A stretch of 64,000 nucleotides of DNA from Erysipelotrichales bacterium. GTDB taxonomy: Bacteria; Bacillota_I; Bacilli_A; RFN20; CAG-826. Location: the NCBI GenBank assembly GCA_022508535.1, contig JAFLUZ010000007.1, positions 6,731 through 70,730 of the forward strand, in the 5' to 3' direction. The position numbers and the translations under genes are program-made. Shown here in pieces: positions 1 through 64,000 of this stretch. The notes beneath the pieces are model-generated. The model did no database searches. It saw only the letters and a program-made list of their open reading frames with translations, and was not told the origin of the DNA. Numbering within the stretch: the first letter of the stretch is position 1; each line of letters opens with the position of its first letter.

Positions 1-1132
1 CATTGGAAATCGCCCAACATATAACAATAATAATTATCAAGACTACGATCAAGAAGTATATAACCGCACATTAGCAGTTTTCTCATCTTTTGAACCAGGA
101 TCAACTTTTAAAGCAGTAACGTTTGCTTCTGCACTTGATGCCGGTGTTATTGATATGGATAATGACTATTACTATGATAAAGGTTTTGAAATAGTAGGTG
201 GAGTAAGAATTAAATCTTGGAAAAAAGGTGGACATGGTTTACAAACATTTTTAGAAGTATTACAAAATTCATCTAACCCAGGATTTGTTGAAATTGCAAG
301 GCGTTTAGGAAAAGATCGGCTGTATAGTTATTATAAAAAATTTGGTGTAGGAGAAAAAACTGGTGTTGATATAAGTGGCGAAAATAAAGGAATCATGTTT
401 AATTATGATAAATATGGACCACTTGAGCAAGCAACGAGTAGTTTTGGACAAGGAGTGTCAGTCACTGCAATTCAATTAGCAAGTATGTTTTCTGCTACGA
501 TTAATGGAGGATATTTATATACACCTCACATTGCAAAATCAATATCTACAAATCAAACCAATGAAGTTGTTTATACCTTTCCAACTCAACCAAAAAGGCA
601 AGTAATAAGTAAAGAAGCAAGCGATAAAATGCGAAGAGCCTTAGAGTGTGTTGTTGCTCTTGGCTCAGGAAGAAAAGCGTATGTCGATGGATATCGAGTA
701 GGAGGAAAGACTGGAACTGCTCAAATTGCCGAAAATGGGGTATATCAAGATGGACGATATGTCTTATCATTTATTTCTGCTGCCCCAATGGATGATCCTA
801 AAGTAGTGGTGTATTTTGCAATGCGCGAACCCAAAAACACTATTCAATATGGTGGAACGACAATTGGACCAATCATGGGAAGTATTTTGCAAGAAGTATT
901 ACCTATCTTAAATGTTGAAAAACGTGAATCACCAATTAAAAGAGAGTACAACTGGGATGATGTAAAATCTTATGAAGTAGAAAACTACATTGGTTTAGAA
1001 AAGAATAAAGTTAAATCAAAGTATTTTAAATTTGCTTATTTTGGTGAAGGAAATAAAGTTATTGATCAACTACCAAAAAGTGGTGAACTCTTAAAAGAAG
1101 GATCCACAATTATGATCATGCTAGGTGAATAG
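1..1132 (+). CDS. class B penicillin-binding protein (SpoVD/FtsI-like transpeptidase with one C-terminal PASTA-like domain); 5' end lies outside the window
   Basis: Frame 2 is open from nt 2. Has SxxK (GSTFK, nt 98-112), SxN (NSSNPG) and KTG (GGKTGTA) motifs. Sits directly upstream of murE as in dcw clusters. Confidence 0.9.
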   Translation, partial: IGNRPTYNNNNYQDYDQEVYNRTLAVFSSFEPGSTFKAVTFASALDAGVIDMDNDYYYDKGFEIVGGVRIKSWKKGGHGLQTFLEVLQNSSNPGFVEIARRLGKDRLYSYYKKFGVGEKTGVDISGENKGIMFNYDKYGPLEQATSSFGQGVSVTAIQLASMFSATINGGYLYTPHIAKSISTNQTNEVVYTFPTQPKRQVISKEASDKMRRALECVVALGSGRKAYVDGYRVGGKTGTAQIAENGVYQDGRYVLSFISAAPMDDPKVVVYFAMREPKNTIQYGGTTIGPIMGSILQEVLPILNVEKRESPIKREYNWDDVKSYEVENYIGLEKNKVKSKYFKFAYFGEGNKVIDQLPKSGELLKEGSTIMIMLGE

Positions 1133-1133
1133 T

Positions 1134-2465
1134 ATGCGTATAGATAAAGCACTAAGATTTTTTAATATCACAGTAAAAGACAAACGAGTTGCAAAACATT
1201 TGATTTGTGATTCAAGAAAAATAAAGGAACAATCAATATTTATAGCAATTGATAATGGTATTAATTATATTAATGACTTGAAAATAAAGCCATTAATTAT
1301 ACTTTCAAATGTAAAGAGAAATGATGTTATTTATATTCCGAATTTGAAAGATGTATTAAGCGAGTTTGGTATTTATTTCTATAAACTCAAAAAGAAACAT
1401 CCTACACTCATTGGCATAGTAGGAACAAATGGTAAAACAAGTACCGCGAATATATTGCATAATTTACTACCTAAATCATTACTTATAACAACAATTTCTA
1501 ATGTCAATGATTCAATAATTTCTGATAATACAACACCAAATGCAATTGAACTGGTTAATGATATAGTTTATGCAAGAGAAAACAAATATCAATATGTTAT
1601 TTTAGAAGTGTCATCAATTGGTATAAAAGAAAAAAGAGTAGAGGGATTAGATTTTTCTTATCTAGTATTTTTGAATTTATCTAAAGATCATTTAGATTAT
1701 CATAAGACTTTAAAAGACTATCAAGAAACAAAGGTTAATTTCATTTTAAAAAGTAATGCAACTACAGTTATAAATGCAAATGATAAATTTGGTAGATTTT
1801 TATTAAATCAAAAAGAGAATAGTTATCCTTATAAATTTGAATCTTCAATAATAAAGGAAAAAAGTCTAAAAGGAACTTTATTTAGTTTTGAAAATCATAT
1901 GATTTATACAAATCTAATAGGTGATTTTAATATTGAAAATTTAATAAGTGTATTAACTTTATTAAAAGTAATGAAAAAAAGAATAAACTATTCCGAAGTT
2001 TCTAGTATCAAGCCTATAAAAGGACGGATGGATGTTATATCTTATTCACCAAATATAATTATTGATTATGCTCATACAAGCCCGGCCTTTGAGATGGCTT
2101 TAAAAGAGTTAAAAAATATAACAAAAGGAAAGCTTGTTGTCGTCTTTGGGGCAGGCGGGAATCGCGATAAAACTAAAAGAAAAGAATATGGTGATTCAGC
2201 GAGACAATATGCGGATGAAATAATACTCACTAACGATAATCCAAGGAATGAAAATCAAGAAGAAATAATTAGCGATATCAACGCTTTAAAAGATGAAAAA
2301 GTGACGATAATATTGGACCGTCATGAAGCAATAAAAGAAGGAGTAAAAAGATTAACTAAAAACGATACATTAGCGATAATTGGAAAAGGACATGAAGAAT
2401 ATCAAATAATTGGTAATAAGAAGTATCATTTTTCAGATTATGAGGAGGTAAGGAAATGGCTATAA
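1134..2465 (+). CDS. murE: UDP-N-acetylmuramoyl-tripeptide synthetase MurE; DNPR motif suggests the meso-DAP-adding type
   Basis: Mur ligase P-loop GTNGKTS; DNPR in LTNDNPRNE. I prefer ATG 1134 (AGGTGA 5 nt upstream) over the GTG at 1125 in the track. dcw synteny. Confidence 0.9.
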   Translation: MRIDKALRFFNITVKDKRVAKHLICDSRKIKEQSIFIAIDNGINYINDLKIKPLIILSNVKRNDVIYIPNLKDVLSEFGIYFYKLKKKHPTLIGIVGTNGKTSTANILHNLLPKSLLITTISNVNDSIISDNTTPNAIELVNDIVYARENKYQYVILEVSSIGIKEKRVEGLDFSYLVFLNLSKDHLDYHKTLKDYQETKVNFILKSNATTVINANDKFGRFLLNQKENSYPYKFESSIIKEKSLKGTLFSFENHMIYTNLIGDFNIENLISVLTLLKVMKKRINYSEVSSIKPIKGRMDVISYSPNIIIDYAHTSPAFEMALKELKNITKGKLVVVFGAGGNRDKTKRKEYGDSARQYADEIILTNDNPRNENQEEIISDINALKDEKVTIILDRHEAIKEGVKRLTKNDTLAIIGKGHEEYQIIGNKKYHFSDYEEVRKWL

Positions 2466-3433
2466 ATATTGAAGTATTTATTAGAGTAATAATTACATTC
2501 ATTTTAAGTATTATCATATCTTCATCCATCAATAAATTTATCATAAAAAAAGAGAAAGAAAAGCATGTTGGACAAGCAGTACGCGATGATATAATTTCTA
2601 CTCATTTTCAAAAGAGTGGCACTCCTACAATGGGAGGAGTAGGAATAGTACTAGCAACTATTATAACTTCGCTCCTTAACTTTTCTTTTATAGATTATAA
2701 AATTATTATTGTTTTATTATTGATGTTTATGTTTTTTATAATTGGATTTGTTGACGATTACATTAAGGTAAAATATAAGAATTCTAAAGGTTTAAGTGCA
2801 TCTTTAAGATTTTCTTTAGAAATAATGTTTACGCTTATTGCTTTGGTGTTATTAAATTATGACCAACAGAGCATGTGGCATTTGCATCTTCCTAATAACT
2901 TTATTTATTTAGGTCCTTTATTTGTTTTATTAATCGTTTTTATGGTTGTTGGTAGTGCAAATGCTGTAAACATGTCAGATGGACTAGATGGTCTTGCAGG
3001 TGGGCTTATAATTTTAGCTTATTTACCTTTTTTACTTATCGCACTTAAAGAACAAAACTATGCTGCTAGTATCCTTATAAGTGGAGTAATTGGAGGAAAT
3101 ATTGGCTTTTTAATTCATAATGCTCATCCTGCCAAAATTTTTATGGGAGATTCGGGAAGTTTAGCTAATGGAGCGTTAATTTCCCTACTTGCGTTTTTAT
3201 TGAATTCAGAATATTTGTTAATTGTAAGTGGTGGAATATTTGTTATTGAAACAGTTTCGGTGATTTTACAAGTTGGTTACTTCAAAATGACACATAAAAG
3301 AATATTCAAAATGGCACCAATTCACCATCACTTTGAAGCATTGGGAATGAAAGAATACCAAGTCGTAAATATGTTTTATCTTGTTGGCTTTATTTTGGCC
3401 TTTTTATCTCTAATAATGGGAGGAATATTATGA
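2456..3433 (+). CDS. mraY: phospho-N-acetylmuramoyl-pentapeptide transferase MraY
   Basis: Polytopic membrane protein with MraY motifs (NAVNMSDGLDGLA, MGDSGS, PIHHHFE). GGAGG SD upstream. Confidence 0.95.
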   Translation: MAINIEVFIRVIITFILSIIISSSINKFIIKKEKEKHVGQAVRDDIISTHFQKSGTPTMGGVGIVLATIITSLLNFSFIDYKIIIVLLLMFMFFIIGFVDDYIKVKYKNSKGLSASLRFSLEIMFTLIALVLLNYDQQSMWHLHLPNNFIYLGPLFVLLIVFMVVGSANAVNMSDGLDGLAGGLIILAYLPFLLIALKEQNYAASILISGVIGGNIGFLIHNAHPAKIFMGDSGSLANGALISLLAFLLNSEYLLIVSGGIFVIETVSVILQVGYFKMTHKRIFKMAPIHHHFEALGMKEYQVVNMFYLVGFILAFLSLIMGGIL

Positions 3434-4689
3434 AAAAAGCCTTAATACTTGGCTATGGAATAAGTGGTAAAGCATGCTATGATGTCTTAAAAGAAGACTA
3501 TTCCGTATATGTTTACGATGATAAAAAAATTGATGGTATAAAACAAATTAGTAAGGGCGAACTTGAAAATGAATTACCCTTATTTGATCTTACTATTAGA
3601 AGTCCTGGATTTAATATTCATAGTGAGATTTTTTCACTTGTTTCACTATTATCAAAAGAAGTTATATCAGAGATTGAACTTGGATATCGTTATTTAAAAA
3701 ATAGAAATGTCGATATTATTGCAGTAACTGGAAGTAATGGAAAAACAACAGTAGTTACTTTAATTGGCGAATTACTTAAAAGTATTAATAAAAAATATTA
3801 CCTTTTAGGTAATATTGGTACACCTTTAATTAGTAAAGTTAAAGATATTGAAGAAGGGAGCACAGTTGTTTTAGAACTTTCTAGTTTTCAACTTGAAAAC
3901 ATTAAAGAGTTTACTTTTAATATTGCAATAATTACTAATATTACTCCAAATCATTTGGATCATGTACCGAATTATTCATATTATGTCGGTTCGAAAAAGA
4001 AGTTATTACAAAATATTAATAATCAAATTGTTTTGACAAATGGTAATAGTTATTTAAAAGAGTACAAGAGAAATACTATTAATATCTACGATAATAAAAT
4101 TGTTTATTACAAAAAAGATAAACTATATTACATTGATAAGATTATTGTCAAAAAAGAAGAACTAACTAATCAAAGTGGATATATATTAGAAGACATTAGC
4201 TATGCCTTACTTGGAGTGGTGCTATTATATGGTTTTAATAAAAACTATATTTCGGCGATTAAAAACTTTTCGGGTGTTAAATATCGTCAAGAAGTCTTAA
4301 AAGTCGGAAACACTATATTTATAAATGATGGAAAATCAACGACTGTCGATTCATTAAATAATGCAATGCAACTTTATAAAAGAAATAAAAGAATAATTAT
4401 TCTAGGTGGAATTTATAAAAGTGAAGGAATTGAAAACACAAAGTTTAAAAGAGATGATTTATTGCTTATTTATGGAAGAGATAGTAATATCATTAAAGAC
4501 AAAACTAAGCGTGGTTTAATATTTAATACTTTAAATGAGGCATTAAGTTATTTAATTACACTTGATTTGGAACAAAAAGTAATTATATACTCGCCAAGTT
4601 GTTCGTCACTTGATCAATATAGTAGTTATATTGAAAGATCAAAGGAATTTGAGAACTTCATTAAGGAGCATTTTTATGTATCAAAATAA
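3430..4689 (+). CDS. murD: UDP-N-acetylmuramoylalanine--D-glutamate ligase MurD
   Basis: GSNGKTT P-loop; ATGA start/stop overlap with mraY; dcw position. Confidence 0.9.
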   Translation: MKKALILGYGISGKACYDVLKEDYSVYVYDDKKIDGIKQISKGELENELPLFDLTIRSPGFNIHSEIFSLVSLLSKEVISEIELGYRYLKNRNVDIIAVTGSNGKTTVVTLIGELLKSINKKYYLLGNIGTPLISKVKDIEEGSTVVLELSSFQLENIKEFTFNIAIITNITPNHLDHVPNYSYYVGSKKKLLQNINNQIVLTNGNSYLKEYKRNTINIYDNKIVYYKKDKLYYIDKIIVKKEELTNQSGYILEDISYALLGVVLLYGFNKNYISAIKNFSGVKYRQEVLKVGNTIFINDGKSTTVDSLNNAMQLYKRNKRIIILGGIYKSEGIENTKFKRDDLLLIYGRDSNIIKDKTKRGLIFNTLNEALSYLITLDLEQKVIIYSPSCSSLDQYSSYIERSKEFENFIKEHFYVSK

Positions 4690-5755
4690 ACGCTACGCAA
4701 TTAACATAACAATTATTACATTTATTCTCGTTGTATTCGGTGTTTTTATGGTATATAGTGCATCAAGTATTTGGGCATTAGCAAAGTTTAATGATTCGTT
4801 TTATTACTTAAAAAGGCAAAGTTTATTTGCTTTACTTGGCGCAATTGGCTTTTTTATTACCACAAAAATATCAAGTGATTTTCTTTATAAACATGCAAAT
4901 AAAATTATGATTATATCACTTGTTTTGCTCGGATTAGTTTTAATACCAGGAATTGGTATAGAAAGAAATGGCTCAAGATCTTGGTTTGGAATAGGACCTT
5001 TTGCAATTCAGCCTTCAGAACTTTTTAAAATAGCAATAGTGATATATGCAGCTAAATATATTTCTAATCATTTCAATGAAACAAAGCGTCTAAAAGGATT
5101 TATGTCGCTATTAATCATGATGGTCATTGGCTTTGTATTAATTATGTTACAACCAGATTTTGGAACAGCGGTTGTTATTTTATCCGCGCTTGTTTTAATG
5201 ATGTTTATTACAAAACTACCAATGAAATATTTTGGAATTATGGGTGCTGTAGGTGTTTTAATGGTAGTTGGTTTAATCATCATTGCTCCTTATCGCTTTC
5301 AAAGAATAACTGCTTTTATCGATCCATGGAGTGATCCATTAGGAAGTGGATTTCAAATAATCCAAAGTTTATACGCAATAGGACCAGGTGCATTACTCGG
5401 AAATGGTTTATTTGCCTCATATCAAAAGCATTTCTATTTACCAGAACCGCAAACTGATTTTATCTTTGCAATCATTGTTGAAGAATTTGGTCTTGTTGGC
5501 GGAATTATCATCTTATTAATGTTTGCATTACTATTTATTTTTGGTTTTAAACTAGCAATGAATCAAGAAAAAGAGTTTGATGCATTATTAATTACAGGAT
5601 TACTTGGTCTTATTATGGTGCAAGTCATTATTAACTTAGGTGTTGTTGTATCACTTTTCCCAGTTACAGGAATTACGCTTCCATTAATAAGTTATGGTGG
5701 CTCATCTTTATCTGTTTGTCTTTGTTCTTTAGGTTTAATTGCATCAAGAAAGTAG
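4676..5755 (+). CDS. SEDS-family peptidoglycan polymerase FtsW/SpoVE
   Basis: 10-TM SEDS protein (PEPQTDFIFA, ...LPLISYGGSS). ATG 4676 has an AAGGAG SD, so the upstream 22 codons in the track are probably not translated. Occupies the spoVE position of the Bacillus dcw cluster. Confidence 0.9.
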   Translation: MYQNKRYAINITIITFILVVFGVFMVYSASSIWALAKFNDSFYYLKRQSLFALLGAIGFFITTKISSDFLYKHANKIMIISLVLLGLVLIPGIGIERNGSRSWFGIGPFAIQPSELFKIAIVIYAAKYISNHFNETKRLKGFMSLLIMMVIGFVLIMLQPDFGTAVVILSALVLMMFITKLPMKYFGIMGAVGVLMVVGLIIIAPYRFQRITAFIDPWSDPLGSGFQIIQSLYAIGPGALLGNGLFASYQKHFYLPEPQTDFIFAIIVEEFGLVGGIIILLMFALLFIFGFKLAMNQEKEFDALLITGLLGLIMVQVIINLGVVVSLFPVTGITLPLISYGGSSLSVCLCSLGLIASRK

Positions 5756-5764
5756 AGGTATGTT

Positions 5765-6784
5765 ATGCATATTTTAGTATTAGCTTCTGGAAGTGGTGGA
5801 CATGTCTATCCGGCATTAAGTTTTGTTAATAAGGCCACGCAACATAAAATCACATATTTAAGAATAAAGAATGGCTTTGAAAGTAAAATATTAGATGATT
5901 CTTTACCATACTTAGATGTGAAAAATCAATTAAAGTCATATATAAAACACCCTCGTGAGTTTTTTAAATTAAGAAAAGAAATTAAAAGAAATAAAGATGT
6001 ATTAAAAGAAGTTGACGCTATCGTATGTTTTGGTGGATTTGTATCATTTATTGGTCTAATAATATCTTTAATGTATAACAAACCACTTTATTTACATGAG
6101 CAAAATAAGACTTTAGGAGATGCGAATAAAATTGCACAATTTCATGCAAGAAAGATATTTGTATGTTTTGAAAGTAGTATTTTAAATCCTAAAAACAAAA
6201 AATATATGTTCGTGGGAAATCCTAGAATGGATGAAGTAAAAGGAAATAAGCATGATCATTTAGGATTTAATGTCTTGTTTTTTGCTGGCAGTCTTTCGAG
6301 TTCGTCCTTAAATAATATTGTTAAAGAACTATTAGAAAAGAATATACCAAGTAAGATTAATTTTTATGTCATCACAGGTGAAAAACAATTTAAAGAGTTT
6401 TCATCTTTGAAGAAGAATAATGTTCATATTCTTTCATATCAAAAAGACATGATCTCTTTGATGCGTAACATGGATTTAGTAATTATGAGAGCAGGTGCCA
6501 CATCAATCTCAGAAGTAATTGCTTTTAATTTACCTGCCATTTTAATTCCATCTCCAAATGTTAAGCATAACCATCAATATGAAAATGCTTATGAATTGGC
6601 TAAGAGCAATGCAGCAATTTTAATCGAAGAGAAAGATTGTACAAGTGAAAAATTATATAAAGAAATAGAAGTGCTTTTCAAAGATTATACACAATACTTA
6701 GTAATCAAAAATAATCTTAAAAAATTCTATAAAGAAGATGTATGTAAAAATATGCTGAAGGTAATTAATAATGAACGATTATGA
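5765..6784 (+). CDS. murG: undecaprenyl-PP-MurNAc-pentapeptide GlcNAc transferase MurG
   Basis: N-terminal G-loop SGSGGHVYPAL; C-terminal RAGATSISE...HQYENA motif; dcw position. Confidence 0.9.
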   Translation: MHILVLASGSGGHVYPALSFVNKATQHKITYLRIKNGFESKILDDSLPYLDVKNQLKSYIKHPREFFKLRKEIKRNKDVLKEVDAIVCFGGFVSFIGLIISLMYNKPLYLHEQNKTLGDANKIAQFHARKIFVCFESSILNPKNKKYMFVGNPRMDEVKGNKHDHLGFNVLFFAGSLSSSSLNNIVKELLEKNIPSKINFYVITGEKQFKEFSSLKKNNVHILSYQKDMISLMRNMDLVIMRAGATSISEVIAFNLPAILIPSPNVKHNHQYENAYELAKSNAAILIEEKDCTSEKLYKEIEVLFKDYTQYLVIKNNLKKFYKEDVCKNMLKVINNERL

Positions 6785-7634
6785 ACTATTAGAAAACTAT
6801 GATGTTAAAAAACTGTCAGCAGTTAAAATCGGAGGAACTATTAAATATTTATATTTAATTAATAATATAAATGGTCTAAAAAAAGTTTTAAAAATAATTA
6901 AAGAAAATAATTATGACTATTACATTATTGGTGGTTGCACAAAAATATTATTTCCAGATGTATTCATGCGAGAGTGCTTAATAAAATTAAACAATAGTTA
7001 TATTAAAGAAACTAAAACTCATGTCATAGTAGGAGTAGGTCAGTCATTAAAAAAGTTTTCCTCATACATGATAGCACGTGGCTATTTAGGTTTTTCAGGA
7101 CTTATTTCAATTCCAGGTGACGTAGGTGGTGCAATTGTAAATAACGCTGGTGCATTTGGTGATGAAATCTCTGATTACTTAGACTTTGTTAAAGTGTATG
7201 AAAACGGAAAAATCAAGACATTATATAAATCAGATTTAGAGTTTTCTTATCGTTGTTCCTATTTTAAAAGAAGTTCTTGTATAATCTTTGAAGCACATTT
7301 CAAAAAAATAAAAGGAAATAAAGAAGAAATAATAAAAAAGGCAAAAGAAAACGTTAATAAACGCTTTAAAACACAGCCACATAATATTCTTACTCTTGGA
7401 TCGACTTTTAAAAACACTCCAACAACAAAAATTGCTCAAGTTTTAGATGAGTTAGGATTAAGAGGTTATGAAGGAAATTTAGTAAAAATATCGAATGTGC
7501 ACGCAAATTTTTTACAAAATGTCGCAAATTGTCCACAAAAAAACTTTCTTAATATACTTGTTATATTAAGAAGTGTTGTTTATAATAATCTTAAGTATTT
7601 ACCAGAATTAGAGATTGTTGTACTTAGGTGGTGA
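6771..7634 (+). CDS. murB: UDP-N-acetylenolpyruvoylglucosamine reductase MurB
   Basis: YRCSYFK and GSTFKN motifs; dcw position. The FAD-loop is divergent (GGCTKILF). Confidence 0.85.
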   Translation: MNDYELLENYDVKKLSAVKIGGTIKYLYLINNINGLKKVLKIIKENNYDYYIIGGCTKILFPDVFMRECLIKLNNSYIKETKTHVIVGVGQSLKKFSSYMIARGYLGFSGLISIPGDVGGAIVNNAGAFGDEISDYLDFVKVYENGKIKTLYKSDLEFSYRCSYFKRSSCIIFEAHFKKIKGNKEEIIKKAKENVNKRFKTQPHNILTLGSTFKNTPTTKIAQVLDELGLRGYEGNLVKISNVHANFLQNVANCPQKNFLNILVILRSVVYNNLKYLPELEIVVLRW

Positions 7635-7638
7635 GAGA

Positions 7639-8493
7639 ATGAGTGACTTTGAAGATGATAACATATTAGTGGATGTTTCCCAATTTAAAGAAAAAGTTAA
7701 TAAATCCACTAAAATTAGTCTCTTTAAGGTAATTGCTCGTTCTTTTTTTTCTGTTTTGACGCTATCTTTCATTCTTGTGTATTTACTATCTCCGATGGGA
7801 AAAGTAAAAATAAATCAACTGTCAGGAAATTACTATTTAGACTCTGATAAAGTTATAGAACTTGCTGGACTATCTAAAAGAGATTCACTTTTAAAAATTA
7901 GAGAAGATGTGATTATGAATAAACTTAACGAGTCTTCGTATATTGCATCATCTAATGTTTCTTGGCATATGACATATTTGGATGTCGAAATTGATGAAGT
8001 TGCTCCAATGGCAAAGTCTAATGGCGAAATTATTCTTTCAAACGGGATATCGCTTGATACTTATCGAAGCCGACATCTTGATTATGAGATTTCAAAAAAT
8101 TTAGATTTACCAGAATTTATTAATTATAGCGAAGCAAACTATTCTTCAATTTTTCTAAATGCTTTAAAAAGACTCGATAAGAATTTATTTAAAAAGGTTA
8201 AGTATTTAGATGAGGCACAAGTCATTACAAAAAAATTAGATAGCATTTGTTTTGGCGTGTATTTTGAAATTGGTGAAGATTTGTTTCGTATTCAAATCCA
8301 AAAATCAATAATTCTCGAGGGATTAGGAAATAAAGATGCCTTGGAAAGCGCAATTAATAGTTGTGATGAAAAGACATTTTCCACTGTGAAAGTTGATGAA
8401 TTAGGAAAAGAAGTATATGAAGCCATTTATTACTACGATGGCGTTAGTTATAAGATTGTAAGTTTAAAAGAAGGGAGTAGGTATTATGAATGA
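7639..8493 (+). CDS. divIB: cell division protein DivIB/FtsQ
   Basis: Short N-terminus, one TM segment and a POTRA-like region; lies between murB and ftsA. ATG 7639 is preceded by GGTGGTGAGA. Confidence 0.75.
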   Translation: MSDFEDDNILVDVSQFKEKVNKSTKISLFKVIARSFFSVLTLSFILVYLLSPMGKVKINQLSGNYYLDSDKVIELAGLSKRDSLLKIREDVIMNKLNESSYIASSNVSWHMTYLDVEIDEVAPMAKSNGEIILSNGISLDTYRSRHLDYEISKNLDLPEFINYSEANYSSIFLNALKRLDKNLFKKVKYLDEAQVITKKLDSICFGVYFEIGEDLFRIQIQKSIILEGLGNKDALESAINSCDEKTFSTVKVDELGKEVYEAIYYYDGVSYKIVSLKEGSRYYE

Positions 8494-9700
8494 TATTGTT
8501 ACTGTCATTGAAATTGGTGCATCTGCAATTAAAGTAGTTACTGGTTATAAATTCGAACGTGAAGTAATTGTTCAATTTGCTAGTACTAAAAAATTAAGAT
8601 CGAATACTGTTATCGATAGTATTGTTCATGACGATGACGATGTTTCAAAAACAATTAGAGAATTAATTTTAGAAGCTGAAAATACTCTAAAGAGCGATAT
8701 AAAAGATGTTACACTCGTGTTACCAGCAGTTGGTCTAGAAGTATTTGGTAATATGCGTATGACACCAGTACTTTCAACAAATAATAAAATCTCTGAAACA
8801 GATATTAGAAATGTAATCGCGACTATTTTTAGAGATAAATATCCAACTACAAATGAAGTAATTGATGTTTTACCTATTGTCTATATTCTTGACAACAATC
8901 GTGAATACTCTAATCCACCAATTGGTGAAGAGTCTACGATGTTAAATTTACGTGCTTATGTTCATACGATACCTCAAGATATTGTGAGAAGTTATCGTAT
9001 GTTAGTAGAAAATGCTGGATTAAAAGTTAAATCATTAGTTGCTGCACCTTATGGTGTTGCCCAAATGTTTTCATCGTATAAAGAAATACCAGAAGAATAT
9101 TTTCTTATAAATATTGGCGCAAAAACAACCTCAGTAACGACTATTTCTAATGGTGTTCCTTTTAAATCTTGCTATTTTAGTGGCGGAGGAGAATCAATTA
9201 CAACCGCTATTCAATCCAGATTAGGTATAAATTATGAAAAGGCCGAAGAGATTAAAAGAATTTATGGCTTAGATCCATTAAAATATGACTTTGTTGCTCC
9301 AATTGCAATAAGTGATAATGGAAATGTAAAATTTACTGTTAAAGATTTAAATCCAATCGTTGAAGATGAATTAAATAGGCTATTAAAAGACATTGTAAGA
9401 GCATTAAAGATTTTATCTGATGATGTTACTTTTGAAAAATTGCCAGTAGTTTTTATTGGTGGAGGAAGTCGTTTGATTGGTATAAAAGACTTTATGCAAA
9501 AAAATATTGAAAACCGAGATGTAATATTCCCAATGATAAAATCAGTGGGAGCACGTAATATGACATATATTGATGTCTTAGGTGGTATTAAAGTAACCTC
9601 AAATGTGGTCATGGAAGAAAATAAGCAAGAAGCACCTACTGCACTTACGAGAGAAACTTCCAAAAAACCTAAGTATTCAGAAACAAATGATGATTTATAG
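8486..9700 (+). CDS. ftsA: cell division protein FtsA
   Basis: Actin-fold protein (IEIGASAIKV..., FIGGGS) directly upstream of ftsZ. Confidence 0.92.
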   Translation: MNDIVTVIEIGASAIKVVTGYKFEREVIVQFASTKKLRSNTVIDSIVHDDDDVSKTIRELILEAENTLKSDIKDVTLVLPAVGLEVFGNMRMTPVLSTNNKISETDIRNVIATIFRDKYPTTNEVIDVLPIVYILDNNREYSNPPIGEESTMLNLRAYVHTIPQDIVRSYRMLVENAGLKVKSLVAAPYGVAQMFSSYKEIPEEYFLINIGAKTTSVTTISNGVPFKSCYFSGGGESITTAIQSRLGINYEKAEEIKRIYGLDPLKYDFVAPIAISDNGNVKFTVKDLNPIVEDELNRLLKDIVRALKILSDDVTFEKLPVVFIGGGSRLIGIKDFMQKNIENRDVIFPMIKSVGARNMTYIDVLGGIKVTSNVVMEENKQEAPTALTRETSKKPKYSETNDDL

Positions 9701-9712
9701 GAGGAATAAACA

Positions 9713-10789
9713 ATGAGTGATGTTGAAACAATAAATTCTGCTGCTAGAATTTTAATTATTGGTGTTGGTGGTGCAGGTTGTAACGCAGTCAATCGTATGA
9801 TTGATCAAAATTTTGATGATGTTGATTTCTATGTAATGAATACTGATAATCAAGCTTTAGCAAGTTCGAAAACCGATAAAAAGTTAACACTTGGTACTGG
9901 ATTAGGTGCTGGTGGTGATCCAAAAGTAGGAAAGGAAACCGCGGAAGCTGCTGAAGATATTATTAGAGACATTATTAAAGATTACGATATGATTTTCATT
10001 GCTGCTGGTATGGGTGGAGGAACTGGAACTGGTGCTTCGCCTGTTATTGCTCGAATTGCTAAATCTCTTGGCAAACTCACAATTGCAATTGTCACAAGAC
10101 CATTTGGCTTTGAAGGTAAAAGAAGAATTGAACAATCCATTGTTGGATTAAATGCACTAAAAGAGCAAGTCGATAGTATTATCGTTGTTTCTAATGATAA
10201 ATTAGTTGCAATGAATGGTAATTGCAGCATGTCAGATGCATTTAAAGAAGCTGATAATGTTTTAGCTAAATCTGTTAAAACAATCACTGATTTAATTTTA
10301 ATGCCAGGTGTTATTAATCTTGATTTTGCAGATGTTCGTAAGACGTTAGAAGGATCAGGAATTGCTCTTATTGGATATGGTCAAGGTGAAGGCCCAAATA
10401 AGGCAATAGACGCTGCAACAAGTGCGATGGCATGCCCACTTTTAGAAGCTTCTATTAATGGGGCAAGAAAAGCAATTGTCTCCATTACTTGTGGTTCAAA
10501 AGTATCATTAATTGAAACTCGTGATACCGTTAACCGCATTATTGACGCAACTGGTGAGGATTTAGATATTAAGTTTGGTGTAACAATAAATAATTTATTA
10601 GAAGATGTGATTCTTGTCAGTGTCATTGCGACAGACTTTGCAGAGGAATATGACTTTACTGCTCTTCCAAAATATGATTTCATGGGAACACAAGAAACTA
10701 AAAGAGAAGAAAGAGTGGAAGAATATGACGATGATGATGACGAAGACCACTCTTCAATCTTATCTTCATTCTTAAGACGTAACGACTAA
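9713..10789 (+). CDS. ftsZ: cell division GTPase FtsZ
   Basis: Tubulin signature GGGTGTGA and NTD motif; acidic C-terminal tail. Confidence 0.98.
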   Translation: MSDVETINSAARILIIGVGGAGCNAVNRMIDQNFDDVDFYVMNTDNQALASSKTDKKLTLGTGLGAGGDPKVGKETAEAAEDIIRDIIKDYDMIFIAAGMGGGTGTGASPVIARIAKSLGKLTIAIVTRPFGFEGKRRIEQSIVGLNALKEQVDSIIVVSNDKLVAMNGNCSMSDAFKEADNVLAKSVKTITDLILMPGVINLDFADVRKTLEGSGIALIGYGQGEGPNKAIDAATSAMACPLLEASINGARKAIVSITCGSKVSLIETRDTVNRIIDATGEDLDIKFGVTINNLLEDVILVSVIATDFAEEYDFTALPKYDFMGTQETKREERVEEYDDDDDEDHSSILSSFLRRND

Positions 10790-10801
10790 TAAGTAATAAT
10801 A

Positions 10802-10832
10802 AGTATTTGCTTAATGCAAATACTTTTATTTT
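10802..10832 (+). terminator. intrinsic terminator after ftsZ
   Basis: AGTATTTGC / GCAAATACT 9-bp stem with a 5-nt loop, followed by TTTATTTT. Confidence 0.75.
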
Positions 10833-10840
10833 GCTTAAAC

Positions 10841-10847
10841 TTCGACA
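10841..10847 (-). promoter_or_regulatory. candidate Spo0A box (TGTCGAA) in the spoIIGA promoter region
   Basis: Exact reverse-complement match TTCGACA. Lies in the 48-nt gap between the ftsZ terminator and the spoIIGA SD, between a TTGCTT (10831-10836) and a TATGCT (10853-10858) hexamer. Confidence 0.3.
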
Positions 10848-10890
10848 AAATGTATGCTTCAAATCATTAATAATATTGATGGTGATATTA

Positions 10891-11640
10891 ATGAGTATTT
10901 ATTTAGATCTTAGTATTATCAGCCATATCTTATTAATGATTTTTTCTTTATCTTTTATTAATGTCGTTGATGTCAGTCGTTTAAAAATAAAAGGTAAAAT
11001 AAAATTTATCATTATTGAGACTCCGCTTATCTTGACGTTATATATAAATAAGTGGATTGCGTTAGTATTAACTTTATTCTTAACGGGATTTTTATTTGTT
11101 TTGTTTTTTAAGAAACACTTTATCACACCTCTTTTAGAATATTTATTTAGTTACTATTATCTAGCGTTTATCATGAGCTTAATATCACCATATACGACAT
11201 TCATTAATTATTATCTTGTCATTTTAGATTTAAAAGGACTTATCTCATTAGTGACAATTCCTATCTCATTTTTGATATTAAAAATAGTCACATATTTAGT
11301 TGATAAAATGTATCATCTTGGTAACTATTCATTAAATTTAATCTTAAATTTTGAGGGAAAACACGCAAAAGTAAAAGGGTATTATGACACTGGTAATACG
11401 CTTAAATATAAGGGATTACCCGTTATTTTCTTTAAGCGTTCTGCCTTTCCTTTTGAGCTACCTAAAAAATATGAAACGATTGAATATCAAACAATAAGTG
11501 GGTTTAATTCGACAAAACTTTATCTTGCTTCTGTAATCCTCAATGATCAAAAAGAAAGTTTAGTTTATGTCGCATTAGTGGGGAATGAAAATAGTTTTAA
11601 TGGATGTGAATGTTTATTAAATGTCTATTTAGGAGTGTGA
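10891..11640 (+). CDS. spoIIGA: sporulation pro-sigma-E processing aspartic protease SpoIIGA
   Basis: N-terminus MSIYLDLSII resembles the Bacillus MKIYLDV start. Multi-TM N-terminal half and a DTGN active-site motif (GYYDTGNTL); directly upstream of sigE. The track start at 10807 overlaps the ftsZ terminator. Confidence 0.85.
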   Translation: MSIYLDLSIISHILLMIFSLSFINVVDVSRLKIKGKIKFIIIETPLILTLYINKWIALVLTLFLTGFLFVLFFKKHFITPLLEYLFSYYYLAFIMSLISPYTTFINYYLVILDLKGLISLVTIPISFLILKIVTYLVDKMYHLGNYSLNLILNFEGKHAKVKGYYDTGNTLKYKGLPVIFFKRSAFPFELPKKYETIEYQTISGFNSTKLYLASVILNDQKESLVYVALVGNENSFNGCECLLNVYLGV

Positions 11641-11642
11641 TT

Positions 11643-12338
11643 ATGTTATTTAAAAAAATTGTAAACTTTTTCAAAAAAATTTTTCATCTAAACAATTCGA
11701 CTTATTATATCAATGGATCGGAAAATTTACTCCCTCCATTAAGTAAAGATGAAGAAGAATTAGCACTAAGTGAGTATAAATTAGGATCTATTGAAGCAAG
11801 AAATACACTCATAGAACATAACTTACGCTTAGTGGTTTATGTCGCAAAAAGATATGAATCGAATCTCTATAACCTTGAGGATTTGATATCAATTGGTACA
11901 TTAGGGCTTATCAAAGCAATATCGACTTTTAAAGCAGACAAAAATATCAAATTAGCGACTTATGCATCGCGATGTATCGATAATGAGATATTGATGTTTT
12001 TAAGAAAAAAGGCCCGCATGAAAAGTGAAGTGAGTCTTGATGAACCACTTAATCGCGACAAAGAAGGAAACGAATTATTAATATCAGATATCTTGGCTAC
12101 TGACGAAAACGAAGTAGTGACAAGTATGTATGATGAAGAAACAAAAAGTTCATTACGTGAAGAAATAGCGAAATTAAGGCCACGTGAGAGACAAATTCTA
12201 TCATTAAGATTTGGATTAGATGGTCAAGATGAGTTAACTCAAAAAGAAGTAGCAACATTTTTAGGGATATCCCAAAGTTATATTTCACGTCTTGAAAAGA
12301 AAATTCTAAAAAAATTAAAAGTAGGTTTAAAATATTAA
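11643..12338 (+). CDS. sigE: sporulation sigma factor E (pro-sigma-E)
   Basis: Sigma-70 regions 2-4 with an N-terminal pro-sequence. AGGAG SD lies 7 nt before ATG 11643. spoIIGA-sigE-sigG order. Confidence 0.9.
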   Translation: MLFKKIVNFFKKIFHLNNSTYYINGSENLLPPLSKDEEELALSEYKLGSIEARNTLIEHNLRLVVYVAKRYESNLYNLEDLISIGTLGLIKAISTFKADKNIKLATYASRCIDNEILMFLRKKARMKSEVSLDEPLNRDKEGNELLISDILATDENEVVTSMYDEETKSSLREEIAKLRPRERQILSLRFGLDGQDELTQKEVATFLGISQSYISRLEKKILKKLKVGLKY

Positions 12339-12372
12339 ACATTTGACACACTAATTTTGAGGTGTCATATGC

Positions 12373-13146
12373 GTGGCTGTTAACAAAGTTGTTCTTACGG
12401 GAGTGGACACGGGCAAGTTAGTCGCGTTATCTTCGGAAAAAACTCGTGAATTAATTAGTAAGTATCAAGCTGGAGATAAAACTGTCAAAGATGAACTAAT
12501 CTATGGCAATTTGAAACTAGTGTTATCACTAGTAAATAAATTTGCAAGAAGAACAGATAATCTTGATGATGTGTTTCAAATAGGAGTAATTGGGCTTATT
12601 AAGGCAATTGATAACTTTGACTTAACGCAAGAAGTTAAGTTTTCAACATACGCTGTCCCAATGATTCTAGGCGAGATTAAAAGATATCTTCGTGATAATT
12701 CATTTTTACGAGTTTCAAGGCAAATTAAAGATCGTGCATATCAGGCGATGAAAATTAAAGAAGAATATTTAGCAAAATATCAAAAGGAACCAACGCATGA
12801 GGAAATTGCAAAAATCTTAAATATAACGCCTTTTGAAGTTAATGAAGCTCTAGATGCAATAAATACTGTGTCTTCTCTCTCTGAACCACTTTTTAATGAC
12901 TTTGATGAGTCATTAGAACTTGCAGATACAATTGCAAGTGATCCAAATTCGCAAACAAAAATGGTTGATCATCTCTCTCTTATGGAAGGAATTAACCATT
13001 TAAATGATATTGAAAGGCAAATAATAAAAAAAAGATACTATGATGGAATGACGCAATTTGAAATTGCGGAGGAATTTGATATTTCTCAGGCTCAAGTATC
13101 TAGACTTGAAAAAAACGCCTTAAAAACCTTAAAAAACTACTTTTAG
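12373..13146 (+). CDS. sigG: sporulation sigma factor G
   Basis: Closely resembles Bacillus SigG from the N-terminus (NKVxxxGVDTxKL ... FSTYAVPMIxGEIxRYLRDN ... ISQAQVSRLEK). GTG start with a GAGGTG SD. Confidence 0.88.
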   Translation: MAVNKVVLTGVDTGKLVALSSEKTRELISKYQAGDKTVKDELIYGNLKLVLSLVNKFARRTDNLDDVFQIGVIGLIKAIDNFDLTQEVKFSTYAVPMILGEIKRYLRDNSFLRVSRQIKDRAYQAMKIKEEYLAKYQKEPTHEEIAKILNITPFEVNEALDAINTVSSLSEPLFNDFDESLELADTIASDPNSQTKMVDHLSLMEGINHLNDIERQIIKKRYYDGMTQFEIAEEFDISQAQVSRLEKNALKTLKNYF

Positions 13147-13155
13147 GGAGGATTT

Positions 13156-13479
13156 ATGTCAATTAGAACGTTTATAAAAGAGAAGCTATTACCAAATGAT
13201 GGTGATAGTGATGCTTTTAGTATGAATAAAAAAGAAAAAGAAGTGGTAAAAGTTAAACATGTTGCTCCAATTGTCTATAACGTAACATCTTATTATGAGA
13301 TTGAAGGAATTGCGAAGAATTTATTTTCAAAGCAAAGTATTATTATCAATCTTTCAAATTTGGAAGTGAAGGATAAATATAGGGTGATAGATTTTTTAAG
13401 TGGAGTCACATATTCATTGAGTGGAAAAAGAGAAAAATTAGAGGAAAACATTTATATTTTTTCAGTTAGTGATAATTAA
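13156..13479 (+). CDS. sepF: cell division protein SepF (short form)
   Basis: C-terminal SepF core (IINLSNLEVKDKYRVIDFLSGVTYSLSGK...IYIF), comparable to Bacillus VVVNLQRI...RIVDFLSGTVYAIGG. Confidence 0.75.
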   Translation: MSIRTFIKEKLLPNDGDSDAFSMNKKEKEVVKVKHVAPIVYNVTSYYEIEGIAKNLFSKQSIIINLSNLEVKDKYRVIDFLSGVTYSLSGKREKLEENIYIFSVSDN

Positions 13480-13482
13480 AAA

Positions 13483-13503
13483 GCGGTCAATATTTATGAC
13501 CGC
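13483..13503. terminator. bidirectional hairpin between convergent sepF and the mini-kinase gene
   Basis: GCGGTCA / TGACCGC 7-bp stem flanked by an A-run upstream and a T-rich tract downstream. Confidence 0.65.
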
Positions 13504-14036
13504 TATTTGTGATTTTTTACATATTCAAGGAATTCAGGTGTTTTACTCCAATATTTGATTCCCCAGTTTTCGAAGTTCCATTCTTCCATATAGTTATTAC
13601 ATTCATAATCAATATAATAAAGAATATCTTCTTGGAGTACAAAATTTGTGGGAAAATAATCAATATTTGTGTTGTTAGGATATAAAAGAGAACACATTTT
13701 TTTGACTTGATCAAAACAATATAATGGTAATTCATCATTTAAAACCATTTCATAAACTGTTTTTCCATCAATATATTCTTTTACAATGCGTTCATTTTGA
13801 ATATCAACATCAATCATTTTAGGAAGAGGAATTCCAATACTAGATAGTCTATTATAATCGTTAATTTCTGCTTGGATTTTATCTCCGAATTGGTAATAAT
13901 CGCATGGCTCATGGTGTATTTGTTTTAATACAACTAATTTTCCTTCAAATGATGCTAAATATGAATATCCGCCTTTTCCCTTGCCTAGTAATTTTATAAT
14001 TGTATATTCTTTGTCATTTACACTTAATTTTTCCAT
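13503..14036 (-). CDS. 177-aa minimal protein-kinase-fold protein (Bud32/RIO/Kdo-kinase-sized)
   Basis: Gly-rich loop LGKGKGGYSY, VVLK lysine, catalytic D-x4-N (DYFPTN) and a metal-binding D in YYIDYE. Own SD (AAGGAG) and a TTCGAC-16-TATAAT promoter. Confidence 0.6.
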   Translation of the reverse strand: MEKLSVNDKEYTIIKLLGKGKGGYSYLASFEGKLVVLKQIHHEPCDYYQFGDKIQAEINDYNRLSSIGIPLPKMIDVDIQNERIVKEYIDGKTVYEMVLNDELPLYCFDQVKKMCSLLYPNNTNIDYFPTNFVLQEDILYYIDYECNNYMEEWNFENWGIKYWSKTPEFLEYVKNHK

Positions 14037-14134
14037 AGATATATACTCCTTATAAATATATTATAATGGAATATTCTATTAGTCGAAATTCTTTTTTTAA
14101 TGGACAATTTTGCATAATAGTATATACTATTAAT

Positions 14135-14218
14135 AGGAAGAGGTCCCAGAGCAATCTAGTGACTAACTCCTACAGCTAGTCAGCCGCCTGAGATTGTTGG
14201 TCAGAGTGCGGCTTTTTT
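14135..14218 (+). ncRNA. candidate type I antitoxin sRNA (copy 1), convergent with the toxin ORF
   Basis: TGGACA-16-TATACT promoter (14101-14128). Hairpin TGACTA/TAGTCA displays the loop ACUCCUACAGC. GCCGC...GCGGC stem followed by T6 at 14213-14218. 70/78 nt identical to the second copy at 43553-43630. The 5' end is a guess. Confidence 0.55.
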
Positions 14219-14222
14219 GTTT

Positions 14223-14318
14223 CTACCTATCCTTATTATTTCTAATAATTCCGATAACTGTAACTACAATACTTACAAGAGTAAATATTAAGCTTACAAT
14301 ATTAATAACCGAAGTCAT
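14223..14318 (-). CDS. 31-aa hydrophobic type I toxin-like peptide (holin-like/Fst-like class): MTSVINIVSLIFTLVSIVVTVIGIIRNNKDR
   Basis: AAAGGAGA SD 9 nt before the ATG. Single TM helix plus a basic tail. Stop codon lies 4 nt from the 3' end of the convergent sRNA. Not in the ORF track (<60 aa). Confidence 0.6.
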   Translation of the reverse strand: MTSVINIVSLIFTLVSIVVTVIGIIRNNKDR

Positions 14319-14756
14319 CAATGAAATTCTCCTTTCTGTAATCAGAGAATCTATTGATGAATAATCTTTTTGATTACCATAAATATCATCTCCTTTCTAG
14401 CATAGGAGTTTTGCGCACCTAGACTTTTTAGGGCCTCATTATACTTATAGTTAAAACAAATTTATAAATAGTAAAATTTATGCTCTTTGAAACAAATTTG
14501 AGATTATAATGGGATAAAATATAGTTTTATTTACTTTTTTAAATTGTTGTGTATAATAATTAGTAGCCATTCTTGGCACGTTACCTAGACCCTTTGTCTA
14601 GGCTTTTTTATTTCATGATATTTTTATAAATAATGCATTTAACGCATTCAATCAATATAAATATTTTTACTTTAAAAGTTAACTGAAACAAAAAAAATCA
14701 CTTGACTACATTTTTTTATGGAAGTATATTAATGCCGTAAAAAGGAGAATTAAAAA

Positions 14757-15980
14757 ATGAAAAAGTCTATATTTTTATTATTTTTACCAGCTCTCGTTTT
14801 AGCTGGATGTGTCGGAAACGACAATAGCGCAAGCGAAAATTCAAAAGACCCTGTTTCAACACCAGTTGGTGGTAATTCAACATTACCAGAATCATTTGTA
14901 TCAGGAAGCGATGCTCAAGAAGCAAAAGATGCTTTAATGAACAAAGTTATGGCTTCTATGCAAACACTTGATTGGGATAGCTTCAAAGTCGCAGCAAGCT
15001 TAGATGCTAAGGGTTTACTATCATTCATGGCAGATGAAAATACTTTTGTTACATTATCTAATATGGATATTTCACTTAATCTTGAATTAATGGCATCTTT
15101 AAATAGTGAAGTACTCGGTAGTCTAGATTTTGAAACATTAGTAGGTGATGAAGATTTAGCAAAATTATCATTAATTGGAAATGCCAATTTTAGTCTTGAT
15201 TCATTAGCTATTGATGAAGAAGGAAATGAATATGGCGGAAACGTTAATGGAAGTTTTGATGGAAAAATCACATATGGCCGTCAATCTTTAAAAGCTCCAG
15301 GTATGGAAGAAGCTAAAGAAAGCGATTGGTTATTTGCAAATTATAGTTTTGAAATGAGTGCACTTGAAAATGGTGCAGAAGAACCTGAAGAAGAAAAACA
15401 AAGCATGACTCTTCTTAGCGATGATATCTTGCCATCATATTTAGAATTCGTCGGCGGATCTATGGATGATGAATATGAAGAATATTACTCAATTGCTGAA
15501 TTAGATGATGACGATTATTACGAAGAAGATGATGATCCTATGATGATGCTTTTAGCAATGATTTATGAATCAGCTAGTATTGCCGAAGTTGATAATACAT
15601 ACTTCCTTAAAGTCGAATTAAAAGATGTATTTGATATGTTATTTGCTTCTGAAGGAGGAGTAATGCCAGAATCTGATGCTGAAATGCCATCTCCAGTCAT
15701 CAAAGGTAGCATTGTTGCTAAATTTGCATTTAATGAAGAAGATGCATTAAGAGAAGTTGCATTAAGTCTTGAAGATGCAAAAGTTGCTTATGATAATTTT
15801 ATTGATTTAGAATTATCTTTCGCATTCTCAGCAGCTAAAACTGAAGAAAAAGTCGTATTAGTAACTCAAGCTGAAATTGATGCTTTAGGTGAAAATGTTG
15901 CTTATGTACCTGGTGAATACTTATTTGAAAGTATGGTTCCAGATTATCCATCAGACGATTATCCATCAGATGAATTCTAA
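14757..15980 (+). CDS. acidic lipoprotein of unknown function
   Basis: Signal peptide with lipobox LAG|C. Very D/E-rich mature part ending in the repeat DYPSDDYPSDEF. TTGACT-17-TATATT promoter at 14702-14730. Confidence 0.7.
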   Translation: MKKSIFLLFLPALVLAGCVGNDNSASENSKDPVSTPVGGNSTLPESFVSGSDAQEAKDALMNKVMASMQTLDWDSFKVAASLDAKGLLSFMADENTFVTLSNMDISLNLELMASLNSEVLGSLDFETLVGDEDLAKLSLIGNANFSLDSLAIDEEGNEYGGNVNGSFDGKITYGRQSLKAPGMEEAKESDWLFANYSFEMSALENGAEEPEEEKQSMTLLSDDILPSYLEFVGGSMDDEYEEYYSIAELDDDDYYEEDDDPMMMLLAMIYESASIAEVDNTYFLKVELKDVFDMLFASEGGVMPESDAEMPSPVIKGSIVAKFAFNEEDALREVALSLEDAKVAYDNFIDLELSFAFSAAKTEEKVVLVTQAEIDALGENVAYVPGEYLFESMVPDYPSDDYPSDEF

Positions 15981-16012
15981 TTTATAGAGAATTTATAGAA
16001 TTAATTGTACAA

Positions 16013-16047
16013 AGACTAATGTGAAAAAACGCATTAGTCTTTTTTTT
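16013..16047 (+). terminator. intrinsic terminator after the lipoprotein gene
   Basis: AGACTAATG / CATTAGTCT stem followed by T7. Confidence 0.8.
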
Positions 16048-16134
16048 CAGAAATTTAGTATTTTTTAATTAATGTATTTAGATATTATTTTCATTTCTTG
16101 ACAAGTTACAAATATTATTTAATAATATTTAAGT

Positions 16135-16356
16135 AAATCGTAGATAAAGACACGTATCTTAGAAGTACTGATTTAGCGAGATGACAAATGGTGAAAGGTC
16201 ATTATTAAGTATTTAAGATATATCACTTTGGAGAGATTATTCGATATGTAGAATAGTACGTTAATCGCGTTAAGATTATTGAGTGGTTTCTAAATTTTAG
16301 AAACAATTAAGGTGGTACCGCGTATATTACGTCCTTAAATTAAGGGCGTTTTTATT
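16135..16356 (+). promoter_or_regulatory. T-box leader (Ile specifier AUC at 16222-16224) controlling ileS
   Basis: AGCGAGA...GGTGAAAG stem I elements; T-box core AATTAAGGTGGTACCGCG (16307-16324); terminator CGTCCTT/AAGGGCG followed by T5. Confidence 0.9.
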
Positions 16357-16375
16357 TTATTAGGAGGAAAGAAAT

Positions 16376-19123
16376 ATGGAAGTTAAAAAGTCATTATTAA
16401 TGCCAAAGACAGATTTTGAAATGAGAGGCAACTTACCAATTAAGGAGCCTAAATTTTTAAAGTACTGGGAAGAAATTGATTTATACAATTTAATGCTTAA
16501 AAACAATGAAGGAAAAGAAGAATATATGCTTCATGATGGCCCACCATACGCAAATGGTGATATGCATTGTGGTCATATGCTTAATAAACTTTTAAAAGAC
16601 TTTATTGTGCGTTTAAAAACAATGGAAGGATATTACACTCCATTTATTCCTGGTTGGGATACACATGGTCTTCCAATTGAAAATGTCATTACTAAAAAAG
16701 GTATTAACCGCAAGACTACTCCACTTCCAGAATTTAGAAAGAAGTGCGAAGAGTATGCACATGAACAAGTTCACCGTCAAATGGAACAAATTAAACGTCT
16801 TGGTGTAACTGGTGATTTTGAAAATCGTTACATGACATTGACACATGATTATGAAGCAATGCAACTTGAAGTATTTAAAGATATGGCTCTTAAAGGCTTA
16901 ATTTTTAAAGGACTTAAACCAGTTTACTGGTCACCAAGTAGTGAATCTGCTCTTGCCGAAGCAGAAATTGAATATGCTGATGTCAAGTCTCATGCAATAT
17001 TTGTTGCATTCAAAGTCAACGATGGAAAAGGACTACTTGATAATGACACAAGTTTCATTATTTGGACGACAACCCCTTGGACTATGCCTGCAAACCTCGC
17101 AATATGCTTAAACCCAGATTATACGTATGGTGTATTTAATACAAACAAAGGCAAATTTGTTTTCTTAAAAGAATTCAAAGATTCTTTAAAAGAAGAATTA
17201 GGATTTGAAACATGTGAACTTGAAAAAGAATTCTTAGGAAAAGATTTAGAATATATAACTTGTAAGCACCCACTTTATGAACGTGATTCAGTAATTATTT
17301 TAGGAGATCACGTCACTAATGATGCTGGTACAGGTTGTGTTCATACTGCACCAGGACATGGTGAAGATGACTTTATTGTCGGAAAAAAATATGGCTTACA
17401 ACCACTTTGTCCAGTTGATTCTAAAGGGTATATGATGAAAGAAGCTGGAGAAGAATTAGTAGGTCTATTCTATGAAGAAGCAAACGAAAAAGTCTTAGAG
17501 ATGCTAACTAATGTTGGAGCATTAATTAAAGATTCTCCAATCGTTCATAGCTATCCTCATGACTGGAGAACCAAAAAACCATTAATATTTAGAGCTACAC
17601 CACAATGGTTCTGTTCAATTGATCCAATAAGAGAAAAACTTTTAGAAGAAATTTCAAAAGTTAAATGGACTCCATCTTGGGGCGAAGTACGTATCTCTAA
17701 TATGATTAAAGATCGTGGAGACTGGTGTATTTCTCGTCAAAGAGCGTGGGGCGTACCATTACCAATCTTCTATGCGGAAGATGAAACTCCAATCATTGAA
17801 AAAGATGTGTTTGATCACGTTATTAAATTAGTAAGAGAATATGGCTCAAATGTTTGGTTCGAACGTGAAGCAAAAGATTTACTTCCTGATGGATACACAA
17901 ACCCACATAGCCCAAATGGAAAATTCACTAAAGAAACGGACATTATGGATGTCTGGTTTGATTCAGGATCTAGTTCGGTCTCAGTCTTAAAACAAAGAGG
18001 ATTAAAATTCCCTGCTGATGTATATTTAGAGGGTTCAGACCAATATCGTGGTTGGTTTAACTCAAGTTTAATTATTTCAACTGCTGTTAATGGTGTTTCT
18101 CCTTATAAACACGTTGTAACACACGGATTTATTCAAGACGCTAATGGCGATAAAATGTCTAAATCAAAAGGTAATGGTGTTGATCCATTAAAATTAATGA
18201 ACGTTTATGGTGCTGATGTTTTACGTCTTTGGGTTGCAAACGTTGACTATCAAAGTGATGTAAGAATTGGAGAACCAATCATTAAGCAAGTCTCAGAATC
18301 ATATCGTAAGATTCGTAATACTTTCAAATTCTTATTAGGTAATTTATCAAATGGCGAAGAATCAAAATTTGACGTTACTAAAGATCGTCAAAATACATTT
18401 GAAACAGTTGATTTATTTATCTTAGCAAGACTTGAATATGTTAAAAACGCTGTTGTTAAAGCAATGGACGAATTTGATTTTGCAGCAGCTATTATGGCAA
18501 TCACTAACTTCATGTCTAGTGACCTATCAAGTTTCTATTTAGATTTAACTAAAGATATCTTGTACTGCGAATCAAAAGATTCTACACGTCGTTTACAAGT
18601 TCAAACAGTAATTTTTGATTGTGTGACAACTTTGAACAAACTATTAGCACCTATCCTTCCATTTACAATGGAAGAAGTATATCAAAATACTCCAATGGAA
18701 CATAAAAAATCCATTCAATTAGAGTCATATCCAACAATTACACATGAATATGATGAAAAATATTTAAACGAATATGCTTTAATTTATAAATTAAGAAGTG
18801 ATGTCTTAAAGGCTCTTGAAGAAGCTAGAACAAATGGATTAATTGGTTCTGCTCAAGAAGCACATGTTAAACTTCATATTACAAATGAATATGTCAAGAA
18901 TGCTTTCTTAAAATTCTCAGACGTTGAAAAAGAAAGATTGTTTATTGTTTCAAAAGTTGAATTAACTGATGAAAAATTATCTAAAGTAATGGAAACTTCT
19001 GAAGTTGAAGTAACTAAACACGCTGGTCATAAATGTGAGCGTTGTTGGAATTATGTCGATGAAATAGAAGAAGTTGAAGGTGTACATCTTTGCCATCGTT
19101 GCCATGAGGCACTTGGAGAATAA
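16376..19123 (+). CDS. ileS: isoleucyl-tRNA synthetase
   Basis: HIGH-type (HCGHML) and KMSKS motifs; C-terminal Zn cluster CERCW...CHRCH. Confidence 0.98.
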   Translation: MEVKKSLLMPKTDFEMRGNLPIKEPKFLKYWEEIDLYNLMLKNNEGKEEYMLHDGPPYANGDMHCGHMLNKLLKDFIVRLKTMEGYYTPFIPGWDTHGLPIENVITKKGINRKTTPLPEFRKKCEEYAHEQVHRQMEQIKRLGVTGDFENRYMTLTHDYEAMQLEVFKDMALKGLIFKGLKPVYWSPSSESALAEAEIEYADVKSHAIFVAFKVNDGKGLLDNDTSFIIWTTTPWTMPANLAICLNPDYTYGVFNTNKGKFVFLKEFKDSLKEELGFETCELEKEFLGKDLEYITCKHPLYERDSVIILGDHVTNDAGTGCVHTAPGHGEDDFIVGKKYGLQPLCPVDSKGYMMKEAGEELVGLFYEEANEKVLEMLTNVGALIKDSPIVHSYPHDWRTKKPLIFRATPQWFCSIDPIREKLLEEISKVKWTPSWGEVRISNMIKDRGDWCISRQRAWGVPLPIFYAEDETPIIEKDVFDHVIKLVREYGSNVWFEREAKDLLPDGYTNPHSPNGKFTKETDIMDVWFDSGSSSVSVLKQRGLKFPADVYLEGSDQYRGWFNSSLIISTAVNGVSPYKHVVTHGFIQDANGDKMSKSKGNGVDPLKLMNVYGADVLRLWVANVDYQSDVRIGEPIIKQVSESYRKIRNTFKFLLGNLSNGEESKFDVTKDRQNTFETVDLFILARLEYVKNAVVKAMDEFDFAAAIMAITNFMSSDLSSFYLDLTKDILYCESKDSTRRLQVQTVIFDCVTTLNKLLAPILPFTMEEVYQNTPMEHKKSIQLESYPTITHEYDEKYLNEYALIYKLRSDVLKALEEARTNGLIGSAQEAHVKLHITNEYVKNAFLKFSDVEKERLFIVSKVELTDEKLSKVMETSEVEVTKHAGHKCERCWNYVDEIEEVEGVHLCHRCHEALGE

Positions 19124-19125
19124 AA

Positions 19126-19677
19126 ATGAAAGATACATTAACAAAAATTAAAAATTGGCTTATTTGGTTTTTCAAATCTTTCATTTGGATTACACCACTT
19201 GCAATTATTGTTGATCAAGTGACAAAATTAGTGTTTGATGCAGTATTAGGACCATATACTCAAACTGGAAAACAAATCAGTATCTTTTCGGAAAAGTTTA
19301 TTAATATTCGGGTTACATATAATTTGGGTGCTGCTTGGTCTATTCTTCGCGAACATCATTGGCTTTTAGCACTTATCTCTGTAGTAGCTTCAATCGCAAT
19401 TACTGTATATTTAGTTTTACAATATAAAAAACTTGGTTTATGGGAAAGAATATGTGGATTTCTTATCTTAGGTGGATGTATGGGAAATATGATTGACCGC
19501 GTATTTTATCCAAAAGGTGTAATTGATTTTATCAGTACAGGATTCATGGATTTCCCAACGTTTAATATCGCAGATTCTTGCCTTTGTGTCGGTATTTTTG
19601 CACTATTTATTAAATTTATAATTGATGAGTTTAAAGGAAAAAATAAAAATGAAGAAAAGCCTCAAGATAGTAAATAG
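19126..19677 (+). CDS. lspA: lipoprotein signal peptidase II
   Basis: YNLGAAWS and FNIAD motifs; 4 TM segments; ileS-lspA-rluD order. Confidence 0.92.
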   Translation: MKDTLTKIKNWLIWFFKSFIWITPLAIIVDQVTKLVFDAVLGPYTQTGKQISIFSEKFINIRVTYNLGAAWSILREHHWLLALISVVASIAITVYLVLQYKKLGLWERICGFLILGGCMGNMIDRVFYPKGVIDFISTGFMDFPTFNIADSCLCVGIFALFIKFIIDEFKGKNKNEEKPQDSK

Positions 19678-20557
19678 TGAGTTAATTGGTCTTAGACTAG
19701 ATAAAGTAATCGTTAATGAGTTAAAAGAGTATTCTCGTGAATTCATAATGCGACTTATTGATGAAGAAAAAGTATTGGTTAATGGTAAACTTACAAAAGC
19801 ATCATATCGCGTTAAAGAAAGTGATGAGATTGAACTTACAATTGATGAACCAAAAGACTTAAGTAACGAACCTCAAGATATTCCACTTGATATAATTTAT
19901 GAAGATGAAGATATTATCGTTATAAATAAACCACGTGATTTCGTTGTTCATCCAAGTAACGGACACGAAGATGGAACATTAGTGAATGCTCTTTTACATC
20001 ATTGCAAGGATTTATCTGGCATTAACGGTGTTAAAAGACCAGGCATTGTTCATCGAATTGATAAAGATACAACAGGACTATTAGTCGTTGCAAAAAACGA
20101 TGATGCACACGAATTTTTAGCTAGTCAACTATCCGATCACACCTTGCACCGCGAATACATCGCACTAGTAAAAGGCGTAATTAAAGAAAATGATGGTAAG
20201 ATTATTGCACCAATTGGAAGAGATAAGTACAACCGTCAAAAAATGGCAGTGGATACTAAAAACGGAAAAGAAGCAGTGACAAACTTCCATGTCTTAAAAA
20301 GATTTAATCAATATACACTTGTCTCATGTTTACTTGAAACAGGTCGCACTCATCAAATAAGAGTCCATATGAATTATATTGGTTATCCAATAGAAGGAGA
20401 TCCAGTATATGGACCAAGAAGTCATCTTTTGTTTGATAAGGGACAATTGTTGCACGCTCATAAATTGATTCTTATTCATCCTAAAACCAAAAAGAAAATG
20501 GAGTTTGAAGCTCCACTTCCCGATGATTTTAAGGATGTAATTAATAGTTTAGAATAA
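19649..20557 (+). CDS. rluD: 23S rRNA pseudouridine synthase, RluD family
   Basis: S4 domain followed by the HRIDKDTTGLL catalytic motif. Start is uncertain (in-frame ATGs at 19622, 19625 and 19649). Confidence 0.88.
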   Translation: MKKSLKIVNSELIGLRLDKVIVNELKEYSREFIMRLIDEEKVLVNGKLTKASYRVKESDEIELTIDEPKDLSNEPQDIPLDIIYEDEDIIVINKPRDFVVHPSNGHEDGTLVNALLHHCKDLSGINGVKRPGIVHRIDKDTTGLLVVAKNDDAHEFLASQLSDHTLHREYIALVKGVIKENDGKIIAPIGRDKYNRQKMAVDTKNGKEAVTNFHVLKRFNQYTLVSCLLETGRTHQIRVHMNYIGYPIEGDPVYGPRSHLLFDKGQLLHAHKLILIHPKTKKKMEFEAPLPDDFKDVINSLE

Positions 20558-20704
20558 ATGCTATAAAACACTATGTTTTATAGTTTTTTATTTGTTAAAA
20601 AACAAATTGAATAATGTAAATAATAAATTATTTATCTATATAGTAAACTTAGATTATTTTTGTGTTATAGTAAATATGAAGTATTAATATGATGGAGAAA
20701 TTAT

Positions 20705-21226
20705 ATGAAAATAGTTTGCAAAACTATAAATGAATTTATTGAGAATTCAAAAAAATATGGCCTATATGATGATATTGATTTTGATGATAAAAAGAAATAT
20801 ATGGAACTTATAAAATATTGTAAGGAAAATGCCCACAAAAATTCAGATCTTTTTGTGATTCTTGGAAAATTATATTTCAATAAAAATTTTTTTGTAAATT
20901 ATAAAAAAGCGACTGAATGGTATATGAAAGCCGCAGAATATGATAATGTCACAGCACAAATTTACTTAGGCATTTGCTACGAAAATGGACTTGGTGTAAC
21001 AAAAGATTATAAAAGAGCAAGTGAGTGGTATTTGAAAGCGGCTGAAAAGGGTGATGCCACTGCGCAATTTTACTTAGGAGAATGCTATCACTATGGATAT
21101 GGAGTAAACAAGGATAAAAAACAGGCAATTGAATGGTATACGAAAGCTGCTGAACAAGGTGATTTTGATGCACTCGCAAAACTACATTACTATAAACATT
21201 TTAAACGCAGTGAAGACAATAATTAA
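20705..21226 (+). CDS. Sel1-like (SLR/TPR) repeat protein
   Basis: Three tandem repeats of A-EWY-KAAE-G---AQ--LG-CY--G-GV-KD. Confidence 0.75.
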   Translation: MKIVCKTINEFIENSKKYGLYDDIDFDDKKKYMELIKYCKENAHKNSDLFVILGKLYFNKNFFVNYKKATEWYMKAAEYDNVTAQIYLGICYENGLGVTKDYKRASEWYLKAAEKGDATAQFYLGECYHYGYGVNKDKKQAIEWYTKAAEQGDFDALAKLHYYKHFKRSEDNN

Positions 21227-21273
21227 AAAAAGGACAAAATAGTGCAGAAGCACTCATAATTATAAATAATTTT

Positions 21274-22191
21274 TTATAAATCTAGTTTCAAATCAATCGC
21301 ATTAGAAAAGTTTTTAAAATGCGCTTTGACTAACTCTTTAACTTCACTAAATTCATGAGTTTTGAGAAATTCTACTAAGAAATCATCGACTTGTTCTCCT
21401 GCACCTAGTGGGAAAGTAGTGTTATATTTTGCATTTATCTCATCCATTCTAATCAAAAAGATGTATCGTGCAATAATAGATGCTGCCGCAATTGAAGGGT
21501 AATAAGATTCACCTTTAGTTTTAAAATGTAAATTTGGCACAACTACAGCATCACTTAAATATTTAAGATAAGTTGTAGGAACTAAAAACTGGTCAACATA
21601 TATAGGTAAAAATTTATTAACTTTATTTAAAACATTCAAATGTGCTTGGTTATGCATTTTAGCTTCTAATGCAAGTTTTTTATTTCCTTTTTCCATTTCT
21701 TCATTAAGCTTTTTATTAGACATTGTAAGAGAAGAATAAGTTAGTTTTTTCATGAGTTTAGGTGCGATTTCTCTTATCTTTTCATCCGATAATTTTTTGG
21801 AATCTTTGACACCTAATTCTACTAGATATTCAATGTCTTTACTACTTGTATAAACTGCTACTACAACAGTAGGACCAAAAAGATCACCAACTCCAACTTC
21901 GTCAGAGCCAATTTGATCTAATAAATCTAGCCATTCGGTTTTTTCTTTAGTGGTTGATTCATTAAGTACGGCATTCTCATCAAAAATTAATGCTTCATTA
22001 ATAGCGTTTTCTCCACTAAAAATAGCCTTATATTCGCCTTTTTTATTTTGATATATCTTAATACTTACATTTTCATATTTTGCTTTAAAAATGACATAAT
22101 CTTCAACAATGTCTAAACTAAAATCTTCATAGAATTCTATAATTCTATTTTTAGTTTCTTCATCAATTTTTAATGTGACATTGTTAGCCAT
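21274..22191 (-). CDS. rnhC: ribonuclease HIII
   Basis: N-terminal TBP-like domain plus RNase HII/HIII core (GSDEVGVGDLFGP...). ATG 22191 has a GGTGA SD. Divergent from mutS2, as in Bacillus. Confidence 0.85.
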   Translation of the reverse strand: MANNVTLKIDEETKNRIIEFYEDFSLDIVEDYVIFKAKYENVSIKIYQNKKGEYKAIFSGENAINEALIFDENAVLNESTTKEKTEWLDLLDQIGSDEVGVGDLFGPTVVVAVYTSSKDIEYLVELGVKDSKKLSDEKIREIAPKLMKKLTYSSLTMSNKKLNEEMEKGNKKLALEAKMHNQAHLNVLNKVNKFLPIYVDQFLVPTTYLKYLSDAVVVPNLHFKTKGESYYPSIAAASIIARYIFLIRMDEINAKYNTTFPLGAGEQVDDFLVEFLKTHEFSEVKELVKAHFKNFSNAIDLKLDL

Positions 22192-22317
22192 ATCTTTCAC
22201 CAATATTAGTTTAGCACAAATTATATGCATCTTTAATTAAAACTAAGAAAATTATGGAAATAATAATCAATCTAGAATATAAAGTTATAATTTGCTAAAA
22301 TTATAAAGGTGAGTAAA

Positions 22318-24630
22318 ATGCAAAGTGTTTATGAGTCATTAGAGTTTTCTAAAGTACTAGAAAAAGTAAATGAATATACTCGTACTGATATTGGTAAAAA
22401 TTTAGTTTCCAATATTAAACTTTTTAATGACCAAAATGTTTTGCAACTTGAATTAGATAAATTAAATGAAATGATGTCATTAATTTTAAGATTTAATGAA
22501 TTACCAATTGATAATTCGTCAAATCTTTTGGACATTCTTAATTATGCAAGTAAAGTTGGAATACTTACTATCCAAGATTTAGAAAAAGTTGCTTTTGATG
22601 TCATTATTGCAAATAAGGTAATAAATAAGTTTTCTAGTCTAGAAGAAGAATTTTTAAAATTAAAAAATGAAATAGAGCATTTAACTAATTTAAGTTCTAT
22701 TGAGCAAGAAATTCATAAGGTAATCTCGCCAAATTTGACAATTTATGATGATGCAACACCTACGTTAAAACGTATTAGAAGACAAATTGTAACTTTAGAA
22801 AGTGACGTATCGTTTAAAGTTAAAAATCTCGCTCGAAATTTCCAAGACTACTTATCTGATAACACTGTTACCATTCGAAATGGCCATTATGTAATTCCAG
22901 TTAAAACAACTTATAAATTTAAAATTGAAGGAATTATTCATGATACATCTGACTCTGGAAATACTGTATTTATTGAGCCATCCGCTATTGTAGAAATTAA
23001 TAATAAAATTGCTTCACTTAAGATTGAAGAGCAAGATGAAATATCAAAAATTTTAAGAAGATTAACGGAAATAGTTTTAGATAAAAAAGATGTAGTTATT
23101 AATAATAACGCGATTATTGGTTATTTAGACTTTTTAACTGCAAAAGCAAAATATGCGATAAATGAAGATGGAGTAGTAGCCTCAATTTCTGACGAAAGAA
23201 TTTTATCTTTAAAGAGTGCTCGTCATCCATTAATTTCAAAAGACGCAATTGTGCCTAATGATTTTTTTCTGGATACTCAAAAACATATAATCATTATTTC
23301 TGGGCCTAATGCTGGTGGTAAATCTGTTGCTTTAAAAACAGTAGGATTATTAACGATAATGCATCAATCCGGTCTTCCAATTTTAGCATTACCTTCTGCA
23401 ACTTTACCATTTTTTAAACGTATTCAAATAGATATCGGCGATCAACAATCTTTAAATGATTCTTTATCAACGTTCTCTGCTCACATGAGTAATATTATTG
23501 ATTGTACACGTAAAATGGGGGCAAAAGATTTAATCATTATTGATGAATTAGGTACGGGTACTGATCCGCAAGAAGGAGAGGCGCTTGCTAAATCACTTAT
23601 TGACTATATTCACTTTAAACACGCTTTTGGAATTATTTCTTCACACTTTATGGGTGTTAAAACTTACGCACTTGATAAAGATTATGTTAATAATGCATCA
23701 ATGATTTTTGATGAAGAAAATTTTGCTCCAACTTATAAAATGCGACTTGGAATACCTGGAAAATCATATGGTATGGAAGTTGCTTTACGTTTAGGTATGG
23801 ACAAAGCAATCATTGATAAAGCTCGCAAATACTTAAAAGAAGATAATGTGAATCTTTTTTCCTCATCTTTAAGTAAACTAGATGAAATTGTTCATAAATA
23901 TGAGACACTAGAAAAAGAAAATTTTGAGATTAAAAATCGACTTGAGAAAAAAGAAAAAGAATTAGATAAATTAAGTGAAGATTTAAGAAAAAGAAAAGAA
24001 AATTTAATGCGTGAAGTCAATGATGAAAAAAACCAGATTATTTCTGAGGCTCACGAGGAAATAGAAGAAATTTTACGTTCCTTAAATAAGGAAGATTTAA
24101 AAATGCACGAAGTTATTAACGCTCGTGCTAAATTAGATGAATTAGAAAGTGTTGAAGTTAAACACAAAAATAGTAATGAAGTATTTTATGTCAATGACTT
24201 CGTTTCACTTGATGACATGAATTTAGAAGGTTCAATCACTCGCATCGTCGGTGAAAAAATTACTGTTCAAACAAGTATTGGAAATATTGTAGTTACTAAA
24301 GATGATATAACAAAAATTTCAAAACCAAATAAAAAAGTAAAAAATGAAAAATTAACATATGTGGATCGCGCGATTGTGTCACGTAGTGTTCCTTTGGAGC
24401 TAAATATTATTGGAAAACATGTTGAAGAAGCAATGAATGATGTTAGTAAGTACCTAGATGACGTTGTAATTAAAGGCTATGAATCAGTGCGTATTATTCA
24501 TGGTTCAGGAACAGGTGCATTAAGAAAAGCAGTACACGAATATTTAAATAAACAAAAATTTGTTAAGTCCTATCGATTGGGCGGAATGGGCGAAGGTGGC
24601 GTTGGAGCAACCGTGGTGTATTTAAAATGA
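22318..24630 (+). CDS. mutS2: endonuclease MutS2 (MutS domain V plus C-terminal Smr)
   Basis: Walker A GPNAGGKS, DELGTGTDP, coiled-coil region, and an Smr domain with IIHGSGTGALRKAV. Confidence 0.93.
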   Translation: MQSVYESLEFSKVLEKVNEYTRTDIGKNLVSNIKLFNDQNVLQLELDKLNEMMSLILRFNELPIDNSSNLLDILNYASKVGILTIQDLEKVAFDVIIANKVINKFSSLEEEFLKLKNEIEHLTNLSSIEQEIHKVISPNLTIYDDATPTLKRIRRQIVTLESDVSFKVKNLARNFQDYLSDNTVTIRNGHYVIPVKTTYKFKIEGIIHDTSDSGNTVFIEPSAIVEINNKIASLKIEEQDEISKILRRLTEIVLDKKDVVINNNAIIGYLDFLTAKAKYAINEDGVVASISDERILSLKSARHPLISKDAIVPNDFFLDTQKHIIIISGPNAGGKSVALKTVGLLTIMHQSGLPILALPSATLPFFKRIQIDIGDQQSLNDSLSTFSAHMSNIIDCTRKMGAKDLIIIDELGTGTDPQEGEALAKSLIDYIHFKHAFGIISSHFMGVKTYALDKDYVNNASMIFDEENFAPTYKMRLGIPGKSYGMEVALRLGMDKAIIDKARKYLKEDNVNLFSSSLSKLDEIVHKYETLEKENFEIKNRLEKKEKELDKLSEDLRKRKENLMREVNDEKNQIISEAHEEIEEILRSLNKEDLKMHEVINARAKLDELESVEVKHKNSNEVFYVNDFVSLDDMNLEGSITRIVGEKITVQTSIGNIVVTKDDITKISKPNKKVKNEKLTYVDRAIVSRSVPLELNIIGKHVEEAMNDVSKYLDDVVIKGYESVRIIHGSGTGALRKAVHEYLNKQKFVKSYRLGGMGEGGVGATVVYLK

Positions 24631-26381
24631 ACGAAAGAATAAAACGAGAAATTGATTTATTACCACACCGTCCAGGTTGCTATTTAATGCATGATAAAGA
24701 TGGTAAGGTAATTTATGTTGGGAAGGCAAAAGACTTATTTAAACGAGTTTCTCAATACTTTTTACGTTCTCAATCAGGTAAAGTTTTTAAAATGGTGAGC
24801 CAAGTAGAATACTTTGAAACTATTATTACAAATACCGAAAAAGAATCACTTATTTTAGAATGCAATTTAATTCAAAAGTATTACCCACGCTTTAATGTTT
24901 TATTAAAAGATGGAAAGTCTTATCCGTATATTGCTTTAAAAAAGACTGATGATCCATTACTTAAAATTGCAAGAAATAAAAAAGATAAGAACTATGATTA
25001 TTTCGGCCCTTTTCCTAACTCTGGTGCCGCCTATGATATGCTTGATTTATTAAATAAACTTTTTCCAATAAGAAAGTGTCGTCATATCCCAAATTCTCCA
25101 TGTCTATATTATCATTTAGGTCAATGTCTTGGACCTTGCATTAATAAAGTTGAAACATCTGAATATCAAAAAGTAAAAAAGAAAATTACAAACTTTCTTT
25201 TAGGTCGTGATAAAGAAACGAGAAGAGATCTTGTCGAAAAAATGAAGAAAGCCTCAGATAATCTTGAATTTGAAAAGGCTAATGAATATAAAAATTTGAT
25301 TATTGCAATTGACCATTGTACACAAAAGCAAACTGTACAAATTAAAGATAATAAGCCTCTTGATGTTGTAGCGTATTCACTTCGCGATGGTTATTTAAGC
25401 ATTATTTTTATGATGTATCGTAATGGTAATTTATTAGGTAAAGAATTATACGTAGTAGAAGAGTTTAATGATTTAAATGATCAACTCGCTAATTTAATTG
25501 TACAATTTTATGATAAGCATGAAATACCAAAGAAACTTGTTTTATCATTAGCTTCATTAAAAGATTCCATCCAAAGCACTTTTGATTGTGAGGTAATTGT
25601 CCCAACAAGAGGATTATTATTTAATCTAGTTTCCGATGCTTCAGTCAATGCAAAAAATGGCTTAGATGAGCATTTCTTAACAGCAAGACTTGAAGATGAT
25701 AAAAATTCAATGTTAGAAGAATTAGGTAAAATTGCCCATATTCCAACTCCTTATTATATTGAACTTTTTGATAATTCTCATTTGCAAGGTAGTGAGCCAA
25801 TTGGGGCAATGGTGGCCTTTATAAACGGAGAAAAAGCCAAGAAACTCTATCGTAAATTTAATATTAATCACGAAGAAGCAAGAGACGATTATGCTTCAAT
25901 GCGAGAAGTCATATATCGTAGATATAAAAGACTTAAAGACGAGAATAAACAATTCCCTGATCTAATTATTGTCGATGGTGGATTAGGCCAAATTCACGCG
26001 GCAAAAGAAGCACTAGACGCTGCTGGTGTCACTATTAATTTATTAGGTTTATATAAAAATGATAAGCATCAAACTGATGGATTAATGGACGTAGAAGGGA
26101 CTAAATATCAAATTCAAAAGGATACACCATTATTTTATTTGTTAATGCGCATGCAAGATGAAGTTCATCGTTTTGCAATTACTTTCCATCGTTCTAAGCA
26201 TTTAAAAAATTACAAAGCATCTATATTGGATGATATTGAAAATCTAGGTATTAAAAGGAAAGAAGCGTTAATGAAATTGTATCCATCAGTTGCTGATTTA
26301 ATGGATGCAAGTATTGATGAATTATCGCAAATTGTTCCACTAAAAGTTGCAACTGATATTTATAATAAACTGCATGAATAG
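24627..26381 (+). CDS. uvrC: excinuclease ABC subunit C
   Basis: GIY-YIG N-terminus (GCYLMHDKDGKVIYVGKA), UVR domain and C-terminal HhH. Confidence 0.95.
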   Translation: MNERIKREIDLLPHRPGCYLMHDKDGKVIYVGKAKDLFKRVSQYFLRSQSGKVFKMVSQVEYFETIITNTEKESLILECNLIQKYYPRFNVLLKDGKSYPYIALKKTDDPLLKIARNKKDKNYDYFGPFPNSGAAYDMLDLLNKLFPIRKCRHIPNSPCLYYHLGQCLGPCINKVETSEYQKVKKKITNFLLGRDKETRRDLVEKMKKASDNLEFEKANEYKNLIIAIDHCTQKQTVQIKDNKPLDVVAYSLRDGYLSIIFMMYRNGNLLGKELYVVEEFNDLNDQLANLIVQFYDKHEIPKKLVLSLASLKDSIQSTFDCEVIVPTRGLLFNLVSDASVNAKNGLDEHFLTARLEDDKNSMLEELGKIAHIPTPYYIELFDNSHLQGSEPIGAMVAFINGEKAKKLYRKFNINHEEARDDYASMREVIYRRYKRLKDENKQFPDLIIVDGGLGQIHAAKEALDAAGVTINLLGLYKNDKHQTDGLMDVEGTKYQIQKDTPLFYLLMRMQDEVHRFAITFHRSKHLKNYKASILDDIENLGIKRKEALMKLYPSVADLMDASIDELSQIVPLKVATDIYNKLHE

Positions 26382-26450
26382 CCTATTATTTAACTATTTA
26401 TAAGCAAATTTTAAAATGATGCATAAAATAAAATGACATAAGGAGAATTT

Positions 26451-26654
26451 ATGCCATCACTACTTACAAAACGTGAAAGAGAAGTCTTTACTCTGTTAGT
26501 CCAAAACTACTCGACACGTGATATTGCCCAAGAATTGTTTATCTCAGAAAAAACAGTTCGCAATCACATATCTAATGTTATGCAAAAATTAGGCGTTAAA
26601 GGACGTGCTCACGCAGTAGTGGAATTAATAAGAATGAATGAAATTTCTTTGTAG
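26451..26654 (+). CDS. gerE: LuxR-type HTH sporulation regulator GerE
   Basis: Near-collinear with Bacillus GerE (LLTKREREVFxLLVQ...ISEKTVRNHISNxMQKLGVKGRxxAVVELxRM). Confidence 0.88.
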   Translation: MPSLLTKREREVFTLLVQNYSTRDIAQELFISEKTVRNHISNVMQKLGVKGRAHAVVELIRMNEISL

Positions 26655-26678
26655 CCATCACCGATGGCTATTTTTTTT
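26652..26678 (+). terminator. intrinsic terminator after gerE
   Basis: TAGCCATC / GATGGCTA 8-bp stem followed by T8. Confidence 0.8.
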
Positions 26679-26724
26679 CATTTTTTAATGGTTAATTTAA
26701 TAAGTTATAAAGAGGAAGAAACAT

Positions 26725-27375
26725 ATGAAAGTAATGCTTTATGACACAGGAGTGGGTTTATTACCATTTTTAAAAAGTATCATTAAAAAAGAAAAATATA
26801 ACGAATATTATTTGTATATGGATGAAGATGTATTTCCAATTGGAAAAAAAGATGAGGTATTTATAATTAATCATTTAAAATTTATTTTAAATTACGCAAG
26901 TAAAAGATTTGATCAAATTGTAATCGCGTGCAATACTATCTCTTCATATCTTAAATGTATTGATACTGGTAAATATAACATTGAAATATTATCAATCTTT
27001 GAAGATAATATAAAGTTACTTGATAACAATACTACGTTTTTAGCAACAAAAGGAACATTAAGAAATGTTAAACACCAATATGTAATTGATGGTAGTATTT
27101 TACCTTCCTTAATTGAAAACAATCAAATCAAAGAAATTATAGAGTTTATAAATAATTTAGATTTTAAGACTGAAAAAATAATTTTAGGCTGTACACATTT
27201 TCCTTTGATTAAATTTATCTTTGAAGATTTTCATAAGAATAAAACATTTATTTCTGGCGAGGACGAGTTAGTAGAAAAAATCCCGAATTCAGGCTTTATC
27301 TCTATTGATGGAAATAAAAAAGCAAAGAAATATTTGGCAACTTACTTAAATTTCTGTAATAAAATTTTGTGCTAG
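26725..27375 (+). CDS. murI: glutamate racemase (short form)
   Basis: DTGVGLLP, ACNT and GCTHFP motifs containing both catalytic Cys. gerE-racE-gerM neighbourhood. Confidence 0.8.
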   Translation: MKVMLYDTGVGLLPFLKSIIKKEKYNEYYLYMDEDVFPIGKKDEVFIINHLKFILNYASKRFDQIVIACNTISSYLKCIDTGKYNIEILSIFEDNIKLLDNNTTFLATKGTLRNVKHQYVIDGSILPSLIENNQIKEIIEFINNLDFKTEKIILGCTHFPLIKFIFEDFHKNKTFISGEDELVEKIPNSGFISIDGNKKAKKYLATYLNFCNKILC

Positions 27376-27402
27376 TAATATATTTTATTGAGGTGTAAGG
27401 TT

Positions 27403-28533
27403 ATGAAAAAAATTAAAAACTTTTTTTTAAATTTGAAATTGAAGTTCACAAATCTATTTAAGAGAAAAAAGAAAGAAAAAGTAGTAAAGAGGAAAGAACC
27501 AGAACTTAAATTTAACAGTAGAAAAATGCCAAAAGTCATCGTCTCTACAAAATTTTCATTAAAAAAGGCAAGTTTATTTGCGGTTCCTGTTGTGATTGCA
27601 ATTGTTGGTATTACAATCGGAATACTTACAAATTCTCAAGACACTGTTAATGTTAATGTTACTCTTGTTGATGATACTACAACACATCGTGTTTTCTTAT
27701 TGAGTGAAGATAATATGGTTATACCAGTAAGTGTCGCACTTGAAGAGAAAATGACAAAAGATGAAGAGATTCTAGATGTCTTTAATTTAATTAAAGATGA
27801 CAAAAAATATGAAAACGATAAGATGAGAGGATACATTCCTGCAAATACTAAATTAAATGATATTGAACTAAGTAACGGAATCTTAACATTAGATTTAACA
27901 TCAGAATTTGAAAATCTTCCTATGAAAAATGTAATGCACACAGTAGAGGCTCTTACTTATACGTTCTTAGACTTTGAGGAAGTTAATGGATTAAGACTTC
28001 GTGTTGATGGCTGTTTAACCGATAAAGTTGCTGGTGATTATGTTATTCCAACTATACTTGATAAAAGTATTGGTATTAACAAACAAGTAAGTTCATTAAG
28101 TAGCACAAGTAAAAGTGAAGAAGTAGTAATGATTTATAATAAGACTATTAATAATAGTAATTTCTATATTCCAATGAGTGTTGATGCAGATAAAGGATCA
28201 ACAAAAGTAGACACCATTTATAACGCAATTGATCTAAAACCTAGCACATACACTGGTCTAAAGAAAGTTAAGGAATATTCATATTTAAATCTTTCAAGCA
28301 CACCTAAATTTGATAATAAAAAGGTCTCCTTAGATATTACCAAGGATGGAATGATTGATGAAGTCACAATTTCTAAAGAATTATATGAATTAATGGCCTT
28401 AACATTTGATTATTCAGATTTGGACTATCAAGTAAACCTTACATTTGAAGGTGAAGACTATGAAGTTGATGGCATTATCGACGAAGAAGACTTCAAAGTA
28501 TCTTCATTTGTCTATAATGAAGTGCAATTATAG
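27403..28533 (+). CDS. gerM: GerM-like sporulation/germination protein (membrane anchor plus GerMN-type domains)
   Basis: N-terminal TM segment. GerMN-like segment (...IPANTKLNDIELSNGILTLDLTSEF). Synteny with racE. ATG 27403 has a GAGGTG SD. Confidence 0.6.
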   Translation: MKKIKNFFLNLKLKFTNLFKRKKKEKVVKRKEPELKFNSRKMPKVIVSTKFSLKKASLFAVPVVIAIVGITIGILTNSQDTVNVNVTLVDDTTTHRVFLLSEDNMVIPVSVALEEKMTKDEEILDVFNLIKDDKKYENDKMRGYIPANTKLNDIELSNGILTLDLTSEFENLPMKNVMHTVEALTYTFLDFEEVNGLRLRVDGCLTDKVAGDYVIPTILDKSIGINKQVSSLSSTSKSEEVVMIYNKTINNSNFYIPMSVDADKGSTKVDTIYNAIDLKPSTYTGLKKVKEYSYLNLSSTPKFDNKKVSLDITKDGMIDEVTISKELYELMALTFDYSDLDYQVNLTFEGEDYEVDGIIDEEDFKVSSFVYNEVQL

Positions 28534-28588
28534 TAAATTGATTTAAAACACTTGAAAAAATATTAATTTATGATAATATAAATGGCGT

Positions 28589-28665
28589 GTCCTTGTAGCT
28601 CAGCTGGATAGAGCAACTGCCTTCTAAGCCGTAGGTCGGGAGTTCGAATCTCTCCAAGGACGCCA
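28589..28665 (+). tRNA. tRNA-Arg (anticodon UCU), CCA encoded
   Basis: Cloverleaf folded by hand: acceptor GTCCTTG/CAAGGAC, D arm GCTC/GAGC, anticodon loop CTTCTAA, T arm GGGAG-TTCGAAT-CTCTC. Own TTGAAA-16-TGaTAATAT promoter and its own terminator. Confidence 0.9.
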
Positions 28666-28679
28666 TTTAGATAATAATT

Positions 28680-28709
28680 ACCTTATTTCATATGAGATAA
28701 GGTTTTTTA
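28680..28709 (+). terminator. intrinsic terminator after tRNA-Arg
   Basis: ACCTTAT...ATAAGGT stem followed by T6. Confidence 0.7.
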
Positions 28710-28752
28710 TTTGTATTTTTATGCTATAATTTTTTAATAAGGCGGTAATATC

Positions 28753-29661
28753 ATGAATATATATGATGATTTATTTAAAAAAGGCGAATATCAAAAAGTA
28801 GTAGAAGAACTTGAATTATCTACTGATCCTCAAAATATTTGGTTAGTGGTAGATTCTTATATTCAAATGAATCAAATTGATAATGCAATCCGCACTATTG
28901 AAAATAACCGTGATATTTTATTAAAAGATGATCCAAAAAAATTAATGTTTTTAAATATAGATTTGCACCTTTTAAATAACGATTTTGTCCGTGCCTTAAC
29001 TACTTTTTCGTATTTTGAAGAATTACCATATATATCCATAGAAGTTGAAGAATTATTACCGACTTTAAAGCAATATATTTATAAAAAAATGAATGATAAA
29101 TCTTCAAAAATGTCAGAAGAGGAAATTATTAAAAACATTAAAAACTATGATAATAAGGATTTGTTTTTAAAATCAGTATATGAAGTTCAAAAACGCGATA
29201 TAAAGCCATTTTTATTACATTTAAAAAATGCCTTGGTGGCAGAAAAAATAGATGATATTATTAAAAGTTTAATTTTGATTTTACTTGTTGAAAAAAGAGT
29301 AGATGACGAAATTAAAGTTTTAAAAAACGATAAAGAGTATTTTGTAATACCTCATTATCTTGATCCTATCATTACGATGGATGAAATTGAAAAAATTGTA
29401 TATGGAAATATTAACGATAAGGATGTTTCTATACTTAATTTAATGACACAATTGATTGCAGATTATGCTCTAAGAATATATCCAGATAATGTATTTGAAG
29501 ATGGTGAAGAAGAGTATGTATTAGCGTTTTATTATCTTGCAAATGAAATGTTTCAGAAAGATACTAAATTCATTGATACTTTGTTAGAGCAAAAACAAAT
29601 AAATAAAGAAACTATTATTGCCATAAAAGAAAGTATTAAAGATATATTGAATTCAAAATAA
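28753..29661 (+). CDS. hypothetical protein, helical/TPR-like, no recognisable motif
   Basis: Clean 302-aa ORF with its own terminator at about 29668-29692. I do not recognise the family. Confidence 0.5.
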   Translation: MNIYDDLFKKGEYQKVVEELELSTDPQNIWLVVDSYIQMNQIDNAIRTIENNRDILLKDDPKKLMFLNIDLHLLNNDFVRALTTFSYFEELPYISIEVEELLPTLKQYIYKKMNDKSSKMSEEEIIKNIKNYDNKDLFLKSVYEVQKRDIKPFLLHLKNALVAEKIDDIIKSLILILLVEKRVDDEIKVLKNDKEYFVIPHYLDPIITMDEIEKIVYGNINDKDVSILNLMTQLIADYALRIYPDNVFEDGEEEYVLAFYYLANEMFQKDTKFIDTLLEQKQINKETIIAIKESIKDILNSK

Positions 29662-29860
29662 GTAACTAATGCTCTAAAGTAGAGCATTTTTTGTTGTAAT
29701 ATATTTAGAAATGTAAATAATAAATTAAAAAGTGTTTAAGATTTTGTCAAAAAATACAATGGAGCATTTTGATTGGCAAAAATTAACAATTTTTAGTTGT
29801 AATGAAATTATATTTAATATATAATTTAAGGCGTGCAAAAAGAAATTTGGAGGTATTTTT

Positions 29861-31135
29861 ATGCAAAGAGAAATTAAAAAATTAGAAAATTGTCGTACAG
29901 AGGTTAAAGTAACATTCGAACCTGAAGAATGGAAAGCTGCTCGCGACGCTGCATTAAATAAATTAGCAAAAAATGTTGAAATTAAAGGATTCCGTAAAGG
30001 ACATGCTCCTATTCAACTTGCCAAAGAAAGAATTAGTGAAGGCGATATTATGAATAATGCTTTAGATAGCTTACTTCAAAACGCTTATACTAAAGTATTG
30101 TCTGAAGAAAACATTGTTCCAGTTGCACGTCCAAGTGTTAACGTTACAAAGCTTTCTGATACAGAATGTGAAGTTGTAATTTTAATTCCAACTCGTCCAG
30201 AAATTAAATTAGGTCAATATAAAGGTTTAGAAGTCGGTCACAATGAAGTAAGTGTTGGTAACGAAGAATTAGATGCTGAAATTGCTAAGCGCTTAAAAGA
30301 TAATGCTGAACTAGTTTTAAAAGAAGATGAGGCAAAACTTGGTGACACTGTTGTTATTGACTTTGAAGGATTTATTGATGGAAAAGCATTTGATGGTGGC
30401 AAGGCTGAAAACTTCTCCCTTGAATTAGGCTCAAATCAATTTGTTCCAGGATTTGAAGATCAATTAGTAGGAGCAAAAGCTGAAGAAAAACGTGATGTCG
30501 TTGTTACATTCCCATCAAATTATCCAAATGGATTAAACGATAAAGAAGCAACATTCAAAGTCGTTGTTCATGAAGTAAAGGAAAAGGTTTTCCCTGAATT
30601 AAGCGATGAATTTGTCTTAGATTTAGATATTAAAGATGTCAAAAATGTTGATGAATACAAAGCTTTCGTTAAGAAAGATTTAGAAGAAAGAGCAAATAGA
30701 GCTGAAAATCAAAGATATTTTGAAGCTTTAATGGATACAATTGTTAAGAATGCTGAAGCAGTTGTTCCACAAGAATTTGTTGATGATGAAGCTGAAGTAA
30801 TGTTCAATAATTTAAAACAACAAGTTGAACAAAATGGTTTAGACATGGATGCATATTTCAAAATTACTAATTCCAAAGAAGAAGATGTACGTGCAAAAAT
30901 GAAAGAAGATGCTAGAAAGAACATCATTCGTTTCTTCTTAATGGAAGAAATTGCTAAGGCTGAAGAAATTGAAGTAAATGATGCCACAATTGAATTTGAA
31001 ATTGCAAAAATGGCTGAACAATACGGCATGGAGCCTGAAAAAATTAAAGAAATCGTTTTCAAAAACAAAGAAAGATTTGTTTCTGATATTAAACAAAATC
31101 AAATCGTCACATTCTTATTACAAAACAATAAATAA
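29861..31135 (+). CDS. tig: trigger factor
   Basis: N-terminal ribosome-binding GFRKGH motif and FKBP-type middle domain; tig-lon order. Confidence 0.95.
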   Translation: MQREIKKLENCRTEVKVTFEPEEWKAARDAALNKLAKNVEIKGFRKGHAPIQLAKERISEGDIMNNALDSLLQNAYTKVLSEENIVPVARPSVNVTKLSDTECEVVILIPTRPEIKLGQYKGLEVGHNEVSVGNEELDAEIAKRLKDNAELVLKEDEAKLGDTVVIDFEGFIDGKAFDGGKAENFSLELGSNQFVPGFEDQLVGAKAEEKRDVVVTFPSNYPNGLNDKEATFKVVVHEVKEKVFPELSDEFVLDLDIKDVKNVDEYKAFVKKDLEERANRAENQRYFEALMDTIVKNAEAVVPQEFVDDEAEVMFNNLKQQVEQNGLDMDAYFKITNSKEEDVRAKMKEDARKNIIRFFLMEEIAKAEEIEVNDATIEFEIAKMAEQYGMEPEKIKEIVFKNKERFVSDIKQNQIVTFLLQNNK

Positions 31136-31159
31136 AAAAATGGCTTCGGCCATTTTTTC
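31136..31159 (+). terminator. intrinsic terminator after tig
   Basis: AAAAAATGGC-TTCG-GCCATTTTTT. Confidence 0.8.
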
Positions 31160-31189
31160 TACTCATAATAAAGAAGGAGGTAAATTATT

Positions 31190-33505
31190 ATGGATAAAGA
31201 ATTAACTGCACCTCTTATTGTAACAAGAGGGCTTGTCACCTTTCCTGGATGTCCAACAACAATAGAGGCTATTAGAATACCAACTTTAGCAAGTATTGAA
31301 CTATCTAAAGAGTATGACAATAGCATTTTGGTTGTCTCACAAATTAATCCTTCAACAGATGAACCTGGATTAGAAGATTTTTACTATGTTGGTACTTTCT
31401 GCCGTGTAATTTCTGTAACAGAGTTAAAAGAATATACTCGAGTTAGAATTGATCCTAAATATAGAATTAAAATTAAATCTGTTTCCAAAGGTCCTGATGG
31501 TAAAAGTTTACTCGCTAATTATGTCGAGTTAAGCGATGTTTTAGGTGATCGCATTGAAGAAGAAGCGTTGATTCGTTCAATTATTCAAGAATTGGAGCAA
31601 ATGGCAGATTTACTTGATACTTTACCTAAGTCTTTTATTAATCAATTATCCAAGGGCGTATCATCCGTGCAACTTTCAAATTTACTTGCCCATAATATGC
31701 CTCTTACGATAAAAGCAAAACAAGAAATTTTAGAAACTTTGAATATTAATAGTCGTTTAGAGCTCCTTCTTAAGGCTATTAATCAAGAAAAAGAAGTTCG
31801 TGAAGTAGATAAGTTAATCACTGAGAAAATGCATAAATCGACAGAAAAGACACAAAGAGAATACATATTACGTGAAAAACTAAAAGCTATTCGAAGTGAA
31901 CTTGGTGAAGATGAAGATGCCGATGATTCTGAATCTAAAATATTGGAAAGATTAGAAAACAATCCTTATCCTGAAGAAATTAAAGCTAAAGTAAAATCAG
32001 AATTGAAACGTTATCAAATGATGCCACAAGCTTCATTAGAGAGCTCAATTATTAAAAATTACATTGATACTTTAATGAATTTGCCATGGTTTGAGTCAAC
32101 GGTTGATAATGATGATTTGAAGAACGCTCGTAAAATCTTAGATGAAGATCATTATGGCCTTGAAAAGGTTAAAGATCGTCTTATTGAATATTTAGCAGTC
32201 AAGAAAATGACTGGTAATTTAAAAGCACCTATTTTATGTCTTTATGGCGCACCAGGTGTCGGTAAAACATCTTTAGGAAGAAGTGTTGCCCGTGCCTTAA
32301 ATCGTAAATTCCATCGTATTGCTTTAGGTGGCATTTCCGATGAAGCAGAAATTCGTGGACATCGTCGCACCTATGTTGGTGCAATGCCAGGAAGAATTAT
32401 TGCTGGTATGCGTCGTGTTGGCGTTAACAATCCTGTATTTTTATTGGATGAAGTTGATAAACTTGCTAACTCATATAAAGGAGATCCTGCTTCTGCACTT
32501 TTAGAAGTTTTAGATCCAGAACAAAATGTTAAATTTAATGATAATTACGTTGAAGAAGCATTCGATTTATCTAATGTTTTATTCATTGCAACAGCAAATA
32601 ATATTGAAAATGTTCCAGGACCACTCCGTGATCGTTTGGAATTAATTGAAGTTAATTCCTATACAGTCATTGAAAAGCTTCATATCGCTAAGGATCATTT
32701 AATTAAGAAACAAGTAAATTTAGCGGGTTTAAAAGAATCACAAATTAAATTTGACGATAAGGCGATTCTTGCAATTATTTATAACTATACAAGAGAAGCA
32801 GGTGTGCGTGAATTAGAACGTAAAATTGCTTCAATTTGTCGAAAAGTAGTTGTTGAACTCCTTAATGATGAGAAAGTTAAGAAAGTTAATATTACCGAAA
32901 AGAAAGTTAAAGAATTATTAGGCATAGAAATATTTAATGAAGACAAACGTGAGAAAAAAGACCAAGTTGGTGTTGTGACAGGACTTGCTTATACTCAATA
33001 TGGTGGCTCAATTCTTCCAATTGAAGTAACTAATTATGTCGGAAAAGGAAGACTTGTTTTAACAGGTAGTCTAGGCGATGTTATGAAAGAATCTGCCACT
33101 ATCGCCCTTGACTATGTACGTGCAAATGCTAAAAAATACAAAATTGATGATGAAATCTTTGAAAAAAATGATATTCACATCCATTTCCCTGAAGGTGCAA
33201 TTCCAAAAGATGGACCATCCGCAGGTGTTGCAATTACAACTGCACTTATATCTTCTTTAACAAATCGCAAAGTTAAAGCTGATGTTGCAATGACTGGAGA
33301 AGTATCACTTCGCGGAAACGCTATTGCTATTGGTGGATTACGAGAAAAATCACTTGCAGCCTTAAGAAGTGGTATTAAAACAATTATCGTTCCAAAAGAT
33401 AACACACCACAAGTCAATGAACTTCCTAGTGAAGTTAAAGAGCAAATGAATATTGTCTTTATGACCTGTGTCGATGATGCACTTGAAGTGGCATTAAGAG
33501 GTTAA
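31190..33505 (+). CDS. lon: ATP-dependent Lon protease (LonA)
   Basis: LON N-domain, Walker A GAPGVGKTS, and protease motif PKDGPSAGV. Confidence 0.97.
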   Translation: MDKELTAPLIVTRGLVTFPGCPTTIEAIRIPTLASIELSKEYDNSILVVSQINPSTDEPGLEDFYYVGTFCRVISVTELKEYTRVRIDPKYRIKIKSVSKGPDGKSLLANYVELSDVLGDRIEEEALIRSIIQELEQMADLLDTLPKSFINQLSKGVSSVQLSNLLAHNMPLTIKAKQEILETLNINSRLELLLKAINQEKEVREVDKLITEKMHKSTEKTQREYILREKLKAIRSELGEDEDADDSESKILERLENNPYPEEIKAKVKSELKRYQMMPQASLESSIIKNYIDTLMNLPWFESTVDNDDLKNARKILDEDHYGLEKVKDRLIEYLAVKKMTGNLKAPILCLYGAPGVGKTSLGRSVARALNRKFHRIALGGISDEAEIRGHRRTYVGAMPGRIIAGMRRVGVNNPVFLLDEVDKLANSYKGDPASALLEVLDPEQNVKFNDNYVEEAFDLSNVLFIATANNIENVPGPLRDRLELIEVNSYTVIEKLHIAKDHLIKKQVNLAGLKESQIKFDDKAILAIIYNYTREAGVRELERKIASICRKVVVELLNDEKVKKVNITEKKVKELLGIEIFNEDKREKKDQVGVVTGLAYTQYGGSILPIEVTNYVGKGRLVLTGSLGDVMKESATIALDYVRANAKKYKIDDEIFEKNDIHIHFPEGAIPKDGPSAGVAITTALISSLTNRKVKADVAMTGEVSLRGNAIAIGGLREKSLAALRSGIKTIIVPKDNTPQVNELPSEVKEQMNIVFMTCVDDALEVALRG

Positions 33506-33506
33506 A

Positions 33507-34088
33507 ATGCTTAATTTTCGCTCAGCCACTTTTATAAAAAGTGCAACTTTAAAAAAAGATCGTCCTAACAAGAATCTTAAAGAAGTTCTATTTGTTGGAA
33601 GATCTAACGTTGGTAAATCATCACTTATTAACGCTCTATGTGATAATAAGTCATTATGTTTTACATCTTCAAAACCTGGTCATACTCGTCTATTAAATTA
33701 TTTTGAGATAAAAGATACTTTGTATCTTGTTGACGCCCCAGGATATGGTTATTCGAAGGCTGGTGGACGTCACGATGAACTCTTTGGTGCGATGATGGAA
33801 GACTATTTTGCAGAAAACGATAATCTTTCCTTAATTGTATTTTTGATGGATTCACGTCGTGAAGTGCGTGAAGAAGAAAAAGATTTATTAAATTTCTTTA
33901 ATGAAGAAAATATACCTTATGTAATTACTTTTACTAAAGCTGATAAACTTAATCAAAGTGAAAAAGCTAAGGCGATGAAAGAAGTGCATAAATTATCATC
34001 ATCAAATAATGCTGATATTATATTTACATCCATAAACAATAAAAACTCCATTGAAGAATTAAAAAAATATATCTCAAATCACATATAA
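33507..34088 (+). CDS. engB: ribosome biogenesis GTPase EngB/YsxC
   Basis: GRSNVGKSSLIN G1 motif, DAPGYG G3 motif, TKADK G4 motif; lies downstream of lon as in Bacillus. Confidence 0.93.
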   Translation: MLNFRSATFIKSATLKKDRPNKNLKEVLFVGRSNVGKSSLINALCDNKSLCFTSSKPGHTRLLNYFEIKDTLYLVDAPGYGYSKAGGRHDELFGAMMEDYFAENDNLSLIVFLMDSRREVREEEKDLLNFFNEENIPYVITFTKADKLNQSEKAKAMKEVHKLSSSNNADIIFTSINNKNSIEELKKYISNHI

Positions 34089-34195
34089 CATACGATTAAA
34101 TCGTATGTTTTTTTAATTAACCGACATCATAATTTAAAAAAACTCAGATTTTTCTGAGTTTTTAGAAAGCTTTATGTTTTTTTATTTCTAATCTA

Positions 34196-35119
34196 TTATT
34201 TAATTCTTTTAATAAGTCTATAAAAAGTGGCTAAAAACCAAGTGAAAGGGGCCAATACAGTTAATAAAAATTTGTGCTTATTAATATCTTTATAATATTT
34301 ATTAGCTTTTTGAAAATCTTTACTTGAAATAAAAAAGCAAAATGAGTATAAGAATATATTTTTATATGATTTACCATACAAATTTTCATTAATTACTTTG
34401 AATTTAAACTTGTATGTTGTAGGGTTAAATTGCTTTCTTGTTCTTTTTTTATCAGTTAAGTTTCCACCTTCTCCGACATAATATACTCGAACAACTTCAT
34501 TGGTATAATATGTTCCATACTTATTATCAATTTGATCCCATACTACATTTTCTGGAACATGTGAAACACATGGTACTAAAGGAAATTTATACATAGTTAA
34601 ATAGTCTCTTCTTTGTATACCAATTTTCTCACCTGAACATTTTGCTGCAATGCGTTCTGCTTCTTTCCAATTAAAATTATTTATATTGTCAGGATATTTA
34701 TCTCCGACAAAATCACCATGCTGTGTAATGCATCTTCCATGCACACACCAATATTGATCCCTTATATCCTCAGGGATATTGTAATATTTATTAACTAAAA
34801 ATCTTATTGAGTGAGGTAATAATTCATCATCTGCGTCGAGTTGAATTAGAAAAAATCCTTCAGCAATATCCCAAACAATGTTTAGGGCCGTGTGCTTACC
34901 ACCATTTTCCTTCTTGATATATTTAACAGGGCATGTGGCGTCTTTTATATATTCAGTAATTAACTCATCAGTTTTATCTATAGAACCATCGTTAACTATG
35001 ATGTGTTCAATATTAGGGTAATCAAGGTTTTTTATAGAATTAAATACTCTATAAAGAGTTTTTTCCCCGTTATAGACACATGTATATATTGAAACTAAAG
35101 GTAATTCATTGTCTTGCAT
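34196..35119 (-). CDS. family 2 glycosyltransferase with a C-terminal membrane segment
   Basis: GT-A signatures VNDGSIDKT and LDADDEL. Occupies the position of the hem operon in the Bacillus map. Confidence 0.8.
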   Translation of the reverse strand: MQDNELPLVSIYTCVYNGEKTLYRVFNSIKNLDYPNIEHIIVNDGSIDKTDELITEYIKDATCPVKYIKKENGGKHTALNIVWDIAEGFFLIQLDADDELLPHSIRFLVNKYYNIPEDIRDQYWCVHGRCITQHGDFVGDKYPDNINNFNWKEAERIAAKCSGEKIGIQRRDYLTMYKFPLVPCVSHVPENVVWDQIDNKYGTYYTNEVVRVYYVGEGGNLTDKKRTRKQFNPTTYKFKFKVINENLYGKSYKNIFLYSFCFFISSKDFQKANKYYKDINKHKFLLTVLAPFTWFLATFYRLIKRIK

Positions 35120-35324
35120 AATTGCATTATTTCTCCCATTAAAACTCTATTTAAACATATCTTATTTGCATTATTTTGTCAATTTACTCACTTACTTGTT
35201 TTTATAAAGAATATTTACGTCAAAACTCATTGTTAAACGGCATGTTGTCGCTATGTAACAAGATGCTCGATGCTTTTTTATCATAAAAAAAATTTAGATA
35301 AATACAATTATATTGGGTGATAAA

Positions 35325-36164
35325 ATGAACACGTATTATTTTGATAAAAAAATCAATTTAGAAGAAGCACCAGATAAGGTCAATTCTGTTGTGCTTGAAA
35401 ATTCATTCGATTATGTGCACTTAAACGATGGAGTCCATGTATCAGGAAAGATAGGAATTTCAGGTGAATGCAAATGCCAAGAACACGTTATTCCATTTGT
35501 GGATACTTTAGATGTTGATTTAATCGTGCCAAGTGAGAATATTGGTCATTTAAAAGGACTTAAATTAATCGTTGATAACTACGACTGCCACATTGTTGAT
35601 GATTCAATAAATTTTAGAATTAAATGTAATTTAAGTGGCTATGATGAAGACAAAGAGAATTTTGAGGTTGAAGAAGCTTTTAAAGAATTTGCAAGTGACA
35701 ATTCTGAAAAACTAATTCAAGAGTTTCGCGATACTTTAAGTGAAGAAGAAGCAAACAAGTTAGAAAACTTAATGAAAGATGATGTTGATGTTTTCGTCAA
35801 TAATTCCGAAGATGAGGTTCATACACTTGAAGAGGAAATTCCTGATTTGGCAGAAGAAGGAAATGAGGTATATCCTTTTATTCCTTATGAAGAAGAACCT
35901 GTTAAAGTAGATTCAACTGCTAATAACGAGGCAATTGAAAATGTTATAAATGAAACAAAAGCAATGAGCGTTGAAAAACCTGTAGAGCAAAATAGCCTAT
36001 TTGGCACTGAGCGTTTTGTTGTATTCTCAAGATTCTATCGCTGTGTTTCCGGTGATAGTTATGAAAGCATTGCTCTTAAATATGAGATTGATCCATATGA
36101 TTTAAAAGATTTAAATAAAAACAAGATCATTAGTGAAGGAACATTAATTCAAATTCCAAGATGA
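35325..36164 (+). CDS. spoVID: SpoVID-like spore coat morphogenetic protein (N-terminal SpoVID-type domain, acidic middle, C-terminal LysM)
   Basis: N-terminal pattern VHVSGKIGISGE...LDVDLIVPSENIGHLKGLKLIVDNYDCHIVDD resembles the SpoVID N-domain. C-terminal LysM (YRCVSGDSYESIALKYEI...GTLIQIP). Followed by ysxE. Confidence 0.65.
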   Translation: MNTYYFDKKINLEEAPDKVNSVVLENSFDYVHLNDGVHVSGKIGISGECKCQEHVIPFVDTLDVDLIVPSENIGHLKGLKLIVDNYDCHIVDDSINFRIKCNLSGYDEDKENFEVEEAFKEFASDNSEKLIQEFRDTLSEEEANKLENLMKDDVDVFVNNSEDEVHTLEEEIPDLAEEGNEVYPFIPYEEEPVKVDSTANNEAIENVINETKAMSVEKPVEQNSLFGTERFVVFSRFYRCVSGDSYESIALKYEIDPYDLKDLNKNKIISEGTLIQIPR

Positions 36165-37102
36165 AAAAAATAGTAGAAGCTAAGTATAATTTAAAAGTAA
36201 ATGCCATCATAAAAGTCACTAATAATACTTATAAATTGATGTGTGAAGAAGGTGCTTTTTTACTTAAATATCATAAAGATCAAACTCTTGAAAGTATTTT
36301 CGCACGCCTTTCAATGCTAAATAATGAAGTGTTTTTACTTCCTATTAGGTCATATAATGGTAATTTTCTTGAGAATTATGAAAACTTATACTTTTCTATT
36401 TATCCATTCTTACAAGATGAAGTCATGCTTAATAAAGATATAAGACTTCATTTTTATGTTAAAGCAATTGCAAATCTTCATTTATGGTCGCATTATAGTG
36501 TAAAAGTTAGTGATGGCTTTTTTAATGAGTCACTAGACTATTTAGAAAGACAATGCGATAATGCAGAATCATTAATTAAAAGTCGTATTGAAAGGATTGA
36601 AAGAGAAGAATATCACTCCCCATCAGATTGGTATTTTTTGATGAATTATGATCATTTAAGTAAGGCTATCGATGAGGCAAGAAGAAGGATTGATAATCTA
36701 GAAGAAGCCTGGAAAGAAGAAAGTAATCTTAATTTATCATTAACATATCAAAACTTTGATTACAGCCACATTTTAGTAAAACAAAATAAAATAGTTTCTC
36801 TTGATAAAATGGCAATTGCACCAGAAATATATGACTTAAGACAATTGTTTAATGAAGCATATATTTCACGTATTGATATTGCCACACTCATCAAAGAATA
36901 TATGGATATTAATCCTTTACAAAGTTATGAAAAAGAATGGTTGCTTGCCTTTTTATTCATACCAAACATAACTTATAATCGCAATGATATGGAAGATATT
37001 AGTGCACTTTTCAAGACACTTAGCAAACTTCATAGTGTCGAATCATTTGCAAATATTTTAAATGAAAACATTAATAGTGAAAGTGATACTTCACAAGAAT
37101 AG
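36161..37102 (+). CDS. ysxE: YsxE/CotS-family spore coat kinase-like protein
   Basis: ATGA overlap with spoVID; size and position match Bacillus ysxE. The kinase motifs are weak. Confidence 0.5.
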   Translation: MKKIVEAKYNLKVNAIIKVTNNTYKLMCEEGAFLLKYHKDQTLESIFARLSMLNNEVFLLPIRSYNGNFLENYENLYFSIYPFLQDEVMLNKDIRLHFYVKAIANLHLWSHYSVKVSDGFFNESLDYLERQCDNAESLIKSRIERIEREEYHSPSDWYFLMNYDHLSKAIDEARRRIDNLEEAWKEESNLNLSLTYQNFDYSHILVKQNKIVSLDKMAIAPEIYDLRQLFNEAYISRIDIATLIKEYMDINPLQSYEKEWLLAFLFIPNITYNRNDMEDISALFKTLSKLHSVESFANILNENINSESDTSQE

Positions 37103-37157
37103 TAAGTTATTACAATAAACATTTGCGATTATTGATAAATTAATCTATAATATGAGC

Positions 37158-37372
37158 GACGAAGATAAAGAGGAGTACTAGTTAAAGATATTTAGAGAGT
37201 TGTGCAATTGGTGAAAGCATAATTATCCTAAACTAAGAAGGTCGCTTTGGAGTCATAGAGGAATCTACGTTTACTCGCGTTAAGAGTTTGCTTAAGTGTG
37301 TATTTAACTATTAAATACAAATTAAGGTGGTACCGCGTATTTTACGTCCTTAAATTTTAAGGGCGTTTTTTA
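37158..37372 (+). promoter_or_regulatory. T-box leader (Val specifier GUC at 37241-37243) controlling valS
   Basis: TTGCGA-17-TATAAT promoter (37123-37151); AGAGAG...GGTGAAAG stem I; T-box AAATTAAGGTGGTACCGCG; terminator ACGTCCTTAA/TTAAGGGCGT followed by T6. Confidence 0.9.
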
Positions 37373-37393
37373 TTTTTAAAGGAGTTGATAAAT

Positions 37394-39997
37394 ATGGCAC
37401 TTTCCACAAGATATAACCCAAAAGAAGTTGAAAAGGGAAAGTATGAATTTTGGAAGAATAAGGGATATTTTAAAGCTGGAGAAGATTTAACAAAAACAAA
37501 ATTTTCAATGGTCATTCCACCTCCAAATGTCACAGGTAAATTACATTTAGGACACGCAATTAACACAACTATTCAAGATATAGTTGCGCGTTATAAAAAA
37601 GCAAAAGGCTATGATGTATTGTGGGTTCCTGGTATGGATCACGCTGGAATTGCAACTCAAGCTAAAGTTGAAGCAAAACTTAGAAGTGAAGGAATTTCTC
37701 GTTATGATTTAGGAAGAGAAAAATTCCTAGAAAAAGCTTGGGAATGGAAAAGAGAATATGCAGAATCGATACACGAACAATGGTCTGTTATGGGACTATC
37801 TCTTGACTATTCAAGAGAACGTTTTACTCTTGATGAAGGTTTAAATCGTGCAGTACGTAAAGTATTTGTCGATTTATATAACAAGGGATTAATTTATCAG
37901 GGCGAAAAAATTATTAACTGGGATCCTGTACAAAGAACTGCTTTAAGTAATATTGAAGTTATCTATAAGGATGACGAAGGTGAATTCTTTTATTTTAAAT
38001 ATCCTATTGTTGGCACTAATGAACATCTCATTGTTGCAACGACCCGTCCAGAAACAATGTTTGGAGATACTTGTGTTATCGTTAACCCAAAAGATGAAAG
38101 ATATAAGCATTTAATCGGGGAATACTGTATCAACCCTGCTAATGGCGATAAATTACCTATTTTAGGTGATGAATACGTTGATATTGAATTTGGAACAGGT
38201 GCAATGAAATGTACACCAGCACACGATCCAAATGACTTTAAAATCGGCGAAAAGTATGGCTTTAAACCAATCATTTGTATGAATGAAGACGCTACGATGA
38301 ATAGTGTATGTGGTAAATATGAAGGTTTAGATCGCTTTGAATGTCGAAAACAATTAGTAGAACAAATTAAACTTGATGGTAACTTAATTAAGATTGAAAA
38401 AATCACTCACCAAGTTGGACATTCTGAACGTAGTGATGCAGTTGTTGAACCATATTTATCAAAACAATGGTTTGTTAAGATGCGTCCTTTAGCTGATCAA
38501 GCTTTAAAAAATCAAACTGGTGATAAGGCAATTGCATTCTATCCAGATCGATTTAACAAAGTATTTACATCATGGATGGAAAAAGTTGATGACTGGTGTA
38601 TCTCCCGTCAACTTTGGTGGGGACATCGAATTCCAGCATATTATCATAAAGTAACTAAAGAAGTATTGGTGTCAGTCGAACCTCCAAAAGATATTGAAAA
38701 CTGGGTTCAAGATGAAGATATACTTGATACATGGTTCTCATCTGCGCTTTGGCCGTTTACTACTTTAGGTTGGCCAGAGAAGACAAGTGACTTTGAAAGA
38801 TATTTCCCATTAGATTTAATGGTAACAGCATATGATATTATTTTCTTCTGGGTTTCCAGAATGATTTTCCAAAGCCTTGAATTCACGAAAGAGCCACCAT
38901 TTAATAAAGTGTTAATTCATGGTATTATTCGTGATTCACAAGGAAGAAAAATGTCTAAATCTTTAGGTAATGGTGTAGATCCAATAGATGTTATTGAAAA
39001 ATATGGTGCGGACGCACTTAGATATTTCATTACGACAACTGGTACACCTGGACAAGATTCACGTTACATTGAAGAAAAAGTTGAAAGTAGTGCTAACTAT
39101 ATCAATAAGATTTGGAACGCTGCTCGTTTCGTTTTAGGTGTTTTACCTAGTGAATTTAAAGAAAGAGATATAAAAGCTCAAGAATTAAATCCACTTGATA
39201 AATATATAATGGCTAAATTAGAAACTACTATTGAATCAGTTGTCTATAACATGGATCGTTATGAGTTAGGTAATGCTTCAACACATTTATATAACTTCGT
39301 TTATGATGATTTCTGTTCATGGTATTTAGAGATGGCAAAAGTCACTCTTAACGGCGATAATGAATTAGCTAAGGAAAATACATATCAAGTTCTCTTTAAA
39401 GTCTTAAAAGCGGTTATTTTGATGATTTATCCATATACTCCATTTGTAAGTGAAGAACTTTATCTAAATTTACCAGAACATAAAGAATCAATTATGCTTG
39501 AAGATTATCCAATTGTTGATAATTCTTTTATGGATAAGAAAGCTATTGAAGAAGTAGAAACTTTATTTAAACTAATTAAAGATATTCGTAATTACAAAGT
39601 TGAAAATGAATTAGCACCAAATGCCAAGATTAAATTACATGTCTTTGATAAAGCTGAGGTATTTAAAAAATATCTTCCATATTTAGAAAGATTTACTTTT
39701 GCTAGTGAGATAATATTTGAAAAAGAAGAAGATAACTTAAAAGATTTCAACGTCTTTATTTACGATATTGCTCAATTTGGTGTAGAAGATAACATCGATA
39801 AAGAAACAATTTTAGCTAAACTCAATGCTGAATTAAGTATTGTAGAAAAAGAAATTTCAAGAGCGGAAGGAATGTTATCTAATCCTAACTTTGTTTCTAA
39901 AGCACCAGAGAGCAAAGTAAACGCTGAAAAAGAAAAACTTGAAAATCATAAAAATAGAAAAGCAATTTTACTTGAAAAAATTCAAAAATTAAAATAA
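37394..39997 (+). CDS. valS: valyl-tRNA synthetase
   Basis: HLGH and KMSKS motifs; C-terminal coiled coil. ATG 37394 has an AAAGGAG SD. Confidence 0.98.
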   Translation: MALSTRYNPKEVEKGKYEFWKNKGYFKAGEDLTKTKFSMVIPPPNVTGKLHLGHAINTTIQDIVARYKKAKGYDVLWVPGMDHAGIATQAKVEAKLRSEGISRYDLGREKFLEKAWEWKREYAESIHEQWSVMGLSLDYSRERFTLDEGLNRAVRKVFVDLYNKGLIYQGEKIINWDPVQRTALSNIEVIYKDDEGEFFYFKYPIVGTNEHLIVATTRPETMFGDTCVIVNPKDERYKHLIGEYCINPANGDKLPILGDEYVDIEFGTGAMKCTPAHDPNDFKIGEKYGFKPIICMNEDATMNSVCGKYEGLDRFECRKQLVEQIKLDGNLIKIEKITHQVGHSERSDAVVEPYLSKQWFVKMRPLADQALKNQTGDKAIAFYPDRFNKVFTSWMEKVDDWCISRQLWWGHRIPAYYHKVTKEVLVSVEPPKDIENWVQDEDILDTWFSSALWPFTTLGWPEKTSDFERYFPLDLMVTAYDIIFFWVSRMIFQSLEFTKEPPFNKVLIHGIIRDSQGRKMSKSLGNGVDPIDVIEKYGADALRYFITTTGTPGQDSRYIEEKVESSANYINKIWNAARFVLGVLPSEFKERDIKAQELNPLDKYIMAKLETTIESVVYNMDRYELGNASTHLYNFVYDDFCSWYLEMAKVTLNGDNELAKENTYQVLFKVLKAVILMIYPYTPFVSEELYLNLPEHKESIMLEDYPIVDNSFMDKKAIEEVETLFKLIKDIRNYKVENELAPNAKIKLHVFDKAEVFKKYLPYLERFTFASEIIFEKEEDNLKDFNVFIYDIAQFGVEDNIDKETILAKLNAELSIVEKEISRAEGMLSNPNFVSKAPESKVNAEKEKLENHKNRKAILLEKIQKLK

Positions 39998-40018
39998 AAT
40001 TACGCTTTTTGAGTAATC

Positions 40019-40050
40019 GACCTCCTAAATTATTATAGGAGGTCTTTTTT
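40019..40050 (+). terminator. valS intrinsic terminator; its 3' arm is the SD of the downstream peptide ORF
   Basis: Perfect 8-bp stem GACCTCCT / AGGAGGTC with a 10-nt loop and T6 (40045-40050). The ATG follows immediately at 40051. Confidence 0.8.
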
Positions 40051-40227
40051 ATGAGAAAACTATCTGACAATGAACTAAATGAAGTTGAAGGGGGAGAAGC
40101 AATTACCATAACTGCAATTATGGCAGTTCTTGCTGTAGCACTTGTTGCTGTTATTTGTTATCGCCTATTTATGTCTTCTAAAGGTGGAGCAACTTTACCA
40201 GGTGGCTTTAAATTTACGTGGGATTGA
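40051..40227 (+). CDS. 58-aa double-glycine-leader peptide (bacteriocin/pheromone-type leader plus one TM helix): MRKLSDNELNEVEGG-EAITITAIMAVLAVALVAVICYRLFMSSKGGATLPGGFKFTWD
   Basis: AGGAGG SD 8 nt upstream. The leader matches the LSxxELxxVxGG consensus at all key positions. Stop TGA overlaps the radC ATG. Not in the ORF track. Confidence 0.6.
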   Translation: MRKLSDNELNEVEGGEAITITAIMAVLAVALVAVICYRLFMSSKGGATLPGGFKFTWD

Positions 40228-40904
40228 TGGGACAAATAAAAGATATTGTTTGTTGTGAAAGACCACGAGAAAAAGCTCTCAAACTCGGAATTAATAATTT
40301 GTCCGATATTGAGTTATTTGCGCTTATTATTCAATCTGGTGGTAAAAACAATTCGGTTTTAAATATCGCTTATAATTTACTTGATAAATCTAATGGCTTG
40401 AGTGGTTTTCTTGAATATGATTATGAGAAACTAACAGCAATTAAAGGAATAAATAAAGTCACTGCAATAAAATTATTGGCGATCAAAGAGTTAATGCAAC
40501 GCTTTGAATATCTAAAAGTAGCTAGTAAGGCGCATATTACTAATTCTAAAGATATATATAAGATGTTTCGCATTAAATACTTTGCAAAAAACAATGAAGA
40601 AATTTTGATTCTATTATTAAATCACACAAATCAAATAATTAAAGAAGAGGTGATTGCAAGCGGTTCTATTAATGAGGTAAGCATCGATTTTCGCTTAATA
40701 TTTTGTGATGTATTAAAAAATAATGCCCATAAATTTATATTAATCCATAATCATCCGACAGGTGATTCAGTTCCTTCAAATGAAGATATATACTACACCA
40801 ATGAGATAAAGAAAAAAGCGAAAGGATTAGGTCTTAAATTATTAGATCATATCATTATTGGTAAAGATAATTATTTTTCTTTTAAGGATAATGCTCTTAT
40901 ATGA
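40227..40904 (+). CDS. radC: RadC-like JAB/MPN+ domain protein
   Basis: N-terminal HhH-like ERPREKALKLG...ELFALIIQSG and JAMM motif HNHPTGDSVPSNED. Start taken as ATG 40227 (tgATGg), though the GTG at 40218 remains possible. Confidence 0.85.
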   Translation: MGQIKDIVCCERPREKALKLGINNLSDIELFALIIQSGGKNNSVLNIAYNLLDKSNGLSGFLEYDYEKLTAIKGINKVTAIKLLAIKELMQRFEYLKVASKAHITNSKDIYKMFRIKYFAKNNEEILILLLNHTNQIIKEEVIASGSINEVSIDFRLIFCDVLKNNAHKFILIHNHPTGDSVPSNEDIYYTNEIKKKAKGLGLKLLDHIIIGKDNYFSFKDNALI

Positions 40905-40950
40905 CACTATTCGACATCGGATAGTGTTTTAATTTGAACGAGGTGATTTT

Positions 40951-41445
40951 GTGGAAACGTTACTTATTAATAATGAAGATGAATCATTAGCTATTTCCAC
41001 TATAAACAAATACTTAGAAGAAAGAATATTTGATAAACGTAAAAAAGAAGTTTGTTTAGTTTTTTCTAAAAAGCCATCAGTTAATTTTTTTAAATTGATT
41101 TTACTTTCATTCTATGATTACAAAAGTGCATATTTAAAAATGATTAAGTATGAAAAAAATACTAAGTGTAACTTAGAAAAAGTTATCATTCATAGTGGCG
41201 AAGATGTCTCTTTTAACGAACCGAAAATAATCGTAGGTAATGTCCATAAAGGTGCAACTCTTCGCATCAATACAAATTTAGTTTTTATTGGTGAAATAAA
41301 AGGAACTATATACTTAGACAGTGACAAATCATCTATTTACGCTGATAAATTTACTAATGCTGTATTTGTGGATCGCTATGGAAGAAGAAAAGAATTTTCA
41401 GGAGTTAACTATTTAATGTCTTTTGAAGAAATGGAGGCAATGTAA
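40951..41445 (+). CDS. minC: septum site-determining protein MinC (short, 164 aa)
   Basis: C-terminal beta-helix repeats (IIVGNVHKGATLRINTNLVFIGEIKGTIYLD). 1-nt overlap with minD. GTG start with a GAGGTGA SD. Confidence 0.7.
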   Translation: METLLINNEDESLAISTINKYLEERIFDKRKKEVCLVFSKKPSVNFFKLILLSFYDYKSAYLKMIKYEKNTKCNLEKVIIHSGEDVSFNEPKIIVGNVHKGATLRINTNLVFIGEIKGTIYLDSDKSSIYADKFTNAVFVDRYGRRKEFSGVNYLMSFEEMEAM

Positions 41446-42209
41446 TGGCAAGAGTAATTGTTGTAACAAGTGGAAAAGGTGGAGTAGGTAAAACCACAGT
41501 CACCGCATTAATAGGAAGAGAATTAGCACGGAATGGAAAAAAAGTAGTCCTTATTGACGCTGATTTAGGACTTAAAAATCTTGATGTTGTTTTGGGCTTA
41601 GAATCCCGTGTTGTATATGATTTAGAAGATGTAGTTAAAGGAAGAGCAACTCTAAGACAAGCCTTAGTGCAAGATAAATTTGTGCCTACACTTTTTTTAC
41701 TACCTGCTTGGATGCGAATCAATGCTACAGACATTGATGAAAACTATATGAATGCAATTATAAATAATCTTCAAAATGAATGTGACTTTATCTTAATTGA
41801 CTCTCCCGCAGGTATTGAAAAAGGATTTTTTAATGCAATAAGGAATGCTAAAGAAGCAATTGTTGTTTTAACTTTAGACAAAACATCATTACGTGATGCT
41901 GATAAAGTTGTTGGCTTATTAAAGAATAATCAAATAAATGATATTAAACTTGTTGTTAATAAGAATAGCAATTCGAAAACACAACTTACAATTGCTGATG
42001 TTAAACGTATAATGGATGTCCCTCTTATTGGCGTATTAAAAGACGATAAAGAAGTACAGGGATTACAAAATTATGGAACGTTAATAAGTAGTAACTCTGA
42101 TCTTGATGTGGAAATTAAAAACATGACCAACAAACTATTGGGGATTGAAGATATAGTTACCAAAAAGTCTCCTCTATCAAGATTCATTAAAAGTGTGTTT
42201 AAGTCATAA
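41445..42209 (+). CDS. minD: septum site-determining ATPase MinD
   Basis: Deviant Walker A SGKGGVGKTT; C-terminal amphipathic helix. Confidence 0.95.
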   Translation: MARVIVVTSGKGGVGKTTVTALIGRELARNGKKVVLIDADLGLKNLDVVLGLESRVVYDLEDVVKGRATLRQALVQDKFVPTLFLLPAWMRINATDIDENYMNAIINNLQNECDFILIDSPAGIEKGFFNAIRNAKEAIVVLTLDKTSLRDADKVVGLLKNNQINDIKLVVNKNSNSKTQLTIADVKRIMDVPLIGVLKDDKEVQGLQNYGTLISSNSDLDVEIKNMTNKLLGIEDIVTKKSPLSRFIKSVFKS

Positions 42210-42226
42210 AATTTAATGGTGATACT

Positions 42227-42769
42227 ATGAGCGAAATAAATGAAATTAGAAAAAGAATTAATAAACCAAATAAACATAATAGACTATATATACTATGTAT
42301 TAGTGCATTATTATTAATGGCTATTGTAATGGGCACAATGATTTATGCGAAATCAAACGCCGATGCAAAAATATTTGGTGTTCCGTTAGCAGAAATTAAT
42401 CATAAGTTTGATAGTTTTTTTGGTGGATTATTCAAAAGTAATGTAACAAGTAAAGATGATGATCAAACAGTTGGTGCCACACCAAAGTATACATATTTAG
42501 GTAACAATTATTATCAAAGCGAAGATCAAAGCGTACCTGCACTTATTGATGGAATTGTTAATAATGTCACGGAAAACGATAGTGGCTATTATGTATTAGT
42601 CAGTTATAAAAATGGAGTCACAGCTCAATACTTTGAATTAACAGATGTCATTGTTAAAGTTAATGATAATATTAAAACAAGTGATAGCATTGGTATATAC
42701 GAAGAGAAATTCAAAGCATTGTTTATGAGAGGAAATGACGTAATTAAATATGCAGAAATCTTTAACTGA
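42227..42769 (+). CDS. spoIVFA: SpoIVFA-like protein (TM segment plus degenerate LytM/M23 domain)
   Basis: N-terminal basic region and TM segment. C-terminal M23-like pattern (ALIDGIV...GYYVLVSYKNGVTAQYFELTDVIVKVNDNI...IG). Overlaps spoIVFB by 20 nt. Confidence 0.6.
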   Translation: MSEINEIRKRINKPNKHNRLYILCISALLLMAIVMGTMIYAKSNADAKIFGVPLAEINHKFDSFFGGLFKSNVTSKDDDQTVGATPKYTYLGNNYYQSEDQSVPALIDGIVNNVTENDSGYYVLVSYKNGVTAQYFELTDVIVKVNDNIKTSDSIGIYEEKFKALFMRGNDVIKYAEIFN

Positions 42770-43496
42770 AATTTCATTTCATCCCTTAACAGTAATCTAC
42801 GTCGCTTTAAGTTTAATACTTGGGCGATTTTCTTTTGTTTTTGCCTTATTTGTGATAGCGTTAGTTCATGAGCTATTTCATGTTTTTGCAGCGCGTATTT
42901 TTAACCTTAAAATAAGTGAAATAAAGATTTTGCCAATTGGTTGTTACGCAAAGATTTCGAATTTGGAAAACGCTAATAGAGGTGCGCAAATAATAGTTCT
43001 ATTATTAGGCCCGTTATCATTTTTCTTTACAATGGCTATAATTACATTTCTCTATCGCATTGATATAATTTCAATATATGGGTATCGTGAATATAATGAG
43101 ATTAATTTATTTATGATGATTGTCAATTTATTACCAATTTTTCCGTTTGATGGAGGAAGAATTTTAAAGATATTTTTAAGTTCTTTATTTAGTGAGAAGA
43201 AGTCATTAATTGCTTCATCTTTAATTGGTCTTATTGTATCCACTATATTTGTCTTACGTTTGCTACAAATTGGACAATATGTATTTGCACTTTTCATTAT
43301 GTTCTATGCAATAAAAAATGTTATTTGCATTAAAAGAGATTATAAGGAATTTTTATTAATGCGATACATATCAAATGACTATAAAAGATATAAAGTAAAA
43401 ATAAATGAAAGAAAAGAAATATATCGATATGCACATAATTACTATTTAAAAGATAGAAAAATATATCCTGAAGAAAAAGTATTTAAAAATTTATAA
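42750..43496 (+). CDS. spoIVFB: site-2 metalloprotease SpoIVFB (pro-sigma-K processing)
   Basis: HELFH (HExxH) in a TM helix and the NLLPIFPFDGG motif. minD-spoIVFA-spoIVFB order as in Bacillus. Confidence 0.8.
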   Translation: MQKSLTEISFHPLTVIYVALSLILGRFSFVFALFVIALVHELFHVFAARIFNLKISEIKILPIGCYAKISNLENANRGAQIIVLLLGPLSFFFTMAIITFLYRIDIISIYGYREYNEINLFMMIVNLLPIFPFDGGRILKIFLSSLFSEKKSLIASSLIGLIVSTIFVLRLLQIGQYVFALFIMFYAIKNVICIKRDYKEFLLMRYISNDYKRYKVKINERKEIYRYAHNYYLKDRKIYPEEKVFKNL

Positions 43497-43547
43497 ATAA
43501 TTTAAAAAAATATATGAATATTTAATAAGTTAATATATAATATTAAC

Positions 43548-43630
43548 GTAGAAGGTCCTAGCGCAATCTAGTGACTAACTCCTACAGCTTGTCAGCCGCC
43601 TAAGATTGTGAGTCCGAGAGCGGCTTTTTT
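43548..43630 (+). ncRNA. candidate antitoxin-like sRNA, copy 2 (orphan)
   Basis: 70/78 identity to 14141-14218 by hand alignment. TATAAT (43536-43541) sits within 1 nt of the same offset from the conserved block as in copy 1. Ends in GCCGC...GCGGC followed by T6. Confidence 0.5.
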
Positions 43631-43635
43631 AATTT

Positions 43636-43689
43636 CTATCTCTTTCTATTATTTCTAATATCTAGGATAACTGTAACTACAATACTTAC
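43636..43689 (-). pseudogene. decayed 3' remnant of the type I toxin ORF (...VSIVVTVILDIRNNRKR*)
   Basis: Homologous to the last ~17 codons of the 14223-14318 ORF. Homology stops at about 43690. No in-frame start codon or SD. Confidence 0.5.
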
Positions 43690-43834
43690 AGGTGTAACAA
43701 ATTTAAAAAGCGGTAAAACTAATAAAAAATTTAAAAATATTTCCTATGAAATGATTTAGATAATAGTAAAGGAGTTCAATTATTGAATAAATTTATGAAA
43801 ATTAATTGACATATATTATATATATGTGATAAAT

Positions 43835-43935
43835 TATCTTCGTTGCGGCCTCACTAGCTACAACCGCATAGAAAAGGTAACTAACTATTATGACCTTAAT
43901 AGCGAGTCATTAGTGAAAAATTTGAATTTTCAGGA
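43835..43935 (+). promoter_or_regulatory. possible ribosomal-protein L21 leader upstream of rplU
   Basis: TTGACA (43806-43811) -18- TAAATT promoter with a TGTG -16 element. About 100-nt structured 5' UTR (TGCGG...CCGCA, CTATTA...TAATAG). Called by position only. Confidence 0.35.
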
Positions 43936-43944
43936 GGTGTATCT

Positions 43945-44253
43945 ATGTACGCAATTATCGAAACAGGCGGTAAACAAGTCAAAGTCGAAGTTGGACAAAA
44001 AATCTTCGTCGAAAAATTAGAAGTAGAAGCTGGTGCTTCCTACACATTTGACAAAGTATTACTCGTTGCTGACAAGAAAACAGTTGTTGGTACTCCATAC
44101 GTTGAAGGTGCTACAGTTGTTGCTAAAGTTGAAAAACAAGGTAAGAGTAAGAAAATCCGCGTCTTCAAGTACAAGAACAAGGCAAATGAACGTAAGACTA
44201 TCGGTCATCGTCAACCATATACTTGCTTAGTAATTGAAGCAATTAATGCATAA
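43945..44253 (+). CDS. rplU: 50S ribosomal protein L21
   Basis: [14 protein letters not shown]... is a canonical L21 N-terminus. Confidence 0.98.
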
Positions 44254-44255
44254 TT

Positions 44256-44555
44256 ATGATTAAAGTAGAATTTAAATATGTTGATCAAAAGTTTACATAT
44301 TTAAAAGTTAAAGGACATGCAAATAGTGCAGAATATGGTCATGACCTAATATGCGCTGGTGTATCGTCAATCGTAACTGGTGCGCTCAATAATATTGATG
44401 CCAAAAATTACGATATAGAGATTAAAGAAGGGCTAGTAATAGTCCAAACAAAAAATGAGATTACTACTCATGACGAGATAGTTTTTGAAACAATGTATAC
44501 GCAATTAAAAACCATTGAAGAAAGCTATCCATCTAACATAAAAATTATTAAGTAA
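44256..44555 (+). CDS. prp: ribosomal-processing cysteine protease Prp (YsxB)
   Basis: GHA...DLICAGVSS His/Cys dyad; lies between rplU and rpmA. Confidence 0.9.
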
Positions 44556-44575
44556 GAAAGAGGTGCATCGCAGTG

Positions 44576-44863
44576 ATGTTTAAGTTAAATCTTCAACTCT
44601 TCGCATCTAAGAAGGGTGTTGGATCTACAAAAAACGGACGTGATTCAGAATCAAAACGTCTCGGAGCTAAAAAAGCTGATGGTCAATATGCTACAGCAGG
44701 CTCAATTATTTATCGTCAACGCGGAACAAAAATCTATCCAAGTGTCAATACGATGCGTGGTGGAGATGATACAATTTTTGCAACAAAGTCTGGAATCGTA
44801 AGATTTGAGCGTGTCGGCAAAGATAAAAAACGTGTATCCGTTTACGAAGTTGAAGCTAAGTAA
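44576..44863 (+). CDS. rpmA: 50S ribosomal protein L27 with an N-terminal propeptide
   Basis: [10 protein letters not shown]|[15 protein letters not shown]; the Prp cleavage motif is present. Confidence 0.97.
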
Positions 44864-44872
44864 AAATTTTAT

Positions 44873-44897
44873 AGCCTGACTAGTTCAGGCTTTTTTT
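44873..44897 (+). terminator. intrinsic terminator after rpmA
   Basis: AGCCTGA / TCAGGCT stem followed by T7. Confidence 0.8.
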
Positions 44898-44925
44898 AAT
44901 AATAATATTAAGTGAGGTGAAAACC

Positions 44926-46203
44926 ATGTTTATCGATAAAGCAACTATTGAAGTGCGTGCTGGTAATGGCGGTAATGGAATGATTGCCTTCCATCGTGAA
45001 AAATATATCTCCCGTGGTGGTCCAAGTGGGGGTAATGGCGGAAGAGGCGGTTCTATTATTTTTCGTGCTTCTAAAAGTGTTTCTACATTAATGAACTTCC
45101 GTCATTCAAAATGCATTATTGCCAAAGATGGCGAAAAAGGCATGGGAAAAAATCAGTACGGAAAAAGTGCCGATGATGTCGTTGTTGAACTTCCAATTGG
45201 TACTGTAGTGTTTGATGAAAAAACAAAGGAATTTATTTGTGATTTATCAGAAGATGGTAAAGAATTTGTTGTCGCTCATGGTGGTCGTGGAGGAAGAGGT
45301 AATGCTTGCTTTAAATCACCAGTTAATCGTACTCCTCGAATTGCTGAAAATGGTATACCTGGTGAAAAGAAAAGATTAATTCTTGAATTAAAACTTTTAG
45401 CTGATGTTGGATTTGTTGGTTTCCCAAGTGTTGGAAAATCGACATTACTAAGCATTATTTCAGCAGCAAAACCAGAAATTGGTGATTATGATTTTACAAC
45501 TATTGTTCCAAATCTTGGTGTAGTTAGAGTAGGAGATGGAAGAAGCTTTGTTGCGGCTGATTTACCTGGTTTAATTGAGGGTGCTCACCTAGGAAAAGGA
45601 TTAGGCTTACAATTTTTACGTCATATTGAAAGATGCCGTGTTATCGTCCATATTATCGATATGTCAGGTGTAAGAGATCCTTATGATGACTATAAAAAAA
45701 TTAATAAAGAGCTTAAAGAATATGGTTATGGTTTAAGTAAAAGACCTGTTATAATCGTTGCTTCTAAAATGGATGAAGAAGGAGCAGAAGAACGATTAAA
45801 AGCACTTAAAAAACATATTAGAAAACCAATCATTGGAATATCAGCATTAACAAATGAAAATGTTGATTTGCTATGTTATAAAATCGCTGATTTACTTGAT
45901 AAGACACCAATGTTTAATTTATATAATGAAGATAACATTGAAGCAGGTGTTAAAGTATATGAAGCTAAAGCAGATGAAAATGATGAATTTGAAATCTTTA
46001 GAAAAGATAATCATACATTTGTTATTAAAGGTGAAAGAATTGAAAGAACTTATAGTTTAATTAATCTTTCAACTGATGAAGGAATCTTAAAATTATTAAA
46101 CTATATGCGAAAAATTGGTGTTGATGATCGCTTAAGAATGATGGGCGCAAAAGATGGAGACACAGTCATTCTTTGTGACTTTGAATTCGAATATATTGCC
46201 TAG
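44926..46203 (+). CDS. obg: GTPase Obg
   Basis: Gly-rich Obg fold (GGNGGRGGS), G1 motif GFPSVGKST and a C-terminal OCT-like domain. ATG 44926 has a GAGGTGA SD. Confidence 0.96.
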   Translation: MFIDKATIEVRAGNGGNGMIAFHREKYISRGGPSGGNGGRGGSIIFRASKSVSTLMNFRHSKCIIAKDGEKGMGKNQYGKSADDVVVELPIGTVVFDEKTKEFICDLSEDGKEFVVAHGGRGGRGNACFKSPVNRTPRIAENGIPGEKKRLILELKLLADVGFVGFPSVGKSTLLSIISAAKPEIGDYDFTTIVPNLGVVRVGDGRSFVAADLPGLIEGAHLGKGLGLQFLRHIERCRVIVHIIDMSGVRDPYDDYKKINKELKEYGYGLSKRPVIIVASKMDEEGAEERLKALKKHIRKPIIGISALTNENVDLLCYKIADLLDKTPMFNLYNEDNIEAGVKVYEAKADENDEFEIFRKDNHTFVIKGERIERTYSLINLSTDEGILKLLNYMRKIGVDDRLRMMGAKDGDTVILCDFEFEYIA

Positions 46204-46214
46204 GAGAAAACAAT

Positions 46215-46952
46215 ATGAAACTTGAAGAATATTTAAAAGTTATTGAACGATTTTTAAAAGATAAACTTGTTGAAACTAAAATGTCTGGTTATGTCTTAGG
46301 TGTATCAGGGGGAATAGATTCTGCGCTTGTTTTAGCATTAGCTAAAAGAGCAGTAGGTGAAAAGATATTTGGACTTATTATGCCTTGTGAATCGCATGAA
46401 TCTGACGCTAACGACGCAATTGAATTATTAGAAAAGTTTAATGTCGAATATATAACAGTTGATTTAACTAGTACTTTTCAAAAAATGGCTATTGAATTAG
46501 AAAAAAGTTATGGTCATCCTCTTGATAAAATGGCAAGAGCGAATATTAAAGTTCGCTTAAGAATGGTTACTTTATATGCAATTGGACAAACTCGTAATTC
46601 TTTAGTACTTGGTACTGATAATTTAGACGAGGCTTATACAGGTTACTTTACAAAATATGGCGATGGTGGAGTAGATTTACTCCCTATTGCTGAATTAACT
46701 AAGTCTGAAGTATTTGAAGCAAGCCGAATCTTAGGTGTTACAGAGGCGATATTGAATCGTAAACCTAGTGCTGGTTTATTTGTTGGACAAACTGATGAAA
46801 TGGAACTTGGTGTTACATATGAGGAATTAGATAATTACCTTTTAGGTAAAGAAGTGCCGGAATCAGTTAAGGTGCGTATTGAGCATCTCCATAAAGTATC
46901 AGCACATAAAAGAGAGCCAATACCTAAGCCAACAAAATTTATAAGAGACTAG
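46215..46952 (+). CDS. nadE: NH3-dependent NAD+ synthetase
   Basis: PP-loop SGGIDSA; size about 245 aa. Confidence 0.9.
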   Translation: MKLEEYLKVIERFLKDKLVETKMSGYVLGVSGGIDSALVLALAKRAVGEKIFGLIMPCESHESDANDAIELLEKFNVEYITVDLTSTFQKMAIELEKSYGHPLDKMARANIKVRLRMVTLYAIGQTRNSLVLGTDNLDEAYTGYFTKYGDGGVDLLPIAELTKSEVFEASRILGVTEAILNRKPSAGLFVGQTDEMELGVTYEELDNYLLGKEVPESVKVRIEHLHKVSAHKREPIPKPTKFIRD

Positions 46953-46968
46953 CTTGCTAGTCTTTTTT
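46946..46968 (+). terminator. intrinsic terminator after nadE
   Basis: AGACTAG-CTTG-CTAGTCT followed by T6. Confidence 0.8.
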
Positions 46969-47006
46969 GCTATTGCTTTTTGTTTTTAATTAAATATAAT
47001 ATAAAT

Positions 47007-47077
47007 GGTATTGAAACCAGGCACATTACTATAGGATGTGCCCACCCATAAGCAATTGTTTATGGGATTTTTATTTT
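47007..47077 (+). ncRNA. candidate orphan small RNA (two hairpins, the second a terminator)
   Basis: TATAAT at 46995-47000. Hairpins GGCACAT/ATGTGCC and CCCATAA/TTATGGG, followed by ATTTTTATTTT. No ORF with an SD inside. Confidence 0.3.
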
Positions 47078-47170
47078 GTCAAATTAATTTTGTAATTAAA
47101 TAAAATTTAAAGTATAATTTTTTAATTTAAAACTATTTTTGAATAGTCTATAATAATTAATGGTGATATC

Positions 47171-47269
47171 ATGAACGATAAGAATAAGGTTAATCCGATA
47201 ATTTTTGCATTATTACTCAGTGCTTTTATTATCATTCTTATCATTATTTTTGTCATTTTAATAAATTGA
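47171..47269 (+). CDS. 32-aa hydrophobic sORF: MNDKNKVNPIIFALLLSAFIIILIIIFVILIN
   Basis: ATG preceded by GGTGA (4-nt spacer). Single TM helix. Stop lies 12 nt before ruvA, and a TTGTAA-17-TATAAT promoter lies upstream. Not in the ORF track. Confidence 0.35.
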   Translation: MNDKNKVNPIIFALLLSAFIIILIIIFVILIN

Positions 47270-47281
47270 GGTGATTAATTA

Positions 47282-47839
47282 ATGTTTTATGCATTAAAAG
47301 GATATGTAGATTTAATCAAATCTGACTATATTGTTTTAGATGTTCACGACGTTTCATATCAATTATCTGTCGCGCATCCTGAAGAATACGCGCTTGATGA
47401 ACTAGTAAAAGTTTATACATATTATGTAGTACGCGAAGATGAACAATATTTAGTTGGATTTAAAGATTTAGAAGAAAAAGAAATATTCCTTCGCTTAATC
47501 AGTGTCAAAGGAATTGGACCTAGAACCGCAATAAATGCTTTAAGTAAAACAACTCCAACTCAACTAAAAGAAGCAATTAGAGGATCAAATGTTGCCTATT
47601 TAAAGAAACTACCAGGAATTGGAGCAAAAGCCGCGGCGCAAATTATTTTAGATTTAAAAGGTGAAGTATCATTAGAAGATGCTCATGATATTGGAATGAC
47701 TCCTCAAGCTCTCGATGCTAAAGAAGCTCTAAAGAGCTTAGGCTTTAAAGTAACTCAAATTGATGAAGCATTTAGAAAACTCAATTTAGATCAAGATACA
47801 TCAACTATTATTCGTGATGCCTTACAGATTTTGGGGTGA
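47282..47839 (+). CDS. ruvA: Holliday junction helicase subunit RuvA
   Basis: OB N-domain and HhH motifs (VKGIGPRTA, LPGIGAKAA). Confidence 0.95.
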   Translation: MFYALKGYVDLIKSDYIVLDVHDVSYQLSVAHPEEYALDELVKVYTYYVVREDEQYLVGFKDLEEKEIFLRLISVKGIGPRTAINALSKTTPTQLKEAIRGSNVAYLKKLPGIGAKAAAQIILDLKGEVSLEDAHDIGMTPQALDAKEALKSLGFKVTQIDEAFRKLNLDQDTSTIIRDALQILG

Positions 47840-47843
47840 TTAG

Positions 47844-48845
47844 ATGGATAGATTATTAGATGCTAGTAGAACTAGTGATGATATTGGTGAAGTATCACTT
47901 CGCCCACAAGTTTTAACTGAATATATCGGACAAAAAGATTTAAAAGATAATTTAACAGTTTTCATTGGTGCAGCATTAAAACGTAATGAAACGTTAGATC
48001 ATGTATTATTATATGGCCCACCAGGCTTAGGTAAAACTACATTAGCCTATATTATCGCAAATGAAATGCATGGTGAAATTACTGTTGTAAATGGTCCTGC
48101 TATTGAAAAAACGGGAGATTTAGCTTCTATTTTAACGAAGTTAAAACCAGGAGATATTTTATTTATTGATGAGATACACCGCCTTCCTCGAGTTGTTGAA
48201 GAAGTTCTTTATAGTGCTATGGAAGATTTTATGCTCTCAATCGTTGTTCAAAGAGATGCGGGAGCCAAAACAATTAATGTTCCAATTCCTCCATTTACTT
48301 TAGTAGGTGCTACTACAAGAGCAGGTGACTTATCATCTCCACTTCGTGCAAGATTCGGCATTATGGAAAAACTAAATTTTTATACGATTGATGAGATTAA
48401 AGACATTGTTAATCGTACAGCACGAGTATTTCAAACAACTATTGATGAAGAAGCATGTACTGAAATTGCCAAAAGATCAAGAGGTACCCCTCGTATTGCC
48501 AATAGACTTTTCCGACGTGTAAGAGATTTTGCAAACTTTAGAGGTGAAGATCATATTACAAGTGATGATGCAATCGCAGCTTTAAACGCATTAAAAGTTG
48601 ATTCACTTGGCTTAGATGATGTAGATATTAAGTATTTAAACACTGTTATTGAACGCTTTAAAGGTGGTCCGGTTGGACTTGAATCTTTAGCAGCGGCAAT
48701 AGGAGAAGAGTCCATGAATTTAGAAGATGTTTATGAACCATATTTACTTCAACTTGGTTTAATTGATCGTACACCACGTGGAAGAATTGCTACACCACTT
48801 GCTTACAAGCATTTAAAAAAGGATCACCAAGGATCCTTATTCTAG
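47844..48845 (+). CDS. ruvB: Holliday junction helicase RuvB
   Basis: Walker [10 protein letters not shown], Walker B FIDEIH, and [10 protein letters not shown]. Confidence 0.98.
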
Positions 48846-49210
48846 TTTTCTTTATTAAGATTAACACCTATTACAGAGCCAGAAATTATGAGTAGGGCTC
48901 GTACAATATTTACTATTGTGGTATGAGTTGTCCATTCTTTACCCTCAAGTAAATAATAAACTAGAAGAAATAAACCATATATTAATGCAAGGACTAGGCC
49001 GTTAACTAGTCCTTTTGTTTTGGATTTTCTTCCATATATCAAACCAAACAAGAAGAAGACAATGAAACTTACAATCATGATAATAATTGATGTCGCATTA
49101 GAACTTAAAACACCAGTTGAAGAAAGAATTGTGAGAATTAAAGAAAATACTAAAGTTACAATAAAAAGCAAAAATATGGATACACTAATGTTTGATAAAT
49201 ATTTTTTCAT
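48842..49210 (-). CDS. small polytopic membrane protein (YrzE-like)
   Basis: 4 predicted TM helices. ATG 49210 has a GAGGTG SD. Neighbourhood matches the Bacillus yrzE/yrbG/spoVB region. Confidence 0.6.
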
Positions 49211-49265
49211 AGCTAGCACCTCACTAGGTTATATGCATGATTATTAAATTTTAGAAGGAGAAATT

Positions 49266-49907
49266 ATGACTTTTAATGAAATTATTAATGTTATTTTAAA
49301 AACAATAGTTAGTTATATATTTTTACTCGCTATTCTTAAAGTGATGGGGAAAAGAGAAATTGGTAAAGTGTCGACATTTGATATTGTTGTATTCTTTGTA
49401 ATTTCAGAATTATTTTCTTTATCGTTAAATGAGCCAGAGATGTCGATTTTACATTCAGTTATACCAATTACTGTCATTGTAATATTGCAGCTCATATCGG
49501 CGTTTTTATCACTTAAATCAAGTAAAGCAAGGCAACTATTAGAAGGAAAAACAAGCTACATTATTTATAACGGAGAAATACAACAAGAAGTGATGAAAAA
49601 AGAACGTTACACAATTGAAGATTTGATGGTTCAACTACGTACTAAAGATATTCAATCACCTGACGAAGTAAGTTTTGCAATTTTAGAAGATAATGGGACA
49701 CTCAACGTCATTACTAAAGAAGATTGTAATGTCATGGATCCTGAGCCATTAATAAGTGATGGAAAGATTGTTAAACATACCTTAGATCGCTTATCAAGAG
49801 ATGAGAATTGGCTTAATGACGAATTAAAAAAGAAAGATATTCATTCGATAAAAGATGTTTTCATGTGTCTTGCTTTAAAAAACGATCTTCTCGTTGTGAA
49901 AAAATAG
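49266..49907 (+). CDS. DUF421/YetF-type (YrbG-like) membrane protein
   Basis: N-terminal TM helices plus a C-terminal YetF-like soluble domain (pattern ...ILEDNGTLNVI...). Confidence 0.65.
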   Translation: MTFNEIINVILKTIVSYIFLLAILKVMGKREIGKVSTFDIVVFFVISELFSLSLNEPEMSILHSVIPITVIVILQLISAFLSLKSSKARQLLEGKTSYIIYNGEIQQEVMKKERYTIEDLMVQLRTKDIQSPDEVSFAILEDNGTLNVITKEDCNVMDPEPLISDGKIVKHTLDRLSRDENWLNDELKKKDIHSIKDVFMCLALKNDLLVVKK

Positions 49908-51203
49908 ACGATCAAAGACAAAGAATCCATTAATTATAACATCGATTAATACTGAAACAATTGTCGCAAGAGCGACAGAATTAACTTGTAAAGTTTTAGT
50001 AAACACTAATAAGATAACAATGCGAATTATACAACTTATAGTTGTAGCATAAAATGCTTTAGTTGTTAGATTTAAAGCGTGCATGGCTGAGGCAATTGGG
50101 GCTTCAATATAATAAATAACAAAAGGGAATGCGAGTATTTTTACAAGTTCAAATCCTTCATCTGTCCCATAAAGTATCAGCATTAATTTATCGCCAAATA
50201 TAAAGAATATTAGTGAAAAGAATAAACCTGTCAAACTAGAGATGAAAAACATTTTTTTAAATTTGCTTTTGGCATCTCTATAATTTTTTTGACCAATGCT
50301 TTTTGACATATTTGGTAATAAATAATTAGCAAAAGAAGTTGCAAAGAAACCTGGCATTAATAAAAGTGGCATGACATATCCGGATAACAGTCCATAATCA
50401 TGAGTTAATACTTCAACGGTATATCCATATTTAAGCATTAAGTTTGAGATAATAATTGATTCAAGAAAGTAAGTAACTGAGCCGATGAGACGCGACAAAG
50501 TTAATGGAAACGACAGTTTTAAAATATTTTTTGATTCGTCAAATCTGTTTTTCATCTTTATTGCCATTAACTCATTAACACGAAGATATAATCTTCGGTT
50601 ATTAAAAAATATCATATATAAACTTTGAAATATCTCGCCGATACAAACACCAATCATCGCACCAAATGAGCCAAAATTTGCACCTTTACTAGCGAATGAT
50701 TCTAAGAAAAAAATTATAAATAGAATGCGGCCTACTTCCTCCATAATAGTAGATGTAGAGGTAAGTTCGATCTCATTCATTCCTAAGAAGAAACCTTTAA
50801 TAATTGCTGAAAGACTCACTAATGGAATTAATAATGCTAATGCGTATAATGTAAGCTCTATATCAGGGTTTTTTAAAATGTTTATCGCGATTACTTTTGA
50901 TAAACTAATGACTAATATCATCATAACAACAGAGATAATAAAAGAAATTGTAATTCCTGAAATCAAAATTGTTTTTGCTCTGTTCCTATGTCTACTTACT
51001 AGTGTTGCCATTGCAGTTGGTAGACCAAATTGCGACAAAGTAATAACAAGAAGCATACATGGAGAGGCTAACTGATATAGGCCCATTGCATCAATTCCAA
51101 TAGTCCGTGTTGTAAGGACTCTAGCGAGTGTCGAAAGCACTTTGGCAATAAATCCAAGGGATAGTAAGAGTAAAATTGTATTAATAGAGCGATTTTTATT
51201 CAT
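49875..51203 (-). CDS. spoVB: MOP-superfamily flippase, SpoVB/MurJ-like
   Basis: About 12-14 TM helices. Position next to secDF matches Bacillus spoVB. Confidence 0.65.
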   Translation of the reverse strand: MNKNRSINTILLLLSLGFIAKVLSTLARVLTTRTIGIDAMGLYQLASPCMLLVITLSQFGLPTAMATLVSRHRNRAKTILISGITISFIISVVMMILVISLSKVIAINILKNPDIELTLYALALLIPLVSLSAIIKGFFLGMNEIELTSTSTIMEEVGRILFIIFFLESFASKGANFGSFGAMIGVCIGEIFQSLYMIFFNNRRLYLRVNELMAIKMKNRFDESKNILKLSFPLTLSRLIGSVTYFLESIIISNLMLKYGYTVEVLTHDYGLLSGYVMPLLLMPGFFATSFANYLLPNMSKSIGQKNYRDAKSKFKKMFFISSLTGLFFSLIFFIFGDKLMLILYGTDEGFELVKILAFPFVIYYIEAPIASAMHALNLTTKAFYATTISCIIRIVILLVFTKTLQVNSVALATIVSVLIDVIINGFFVFDRLFFHNEKIVF

Positions 51204-51346
51204 TTTTTCTTTCCAATTCTTGCAATAATAGTAAAAAAGTAGTAAAGTAGTAAAGCACAGTATATTTATATTAAATATAACTTGTCGTTATGAGTAAAAA
51301 ATTGGCTTAAATTACAAAAGTGCAATTCGTTTGGAGGAATTAATAT

Positions 51347-53929
51347 ATGCGTAGATTTATTGCTTTTCTAATTTTAGCGATTTCAGTCATGTTAGGAATC
51401 GGATTTGCGACACCTGGTATGATGAAGACTGCTAATCTATCACTCGATTATACTTCTGGAAAGGAATTCGTTTATTCAGTAGAAAGAAAATCTGAAGAAG
51501 ATGCATCTAATATTGCTGACAAAGAAATGAATGAACTTGCTAATGAACTATCTGCACGTTTAGACGCTGCTGATGTTAGCCGTTATCAAGTAATTGTTGA
51601 AGGTCACGATCAAATTAGAGTTCAAGTATCAGCTGACTACAATGACAAATATGAACACATCAAACGTTTAATGAGCTTTGACTCAAAATTCACTTTAGCT
51701 ACTAGTGATTCTGACGTTGCTTATTATCTTGATGGTGAAACAGCATTTGGTACTAATAAGGCTCGTGTTGATTATAAAAAAGATAACCCTCAACCATACT
51801 TTGTTATCCCTCTTCGTAATGATTCTTCAGTTAAACAAAAATTAACTACAATTATTGAACATGCTAGTTCTCTAAGCTCTGGTAGTAGTGAAGAAGGAGA
51901 AGTAGATCCAGTTGGACAAATTCTTCTTTGGTCAGATTTTGATCCTGAAGTAGATAGTTGGAGCGAAGCAATAAAAGAAGGCAATGAGGATATGAAAGCT
52001 CGTGTCTTATGCATGTTTGATCCTAATGATCCTTATTTCAACGAAGATAAAACTGAGCTTGCTGTTGCAGTTAAGGAACATGAAATTACATCTGCAACTG
52101 CATATGCCTTAAATTCTGATGTTGCTAAAACTTATGTTGATTTATTTAATGCTAAATCAACAGATTTAAAATTAACATTCATGTTTGAGCAATATATTGA
52201 TCCATTAGCTGAATCATTTATTAGCTATGGAAAACCAAACACATTATCATTCTCTCGTACATTACTTGCATTATGTATTGCCTTAATTCTAGTTTCTGTG
52301 TTTATGATAGTCTTCTATCGTTTACAAGGTTTAAATGCAATTATTAATATGCTTGTGACATTGTTTGCAACATTTGCTTTATTTAATGCAGTAGGCATGA
52401 TATTCAATGTCGGTGCACTTGTTGGATTAATTGTCATTTCTATGATGTCACTTATTTCCTCAATCATTTATATTGAATCATTCAAAAATGAAGTCTATCG
52501 TGGTCGTAGCTTGAAGAAAGCTAACCAAGAAGCACATAAGAGAACATTCGCTTCATTAATTGATACTCACTTAGTAATCTTACTTGCCTCACTTGCAACA
52601 TATTTCGTAGGACATAGTGCTATTCAATCATTAGCAATTCTCGGTGTTGCTGGAAGCTTAATTAGCTTTGTTATTAGTATTACATTAAATCGTGGAATGG
52701 CTTGGTTACTCACAAATGACACATCACTTCAAAAGAAATATTCAGCATTTGGTATTAACAAAAATGTAATCCCTGATATTTCTAAAGAAGAAAAACAATC
52801 ATACTATGGACCATTCGAAAAAGTTGATTTCACTAAGAAATCTAAGAGAAATGGACTTGGTGTATGTATTGCTACTGGTATATTTGTCTTAGCAATGATT
52901 GGATTTGGCGTATTTGGTAACGGTGTTATAAATAATTCAAAAGGTGTTGAATTCACCCGTGCTTATTATGTCTTAAATGAATATGGTGAAACTATCCGTG
53001 ATAATAATAAAGAAATTAGCATTGAATATTTTGAAGAAAATTTAAAAGCTGCAGATATTAAATATTCAAGTATTAATGTCTATGAAAGTACTGATCCTGA
53101 AGATAAAGAAACAACAATTTATTACTATGTTGTTGATTTCAAAGGAAAAGTTGATCTTAAAAAAGAAGTTGAAACTTCAAATGGAAAAACAACTTTAGAA
53201 GATTATATGTGGTCTATTATCAATGTTGATGATAGTGAAATTGATAGTTTATCTTTCAAAGATGTTCGTCAAGTTGGCATAAACCCAATTATCAAAGTAA
53301 CTCAACCTGCTTTGGAAAGTGTTTTAATTGCAACAGCAATTGTCGCAGGACTTGGTGCAATATATGTTGCAGTAAGATTTGGCTTAAATAAAGGTCTTGT
53401 AACATTAGCTACAACTATTTTATCAACATTCTTACCACTTGGCTTCTTCAGTTTAACAAGAATTGAAGTTGTCCCTGCAACATTTGTCGGATTAATAAGT
53501 ATTGCTCTTATCAATGTCTTATTTACAATTATTCATGCTTCTAAAGCTAAAGAAGTACTTGCTGAAAAGAGAAATGAAGAAGTTTCAATTCTTGATAATA
53601 GTGTTCGTTCGACAAGCTTAAGTGCTGCACCATTACTTGCTTCTGGAATTATTGCTGCATATCTTGCTCTTGATTTCTTAGCATTTGGTCATCCAGCATT
53701 CAACACAACATTCGTAGTATTAATTCTTGGTGTACTTGTGAGTGTTATGATAAACTTAACATTATTCACATCTGCACATTTATTCTTAGATAAACATCTT
53801 GGTTCACTTAACATTCGTTTACCTAAACGTAAAGCTAAAGAAGAAAAGAGAAAACTTGGAAATCTTAAAGGAAATAAAAAGGATTCTGGCGAACCAGAAG
53901 AAGCTTTATATCCTGGAATTAACGACTAA
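51347..53929 (+). CDS. secDF: fused protein-export membrane protein SecDF
   Basis: Two periplasmic-type domains alternating with 6+6 TM helices; secDF-recJ-apt-relA order. Confidence 0.9.
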   Translation: MRRFIAFLILAISVMLGIGFATPGMMKTANLSLDYTSGKEFVYSVERKSEEDASNIADKEMNELANELSARLDAADVSRYQVIVEGHDQIRVQVSADYNDKYEHIKRLMSFDSKFTLATSDSDVAYYLDGETAFGTNKARVDYKKDNPQPYFVIPLRNDSSVKQKLTTIIEHASSLSSGSSEEGEVDPVGQILLWSDFDPEVDSWSEAIKEGNEDMKARVLCMFDPNDPYFNEDKTELAVAVKEHEITSATAYALNSDVAKTYVDLFNAKSTDLKLTFMFEQYIDPLAESFISYGKPNTLSFSRTLLALCIALILVSVFMIVFYRLQGLNAIINMLVTLFATFALFNAVGMIFNVGALVGLIVISMMSLISSIIYIESFKNEVYRGRSLKKANQEAHKRTFASLIDTHLVILLASLATYFVGHSAIQSLAILGVAGSLISFVISITLNRGMAWLLTNDTSLQKKYSAFGINKNVIPDISKEEKQSYYGPFEKVDFTKKSKRNGLGVCIATGIFVLAMIGFGVFGNGVINNSKGVEFTRAYYVLNEYGETIRDNNKEISIEYFEENLKAADIKYSSINVYESTDPEDKETTIYYYVVDFKGKVDLKKEVETSNGKTTLEDYMWSIINVDDSEIDSLSFKDVRQVGINPIIKVTQPALESVLIATAIVAGLGAIYVAVRFGLNKGLVTLATTILSTFLPLGFFSLTRIEVVPATFVGLISIALINVLFTIIHASKAKEVLAEKRNEEVSILDNSVRSTSLSAAPLLASGIIAAYLALDFLAFGHPAFNTTFVVLILGVLVSVMINLTLFTSAHLFLDKHLGSLNIRLPKRKAKEEKRKLGNLKGNKKDSGEPEEALYPGIND

Positions 53930-53935
53930 TTATAA

Positions 53936-53958
53936 AGACTGCCTAGTGCAGTCTTTTT
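53936..53958 (+). terminator. intrinsic terminator after secDF
   Basis: AGACTGC-CTAGT-GCAGTCT followed by T5. Confidence 0.75.
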
Positions 53959-53977
53959 GCTAAAAAGGTATAATTTT

Positions 53978-55552
53978 ATGAATTTTAAAGAAAAAGTTTT
54001 AAATTATTTTAATTTAAATGAGGAAGAATATAAGTATTTAACAAGAAGTATTGATGATTTATCACTACCATCTTTTGATAACTTTCAAGACATGAATAAG
54101 GCAAATGAAATTATTAAAAAAAGCGTTGCTAGTGGAGAAAAAATCGTTATTTATGGTGACTATGATTGCGATGGAATTATGGCAACATCAATTCTTGTTA
54201 AGTGTTTTCAAATGCTTGATGTTAAAGTTGGATACTATATTCCATCACGTTATATTGATGGCTATGGCTTAAATGAAAAAAGAGTTCATGATTTCTATGA
54301 GAAAGGATATAAACTCATTATCACTGTTGATAATGGCATTGCCCAATTTGACGCAATTAAAAAGGCAAATGAGCTAGGAATGAAGGTGATTGTGACTGAT
54401 CATCATGAAATGCAAGATAAATTACCAGAAGCTGAAGTCGTTTTACATCCATTAGTCTCAAATTATGGTGAAGTAGTATGTTGTGGAGCATATGTTGCTT
54501 TTATGTTAGCAAGTAAATTATTAAATCGTTATGATGAATATTTACTATCATTAGCAAGTATTGCGACAATCTCAGATATGATGCAATTAAAGGCATATAA
54601 TCGCGATATTGTGCGTCTAGGCATTAATATGATGAATAAGAACAAATACCGTAATATTACTCTTTTAACTGATAACGATATAATTGATGAAAATACTATT
54701 GGAATGAAAATCGCTCCTAAAATTAACGCAATAGGGCGAATGGTAGAAAATACGTCAGTTAATGTCTTAATAGAATTTATGACAACTAGCAATATTGAAC
54801 GATTAGAATATTTAGCAAATTTCATTAATGACACCAACGAAAAACGAAAAAAATTAACCAAAGATACTGCAGGCAATGTTGATGTTGATTTAACTAAACA
54901 CTCTATCGTTCTCGTCACTGATTTAAAAGAAGGAATTATTGGATTACTTGCTAATAATTTATTAAATAAGTATAAAAAACCAACGATTATACTTACTAAA
55001 GATGCACATGATGAATCAATTTTAAAAGGTAGTGCACGTTCTAAAAGAGGGCTCGCTATTAACGAATTTTTACTTGAAAATAAAGATATCCTAATTACAA
55101 GTGGTGGGCATGAACAAGCTGGAGGACTTTCCTTATATATTAATGATTTAGATGATTTTATTTATCGATTTGAAGAATATGCTAAAACACATCCTTTTTT
55201 AGAAGAAAAAGAAGATTATCTTGAGATATCAATAACGGATATTAATGAAGATAATTACAAATTCTTGCGATCACTTGCACCTTTTGGTGAAGGTTTTAAA
55301 TTGCCACTTTTAAAAATAAGTGATATTAAAGTAAGCTCACTTGCTTATTCAAAATCTCGCTTACATATATTATATCCATTATCGGTTAATCAAAAGATTG
55401 TGGGATTTAACTATTCTAAAGATTTATTAAGTAATTACGATTATATTGATATATATGGAGAATTAGGTTATTCCGTATTTAATGGAAAAGAAAGTTTTGA
55501 TTTTAACATTAAAAGAATATGTGATAAAAGCGATATGATAATTTCCATATAA
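53978..55552 (+). CDS. recJ: single-stranded-DNA exonuclease RecJ (short form)
   Basis: DHH motifs (IYGDYDCDG, VDNG, TDHH) and DHHA1 (GGHEQAGG). The track start at 53957 lies inside the secDF terminator. Confidence 0.9.
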   Translation: MNFKEKVLNYFNLNEEEYKYLTRSIDDLSLPSFDNFQDMNKANEIIKKSVASGEKIVIYGDYDCDGIMATSILVKCFQMLDVKVGYYIPSRYIDGYGLNEKRVHDFYEKGYKLIITVDNGIAQFDAIKKANELGMKVIVTDHHEMQDKLPEAEVVLHPLVSNYGEVVCCGAYVAFMLASKLLNRYDEYLLSLASIATISDMMQLKAYNRDIVRLGINMMNKNKYRNITLLTDNDIIDENTIGMKIAPKINAIGRMVENTSVNVLIEFMTTSNIERLEYLANFINDTNEKRKKLTKDTAGNVDVDLTKHSIVLVTDLKEGIIGLLANNLLNKYKKPTIILTKDAHDESILKGSARSKRGLAINEFLLENKDILITSGGHEQAGGLSLYINDLDDFIYRFEEYAKTHPFLEEKEDYLEISITDINEDNYKFLRSLAPFGEGFKLPLLKISDIKVSSLAYSKSRLHILYPLSVNQKIVGFNYSKDLLSNYDYIDIYGELGYSVFNGKESFDFNIKRICDKSDMIISI

Positions 55553-55651
55553 TAAATTAAGGCACATAAGAAATTATGTGCTTTTTATTTGTTTTATTTA
55601 ATATTTTATTAATTTAATTATTAGTTTATAATAATTAATAGGTGATTAGAT

Positions 55652-56164
55652 ATGGACTTAAAACAATTTATTATTAATATTCCAAATTTTCCTAAAGCAG
55701 GAGTAGATTTCAAAGATATAACGCCTCTTATTAAAGATGGAGAAGCATATAAGTATGTCATTAAAGAAATCGCTAGTTTTGCCAAAAGTTGTGGAGCAAA
55801 AACTATTGCATCACCAGAATCGCGTGGCTTTCTTTTTGGTTGTCCAACAGCATCAGAATTAGGTATTGGATTTATTCCATTTCGTAAACCGAATAAGTTA
55901 CCACGAAGAACAATGTCTGTGTGTTATGGTTTAGAATATGGAAATGATGTTTTACAAGTTCATATAGATGATATTAAAAAAGGCGATAAAATCGTTGTTG
56001 TTGATGATTTGTTAGCGTCAGGAGGCACATTAGAAGCTTGTGTTAAGCTATTAGAAGAACTTGGCGCAGAAGTCGTTGGAATATGCTTTGTAGTTGAACT
56101 ATCTAATCTTGGTGGAAGAGAACGATTAAAGAAATATAATGTTAAATCTATCGTTACATACTAG
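55652..56164 (+). CDS. apt: adenine phosphoribosyltransferase
   Basis: PRPP motif VVVDDLLASGGT. Confidence 0.96.
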   Translation: MDLKQFIINIPNFPKAGVDFKDITPLIKDGEAYKYVIKEIASFAKSCGAKTIASPESRGFLFGCPTASELGIGFIPFRKPNKLPRRTMSVCYGLEYGNDVLQVHIDDIKKGDKIVVVDDLLASGGTLEACVKLLEELGAEVVGICFVVELSNLGGRERLKKYNVKSIVTY

Positions 56165-56172
56165 GTGATTTT

Positions 56173-58356
56173 ATGGAAAATAGGAATCATACATTTGAAG
56201 AAGTAAAAGAACTATATTTTAGTTACATAAAAAAAGAAGACGACCGTAAAAAAATCGAAAAGGCTTATCAACTTGTTTTAAAAAAACACGAAGGACAATT
56301 AAGAAAATCTGGTGAGCCTTATGTTCATCATTTAATTGAAGTCGCCTATATTTTAGCAACTCTTGTCGCAGGACCAGAAACAATTATCGCAGGTTTACTT
56401 CATGACGTAGTAGAAGATACTGATTATCCATTAAGCGAGATAAAACATGAATTCGGCGAAGATGTCGCTTTCCTTGTTGACTCTGTCACAAAAATTCAAC
56501 GTATGAAGCTTTCAAAACGCTATACTAGTAGCGATGACTTTGAAGCCGAAGATCATAAAAAAATATTCTTAGGTATGGCCAAAGATATTCGTGTCATTAT
56601 TATTAAACTTGCTGATCGTCTCCATAATATGCGTACTTTACAATATCTTTCTCATGATCGTCAATTAGCGTTATCTAAAGAGACATTAGATGTTTATGCA
56701 CCAATCGCAGACCGCTTAGGTATGGGGCATATAAAAAGCGAATTACAAGACATAGCACTATCATATCTTGAACCTGATAAATACGAAGAAATTAAAAATC
56801 TCATAGACTCGCGAATTAAAAATCGTGAGAGTGATTTAATTTCTCTAAAAAAACGTTTTGCAGATATGTTATATGAGAAAAATATTCCAATGATTGAAAT
56901 ATCTTCACGTTATAAATCAGTATATTCTGTCTATCGTAAGATTTATTTTAAAGGTCGATCATTTGATCAAATTTATGATATCATGGCAATTAGAATTATT
57001 ACTGAAACAGAAATTAACTGTTATGAAATATTAGGATTCATTCATCAAATGTACAAGCCTCTTTTAGGACGCTTTAAAGACTATATTGCCATGCCTAAAC
57101 CAAATATGTATCAATCACTTCATACAACGATTTTGACCGGTGAAAACCTATGGTTTGAGATTCAAATTCGTACTAAAGAAATGGATGAAGTAGCAGAAGA
57201 GGGTATCGCTGCTCACTGGCGATATAAAGAAGGTAAAAACTATAACGCAAGAACTGAGCAAAAAGAAATATCTGAAAAGCTTCATTGGCTTAAAGACTTT
57301 GTTAATATGTCAAGTGAACTATCTAGTGATGCCAAAAATTACATGGATTCTTTGAAACATGAAATCTTTGAGGCTAATATTTATGTCTTTACACCGATGG
57401 GAAAAGTTATTGATTTACCAAGTGGCGCAACACCACTTGACTTTGCTTTCCGTATTCATACTAAAGTCTTTGACTCTGCTGTCGGTGCCTTAGTAAATAG
57501 TGTTTTAGTACCTTTAAATACACCTCTACAAACTGGTGATATTGTCGAAATTAAAACTTCAAAAGCTTCACCTGGACCTAATGAAGGATGGCTTAAAATT
57601 GTCACTACCAATAGTGCGAAAAACCATATACGTAAGTTCTTAGCAGAGAAAAACGCTGATGCGCTAAGAGATGATAAAATTGCTAAAGGAAAAATCTCAA
57701 TAATCGATGCATTTAAAGATCGTGGAATTGATGAAAAGAAAGCATTAGAACTTATTAATACAACAAAAGTTTTAGAAAAATTTGATTGCGAAACATTGGA
57801 TGATCTATTTATCAGTGTATCTAATCGAAATCCTGCACCAGCGGCAATTATTGATTTTTTACACATAAAGAAAAAAGTAGAAGTTACTTTTGCAAAAGTT
57901 AATTCTAAAGATACTGAGAATCCTATTTTAGTTAAAAATGCAGGCAAGGTTATGATTAATCTTGGCTCATGTTGTACTCCAATTCCAGGAGACGAAATAG
58001 TAGGGTTTATTACTAAAGGAAAAGGGATTACCATTCATCGTAAAGAATGTCCAAATATACAAAATAGTAAAAGACTTGTTGATGTGTTTTGGAATCCTGA
58101 TTTGAAGGAAAAAACATATCCTGTAGATTTAGAAATTGAATGTAATGACCGTAATAATTTACTTGTTGACATTATGCAAGTATTTTCAATTCATAAAGTA
58201 AATGTTACATCATTAAGTGCAAAACTTCATCCTGATACAATGACATCAACAATTGCTGCGACAATATTTATAAAAAACGCAACTGAATTAAAGAATTTAA
58301 ATAATGTTTTAATTAATGTTGCTGGTGTTTATCAAGTTAATCGAAAGATTCATTAA
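56173..58356 (+). CDS. relA: bifunctional (p)ppGpp synthetase/hydrolase Rel
   Basis: HD domain (HDVVEDT), synthetase domain, TGS and ACT domains. Confidence 0.96.
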   Translation: MENRNHTFEEVKELYFSYIKKEDDRKKIEKAYQLVLKKHEGQLRKSGEPYVHHLIEVAYILATLVAGPETIIAGLLHDVVEDTDYPLSEIKHEFGEDVAFLVDSVTKIQRMKLSKRYTSSDDFEAEDHKKIFLGMAKDIRVIIIKLADRLHNMRTLQYLSHDRQLALSKETLDVYAPIADRLGMGHIKSELQDIALSYLEPDKYEEIKNLIDSRIKNRESDLISLKKRFADMLYEKNIPMIEISSRYKSVYSVYRKIYFKGRSFDQIYDIMAIRIITETEINCYEILGFIHQMYKPLLGRFKDYIAMPKPNMYQSLHTTILTGENLWFEIQIRTKEMDEVAEEGIAAHWRYKEGKNYNARTEQKEISEKLHWLKDFVNMSSELSSDAKNYMDSLKHEIFEANIYVFTPMGKVIDLPSGATPLDFAFRIHTKVFDSAVGALVNSVLVPLNTPLQTGDIVEIKTSKASPGPNEGWLKIVTTNSAKNHIRKFLAEKNADALRDDKIAKGKISIIDAFKDRGIDEKKALELINTTKVLEKFDCETLDDLFISVSNRNPAPAAIIDFLHIKKKVEVTFAKVNSKDTENPILVKNAGKVMINLGSCCTPIPGDEIVGFITKGKGITIHRKECPNIQNSKRLVDVFWNPDLKEKTYPVDLEIECNDRNNLLVDIMQVFSIHKVNVTSLSAKLHPDTMTSTIAATIFIKNATELKNLNNVLINVAGVYQVNRKIH

Positions 58357-58363
58357 AGAATGT

Positions 58364-58396
58364 AGACTAGAAATTACTAATCTAGTCTTTTTTTTT
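58364..58396 (+). terminator. intrinsic terminator after relA
   Basis: AGACTAG / CTAGTCT stem followed by T9. Confidence 0.8.
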
Positions 58397-58553
58397 GAAA
58401 GTAAAGAAAATTAACAAGAAATTAATTAAAAAAACATAATTACAATCGATATATTTTACAATAAAAGCCTTTCAAGTATTTTTCTTTGCTTGTATTTGTT
58501 AACAATTATTTATATAATTGTATTGGAATAGATAAAGGAGGAAATTATATTCA

Positions 58554-60047
58554 ATGAAAAAGAAAATTATTCTATTACCGCTTATGTTATTAGCACTTGT
58601 TGCATGTGGTCAAAATAATGATTCTGCATCAACACCAGCATCAACACCAGCAGGAAGCGAAAATCCAGGTTCAGTCGAACAAAAACCTAGTGAAGTGCCT
58701 TCAGTTGGTGGCGATAGCACAACACAACCAGAAGAAAAAGTCGATTTAATTGAAGATGTTTTGAAAGATGGTATTGCATTAGACAATAACGCATTCTCAA
58801 CAAAACAATATACAATTGAAGGTATTGTTACTGGTATTGTTGGAAATTCATACTACATTCAAGATGGAGAATACGCATTCTATGTCTATAATAAACCAAT
58901 AGAAGGACTAAAAATTGGTGATAAAGTAAGAGTTGTATCGCAAATTCAAAATTATAACGGTTTAATCGAAACTTACAGCAAAGATGCTAGCTCATCAGCT
59001 GAAAAGATTGGTGAAGGAACACCTGTTACACCAGTTGAATTTGCTTCTATTGATGAAATTACTCAAATGGATCAATCCAAATTAGTTACAATTAAAGGAT
59101 TAGGCTATGTTTCAGGTTCAATCGCACTTGACAAATCAAGTGGTGTAAACTTTAACTTTGGCGGAACTGAAGTCCAAGTAAGAATGGACAAATATTTAGA
59201 TGGCACTATTAAAGAAGAAATCGCAGAGAAACTTAATAATTTAACTGTTAATGATACTGTTGACTTTACTGGCGTAAACGTTGGTTGGTACAATGGAGTA
59301 CAATTCGCACTTACAAGTGCTGATTCAATTGAAGTTCATCAAGGCGAATTTGTTGATGTTACATCTATTGAAGTTGGTGAAACATTAGAAGTAAACGCAA
59401 AGAGTGCAAAAGCACTTGAAATTAATGTCTTACCAGCAAATGCAACAAATAAAGAATTAGAATATGAATCTGCTTCAGAAGCAGTTGCAACTGTTAAAAA
59501 TGGTGTTGTTACTGGTGTTTCTGAAGGAGAAACAGACATTACAATTAAGTCTGTATCTAATCCAGAAGTTACTGCTTCAGTTCACGTAACTGTTACAGCT
59601 GCTAAAGAAGACACAGATAGTGTTACTTATGATTTTAGTAGTATCAATGGTGGAAGTGGATTAAACGCTACTCAATTAAAAGAATTATTTGCATCAAACG
59701 TAACTGGTGAAGACATCATTGAAAGTGTTAATAATGCTGTAAAAGTTTATAAAGCTGATGTAAATCAAGGATCAAAGGTTTCAGGTGTTAAGTTAAGTAC
59801 TTCTAGTGAAGCTGGTTCATTCACTATCACTACAACTAAATCAGTAACAAAAGTAATTGTTGCAATGCATGCATGGCAACTCACAAATAGCGTAGAAAAA
59901 GTTACTTTAGATATTAATGGTGTTTCAAATTCAACAACTAGCACAACTGAAGCTGAAGTTTTAACTTATGAAATTGACGCTGCCTTTACATTAACATTTG
60001 CTGCAACTAAGAGACCAGTAATTGCAAGTATAACTCTTGTTTACTAA
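58554..60047 (+). CDS. surface lipoprotein with an OB-fold-like N-domain and a Big_2 (bacterial Ig-like) domain
   Basis: Lipobox LVA|C. Big_2-like segment (VTSIEV...LPANATNKELEYESASEAVATVKNGVVTGVSEGETDITI). The OB-fold assignment is tentative. Confidence 0.65.
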   Translation: MKKKIILLPLMLLALVACGQNNDSASTPASTPAGSENPGSVEQKPSEVPSVGGDSTTQPEEKVDLIEDVLKDGIALDNNAFSTKQYTIEGIVTGIVGNSYYIQDGEYAFYVYNKPIEGLKIGDKVRVVSQIQNYNGLIETYSKDASSSAEKIGEGTPVTPVEFASIDEITQMDQSKLVTIKGLGYVSGSIALDKSSGVNFNFGGTEVQVRMDKYLDGTIKEEIAEKLNNLTVNDTVDFTGVNVGWYNGVQFALTSADSIEVHQGEFVDVTSIEVGETLEVNAKSAKALEINVLPANATNKELEYESASEAVATVKNGVVTGVSEGETDITIKSVSNPEVTASVHVTVTAAKEDTDSVTYDFSSINGGSGLNATQLKELFASNVTGEDIIESVNNAVKVYKADVNQGSKVSGVKLSTSSEAGSFTITTTKSVTKVIVAMHAWQLTNSVEKVTLDINGVSNSTTSTTEAEVLTYEIDAAFTLTFAATKRPVIASITLVY

Positions 60048-60064
60048 TAACAATTATATAAATT

Positions 60065-60092
60065 AGAGAGATAGAAATATCTCTCTTTTTTG
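60065..60092 (+). terminator. intrinsic terminator after the lipoprotein gene
   Basis: AGAGAGATA / TATCTCTCT stem followed by T6. Confidence 0.8.
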
Positions 60093-60159
60093 TTTAAGAT
60101 TACAAATACTTGACTTCGTATTATTGACTTTATAATATTTTAGATATTATAATATTTTT

Positions 60160-60370
60160 GTCAACGAAGTAGATTAGTTTAGTAAACTTTTATAGAGAGA
60201 ATTTGTAAGGTGGAAAAATTCAAAGCAAACTAAATGGACACTATGGAGACACTTGTTTGAAATTAGTAGAATAAGCGTATTAGCGGCGTTAACGCAAAAT
60301 GAGTGCATAAATTTTTTATGAACTAAGGTGGTACCGCGTGTTTAACGTCCTTAGAATGGACGTTTTTTTA
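60160..60370 (+). promoter_or_regulatory. T-box leader of the hisS-aspS operon (specifier GAC at 60237-60239, overlapping CAC at 60239-60241)
   Basis: TTGACT-18-TATAAT (60124-60153); AGAGAGA...GGTGGAAA stem I; T-box AACTAAGGTGGTACCGCG (60321-60338); terminator AACGTCC/GGACGTT followed by T7. Confidence 0.88.
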
Positions 60371-60388
60371 TTTTTAAGGAGGATATTT

Positions 60389-61732
60389 ATGAATATTAAT
60401 ATTGTAAAAGGAACTCACGATATATTTGATGATGATGCAAGAGCATTTGAATATATTGAAATGGTGCTTAAAGCCGTTGCAGAGATGTATTCATTTCAAC
60501 AAATGCGTACACCAATATTAGAGCATACTGAATTATTTACACGTTCAGTTGGTGAATCTTCAGATATTGTAAGAAAAGAAATGTATACATTTTTAGATAA
60601 AGGTGATCGTTCAGTTACATTACGTCCTGAATTAACCGCAGGTGTAATGCGCTCAATCGTTACAAATAAATTATATGCAACAAAAGATTTGCCAATTAAG
60701 TCATATTATATTGGTCCAGCATTTAGATATGAAAGACCTCAAGCTGGAAGATTCCGTCAATTCAATCAATTTGGCGTTGAATCAGTTGGAGTAAGATCAC
60801 CATATCACGATTTAGAATGTATCATGATGGGTTATGACGCTTTAAGACTTCTTGGTTTTAAAAATATCAACTTAAAAATTAACTCATTAGGTGACCAAGA
60901 ATCACGTAATAAGTATCGTGAAGCTTTAAAAGAATACTTTGCAAAGCATATTGATAATATGTGCGCTGACTGTAAAGAACGCTTTAACATTAATCCTTTA
61001 CGAATTTTAGATTGTAAGGTTCCGGATGATCAAAAAATAGCGGAAGGTGCACCTAGAATGCAAGATTATCTAACTCCAGAAGCTAAGAAAAGATTTGAAA
61101 TTATTACTTCAACACTTGATGAATATGAAATACCTTATGAAATCGACGACTCATTAGTTAGAGGACTTGATTATTATTCGCACATAATATTTGAATTCCA
61201 CTATACAACTGCGAATGGCTTAAATGTTGGAGCAGTAGGAGCAGGTGGACACTATGATAATCTCCTTAGTGAAGTAGGAGGACCTGCTTTAAGTGGTGTT
61301 GGTCTAGCTTTAGGTATTGAAAGATTATTTGCAGTTATGAAAGATGATAATCTTTTAAAAGATGAAAAACTTGATACTGATTTATATGTCATGCCAATTG
61401 GTGAAGATTCAATAAAAGATGCCTTTGCTATCGCTCAAATTTTAAGAGCTAATGCTTATAAAGTAGAAATTTGTTTAGAAAATAAATCATTCAAACAACT
61501 TTTCAAAAGAGCAGAAAATATGAATGCAAAACTTGCAGTCATCATTGGCGAGAACGAAATAAAAAATAACGAAGTAGTCTTAAAAGACTTGCATACACAA
61601 AAACAAGTTACTATCCCATTAAGTAACTTATTAAGCACACTAAATATGATGTTTGATGAAGGTGAAGAAGAACATCATCACCACTGCGATTGTGGTTGTG
61701 AAGATGAACACCATCATCACGAAGAAGAATAG
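60389..61732 (+). CDS. hisS: histidyl-tRNA synthetase with a His/Cys-rich C-terminal extension
   Basis: Class II motifs (RPEMTA-like LRPELTAG, FRYERPQAGRFRQF, GGHYDNL). AAGGAGG SD before ATG 60389. The track start at 60338 lies inside the T-box terminator. Confidence 0.96.
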   Translation: MNINIVKGTHDIFDDDARAFEYIEMVLKAVAEMYSFQQMRTPILEHTELFTRSVGESSDIVRKEMYTFLDKGDRSVTLRPELTAGVMRSIVTNKLYATKDLPIKSYYIGPAFRYERPQAGRFRQFNQFGVESVGVRSPYHDLECIMMGYDALRLLGFKNINLKINSLGDQESRNKYREALKEYFAKHIDNMCADCKERFNINPLRILDCKVPDDQKIAEGAPRMQDYLTPEAKKRFEIITSTLDEYEIPYEIDDSLVRGLDYYSHIIFEFHYTTANGLNVGAVGAGGHYDNLLSEVGGPALSGVGLALGIERLFAVMKDDNLLKDEKLDTDLYVMPIGEDSIKDAFAIAQILRANAYKVEICLENKSFKQLFKRAENMNAKLAVIIGENEIKNNEVVLKDLHTQKQVTIPLSNLLSTLNMMFDEGEEEHHHHCDCGCEDEHHHHEEE

Positions 61733-61743
61733 AAGGTGAATTT

Positions 61744-63480
61744 ATGGAAAGAACACATTTTAATGGAAGATTAAGTGAATCAAATGTAAATGAAGAAGTT
61801 ACACTCGTAGGTTGGGTACATAAATGGAGAAATTTAGGATCAATTATGTTCATTGACCTTCGTGATGCTACAGGAATCGTTCAAGTAATGGTAAATACGG
61901 AAGAAATTGAAATTCCTGATGTACGTAATGAATATGTCATTCAAGTTAAAGGTACAGTTTCTTTAAAAGAAGTAGAGAATAAGAAACTAAAAACAGGTAA
62001 GATTGAAGTTGTTGCAAAATCAATTAAAGTTATTAATACTGCAAGTCAAACACCTCTTATCATTGATGACAATACTGATGCTTTAGAAGATACAAGATTA
62101 AAGTATCGCTATCTTGACTTAAGACGTCCTTGCATGCAAGAGATGTTAAGAATAAGAGCAAAGATTGTAAAAGCAGTGCATGAGTATCTCGATGCTAACG
62201 ATTTCTTTGAAGTAGAAACACCACTTTTATGTTTATCAACTCCAGAAGGTGCAAGAGACTATCTTGTTCCATCTCGTATTCATAAAGGTCATTTCTATGC
62301 TCTTCCTCAATCACCACAAATTTATAAACAATTATTAATGATTGGCGGCTTAGAAAGATATTATCAAATCGCTCGTTGCTTCCGTGATGAAGACTTAAGA
62401 GCAGATCGTCAACCTGACTTCACTCAAATTGATATTGAAACATCATTCTTAGATCAAGATCAATTCCTTACTTTAATGGAGGGAATGATTGCAAAAATCA
62501 TGAAGGATGTAAAAGGTATCGATATTGAGCTACCTTTAAGAAGAATGGAATATGATGAAGCAGTTAATGTATATGGCTCAGATAAGCCAGATACCCGCTT
62601 TGGAATGCATTTAATTGATTTAAAAGACATTTTCCTTAATTCAGAGTTTGAAGCCTTTAAAACGGCTAAAAGCGTGAAATGTATTGTGGTCGATAATATC
62701 GCTGATAAAACATCAAGAAAAGTTATCGATACTTTAAACATGGAAGCACGTAAATTTAATCTTAAAGGTGTAACTGTTTTAAAGCTAGAAAATAATGAAT
62801 TAACTGGTTCATTTACTAAATACTTAAAAGAAGAAGAAAGCAATGCTTTAAAAGAACGCTTAAATTTTAAAAATAATGATATCGTAATTATTGCTGCGAG
62901 TGATTCAAATCGTGATGTATGTTTCGGTTTGGGGGCGTTACGTAGTAATTACGCCAAAGAATTAGGCCTTATTAAGCCTGATACCTACGATTTACTTTGG
63001 GTCGTGCATTGGCCACTCTTTGAATATAGCGAAAAAGAAGGCCGCTACGTTTCAAATCACCATCCATTCACAAGACCTTGTGATGAAGATCTAAAATATT
63101 TAGATTCAGATTTATCCAAAGTATATGCTCAAGCCTATGATATCGTTTTTAATGGCTATGAAGCAGGTGGTGGATCACTCCGTATATATGACGGAAAAAT
63201 CCAAAAGAAAATCTTTGAAATACTCGGATTATCCGAAGAAGATATTCAAAATAAATTTGGTACATTTATCCAAGCCTTTAATTATGGAACCCCACCTCAT
63301 GGTGGTATGGCATTTGGCTTAGATCGTCTTGCCATGATTTTAGCAGGAACAACTAACATTCGTGATGTTATTGCTTTCCCTAAAAATTTATCAGCAGTTT
63401 GTCCAATGCTTAATGCACCTCAACCTGTTGATGAAATGCAACTAAAAGATTTACATATTAAAATTTCTGATGAAGATTAA
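61744..63480 (+). CDS. aspS: aspartyl-tRNA synthetase
   Basis: OB anticodon domain, class II motifs (FRDEDLRADRQPDFTQ, GGGSLRI, GLDRL) and the bacterial insertion domain. Confidence 0.97.
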   Translation: MERTHFNGRLSESNVNEEVTLVGWVHKWRNLGSIMFIDLRDATGIVQVMVNTEEIEIPDVRNEYVIQVKGTVSLKEVENKKLKTGKIEVVAKSIKVINTASQTPLIIDDNTDALEDTRLKYRYLDLRRPCMQEMLRIRAKIVKAVHEYLDANDFFEVETPLLCLSTPEGARDYLVPSRIHKGHFYALPQSPQIYKQLLMIGGLERYYQIARCFRDEDLRADRQPDFTQIDIETSFLDQDQFLTLMEGMIAKIMKDVKGIDIELPLRRMEYDEAVNVYGSDKPDTRFGMHLIDLKDIFLNSEFEAFKTAKSVKCIVVDNIADKTSRKVIDTLNMEARKFNLKGVTVLKLENNELTGSFTKYLKEEESNALKERLNFKNNDIVIIAASDSNRDVCFGLGALRSNYAKELGLIKPDTYDLLWVVHWPLFEYSEKEGRYVSNHHPFTRPCDEDLKYLDSDLSKVYAQAYDIVFNGYEAGGGSLRIYDGKIQKKIFEILGLSEEDIQNKFGTFIQAFNYGTPPHGGMAFGLDRLAMILAGTTNIRDVIAFPKNLSAVCPMLNAPQPVDEMQLKDLHIKISDED

Positions 63481-63507
63481 TTATTATATCGAAAGGAACA
63501 ACAAAAA

Positions 63508-64000
63508 ATGAATAATGATCAACTTTCAATAGCTGCGATAAGAGCAACATGTATCGATGGAATTAATAAGGCCAAATCTGGTCACCCAGGTATGGCACTT
63601 GGTAGTGCACCAATTCTTTATACTTTATATACTCGCCATTTAGTAAGTTCACCATCTTATCCAAATTGGATAAATCGTGATAGATTCGTCTTAAGTGCTG
63701 GACACGCATCCATGCTTCTTTATACCATTTTGCATATGGCAGGATATCAAGTTAGTATTGATGATTTAAAATCATTCCGTCAACTTGATTCTCTCACTCC
63801 AGGACATCCTGAATTCCGTCATACACCAGGTGTTGACGCTACATCTGGACCATTAGGTCAAGGTATTGCCCAAGCTGTAGGTATGGCAATGGCTGAAAGA
63901 ACATTAGCAGCTATGTATAAAGATGGAGGAATGCTCTTTAATCATTACACCTATGCCTTATGTGGTGATGGATGTTTAGAAGAAGGACTTTCCCAAGAAG
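63508..64000 (+). CDS. tkt: transketolase, N-terminal part (3' end outside the window)
   Basis: Open frame from ATG 63508: [36 protein letters not shown]... with GDGCLEEG (TPP motif). Absent from the track because no stop codon occurs in the window. Confidence 0.9.

What the first reader, a model, noticed from the sequence alone, without database searches (positions are those of the whole stretch)
14101..14443. Type I toxin-antitoxin-like module: 31-aa hydrophobic peptide plus a convergent sRNA with a loop-exposed anti-SD
On the minus strand a TATAAT (14443-14438) precedes a leader and then an ORF (14318-14223). The ORF has an AAAGGAGA SD and encodes MTSVINIVSLIFTLVSIVVTVIGIIRNNKDR. This is a single TM helix with a basic C-tail, matching the architecture of Fst/TxpA/BsrG/holin-like type I toxins. 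On the plus strand a TGGACA-16-TATACT promoter (14101-14128) drives an RNA of about 84 nt. It ends in a GC-rich hairpin plus T6 at 14218, only 4 nt from the toxin stop codon. The toxin 3' UTR and the sRNA would therefore be fully complementary, as in the convergent txpA/RatA and bsrG/SR4 arrangements. The sRNA hairpin TGACTA/TAGTCA (14160-14182) presents the loop ACUCCUACAGC, whose CUCCU is complementary to the toxin SD. The same octamer AACTCCTA also occurs in cis in the toxin mRNA leader (minus strand, 14410-14403). Neither gene is in the ORF track.
Basis: partly seen in the sequence, partly recalled or inferred. Interest (0 to 1): 0.65.

Follow-up and report, generated by a model that had tools for sequence, protein, structure and literature searches.

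The report
Candidate new type I toxin-antitoxin cassette
A small, movable cassette of about 370 bp in an uncultured gut Erysipelotrichales bacterium looks like a new family of RNA-controlled toxin-antitoxin modules, in which a 31-residue membrane peptide gene faces a small antisense RNA; this rests on sequence comparison only, with no experiment.

Summary
Comparison with relatives supports a type I toxin-antitoxin-like cassette. A full homologue lies in a related genome (L006, 77% identity), but in a different intergenic site. It keeps both -10 boxes, the terminator, the SD and a 31-codon hydrophobic ORF with a polar or basic tail. Another relative (L018) and a truncated second copy in the window (43536-43707) keep the sRNA. 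A 22-nt sRNA core is invariant in all four copies.

The toxin mRNA 5' end is predicted to pair with its own 3' UTR, which is the exact complement of the sRNA (-40.5 and -37.7 kcal/mol, z about -5, in both full copies). The toxin SD and AUG sit in a 17-bp hairpin and are less accessible than in any of 31 control genes. A short upstream ORF overlaps one arm of that hairpin.

No known toxin or RNA family matches. Only four copies in three genomes were found, and there are no expression or toxicity data.

The parts
14101..14128 (+). sRNA promoter (TGGACA-16-TATACT)
   Evidence: The -10 TATACT or TATAAT sits at the same alignment position in all four copies. L006 and L018 share a TTGCAA -35.
14115..14132 (.). 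Perfect 18-nt palindrome TAATAGTATATACTATTA over the sRNA -10; function unknown
   Evidence: (self-hit 14115-14132). The -10 region is also palindromic in copy 2, L006 and L018.
14135..14218 (+). Predicted antitoxin sRNA, about 84 nt (5' stem-loop, linker with CUCCUAC, terminator)
   Evidence: CM R1 scores 99.7 bits here and about 99-103 bits for the other three copies. No Rfam family matches.
14152..14173 (+). 22-nt core CAATCTAGTGACTAACTCCTAC, invariant in all four sRNA copies. On the minus strand it is the 3' arm of the toxin-mRNA long-distance pairing.
   Evidence: Alignments; pairing.
14182..14218 (+). sRNA terminator: AGCCGC(C)/(G)GCGGCT stem, loop of about 20 nt, T5-6 tail. There is no U-tract on the toxin strand.
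   Evidence: The stem and T-run are conserved in all four copies.
14137..14183 (-). Toxin mRNA 3' UTR segment (complement of the sRNA 5' part) that pairs with the mRNA's own 5' end
14223..14318 (-). Toxin candidate ORF: 31 aa, one TM-length hydrophobic stretch plus tail RNNKDR (a TTG at 14321 could give 32 aa)
   Evidence: L006 orthologue MILIINIVSIIITLVSIITTIIDIINKNNNR has the same length with no indels, dN/dS 0.56 and GRAVY 2.4/2.6.
14328..14335 (-). Toxin Shine-Dalgarno AAAGGAGA (SD2)
   Evidence: L006 has GAGGAGA at the same position.
14315..14360 (-). 17-bp hairpin that sequesters the toxin SD and AUG
   Evidence: -17.4 kcal/mol here and -25.2 in L006. RBS accessibility is 0.19/0.06, against a mean of 0.45 and a minimum of 0.19 for 31 control ORFs.
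14351..14380 (-). Upstream mini-ORF (MVIKKIIHQ*). Its 3' end forms the 5' arm of the SD-sequestering hairpin. L006 has MRNKKTHRWSLH* at the aligned AUG.
   Evidence: Read; inference only.
14389..14396 (-). Leader Shine-Dalgarno AAAGGAGA (SD1), 9 nt upstream of the uORF AUG. AAAGGAGATGAT is identical in L006.
14397..14437 (-). Toxin mRNA 5' leader: an imperfect copy (mimic) of the sRNA 5' part and the 5' arm of the long-distance pairing. It contains AACUCCUA.
14438..14443 (-). Toxin promoter -10 TATAAT (-35 weak in the window; TTTTCA-18-TATAAT in L006)
43536..43632 (+). Copy 2: orphan sRNA gene with its own TATAAT -10 and terminator
   Evidence: 102.6 bits. It is 86% identical to copy 1 and could pair with the copy-1 toxin 3' UTR at -129 kcal/mol.
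43636..43707 (-). Copy 2: remnant of the toxin ORF (..FKFVTPVSIVVTVILDIRNNRKR*). It has no ATG/GTG/TTG start, SD, leader or promoter; homology to copy 1 ends near 43690.

Best explanation
Window 14101-14470 is a self-contained cassette of about 370 bp with two convergent promoters, built like a type I toxin-antitoxin module.

**The two genes.** The minus strand gives an mRNA for a 31-aa single-helix membrane peptide, the presumed toxin. The plus strand gives an sRNA of about 84 nt, the presumed antitoxin. The sRNA gene lies entirely within the toxin mRNA's 3' UTR, so the two RNAs are perfectly complementary there.

**The toxin mRNA is heavily self-restrained.**
- Its SD and AUG are locked in a 17-bp hairpin.
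- The 5' arm of that hairpin is the end of a short upstream ORF that has its own SD.
- Its first ~40 nt, an imperfect copy of the sRNA's 5' part, pair with the 3' UTR in a long-distance 5'-3' helix.

**Inferred mechanism.** The sRNA binds the 3' UTR and displaces the mRNA's own 5' end. This removes the protective closed conformation. It also creates a long duplex, a substrate for double-strand-specific RNases, so the mRNA is degraded or silenced. If the sRNA is lost, the peptide is made and damages the membrane.

**Copy 2** (43536-43707) is a truncated duplicate that keeps only the sRNA. It could act in trans on copy 1.

**Shown by sequence and comparison:** the anatomy, its conservation, the cassette's mobility, and the predicted pairings. 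**Inferred:** that both RNAs are made with these ends, that the peptide is toxic, and what sRNA binding does.
For: **Anatomy.** Verified.

**Conservation of the cassette.**
- L006 carries a full homologue (77% over 379 nt). It keeps both -10 boxes, the terminator, the SDs and a 31-codon ORF with no indel.
- L018 keeps the sRNA and the ORF's C-terminal codons up to the contig end.
- A 22-nt core is invariant in all four sRNA copies. A covariance model finds only these four in 249 kb.

**Mobility.** The cassette occupies three different intergenic sites. The corresponding sites are empty in close relatives.

**ORF.**
- 13 of 31 residues differ between window and L006. Hydrophobicity (GRAVY 2.4 vs 2.6) and the polar or basic tail are kept.
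- dN/dS is 0.56.
- Only 9% of random-substitution replicas keep start, frame and stop.

**Long-distance pairing.**
- Duplex energies are -40.5 kcal/mol (z -5.0) and -37.7 kcal/mol (z -5.6). None of 500 shuffles reaches either value.
- 27 consensus pairs are kept in both copies, with several one-sided changes and one compensatory change.
- Whole-mRNA fold z-scores are -4.8 and -10.8.

**RBS occlusion.** It is stronger than in all 31 control ORFs of the window.

**Published hallmarks of type I toxin mRNAs.** SD sequestration, 5'-3' long-distance interaction, and a helix that sequesters the 5' end of the toxin mRNA (described for par/Fst) are all described (PMC8594479, PMC6733600, PMC7472228).
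Against: - No transcript evidence. No sequencing runs could be listed for this organism.
- No toxicity data.
- Only two complete cassettes and four sRNA copies exist, all from one narrow clade, so covariation support is thin (one compensatory pair). The sRNA consensus structure has no covarying pair.
- dN/dS of 0.56 is only mild constraint.
- The long-distance pairing needs the toxin mRNA to read through the whole sRNA gene. The shared hairpin has no U-tract on the toxin strand, which fits read-through. However, no minus-strand terminator is seen before the 177-aa gene in the window.
- The toxin promoter in the window has no recognisable -35.
- The peptide matches no known toxin family.
- The predicted effect of masking the 3' UTR on SD1 is clear in L006 (0.79 to 0.20 unpaired) but absent in the window copy (0.45 to 0.53).
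Confidence: 0.6

Rival explanations
1. The plus-strand RNA is mainly a trans-acting regulatory sRNA whose single-stranded CUCCUAC acts as an anti-SD seed on other mRNAs. The facing small ORF is an ordinary small membrane protein, or non-functional, and only happens to overlap.
For: The sRNA is the best-conserved part, with a 22-nt invariant core. An orphan copy with intact promoter and terminator persists without a usable ORF. ORF constraint is mild (dN/dS 0.56).
Against: The toxin leader is a conserved mimic of the sRNA and pairs with its complement. This ties the two genes together. The ORF keeps its SD, start, length and hydropathy, and its RBS is unusually occluded. A 5-nt CUCCU seed is not specific, and in ensemble folds it is mostly paired within the sRNA.
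Confidence: 0.15
2. The cassette is a small selfish repeat, a MITE-like element with inverted repeats, that spreads between intergenic regions. The promoters, ORF and hairpins are by-products with no toxin-antitoxin function.
For: Presence/absence at three intergenic sites in close relatives, plus one truncated copy. An imperfect inverted repeat of about 40 nt.
Against: The inverted repeats are internal: homology between copies extends about 30-50 nt beyond them and covers both promoters. Each repeat starts at a predicted transcription start. No target-site duplication or transposase-related feature could be defined. G-U-compatible changes in the arms fit RNA pairing rather than DNA repeats. 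Mobility and type I TA function are not mutually exclusive.
Confidence: 0.12
3. The minus-strand leader and small ORF are a cis-regulatory leader, a leader peptide or attenuator, for the downstream 177-aa kinase-like gene.
For: In the window and in L018 the cassette lies directly upstream of the 177-aa gene on the same strand, with no minus-strand terminator between them.
Against: In L006 the same cassette is not upstream of that gene. It points at the 3' end of the lipoprotein gene, and L006 and L017 have only 185 nt upstream of the 177-aa gene with no cassette. The 177-aa gene occurs widely without the cassette.
Confidence: 0.05

Closest known systems
par (Fst / RNA II) of Enterococcus faecalis pAD1 and par-like loci of Firmicutes
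   Same: Convergent promoters about 300-400 bp apart; a toxin of about 31-33 aa with a hydrophobic helix and a charged tail; complementary terminator stem-loops; an intramolecular stem-loop that sequesters the toxin SD; an intramolecular helix that sequesters the extreme 5' end of the toxin mRNA (PMC7472228).
   Different: - No Fst/Ldr signature: no Trp after the helix, no P/D/S/TxxxG, and no Pfam or NCBIfam hit.
- The terminator has a U-tract on the sRNA strand only.
- The repeats are inverted rather than direct. The sRNA therefore resembles the toxin 5' end instead of being complementary to it, and sRNA versus 5'-region pairing is at chance level.
3'-overlapping type I systems of Bacillus subtilis (txpA/RatA, bsrG/SR4, yonT/SR6)
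   Same: The antitoxin sRNA is convergent and overlaps the toxin mRNA 3' end, and in those systems it promotes degradation of the toxin mRNA (PMC5848175 for SR6; for the others, my own knowledge). The host is a low-GC Gram-positive.
   Different: There is no sequence relation in either the peptide or the RNA. Here the overlapped 3' UTR is also the partner of the mRNA's own 5' end. To my knowledge this is not a described feature of those systems.
hok/Sok (plasmid R1) and aapA/IsoA (Helicobacter pylori)
   Same: The full-length toxin mRNA is closed by a 5'-3' long-distance interaction, with local SD-sequestering hairpins (PMC6733600). hok also has an upstream reading frame (mok) coupled to toxin translation (my own knowledge), which resembles the uORF seen here.
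   Different: Those are Gram-negative systems. Their antisense RNA targets the 5' or translation-initiation region, not the 3' arm, and in aapA the 3' arm is itself the anti-SD. There is no homology.
SprA1/SprA1AS of Staphylococcus aureus
   Same: A convergent, 3'-overlapping sRNA and a peptide of about 30 aa.
   Different: Here no complementarity between the sRNA and the toxin RBS region exceeds chance.

Membership tests
Type I toxin-antitoxin systems (class) | Small (<60 aa) hydrophobic, membrane-directed peptide ORF with a functional-looking RBS | tested here: met
   31 aa, GRAVY 2.4 over residues 1-25, tail RNNKDR, SD AAAGGAGA 10 nt upstream of the ATG. The orthologue in L006 has the same length and character.
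Type I toxin-antitoxin systems (class) | An antisense RNA gene whose product is complementary to the toxin mRNA | tested here: inconclusive
   The promoter -10 and the terminator with its T-run are conserved in four copies, and the gene lies within the presumed toxin 3' UTR. Transcription and the mRNA 3' end could not be checked.
Type I toxin-antitoxin systems (class) | Toxin primary transcript folded so that the SD is occluded (local anti-SD and/or 5'-3' long-distance interaction) | tested here: met
   By prediction only. A 17-bp SD/AUG hairpin gives accessibility below all 31 controls. The long-distance duplex has z about -5 in both copies.
Type I toxin-antitoxin systems (class) | Peptide toxic on overexpression; sRNA neutralises it | not testable with these tools
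   Needs an experiment.
Fst/Ldr superfamily (par-like loci) | Toxin signature: Trp (or Val) between the TM helix and the charged tail, P/D/S/TxxxG(C) in the helix; Pfam/NCBIfam Fst models | tested here: not met
   No hit to any type I toxin model at E <= 10. There is no Trp, and Gly23 is not conserved (Asp in L006). The signature is taken from PMC7472228.
Fst/Ldr superfamily (par-like loci) | Bidirectional intrinsic terminator shared by both RNAs | tested here: not met
   The T-run lies only on the sRNA side. On the toxin strand the hairpin is followed by GACUAGCUG (window) or AACACACAG (L006).
Fst/Ldr superfamily (par-like loci) | Direct repeats (DRa/DRb) that make the 5' regions of the two RNAs complementary over the toxin RBS | tested here: not met
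   The repeats are inverted. The sRNA versus toxin 5' region duplex is not better than shuffles (z -1.7, -0.2, +0.5).
hok/Sok and aapA/IsoA | Hok_Gef or AapA peptide family; antisense RNA targets the 5' translation-initiation region | tested here: not met
   No Pfam hit. The sRNA gene lies in the 3' UTR.
hok/Sok and aapA/IsoA | 5'-3' long-distance interaction that closes the full-length toxin mRNA | tested here: met
   (prediction plus conservation in two copies).
Any Rfam antitoxin or sRNA family | Covariance-model match | tested here: not met
   No gathering-score hit in the window. Only E > 7 noise in 13900-14800 on either strand.

The most novel reading that the evidence does not exclude
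The antitoxin works by mimicking the toxin mRNA's 5' leader.

- The toxin mRNA's own 5' end and the sRNA are near-copies that compete for the same 3' UTR site.
- While the 5' end is held on the 3' UTR, its CUCCUA anti-SD is kept away from the leader SD (SD1). The uORF is then translated, and the ribosome melts the 17-bp hairpin over the toxin SD and AUG.
- When the sRNA takes the 3' UTR, the freed 5' anti-SD snaps onto SD1 and shuts the relay. An antisense RNA bound about 250 nt downstream would thus switch translation off at the 5' end without touching any RBS.

Predicted SD1 accessibility in L006 fits this (0.79 with the long-distance pairing, 0.20 with the 3' UTR masked). The window copy does not show the effect (0.45 versus 0.53).
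Probability: 0.2. Interest if true: 0.7.

Novelty: new member of a known kind. Interest (0 to 1): 0.45.

Why it matters
No paper in the searched library describes a type I toxin-antitoxin system in Erysipelotrichales. These peptides escape gene callers and protein databases. The cassette would therefore add an unannotated family from an uncultured gut lineage.

Its layout combines features known from separate systems. These are a 3'-overlapping antisense RNA as in the Bacillus systems, a 5'-3' closing helix as in hok, aapA and par, and an upstream ORF that overlaps the SD-sequestering stem. The antitoxin's target and the mRNA's own 5'-end partner are the same sequence. If the cassette is real, it offers a compact system of about 370 bp for testing how binding at a 3' UTR is relayed to translation and stability at the 5' end.

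The orphan sRNA copy also allows a test of cross-protection between copies.

Tried and rejected
- **Rfam.** Gathering-score and permissive E-value scans on both strands gave nothing.
- **Protein families.** Pfam and NCBIfam on both peptides gave only noise.
- **Protein searches.** phmmer of the peptide against 1.84 billion representatives gave 0 hits. The peptide is too short for the word-indexed protein search and is not on record as a called gene.
- **Nucleotide collections.**
  - blastn of the cassette against plasmids and phages gave chance fragments only.
  - An 18-mer core scan of 185,579 species genomes gave three chance hits, in Prevotella and a gammaproteobacterial MAG.
  - A 20-mer core scan of JGI metagenomes gave 0 hits.
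  - A peptide-alignment scan of JGI metagenomes confirmed none of 598 pattern matches. The same scan of viral contigs confirmed none of 233.
  - A 17-mer scan of viral contigs gave one chance hit inside a CDS.
- **Insertion boundaries.** I tried to define insertion ends and target-site duplications by aligning filled and empty sites. The intergenic DNA is too diverged.
- **Ungapped inverted-repeat finder.** It sees only a 13-nt fragment of the long-distance pairing in L006, because the repeat has bulges and G-U pairs.
- **Neighbouring mini-unit (14530-14612).** It is rejected as part of the system: pairing z is about 0 and it is absent from L006.
- **Anti-SD mechanism.** Rejected.
- **Leader of the 177-aa gene.** Rejected on the L006 context.

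Full report
**1. Observation**

- Toxin side: the minus-strand TATAAT (14443-14438); the ORF 14318..14223, MTSVINIVSLIFTLVSIVVTVIGIIRNNKDR; its SD AAAGGAGA (14335-14328).
- sRNA side: the plus-strand TGGACA-16-TATACT (14101-14128); a GC-rich stem (AGCCGC/GCGGCT) followed by T6 that ends at 14218, 4 nt from the stop codon.
- Other features: the TGACTA/TAGTCA arms, and AACTCCTA in the leader (14410-14403).

Promoter-like hexamers alone mean little in this 30.6% GC sequence: 14 were found and 16.4 expected. The weight therefore has to come from comparison. Rfam has no match on either strand. The peptide hits no Pfam or NCBIfam family.

**2. Copies and relatives**

The window holds a second copy at 43553-43690, 86% identical over 138 nt.
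- It keeps a TATAAT -10 (43536-43541), the whole sRNA and the terminator.
- Of the ORF it keeps only the C-terminal half (..TPVSIVVTVILDIRNNRKR*). There is no ATG/GTG/TTG, SD, leader or promoter.

The organism is an uncultured Erysipelotrichales bacterium known only from metagenome assemblies. I reached relatives through neighbouring proteins.
- **L006** (177-aa neighbour 85% identical) carries a complete homologous cassette, 77% identical over 379 nt. It sits in a different intergenic region, between the lipoprotein gene and the ileS T-box.
- **L018** (88%) has the sRNA next to the 177-aa gene, as in the window. Its contig ends inside the ORF's last codons (..DIIRNNKDR*).
- **L006 and L017** have an empty site where the window has the cassette.
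- **The window** has an empty site where L006 has its cassette.
- **L020 and L021** have an empty copy-2 site.
- **L013, L015 and L016**, which are more distant, lack the whole block: sepF directly precedes ileS.

The cassette is therefore a discrete, movable unit of about 370 bp. Homology between copies extends over both promoters. A covariance model built from the four sRNAs finds only those four in 249 kb. Searches of plasmids, phages, viral contigs, 185,579 species genomes and JGI metagenomes found no further members. phmmer against 1.84 billion proteins found none either.

**3. The ORF**

The L006 orthologue is MILIINIVSIIITLVSIITTIIDIINKNNNR.
- It has the same 31 codons with no indel, although the flanking leader does have indels.
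- The UUGAUG start context is the same, with SD GAGGAGA.
- 24 of 93 nt and 13 of 31 residues differ. All changes in the helix are between I, V, L, F and T, apart from Ser3 to Leu and Gly23 to Asp, and the tail stays polar or basic.
- dN/dS is 0.56. Only 9% of random-substitution replicas keep start, frame and stop.

This is moderate evidence for coding, not strong evidence.

**4. The sRNA**

The following are conserved in all four copies:
- the -10 box;
- a 22-nt invariant core, CAATCTAGTGACTAACTCCTAC (14152-14173);
- the AGCCGCC/GGCGGCT stem;
- the T-run.

The consensus fold is a 5' stem-loop, a linker that holds CUCCUAC, and the terminator. It has no covarying pair.

- In L006 and L018 it is kept in a shifted register (CUAAC/GUUAG instead of UGACUA/UAGUCA).
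- It is weak in copy 2.
- In ensemble folds of the full sRNA, the CUCCUA is mostly paired with the sRNA's own 5' UAGGA.

**5. The toxin mRNA**

The leader octamer is the centre of an imperfect inverted repeat of about 40 nt. The first 40 nt of the toxin mRNA are a near-copy of the first 40 nt of the sRNA. They therefore pair with the mRNA's own 3' UTR, which is the complement of the sRNA.
- The 5'/3' duplex is -40.5 kcal/mol in the window (z -5.0) and -37.7 in L006 (z -5.6). None of 500 dinucleotide shuffles reaches either value.
- Whole-transcript folds have z -4.8 and -10.8.
- The two-sequence consensus keeps 27 long-distance pairs in both copies, with several one-sided changes and one compensatory change.
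- Each arm begins at a predicted transcription start and lies inside the conserved promoters. This argues for an RNA-level role rather than for terminal repeats of a transposable element.

The toxin SD and AUG lie in a 17-bp hairpin (-17.4 kcal/mol in the window, -25.2 in L006). RBS accessibility is 0.19 and 0.06, below all 31 control ORFs of the window (mean 0.45, minimum 0.19).

The 5' arm of that hairpin is the end of a short upstream ORF: 14380..14351, MVIKKIIHQ*, and MRNKKTHRWSLH* in L006. This uORF is preceded by a conserved SD, AAAGGAGAUGAU. The hairpin shared with the sRNA terminator has no U-tract on the toxin strand. This fits read-through into the sRNA region. In L006 a strong hairpin followed by a U-run lies about 60 nt further on. 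In the window the next feature is the 177-aa gene.

**6. Test of the anti-SD idea**

Outside the 3' overlap, the sRNA pairs with the toxin mRNA no better than shuffled sRNAs do (z -1.7, -0.2, +0.5). The 5-nt CUCCU:AGGAG match would fit any SD. The copy-2 sRNA could still pair with the copy-1 3' UTR at -129 kcal/mol, against -176 for the cognate sRNA.

**7. Mechanism**

The best-supported reading is a type I TA-like cassette. The sRNA binds the 3' UTR and competes with the mRNA's own 5' end. That exposes the mRNA and creates a long duplex, which leads to decay or silencing. The peptide is made only when the sRNA runs out.

The par system offers a parallel: an intramolecular helix that sequesters the 5' end of the toxin RNA contributes to its stability (PMC7472228). 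SD sequestration and 5'-3' interactions are recognised hallmarks of type I toxin mRNAs (PMC8594479, PMC6733600).

A more specific relay is possible: release of the 5' anti-SD onto SD1 would block the uORF, and that would keep the toxin RBS closed. Predicted accessibilities fit this in L006 (0.79 to 0.20) but not in the window copy (0.45 to 0.53). I hold it as a hypothesis only.

**8. Comparison with known systems**

The cassette works most like par/Fst and the 3'-overlapping Bacillus systems, with a closing helix like that of hok and aapA. It is not a member of any of these families.
- It has no toxin-family hit.
- It lacks the Fst Trp and PxxxG signature.
- Its terminator is not bidirectional.
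- Its repeats are inverted, not direct.
- Its antisense RNA targets the 3' rather than the 5' region (see the membership table).

No paper in the held library describes a type I system in Erysipelotrichales.

**9. Verdict**

This is a credible new family within a known class, with an interesting layout. It rests on two complete cassettes and four sRNA copies from one clade, with no expression or toxicity data.

Noticed in passing
window 14530-14612 (+): A TTTACT-16-TATAAT promoter-like site is followed by a unit of about 50 nt with two hairpins and a canonical terminator (14584-14602 plus T6). It lies between the toxin promoter and the lipoprotein gene. It shows no significant pairing with the toxin mRNA or the sRNA and has no counterpart in L006. 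It may be an independent tiny RNA, or an insulator against antisense read-through.
   Followed up: partly
window 13503-15980: The 177-aa RIO-like kinase gene, the cassette and a 407-aa lipoprotein gene form a block of about 2.6 kb inserted between sepF and the ileS T-box. Relatives with 81-82% identical IleRS have sepF directly before ileS. The 177-aa protein has more than 8000 homologues at 76-95% identity in quite different genomic contexts. One is named by its source as from an Oscillospiraceae MAG, which suggests wide horizontal spread.
   Followed up: partly
window 14115-14132: A perfect 18-nt palindrome, TAATAGTATATACTATTA, is centred on the sRNA -10 box. The -10 regions of copy 2, L006 and L018 are also palindromic, with partly different sequences. 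It could be an operator, a divergent -10, or a weak hairpin at the end of the toxin transcript.
   Followed up: no
window 14194-14364 (+): The plus-strand frame antisense to the toxin ORF is also open and hydrophobic in both the window (56-aa ORF) and L006. It has no SD, and its first start codon lies inside the sRNA terminator loop.
   Followed up: partly
L002 (Logan SRR13619848 contig) end = window 14167: An independent assembly of the same strain breaks exactly inside the 27-nt stretch shared by the two sRNA copies. The L012 and L018 contigs also end next to or inside the cassette region. The repeat may cause assembly breaks, which would make the family under-represented in short-contig data.
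   Followed up: no
window 16132-16339, 37153-37354, 60155-60355 (+): There are three T-box leaders (ileS and two others) and one tRNA-Arg(TCT) at 28589-28665. These are ordinary features.
   Followed up: no

Follow-up and report, generated by a model that had tools for sequence, protein, structure and literature searches.

The 58-codon open reading frame (ORF) that starts with the ATG at position 40051 and ends at 40227 on the forward strand of the window (the whole 64-kb stretch of DNA that was analysed) encodes the peptide MRKLSDNELNEVEGGEAITITAIMAVLAVALVAVICYRLFMSSKGGATLPGGFKFTWD, and is a genuine, strongly conserved gene under purifying selection, far beyond what would be expected by chance. 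With the radC gene that follows, it may form a two-gene module in which the peptide, as a small bitopic membrane protein, is a candidate partner of RadC, tethering or regulating it through a cytoplasmic tail; this is the reading we prefer, and we consider the chances of its being correct to be even. The N-terminal double glycine, which had suggested a relationship with the leaders of bacteriocins, is not a feature of the family.

The peptide gene is preceded by an AGGAGG Shine-Dalgarno (SD) sequence, spaced 8 nt from its ATG, and is directly linked to the gene downstream, with the A of its TGA stop codon (40225-40227) being the first base of the radC ATG at 40227, in a TGATG overlap. An in-frame GTG at 40218 is a second possible start for radC; both starts lie inside the coupling range seen across species, and a strong SD belonging to radC itself is absent in the window. 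The frame, its SD and this overlap had all been proposed in the first-pass annotation, and are borne out by the sequence and the list of ORFs. The description of the gene as unannotated is accurate for the track on which that annotation was based, from which the ORF is absent, but an orthologue in GCA_022508525.1 had already been called, as a hypothetical protein. The features of the region are listed in Table 1.

Table 1. Positions of the peptide gene, its parts and the adjacent features in the window
Feature	Position	Strand	Evidence
T-box leader, controls valS (upstream transcription unit)	37153..37354	+	Rfam RF00230, 111 bits against a gathering score of 93
valS (valyl-tRNA synthetase), usual neighbour 5' of the peptide gene	37385..39997	+	ORF list; Pfam tRNA-synt_1/Anticodon_1/Val_tRNA-synt_C on orthologues; synteny in most loci
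Hairpin GACCTCCTA/TAGGAGGTC, 9 bp, loop of 8, then T6; terminator-like, predicted to sequester the peptide SD	40019..40050	+	Terminator scan; fold z; SD position; covariation
AGGAGG SD of the peptide gene, in the 3' arm of the hairpin	40037..40042	+	Sequence; AGGAGG and spacing conserved across loci
N-segment, residues 1-15, acidic, pattern L-S-x-x-E-L-x-x-V-x-G-G; predicted extracytoplasmic	40051..40095	+	TIGR01847, 16.9 bits; column counts; net charge -1.3; short helix 6-11
Junction of Gly with E-A-I-T, and single transmembrane helix, residues 16-41	40096..40173	+	AF2 helix 16-41, pLDDT 90-95; conservation
C-terminal tail S-S-K-G-G-A-T-L-P-G-G-F-K-F-T-W-D and stop; predicted cytoplasmic beta-hairpin	40174..40227	+	Column counts; synonymous codons; strands 45-49 and 53-57; net charge +1.9
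radC: UPF0758 N-terminal HhH domain and RadC-like JAB domain	40227..40904	+	NF000642, PF04002, PF20582, PDB 2qlc; junction statistics
JAMM/MPN+ metal-binding motif HNHPTGDSVPSNED of RadC, residues 174-187	40746..40787	+	Sequence

A word-indexed search identified seven close homologues of the peptide, at identities of 55-84%, one of which was already annotated, as a hypothetical protein, in a MAG of the Erysipelotrichales. Searching 1.84 billion representatives of clusters at 50% identity with a profile extended this to 72 relatives; 42 have E<1e-10, and almost all are between 55 and 75 residues in length. Orthologous loci number 66 in species-representative genomes (MAGs) and 80 on metagenome contigs, and as sampled the known range so far consists of uncultured Bacilli (Erysipelotrichales-like and 'Mollicutes'-like MAGs) from gut, rumen and digester habitats. 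When 44 members were scanned, no Pfam-A family was common to them, the best matches being chance matches of single members, and the same behaviour was observed with the NCBIfam models.

Synonymous sites are close to saturation between orthologues (Nei-Gojobori pS of 0.5-0.78), while in the part that would be the mature product of a leader peptide pN is only 0.05-0.25, giving an omega of roughly 0.03-0.26; the leader is under weaker constraint (omega of 0.13-0.6). Every synonymous codon is in use within the invariant P-G-G-F-K-F-x-W motif, which implies that selection acts on the protein rather than on an RNA signal embedded in the gene, and for the same reason a role of the P-G-G codons as an SD for radC was rejected. 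Recurrence of the ORF immediately 5' of radC, and purifying selection upon it, had been named in the first-pass annotation as a check, and both are found.

Conservation is unevenly distributed along the peptide, as judged from column counts across a set of 67 species. The most conserved part is the C-terminal tail, G-x-x-x-[IL]-P-G-G-F-K-F-x-W, which is present in 63-64 of the 64 scorable species (P 63, G 63, G 64, F 63, K 63, F 63, W 63). It is joined to a transmembrane helix of 21-22 residues, conserved and rich in small residues, by a conserved Y-[RK]-L-F-x-S immediately after the helix, such that the full motif of the C-terminal hairpin reads Y-R-L-F-x-S-x-K-G-x-x-x-L-P-G-G-F-K-F-x-W. At the junction between the N-segment and the helix, taken as the zero point of the numbering used here, position -1 is Gly in 63 of 65 species and position +1 is Glu in 54, followed by A-I-T (I 48, T 60). 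The preceding residue is far more variable, with position -2 being Gly in 37 of 65 in this subset of 67 species; among 93 non-redundant peptide-RadC pairs, including those of a distant 'PGGW' subfamily from metagenome loci that is almost entirely without an N-terminal GG, the dipeptide is GG in 33, VG in 31, TG in 13, SG in 8 and PG in 5. A double glycine that is truly invariant occurs at one place only in the family, P50-G51-G52 in the tail.

The resemblance of the window's peptide to exported GG-leader peptides is nevertheless measurable. It passes the 15-position model TIGR01847 ('bacteriocin_sig'; 16.9 bits against a cutoff of 15.7), falls just below the cutoff of TIGR03949 (class IIb lactobin A/cerein 7B; 20.7 against 21.5) and clearly fails Pfam Bacteriocin_IIc (13.9 against 27.1). 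Of 44 diverse members, however, TIGR01847 is reached at E<=0.01 by one alone, the peptide of the window itself, and TIGR03949 by three. A scan with such signal models, envisaged in the first-pass annotation, is therefore positive for this peptide and negative for the family, and the fit of residues 1-15 to the GG-leader consensus, although correct at the positions listed there, does not define the group to which the peptide belongs.

That the peptide is a GG-leader bacteriocin of class IIb type or a pheromone, with a C39-ABC transporter at another place in the genome to process and export it, accordingly seems very unlikely. Besides the scores of the window's peptide, this reading can draw on the N-segment of the family, which keeps the pattern L-[ST]-x-x-E-[LM]-x-x-[IV], and on a general likeness to the substrates of peptidase-containing ABC transporters (class II bacteriocins and ComC-type pheromones; TIGR01847, PF10439 and TIGR03949), in that a segment of approximately 15 residues with L at -12, S/T at -11, E at -8, L/M at -7, I/V at -4 and G at -1 precedes a small hydrophobic peptide. 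The residue most needed by PCAT peptidases, though, is the Gly at -2, the one that varies in this family and is retained in just 35% of members, and it is the 'mature' part rather than the leader that is conserved. The gene also occupies the wrong kind of locus. No C39/PCAT ABC exporter is found among the large ORFs of the 64-kb window, which encode IleS, MutS2, UvrC, SecDF, RecJ, RelA, HisS, AspS, a MurJ-like protein and a Big_2 protein, and PCAT, immunity and two-component genes are neither present in the window nor recurrent in the flanks of 6-8 kb on either side of 146 loci, in agreement with the first-pass annotation, in which a bacteriocin locus was likewise rejected. The peptide gene has housekeeping neighbours, and the slot between valS and radC is core across 66 species, spanning a clade of the rank of a class and under strong purifying selection, unlike the accessory, strain-variable loci of bacteriocins. 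Furthermore, the modelled structure, with one transmembrane helix and a beta-hairpin, carries flanking charges of the kind usual in proteins that reside in the membrane.

The rhythm of the N-segment (L/M at -12, S/T at -11, E at -8, M/L at -7, I/V at -4) is kept across the 67 species, and so a distant evolutionary kinship of this segment to GG leaders is possible. The same pattern, together with the Gly at -1, is a feature that the membrane-partner model does not explain. Two other classes of small peptide were considered. A type I toxin would likewise be small and hydrophobic, with its SD sequestered, but the conservation of this gene at a core syntenic position and its coupling to the gene 3' of it make such a role unlikely; a class III signal of the prepilin or Flp type was rejected, as there is no Glu at +5, no Flp motif and no match to Pfam Flp, and the leader is acidic.

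AF2, when supplied with the family alignment, models the peptide at a pLDDT of 81.8 as a short helix (residues 6-11), a long helix (16-41) and a beta-hairpin (45-49/53-57), the turn of which is the invariant P-G-G. Comparison of this model with the PDB using Foldseek gave no match at E<=0.001. The net charge is -1.30 in the N-segment and +1.94 in the C-segment, with that of the N-segment being the lower of the two in 62 of 67 species. The topology of membrane proteins follows the positive-inside rule; because the N-segment is acidic and the C-segment basic, an N-out/C-in orientation is predicted from these charges, and this would place the conserved tail in the cytoplasm with RadC, and the acidic 'leader' outside the cell. 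In its length of about 58 residues, acidic N-tail, one transmembrane helix and basic C-flank, the peptide is similar to small single-span proteins inserted N-out/C-in by YidC, such as the Pf3 coat protein, and to small bitopic proteins by which a cytoplasmic partner is anchored or regulated. It is also encoded by a gene translationally coupled to that of a soluble protein, its presumptive partner. It has no sequence relationship to YidC substrates of the Pf3 coat type, and its insertion route, topology and partner binding are all putative.

The assignment of AGGAGG as the SD of the peptide gene stands, with the correction that the same bases form the 3' arm of a terminator-like hairpin that ends at the ATG. 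The terminator scan places this at 40019-40044, with a 9-bp stem containing five GC pairs followed by T6, and its fold has a z of -3.5; by sequence criteria it is a predicted intrinsic terminator, a GC-rich stem-loop leading directly into a U-run. In 59 of 67 species the SD lies within the 3' arm of such a hairpin, and in 35 of 67 the T-run is present too, while AGGAGG and its spacing are conserved across loci. The two outer pairs, which lie beyond the SD core, covary, both sides having changed with pairing kept in 20-21 of 50 sequences, and the inner arm tracks changes of AGGAGG to AGGGGG. Where the pair of genes is not 3' of valS, the hairpin is weak or absent. The conservation of a stem containing the SD, the covariation and the weakness away from valS together suggest that the element is most likely the terminator of valS, also limiting the initiation of translation on transcripts that read through it. 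Intrinsic terminators that overlap the ribosome binding site of the next gene, and other hairpins that sequester an SD, share with it the GC-rich 9-bp stem, the T-run and the position of the SD in the 3' arm; it differs from known intrinsic terminators in that the T-run is found in only about half of the species. A promoter-like sequence, TTGAxx-16-TATAAT, is observed within the stem-loop at some loci.

The association with radC extends well beyond the window. The gene directly 3' of the peptide is radC in approximately 60 of 65 evaluable species loci and in all 75 evaluable metagenome loci of the non-GG 'PGGW' subfamily, such that a RadC with its JAB domain follows immediately in approximately 135 of 140 loci when the two sets are pooled. 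The distance from the peptide stop to the radC start lies between -14 and +6 nt in 57 of 58 species, falling into recurrent classes: the start overlaps the stop as TGATG or TAATG, lies at -10 as an ATG or GTG that spans the Trp codon, or is a TTG at -14. Hence the tight coupling proposed from the window alone has been kept over a deep clade, across a divergence that takes RadC identity down to about 25-30%. The peptide is the better conserved of the two proteins, with a median identity of 55% against 36% for RadC in the same 93 non-redundant pairs.

The loci do not all represent independent observations, because much of this adjacency lies in a highly syntenic region, the rigid housekeeping backbone lon-engB-valS-...-rplU-obg. 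At seven loci (L019, L021, L027, L033, L042, L044 and L057) the pair is kept together without an adjacent valS, which is distant or on the other strand in the last three; in the others the 5' neighbour of the pair is a VanZ-like gene (L019 and L027), an unknown gene (L021) or yqfD (L033). The remaining neighbours of these rearranged loci are heterogeneous and include no exporter. The pair has thus survived at least four different rearrangements away from valS. Conversely, in three lineages the peptide is retained but radC is not next to it, the orders being valS-pep-minC (L020/L024), pep-DegV (L059) and valS-pep-rplU (L002-5/L070/L071); in this last lineage, what was ancestrally an ATG is now ATT and the junction reads C-G. 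In all three the C-terminal motif is intact and the junction dipeptide is other than GG (AG, PG and CG). Their retention of the peptide means that it may act independently of RadC, unless radC is present elsewhere in those genomes. The order valS-pep-rplU of L002-L005 raised the idea that the peptide is tied to valS rather than to radC, which was rejected since the peptide stays with radC where valS is elsewhere, and has radC beside it in each of the 75 evaluable metagenome loci.

RadC occurs in almost all bacteria, and is a member of the late competence and the sigma-M envelope-stress regulons. The protein encoded in the window scores 201 bits with the RadC equivalog model (NF000642/TIGR00608, cutoff 180), has the PF04002 JAB domain (127 bits) as well as the PF20582 N-terminal domain, and matches PDB 2qlc (1.8e-23). 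Its JAMM motif is intact, as the first-pass annotation had stated, and 89 of the 93 partner RadCs carry it in its strict form, HxHx7SxxD, whatever the dipeptide of the peptide. The loci of Bacillus and Streptococcus, where radC (ysxA) belongs to a radC-mreBCD-minCD operon under sigma-M and late competence control, have the same orthologous RadC, the same backbone (valS ... radC-minCD ... rplU-obg) and the same link to envelope genes. By contrast with these, maf and mreBCD are absent here, and the peptide gene precedes radC; to our knowledge, no such gene has been described 5' of radC in the Bacillus and Streptococcus models. The function of RadC is still described as unknown in a review of 2025 (PMC11981726), which cites Attaiech 2008 for the withdrawal of its assignment to DNA repair. 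In view of its expression in B. subtilis, where radC and mreBCD-minCD share a transcript driven by a sigma-M envelope-stress promoter (PMC6827917), RadC may plausibly act close to the membrane.

The product of the gene is a single-pass membrane protein of 57-61 residues, composed of a short acidic N-segment, G-E-A-I-T, the transmembrane helix and a basic, aromatic C-terminal beta-hairpin, and is predicted to be inserted N-out/C-in in the manner of small YidC-type substrates. Its conserved tail would face the cytoplasm and, if the peptide is the membrane partner of RadC, could there bind, tether or regulate RadC at the membrane, with translational coupling setting a 1:1 stoichiometry between the two proteins. 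Expression of the pair may be gated by the conserved hairpin, acting both as a terminator-like element of valS and by sequestering the SD. A membrane tether was one of two roles put forward in the first-pass annotation, and although unproven it is a better fit to the data than the other, in which RadC is a protease and the peptide its substrate.

A RadC-independent function of the peptide is a serious rival to a role as RadC's partner. In this case the peptide would be a small envelope or membrane protein unrelated to RadC, sharing a transcript and translational coupling with it only as a neighbour in a compact syntenic region. The rigidity of the housekeeping backbone, the greater conservation of the peptide relative to RadC and the intact C-terminal motif in the three lineages without an adjacent radC are all as expected of such a gene; mere proximity is harder to reconcile with the survival of the pair through at least four rearrangements separating it from valS, with a junction held between -14 and +6 nt despite the extent of RadC divergence, and with the unfailing adjacency of radC in the distant subfamily. 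On balance we regard this explanation as unlikely, if the most credible of the alternatives. It is barely conceivable that the peptide has no function, and that the ORF is a regulatory one, the translation of which only delivers ribosomes to the radC start. The stop and start codons do overlap or abut everywhere, and radC is without a strong SD of its own in the window, but a dispensable product would not be expected to be conserved in amino acid sequence above the level of RadC while its synonymous sites are saturated, nor retained where radC is not adjacent.

The suggestion that the peptide is a dedicated physiological substrate of RadC, processed by its JAMM site either between Gly and E-A-I-T or after the cytoplasmic P-G-G, is improbable when both sites are taken together. 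It rests on an analogy with systems in which a JAMM/MPN+ enzyme acts on a Gly-Gly substrate (Rpn11/ubiquitin, HvJAMM1/SAMP, Mec+/CysO, QbsD/QbsE and Cap3), with which this locus shares a JAB protein having an intact HxHx7SxxD beside a small protein containing Gly-Gly. The JAMM enzymes that have been characterised act after a GG at the C-terminal end of a beta-grasp domain (PMC11981726), whereas the small protein here is modelled without a beta-grasp, and its glycine pairs are at residues 14-15, where they are variable, or internal at 51-52, rather than at the C-terminus; no E1-like or E2-like genes are found in the flanks of the species and metagenome loci. Cleavage after Gly15 at the junction with E-A-I-T, before or during membrane insertion, was the original proposal, and would account for the conserved adjacency and coupling of the two genes, for the intact JAMM motif in 89 of 93 partners, and for a Gly at -1, Glu at +1 and A-I-T that are more conserved than the start of a transmembrane helix alone seems to need. 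That the three lineages without an adjacent radC are all non-GG points the same way, though as a weak signal from three events. However, no more than 35% of members have Gly at -2, and the lineages with VG, TG, SG or PG show no change in RadC, while the predicted N-out orientation would put the site across the membrane from a cytoplasmic RadC. With the GG variable, no beta-grasp and a site predicted to be outside the cell, the idea that RadC cuts here after Gly-Gly like a deubiquitinase is unsupported, and this form of the substrate reading is decidedly improbable. Still less likely is that RadC acts on the P-G-G of the C-tail, for instance by trimming F-K-F-x-W-x after Gly-Gly as QbsD does with QbsE, or deubiquitinases with ubiquitin precursors. 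The intact JAMM motif is again compatible with this, and P50-G51-G52 is truly invariant, conserved at the amino acid level, predicted to be cytoplasmic and 6-7 residues from the C-terminus, but its position as the turn of the modelled hairpin is a sufficient structural reason for the invariance; moreover, F-K-F-x-W is equally invariant, which is unexpected of a tail that is discarded. Were the peptide a substrate of RadC, it would represent the first substrate and the first activity for the RadC family, and a system of membrane-anchored, JAB-processed peptides without a ubiquitin-like fold.

A peptide gene coupled to radC was not found described in the literature, in searches combining RadC with small membrane proteins, JAMM substrates and the double glycine. 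This is an undescribed family of small proteins, and a new gene association for RadC, a long-standing orphan enzyme. For genome mining it also provides a caution, as passing a GG-leader model does not make a peptide a bacteriocin; in this case, the match reflects a lineage-specific state of a housekeeping small protein. Since the peptide exceeds RadC in conservation, is translationally coupled to it and has remained at its side where the region was rearranged, the pair offers a concrete and testable lead on the function of this enzyme. RadC may accordingly have its place of action at the membrane, or act on a partner that is anchored there, with P-G-G-F-K-F-x-W as the candidate binding motif.

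The peptide can be followed into a lineage in which its usual downstream neighbour is missing. At the related loci L002-L005, L070 and L071, radC and minCD are missing and rplU lies directly downstream of the peptide gene. ATT replaces the start codon homologous to the ATG in the window (for instance in L002, 5950-6150), yet the AGGAGG and its 8 nt spacing are unchanged and an in-frame remnant of the leader is retained, with a 49-aa product (MKIVCGEAIT...) encoded from an internal ATG.

Four RadC partners lack the strict JAMM motif (HxHx7SxxD), and the peptides of all four have Pro-Gly at the leader junction. Three of these partners (L113, L145 and L149) have Glu in place of Asp at the end of the motif (HNHPSG..LPSKGE), while the fourth, L134, gave no match even with a relaxed motif. 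The radC neighbourhood also varies: one MAG carries a gene for an AbiEii-type toxin (type IV TA system) as an insertion separating radC from rplU (L054 8915-9748, minus strand), and a PreP-like M16 peptidase of 962 aa is found tail-to-tail with radC in L042 and L044.

Upstream of the peptide, both in the window and in locus L015, a hexamer resembling a -10 box sits in the loop of the terminator-like hairpin, and a spacer of 16 nt separates it from a TTGAxx -35 box on its upstream side. Transcription from this putative terminator-embedded promoter would begin within the SD or right after it.

Three predicted proteins matched in the profile search, P0044 (144 aa), P0045 (184 aa) and P0018 (135 aa), have the TM helix and tail of the peptide as their C-terminal part; the N-terminus of P0044 is phage tail-fibre-like and that of P0045 is a polytopic membrane region. 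Either run-on of the gene calls or genuine fusion could account for these proteins. The contigs of L017 and L022 are in bins labelled Phocaeicola dorei and Prevotella sp., yet have the Bacilli-type synteny lon-engB-valS-peptide-radC, and these labels probably reflect binning contamination.

Coordinates of RNA elements, promoter-like and terminator-like elements and the spoIVFA/FB-like pair
Feature	Position	Context
T-box leader	window 16132-16339	5' of ileS (16376-19123)
T-box leader	window 37153-37354	5' of valS (37385-39997)
T-box leader	window 60155-60355	5' of hisS/aspS (60338-63480)
tRNA gene	window 28589-28662	
Promoter-like TTGAGT-16-TATTAT	window 40009-40036	
Promoter-like TTGATT-16-TATAAT	L015 about 7961-7990	
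Second terminator-like hairpin, 11 pairs, weak T-run	window 40903-40928	directly 3' of radC, before minC (40951)
M23 gene	window 42227-42769	part of spoIVFA/FB-like pair
M50 gene	window 42750-43496	part of spoIVFA/FB-like pair

The 64-kb window contains three T-box leaders. The region at window 31190-46952 matches the B. subtilis order lonA-ysxC ... spoVID/ysxE-like-valS ... radC-minCD-spoIVFA/FB-like-rplU-prp-rpmA-obg-nadE; maf and mreBCD are not present between radC and minC in this region. Because its gene order parallels that of B. subtilis, the region suggests a backbone of the spore-former type.
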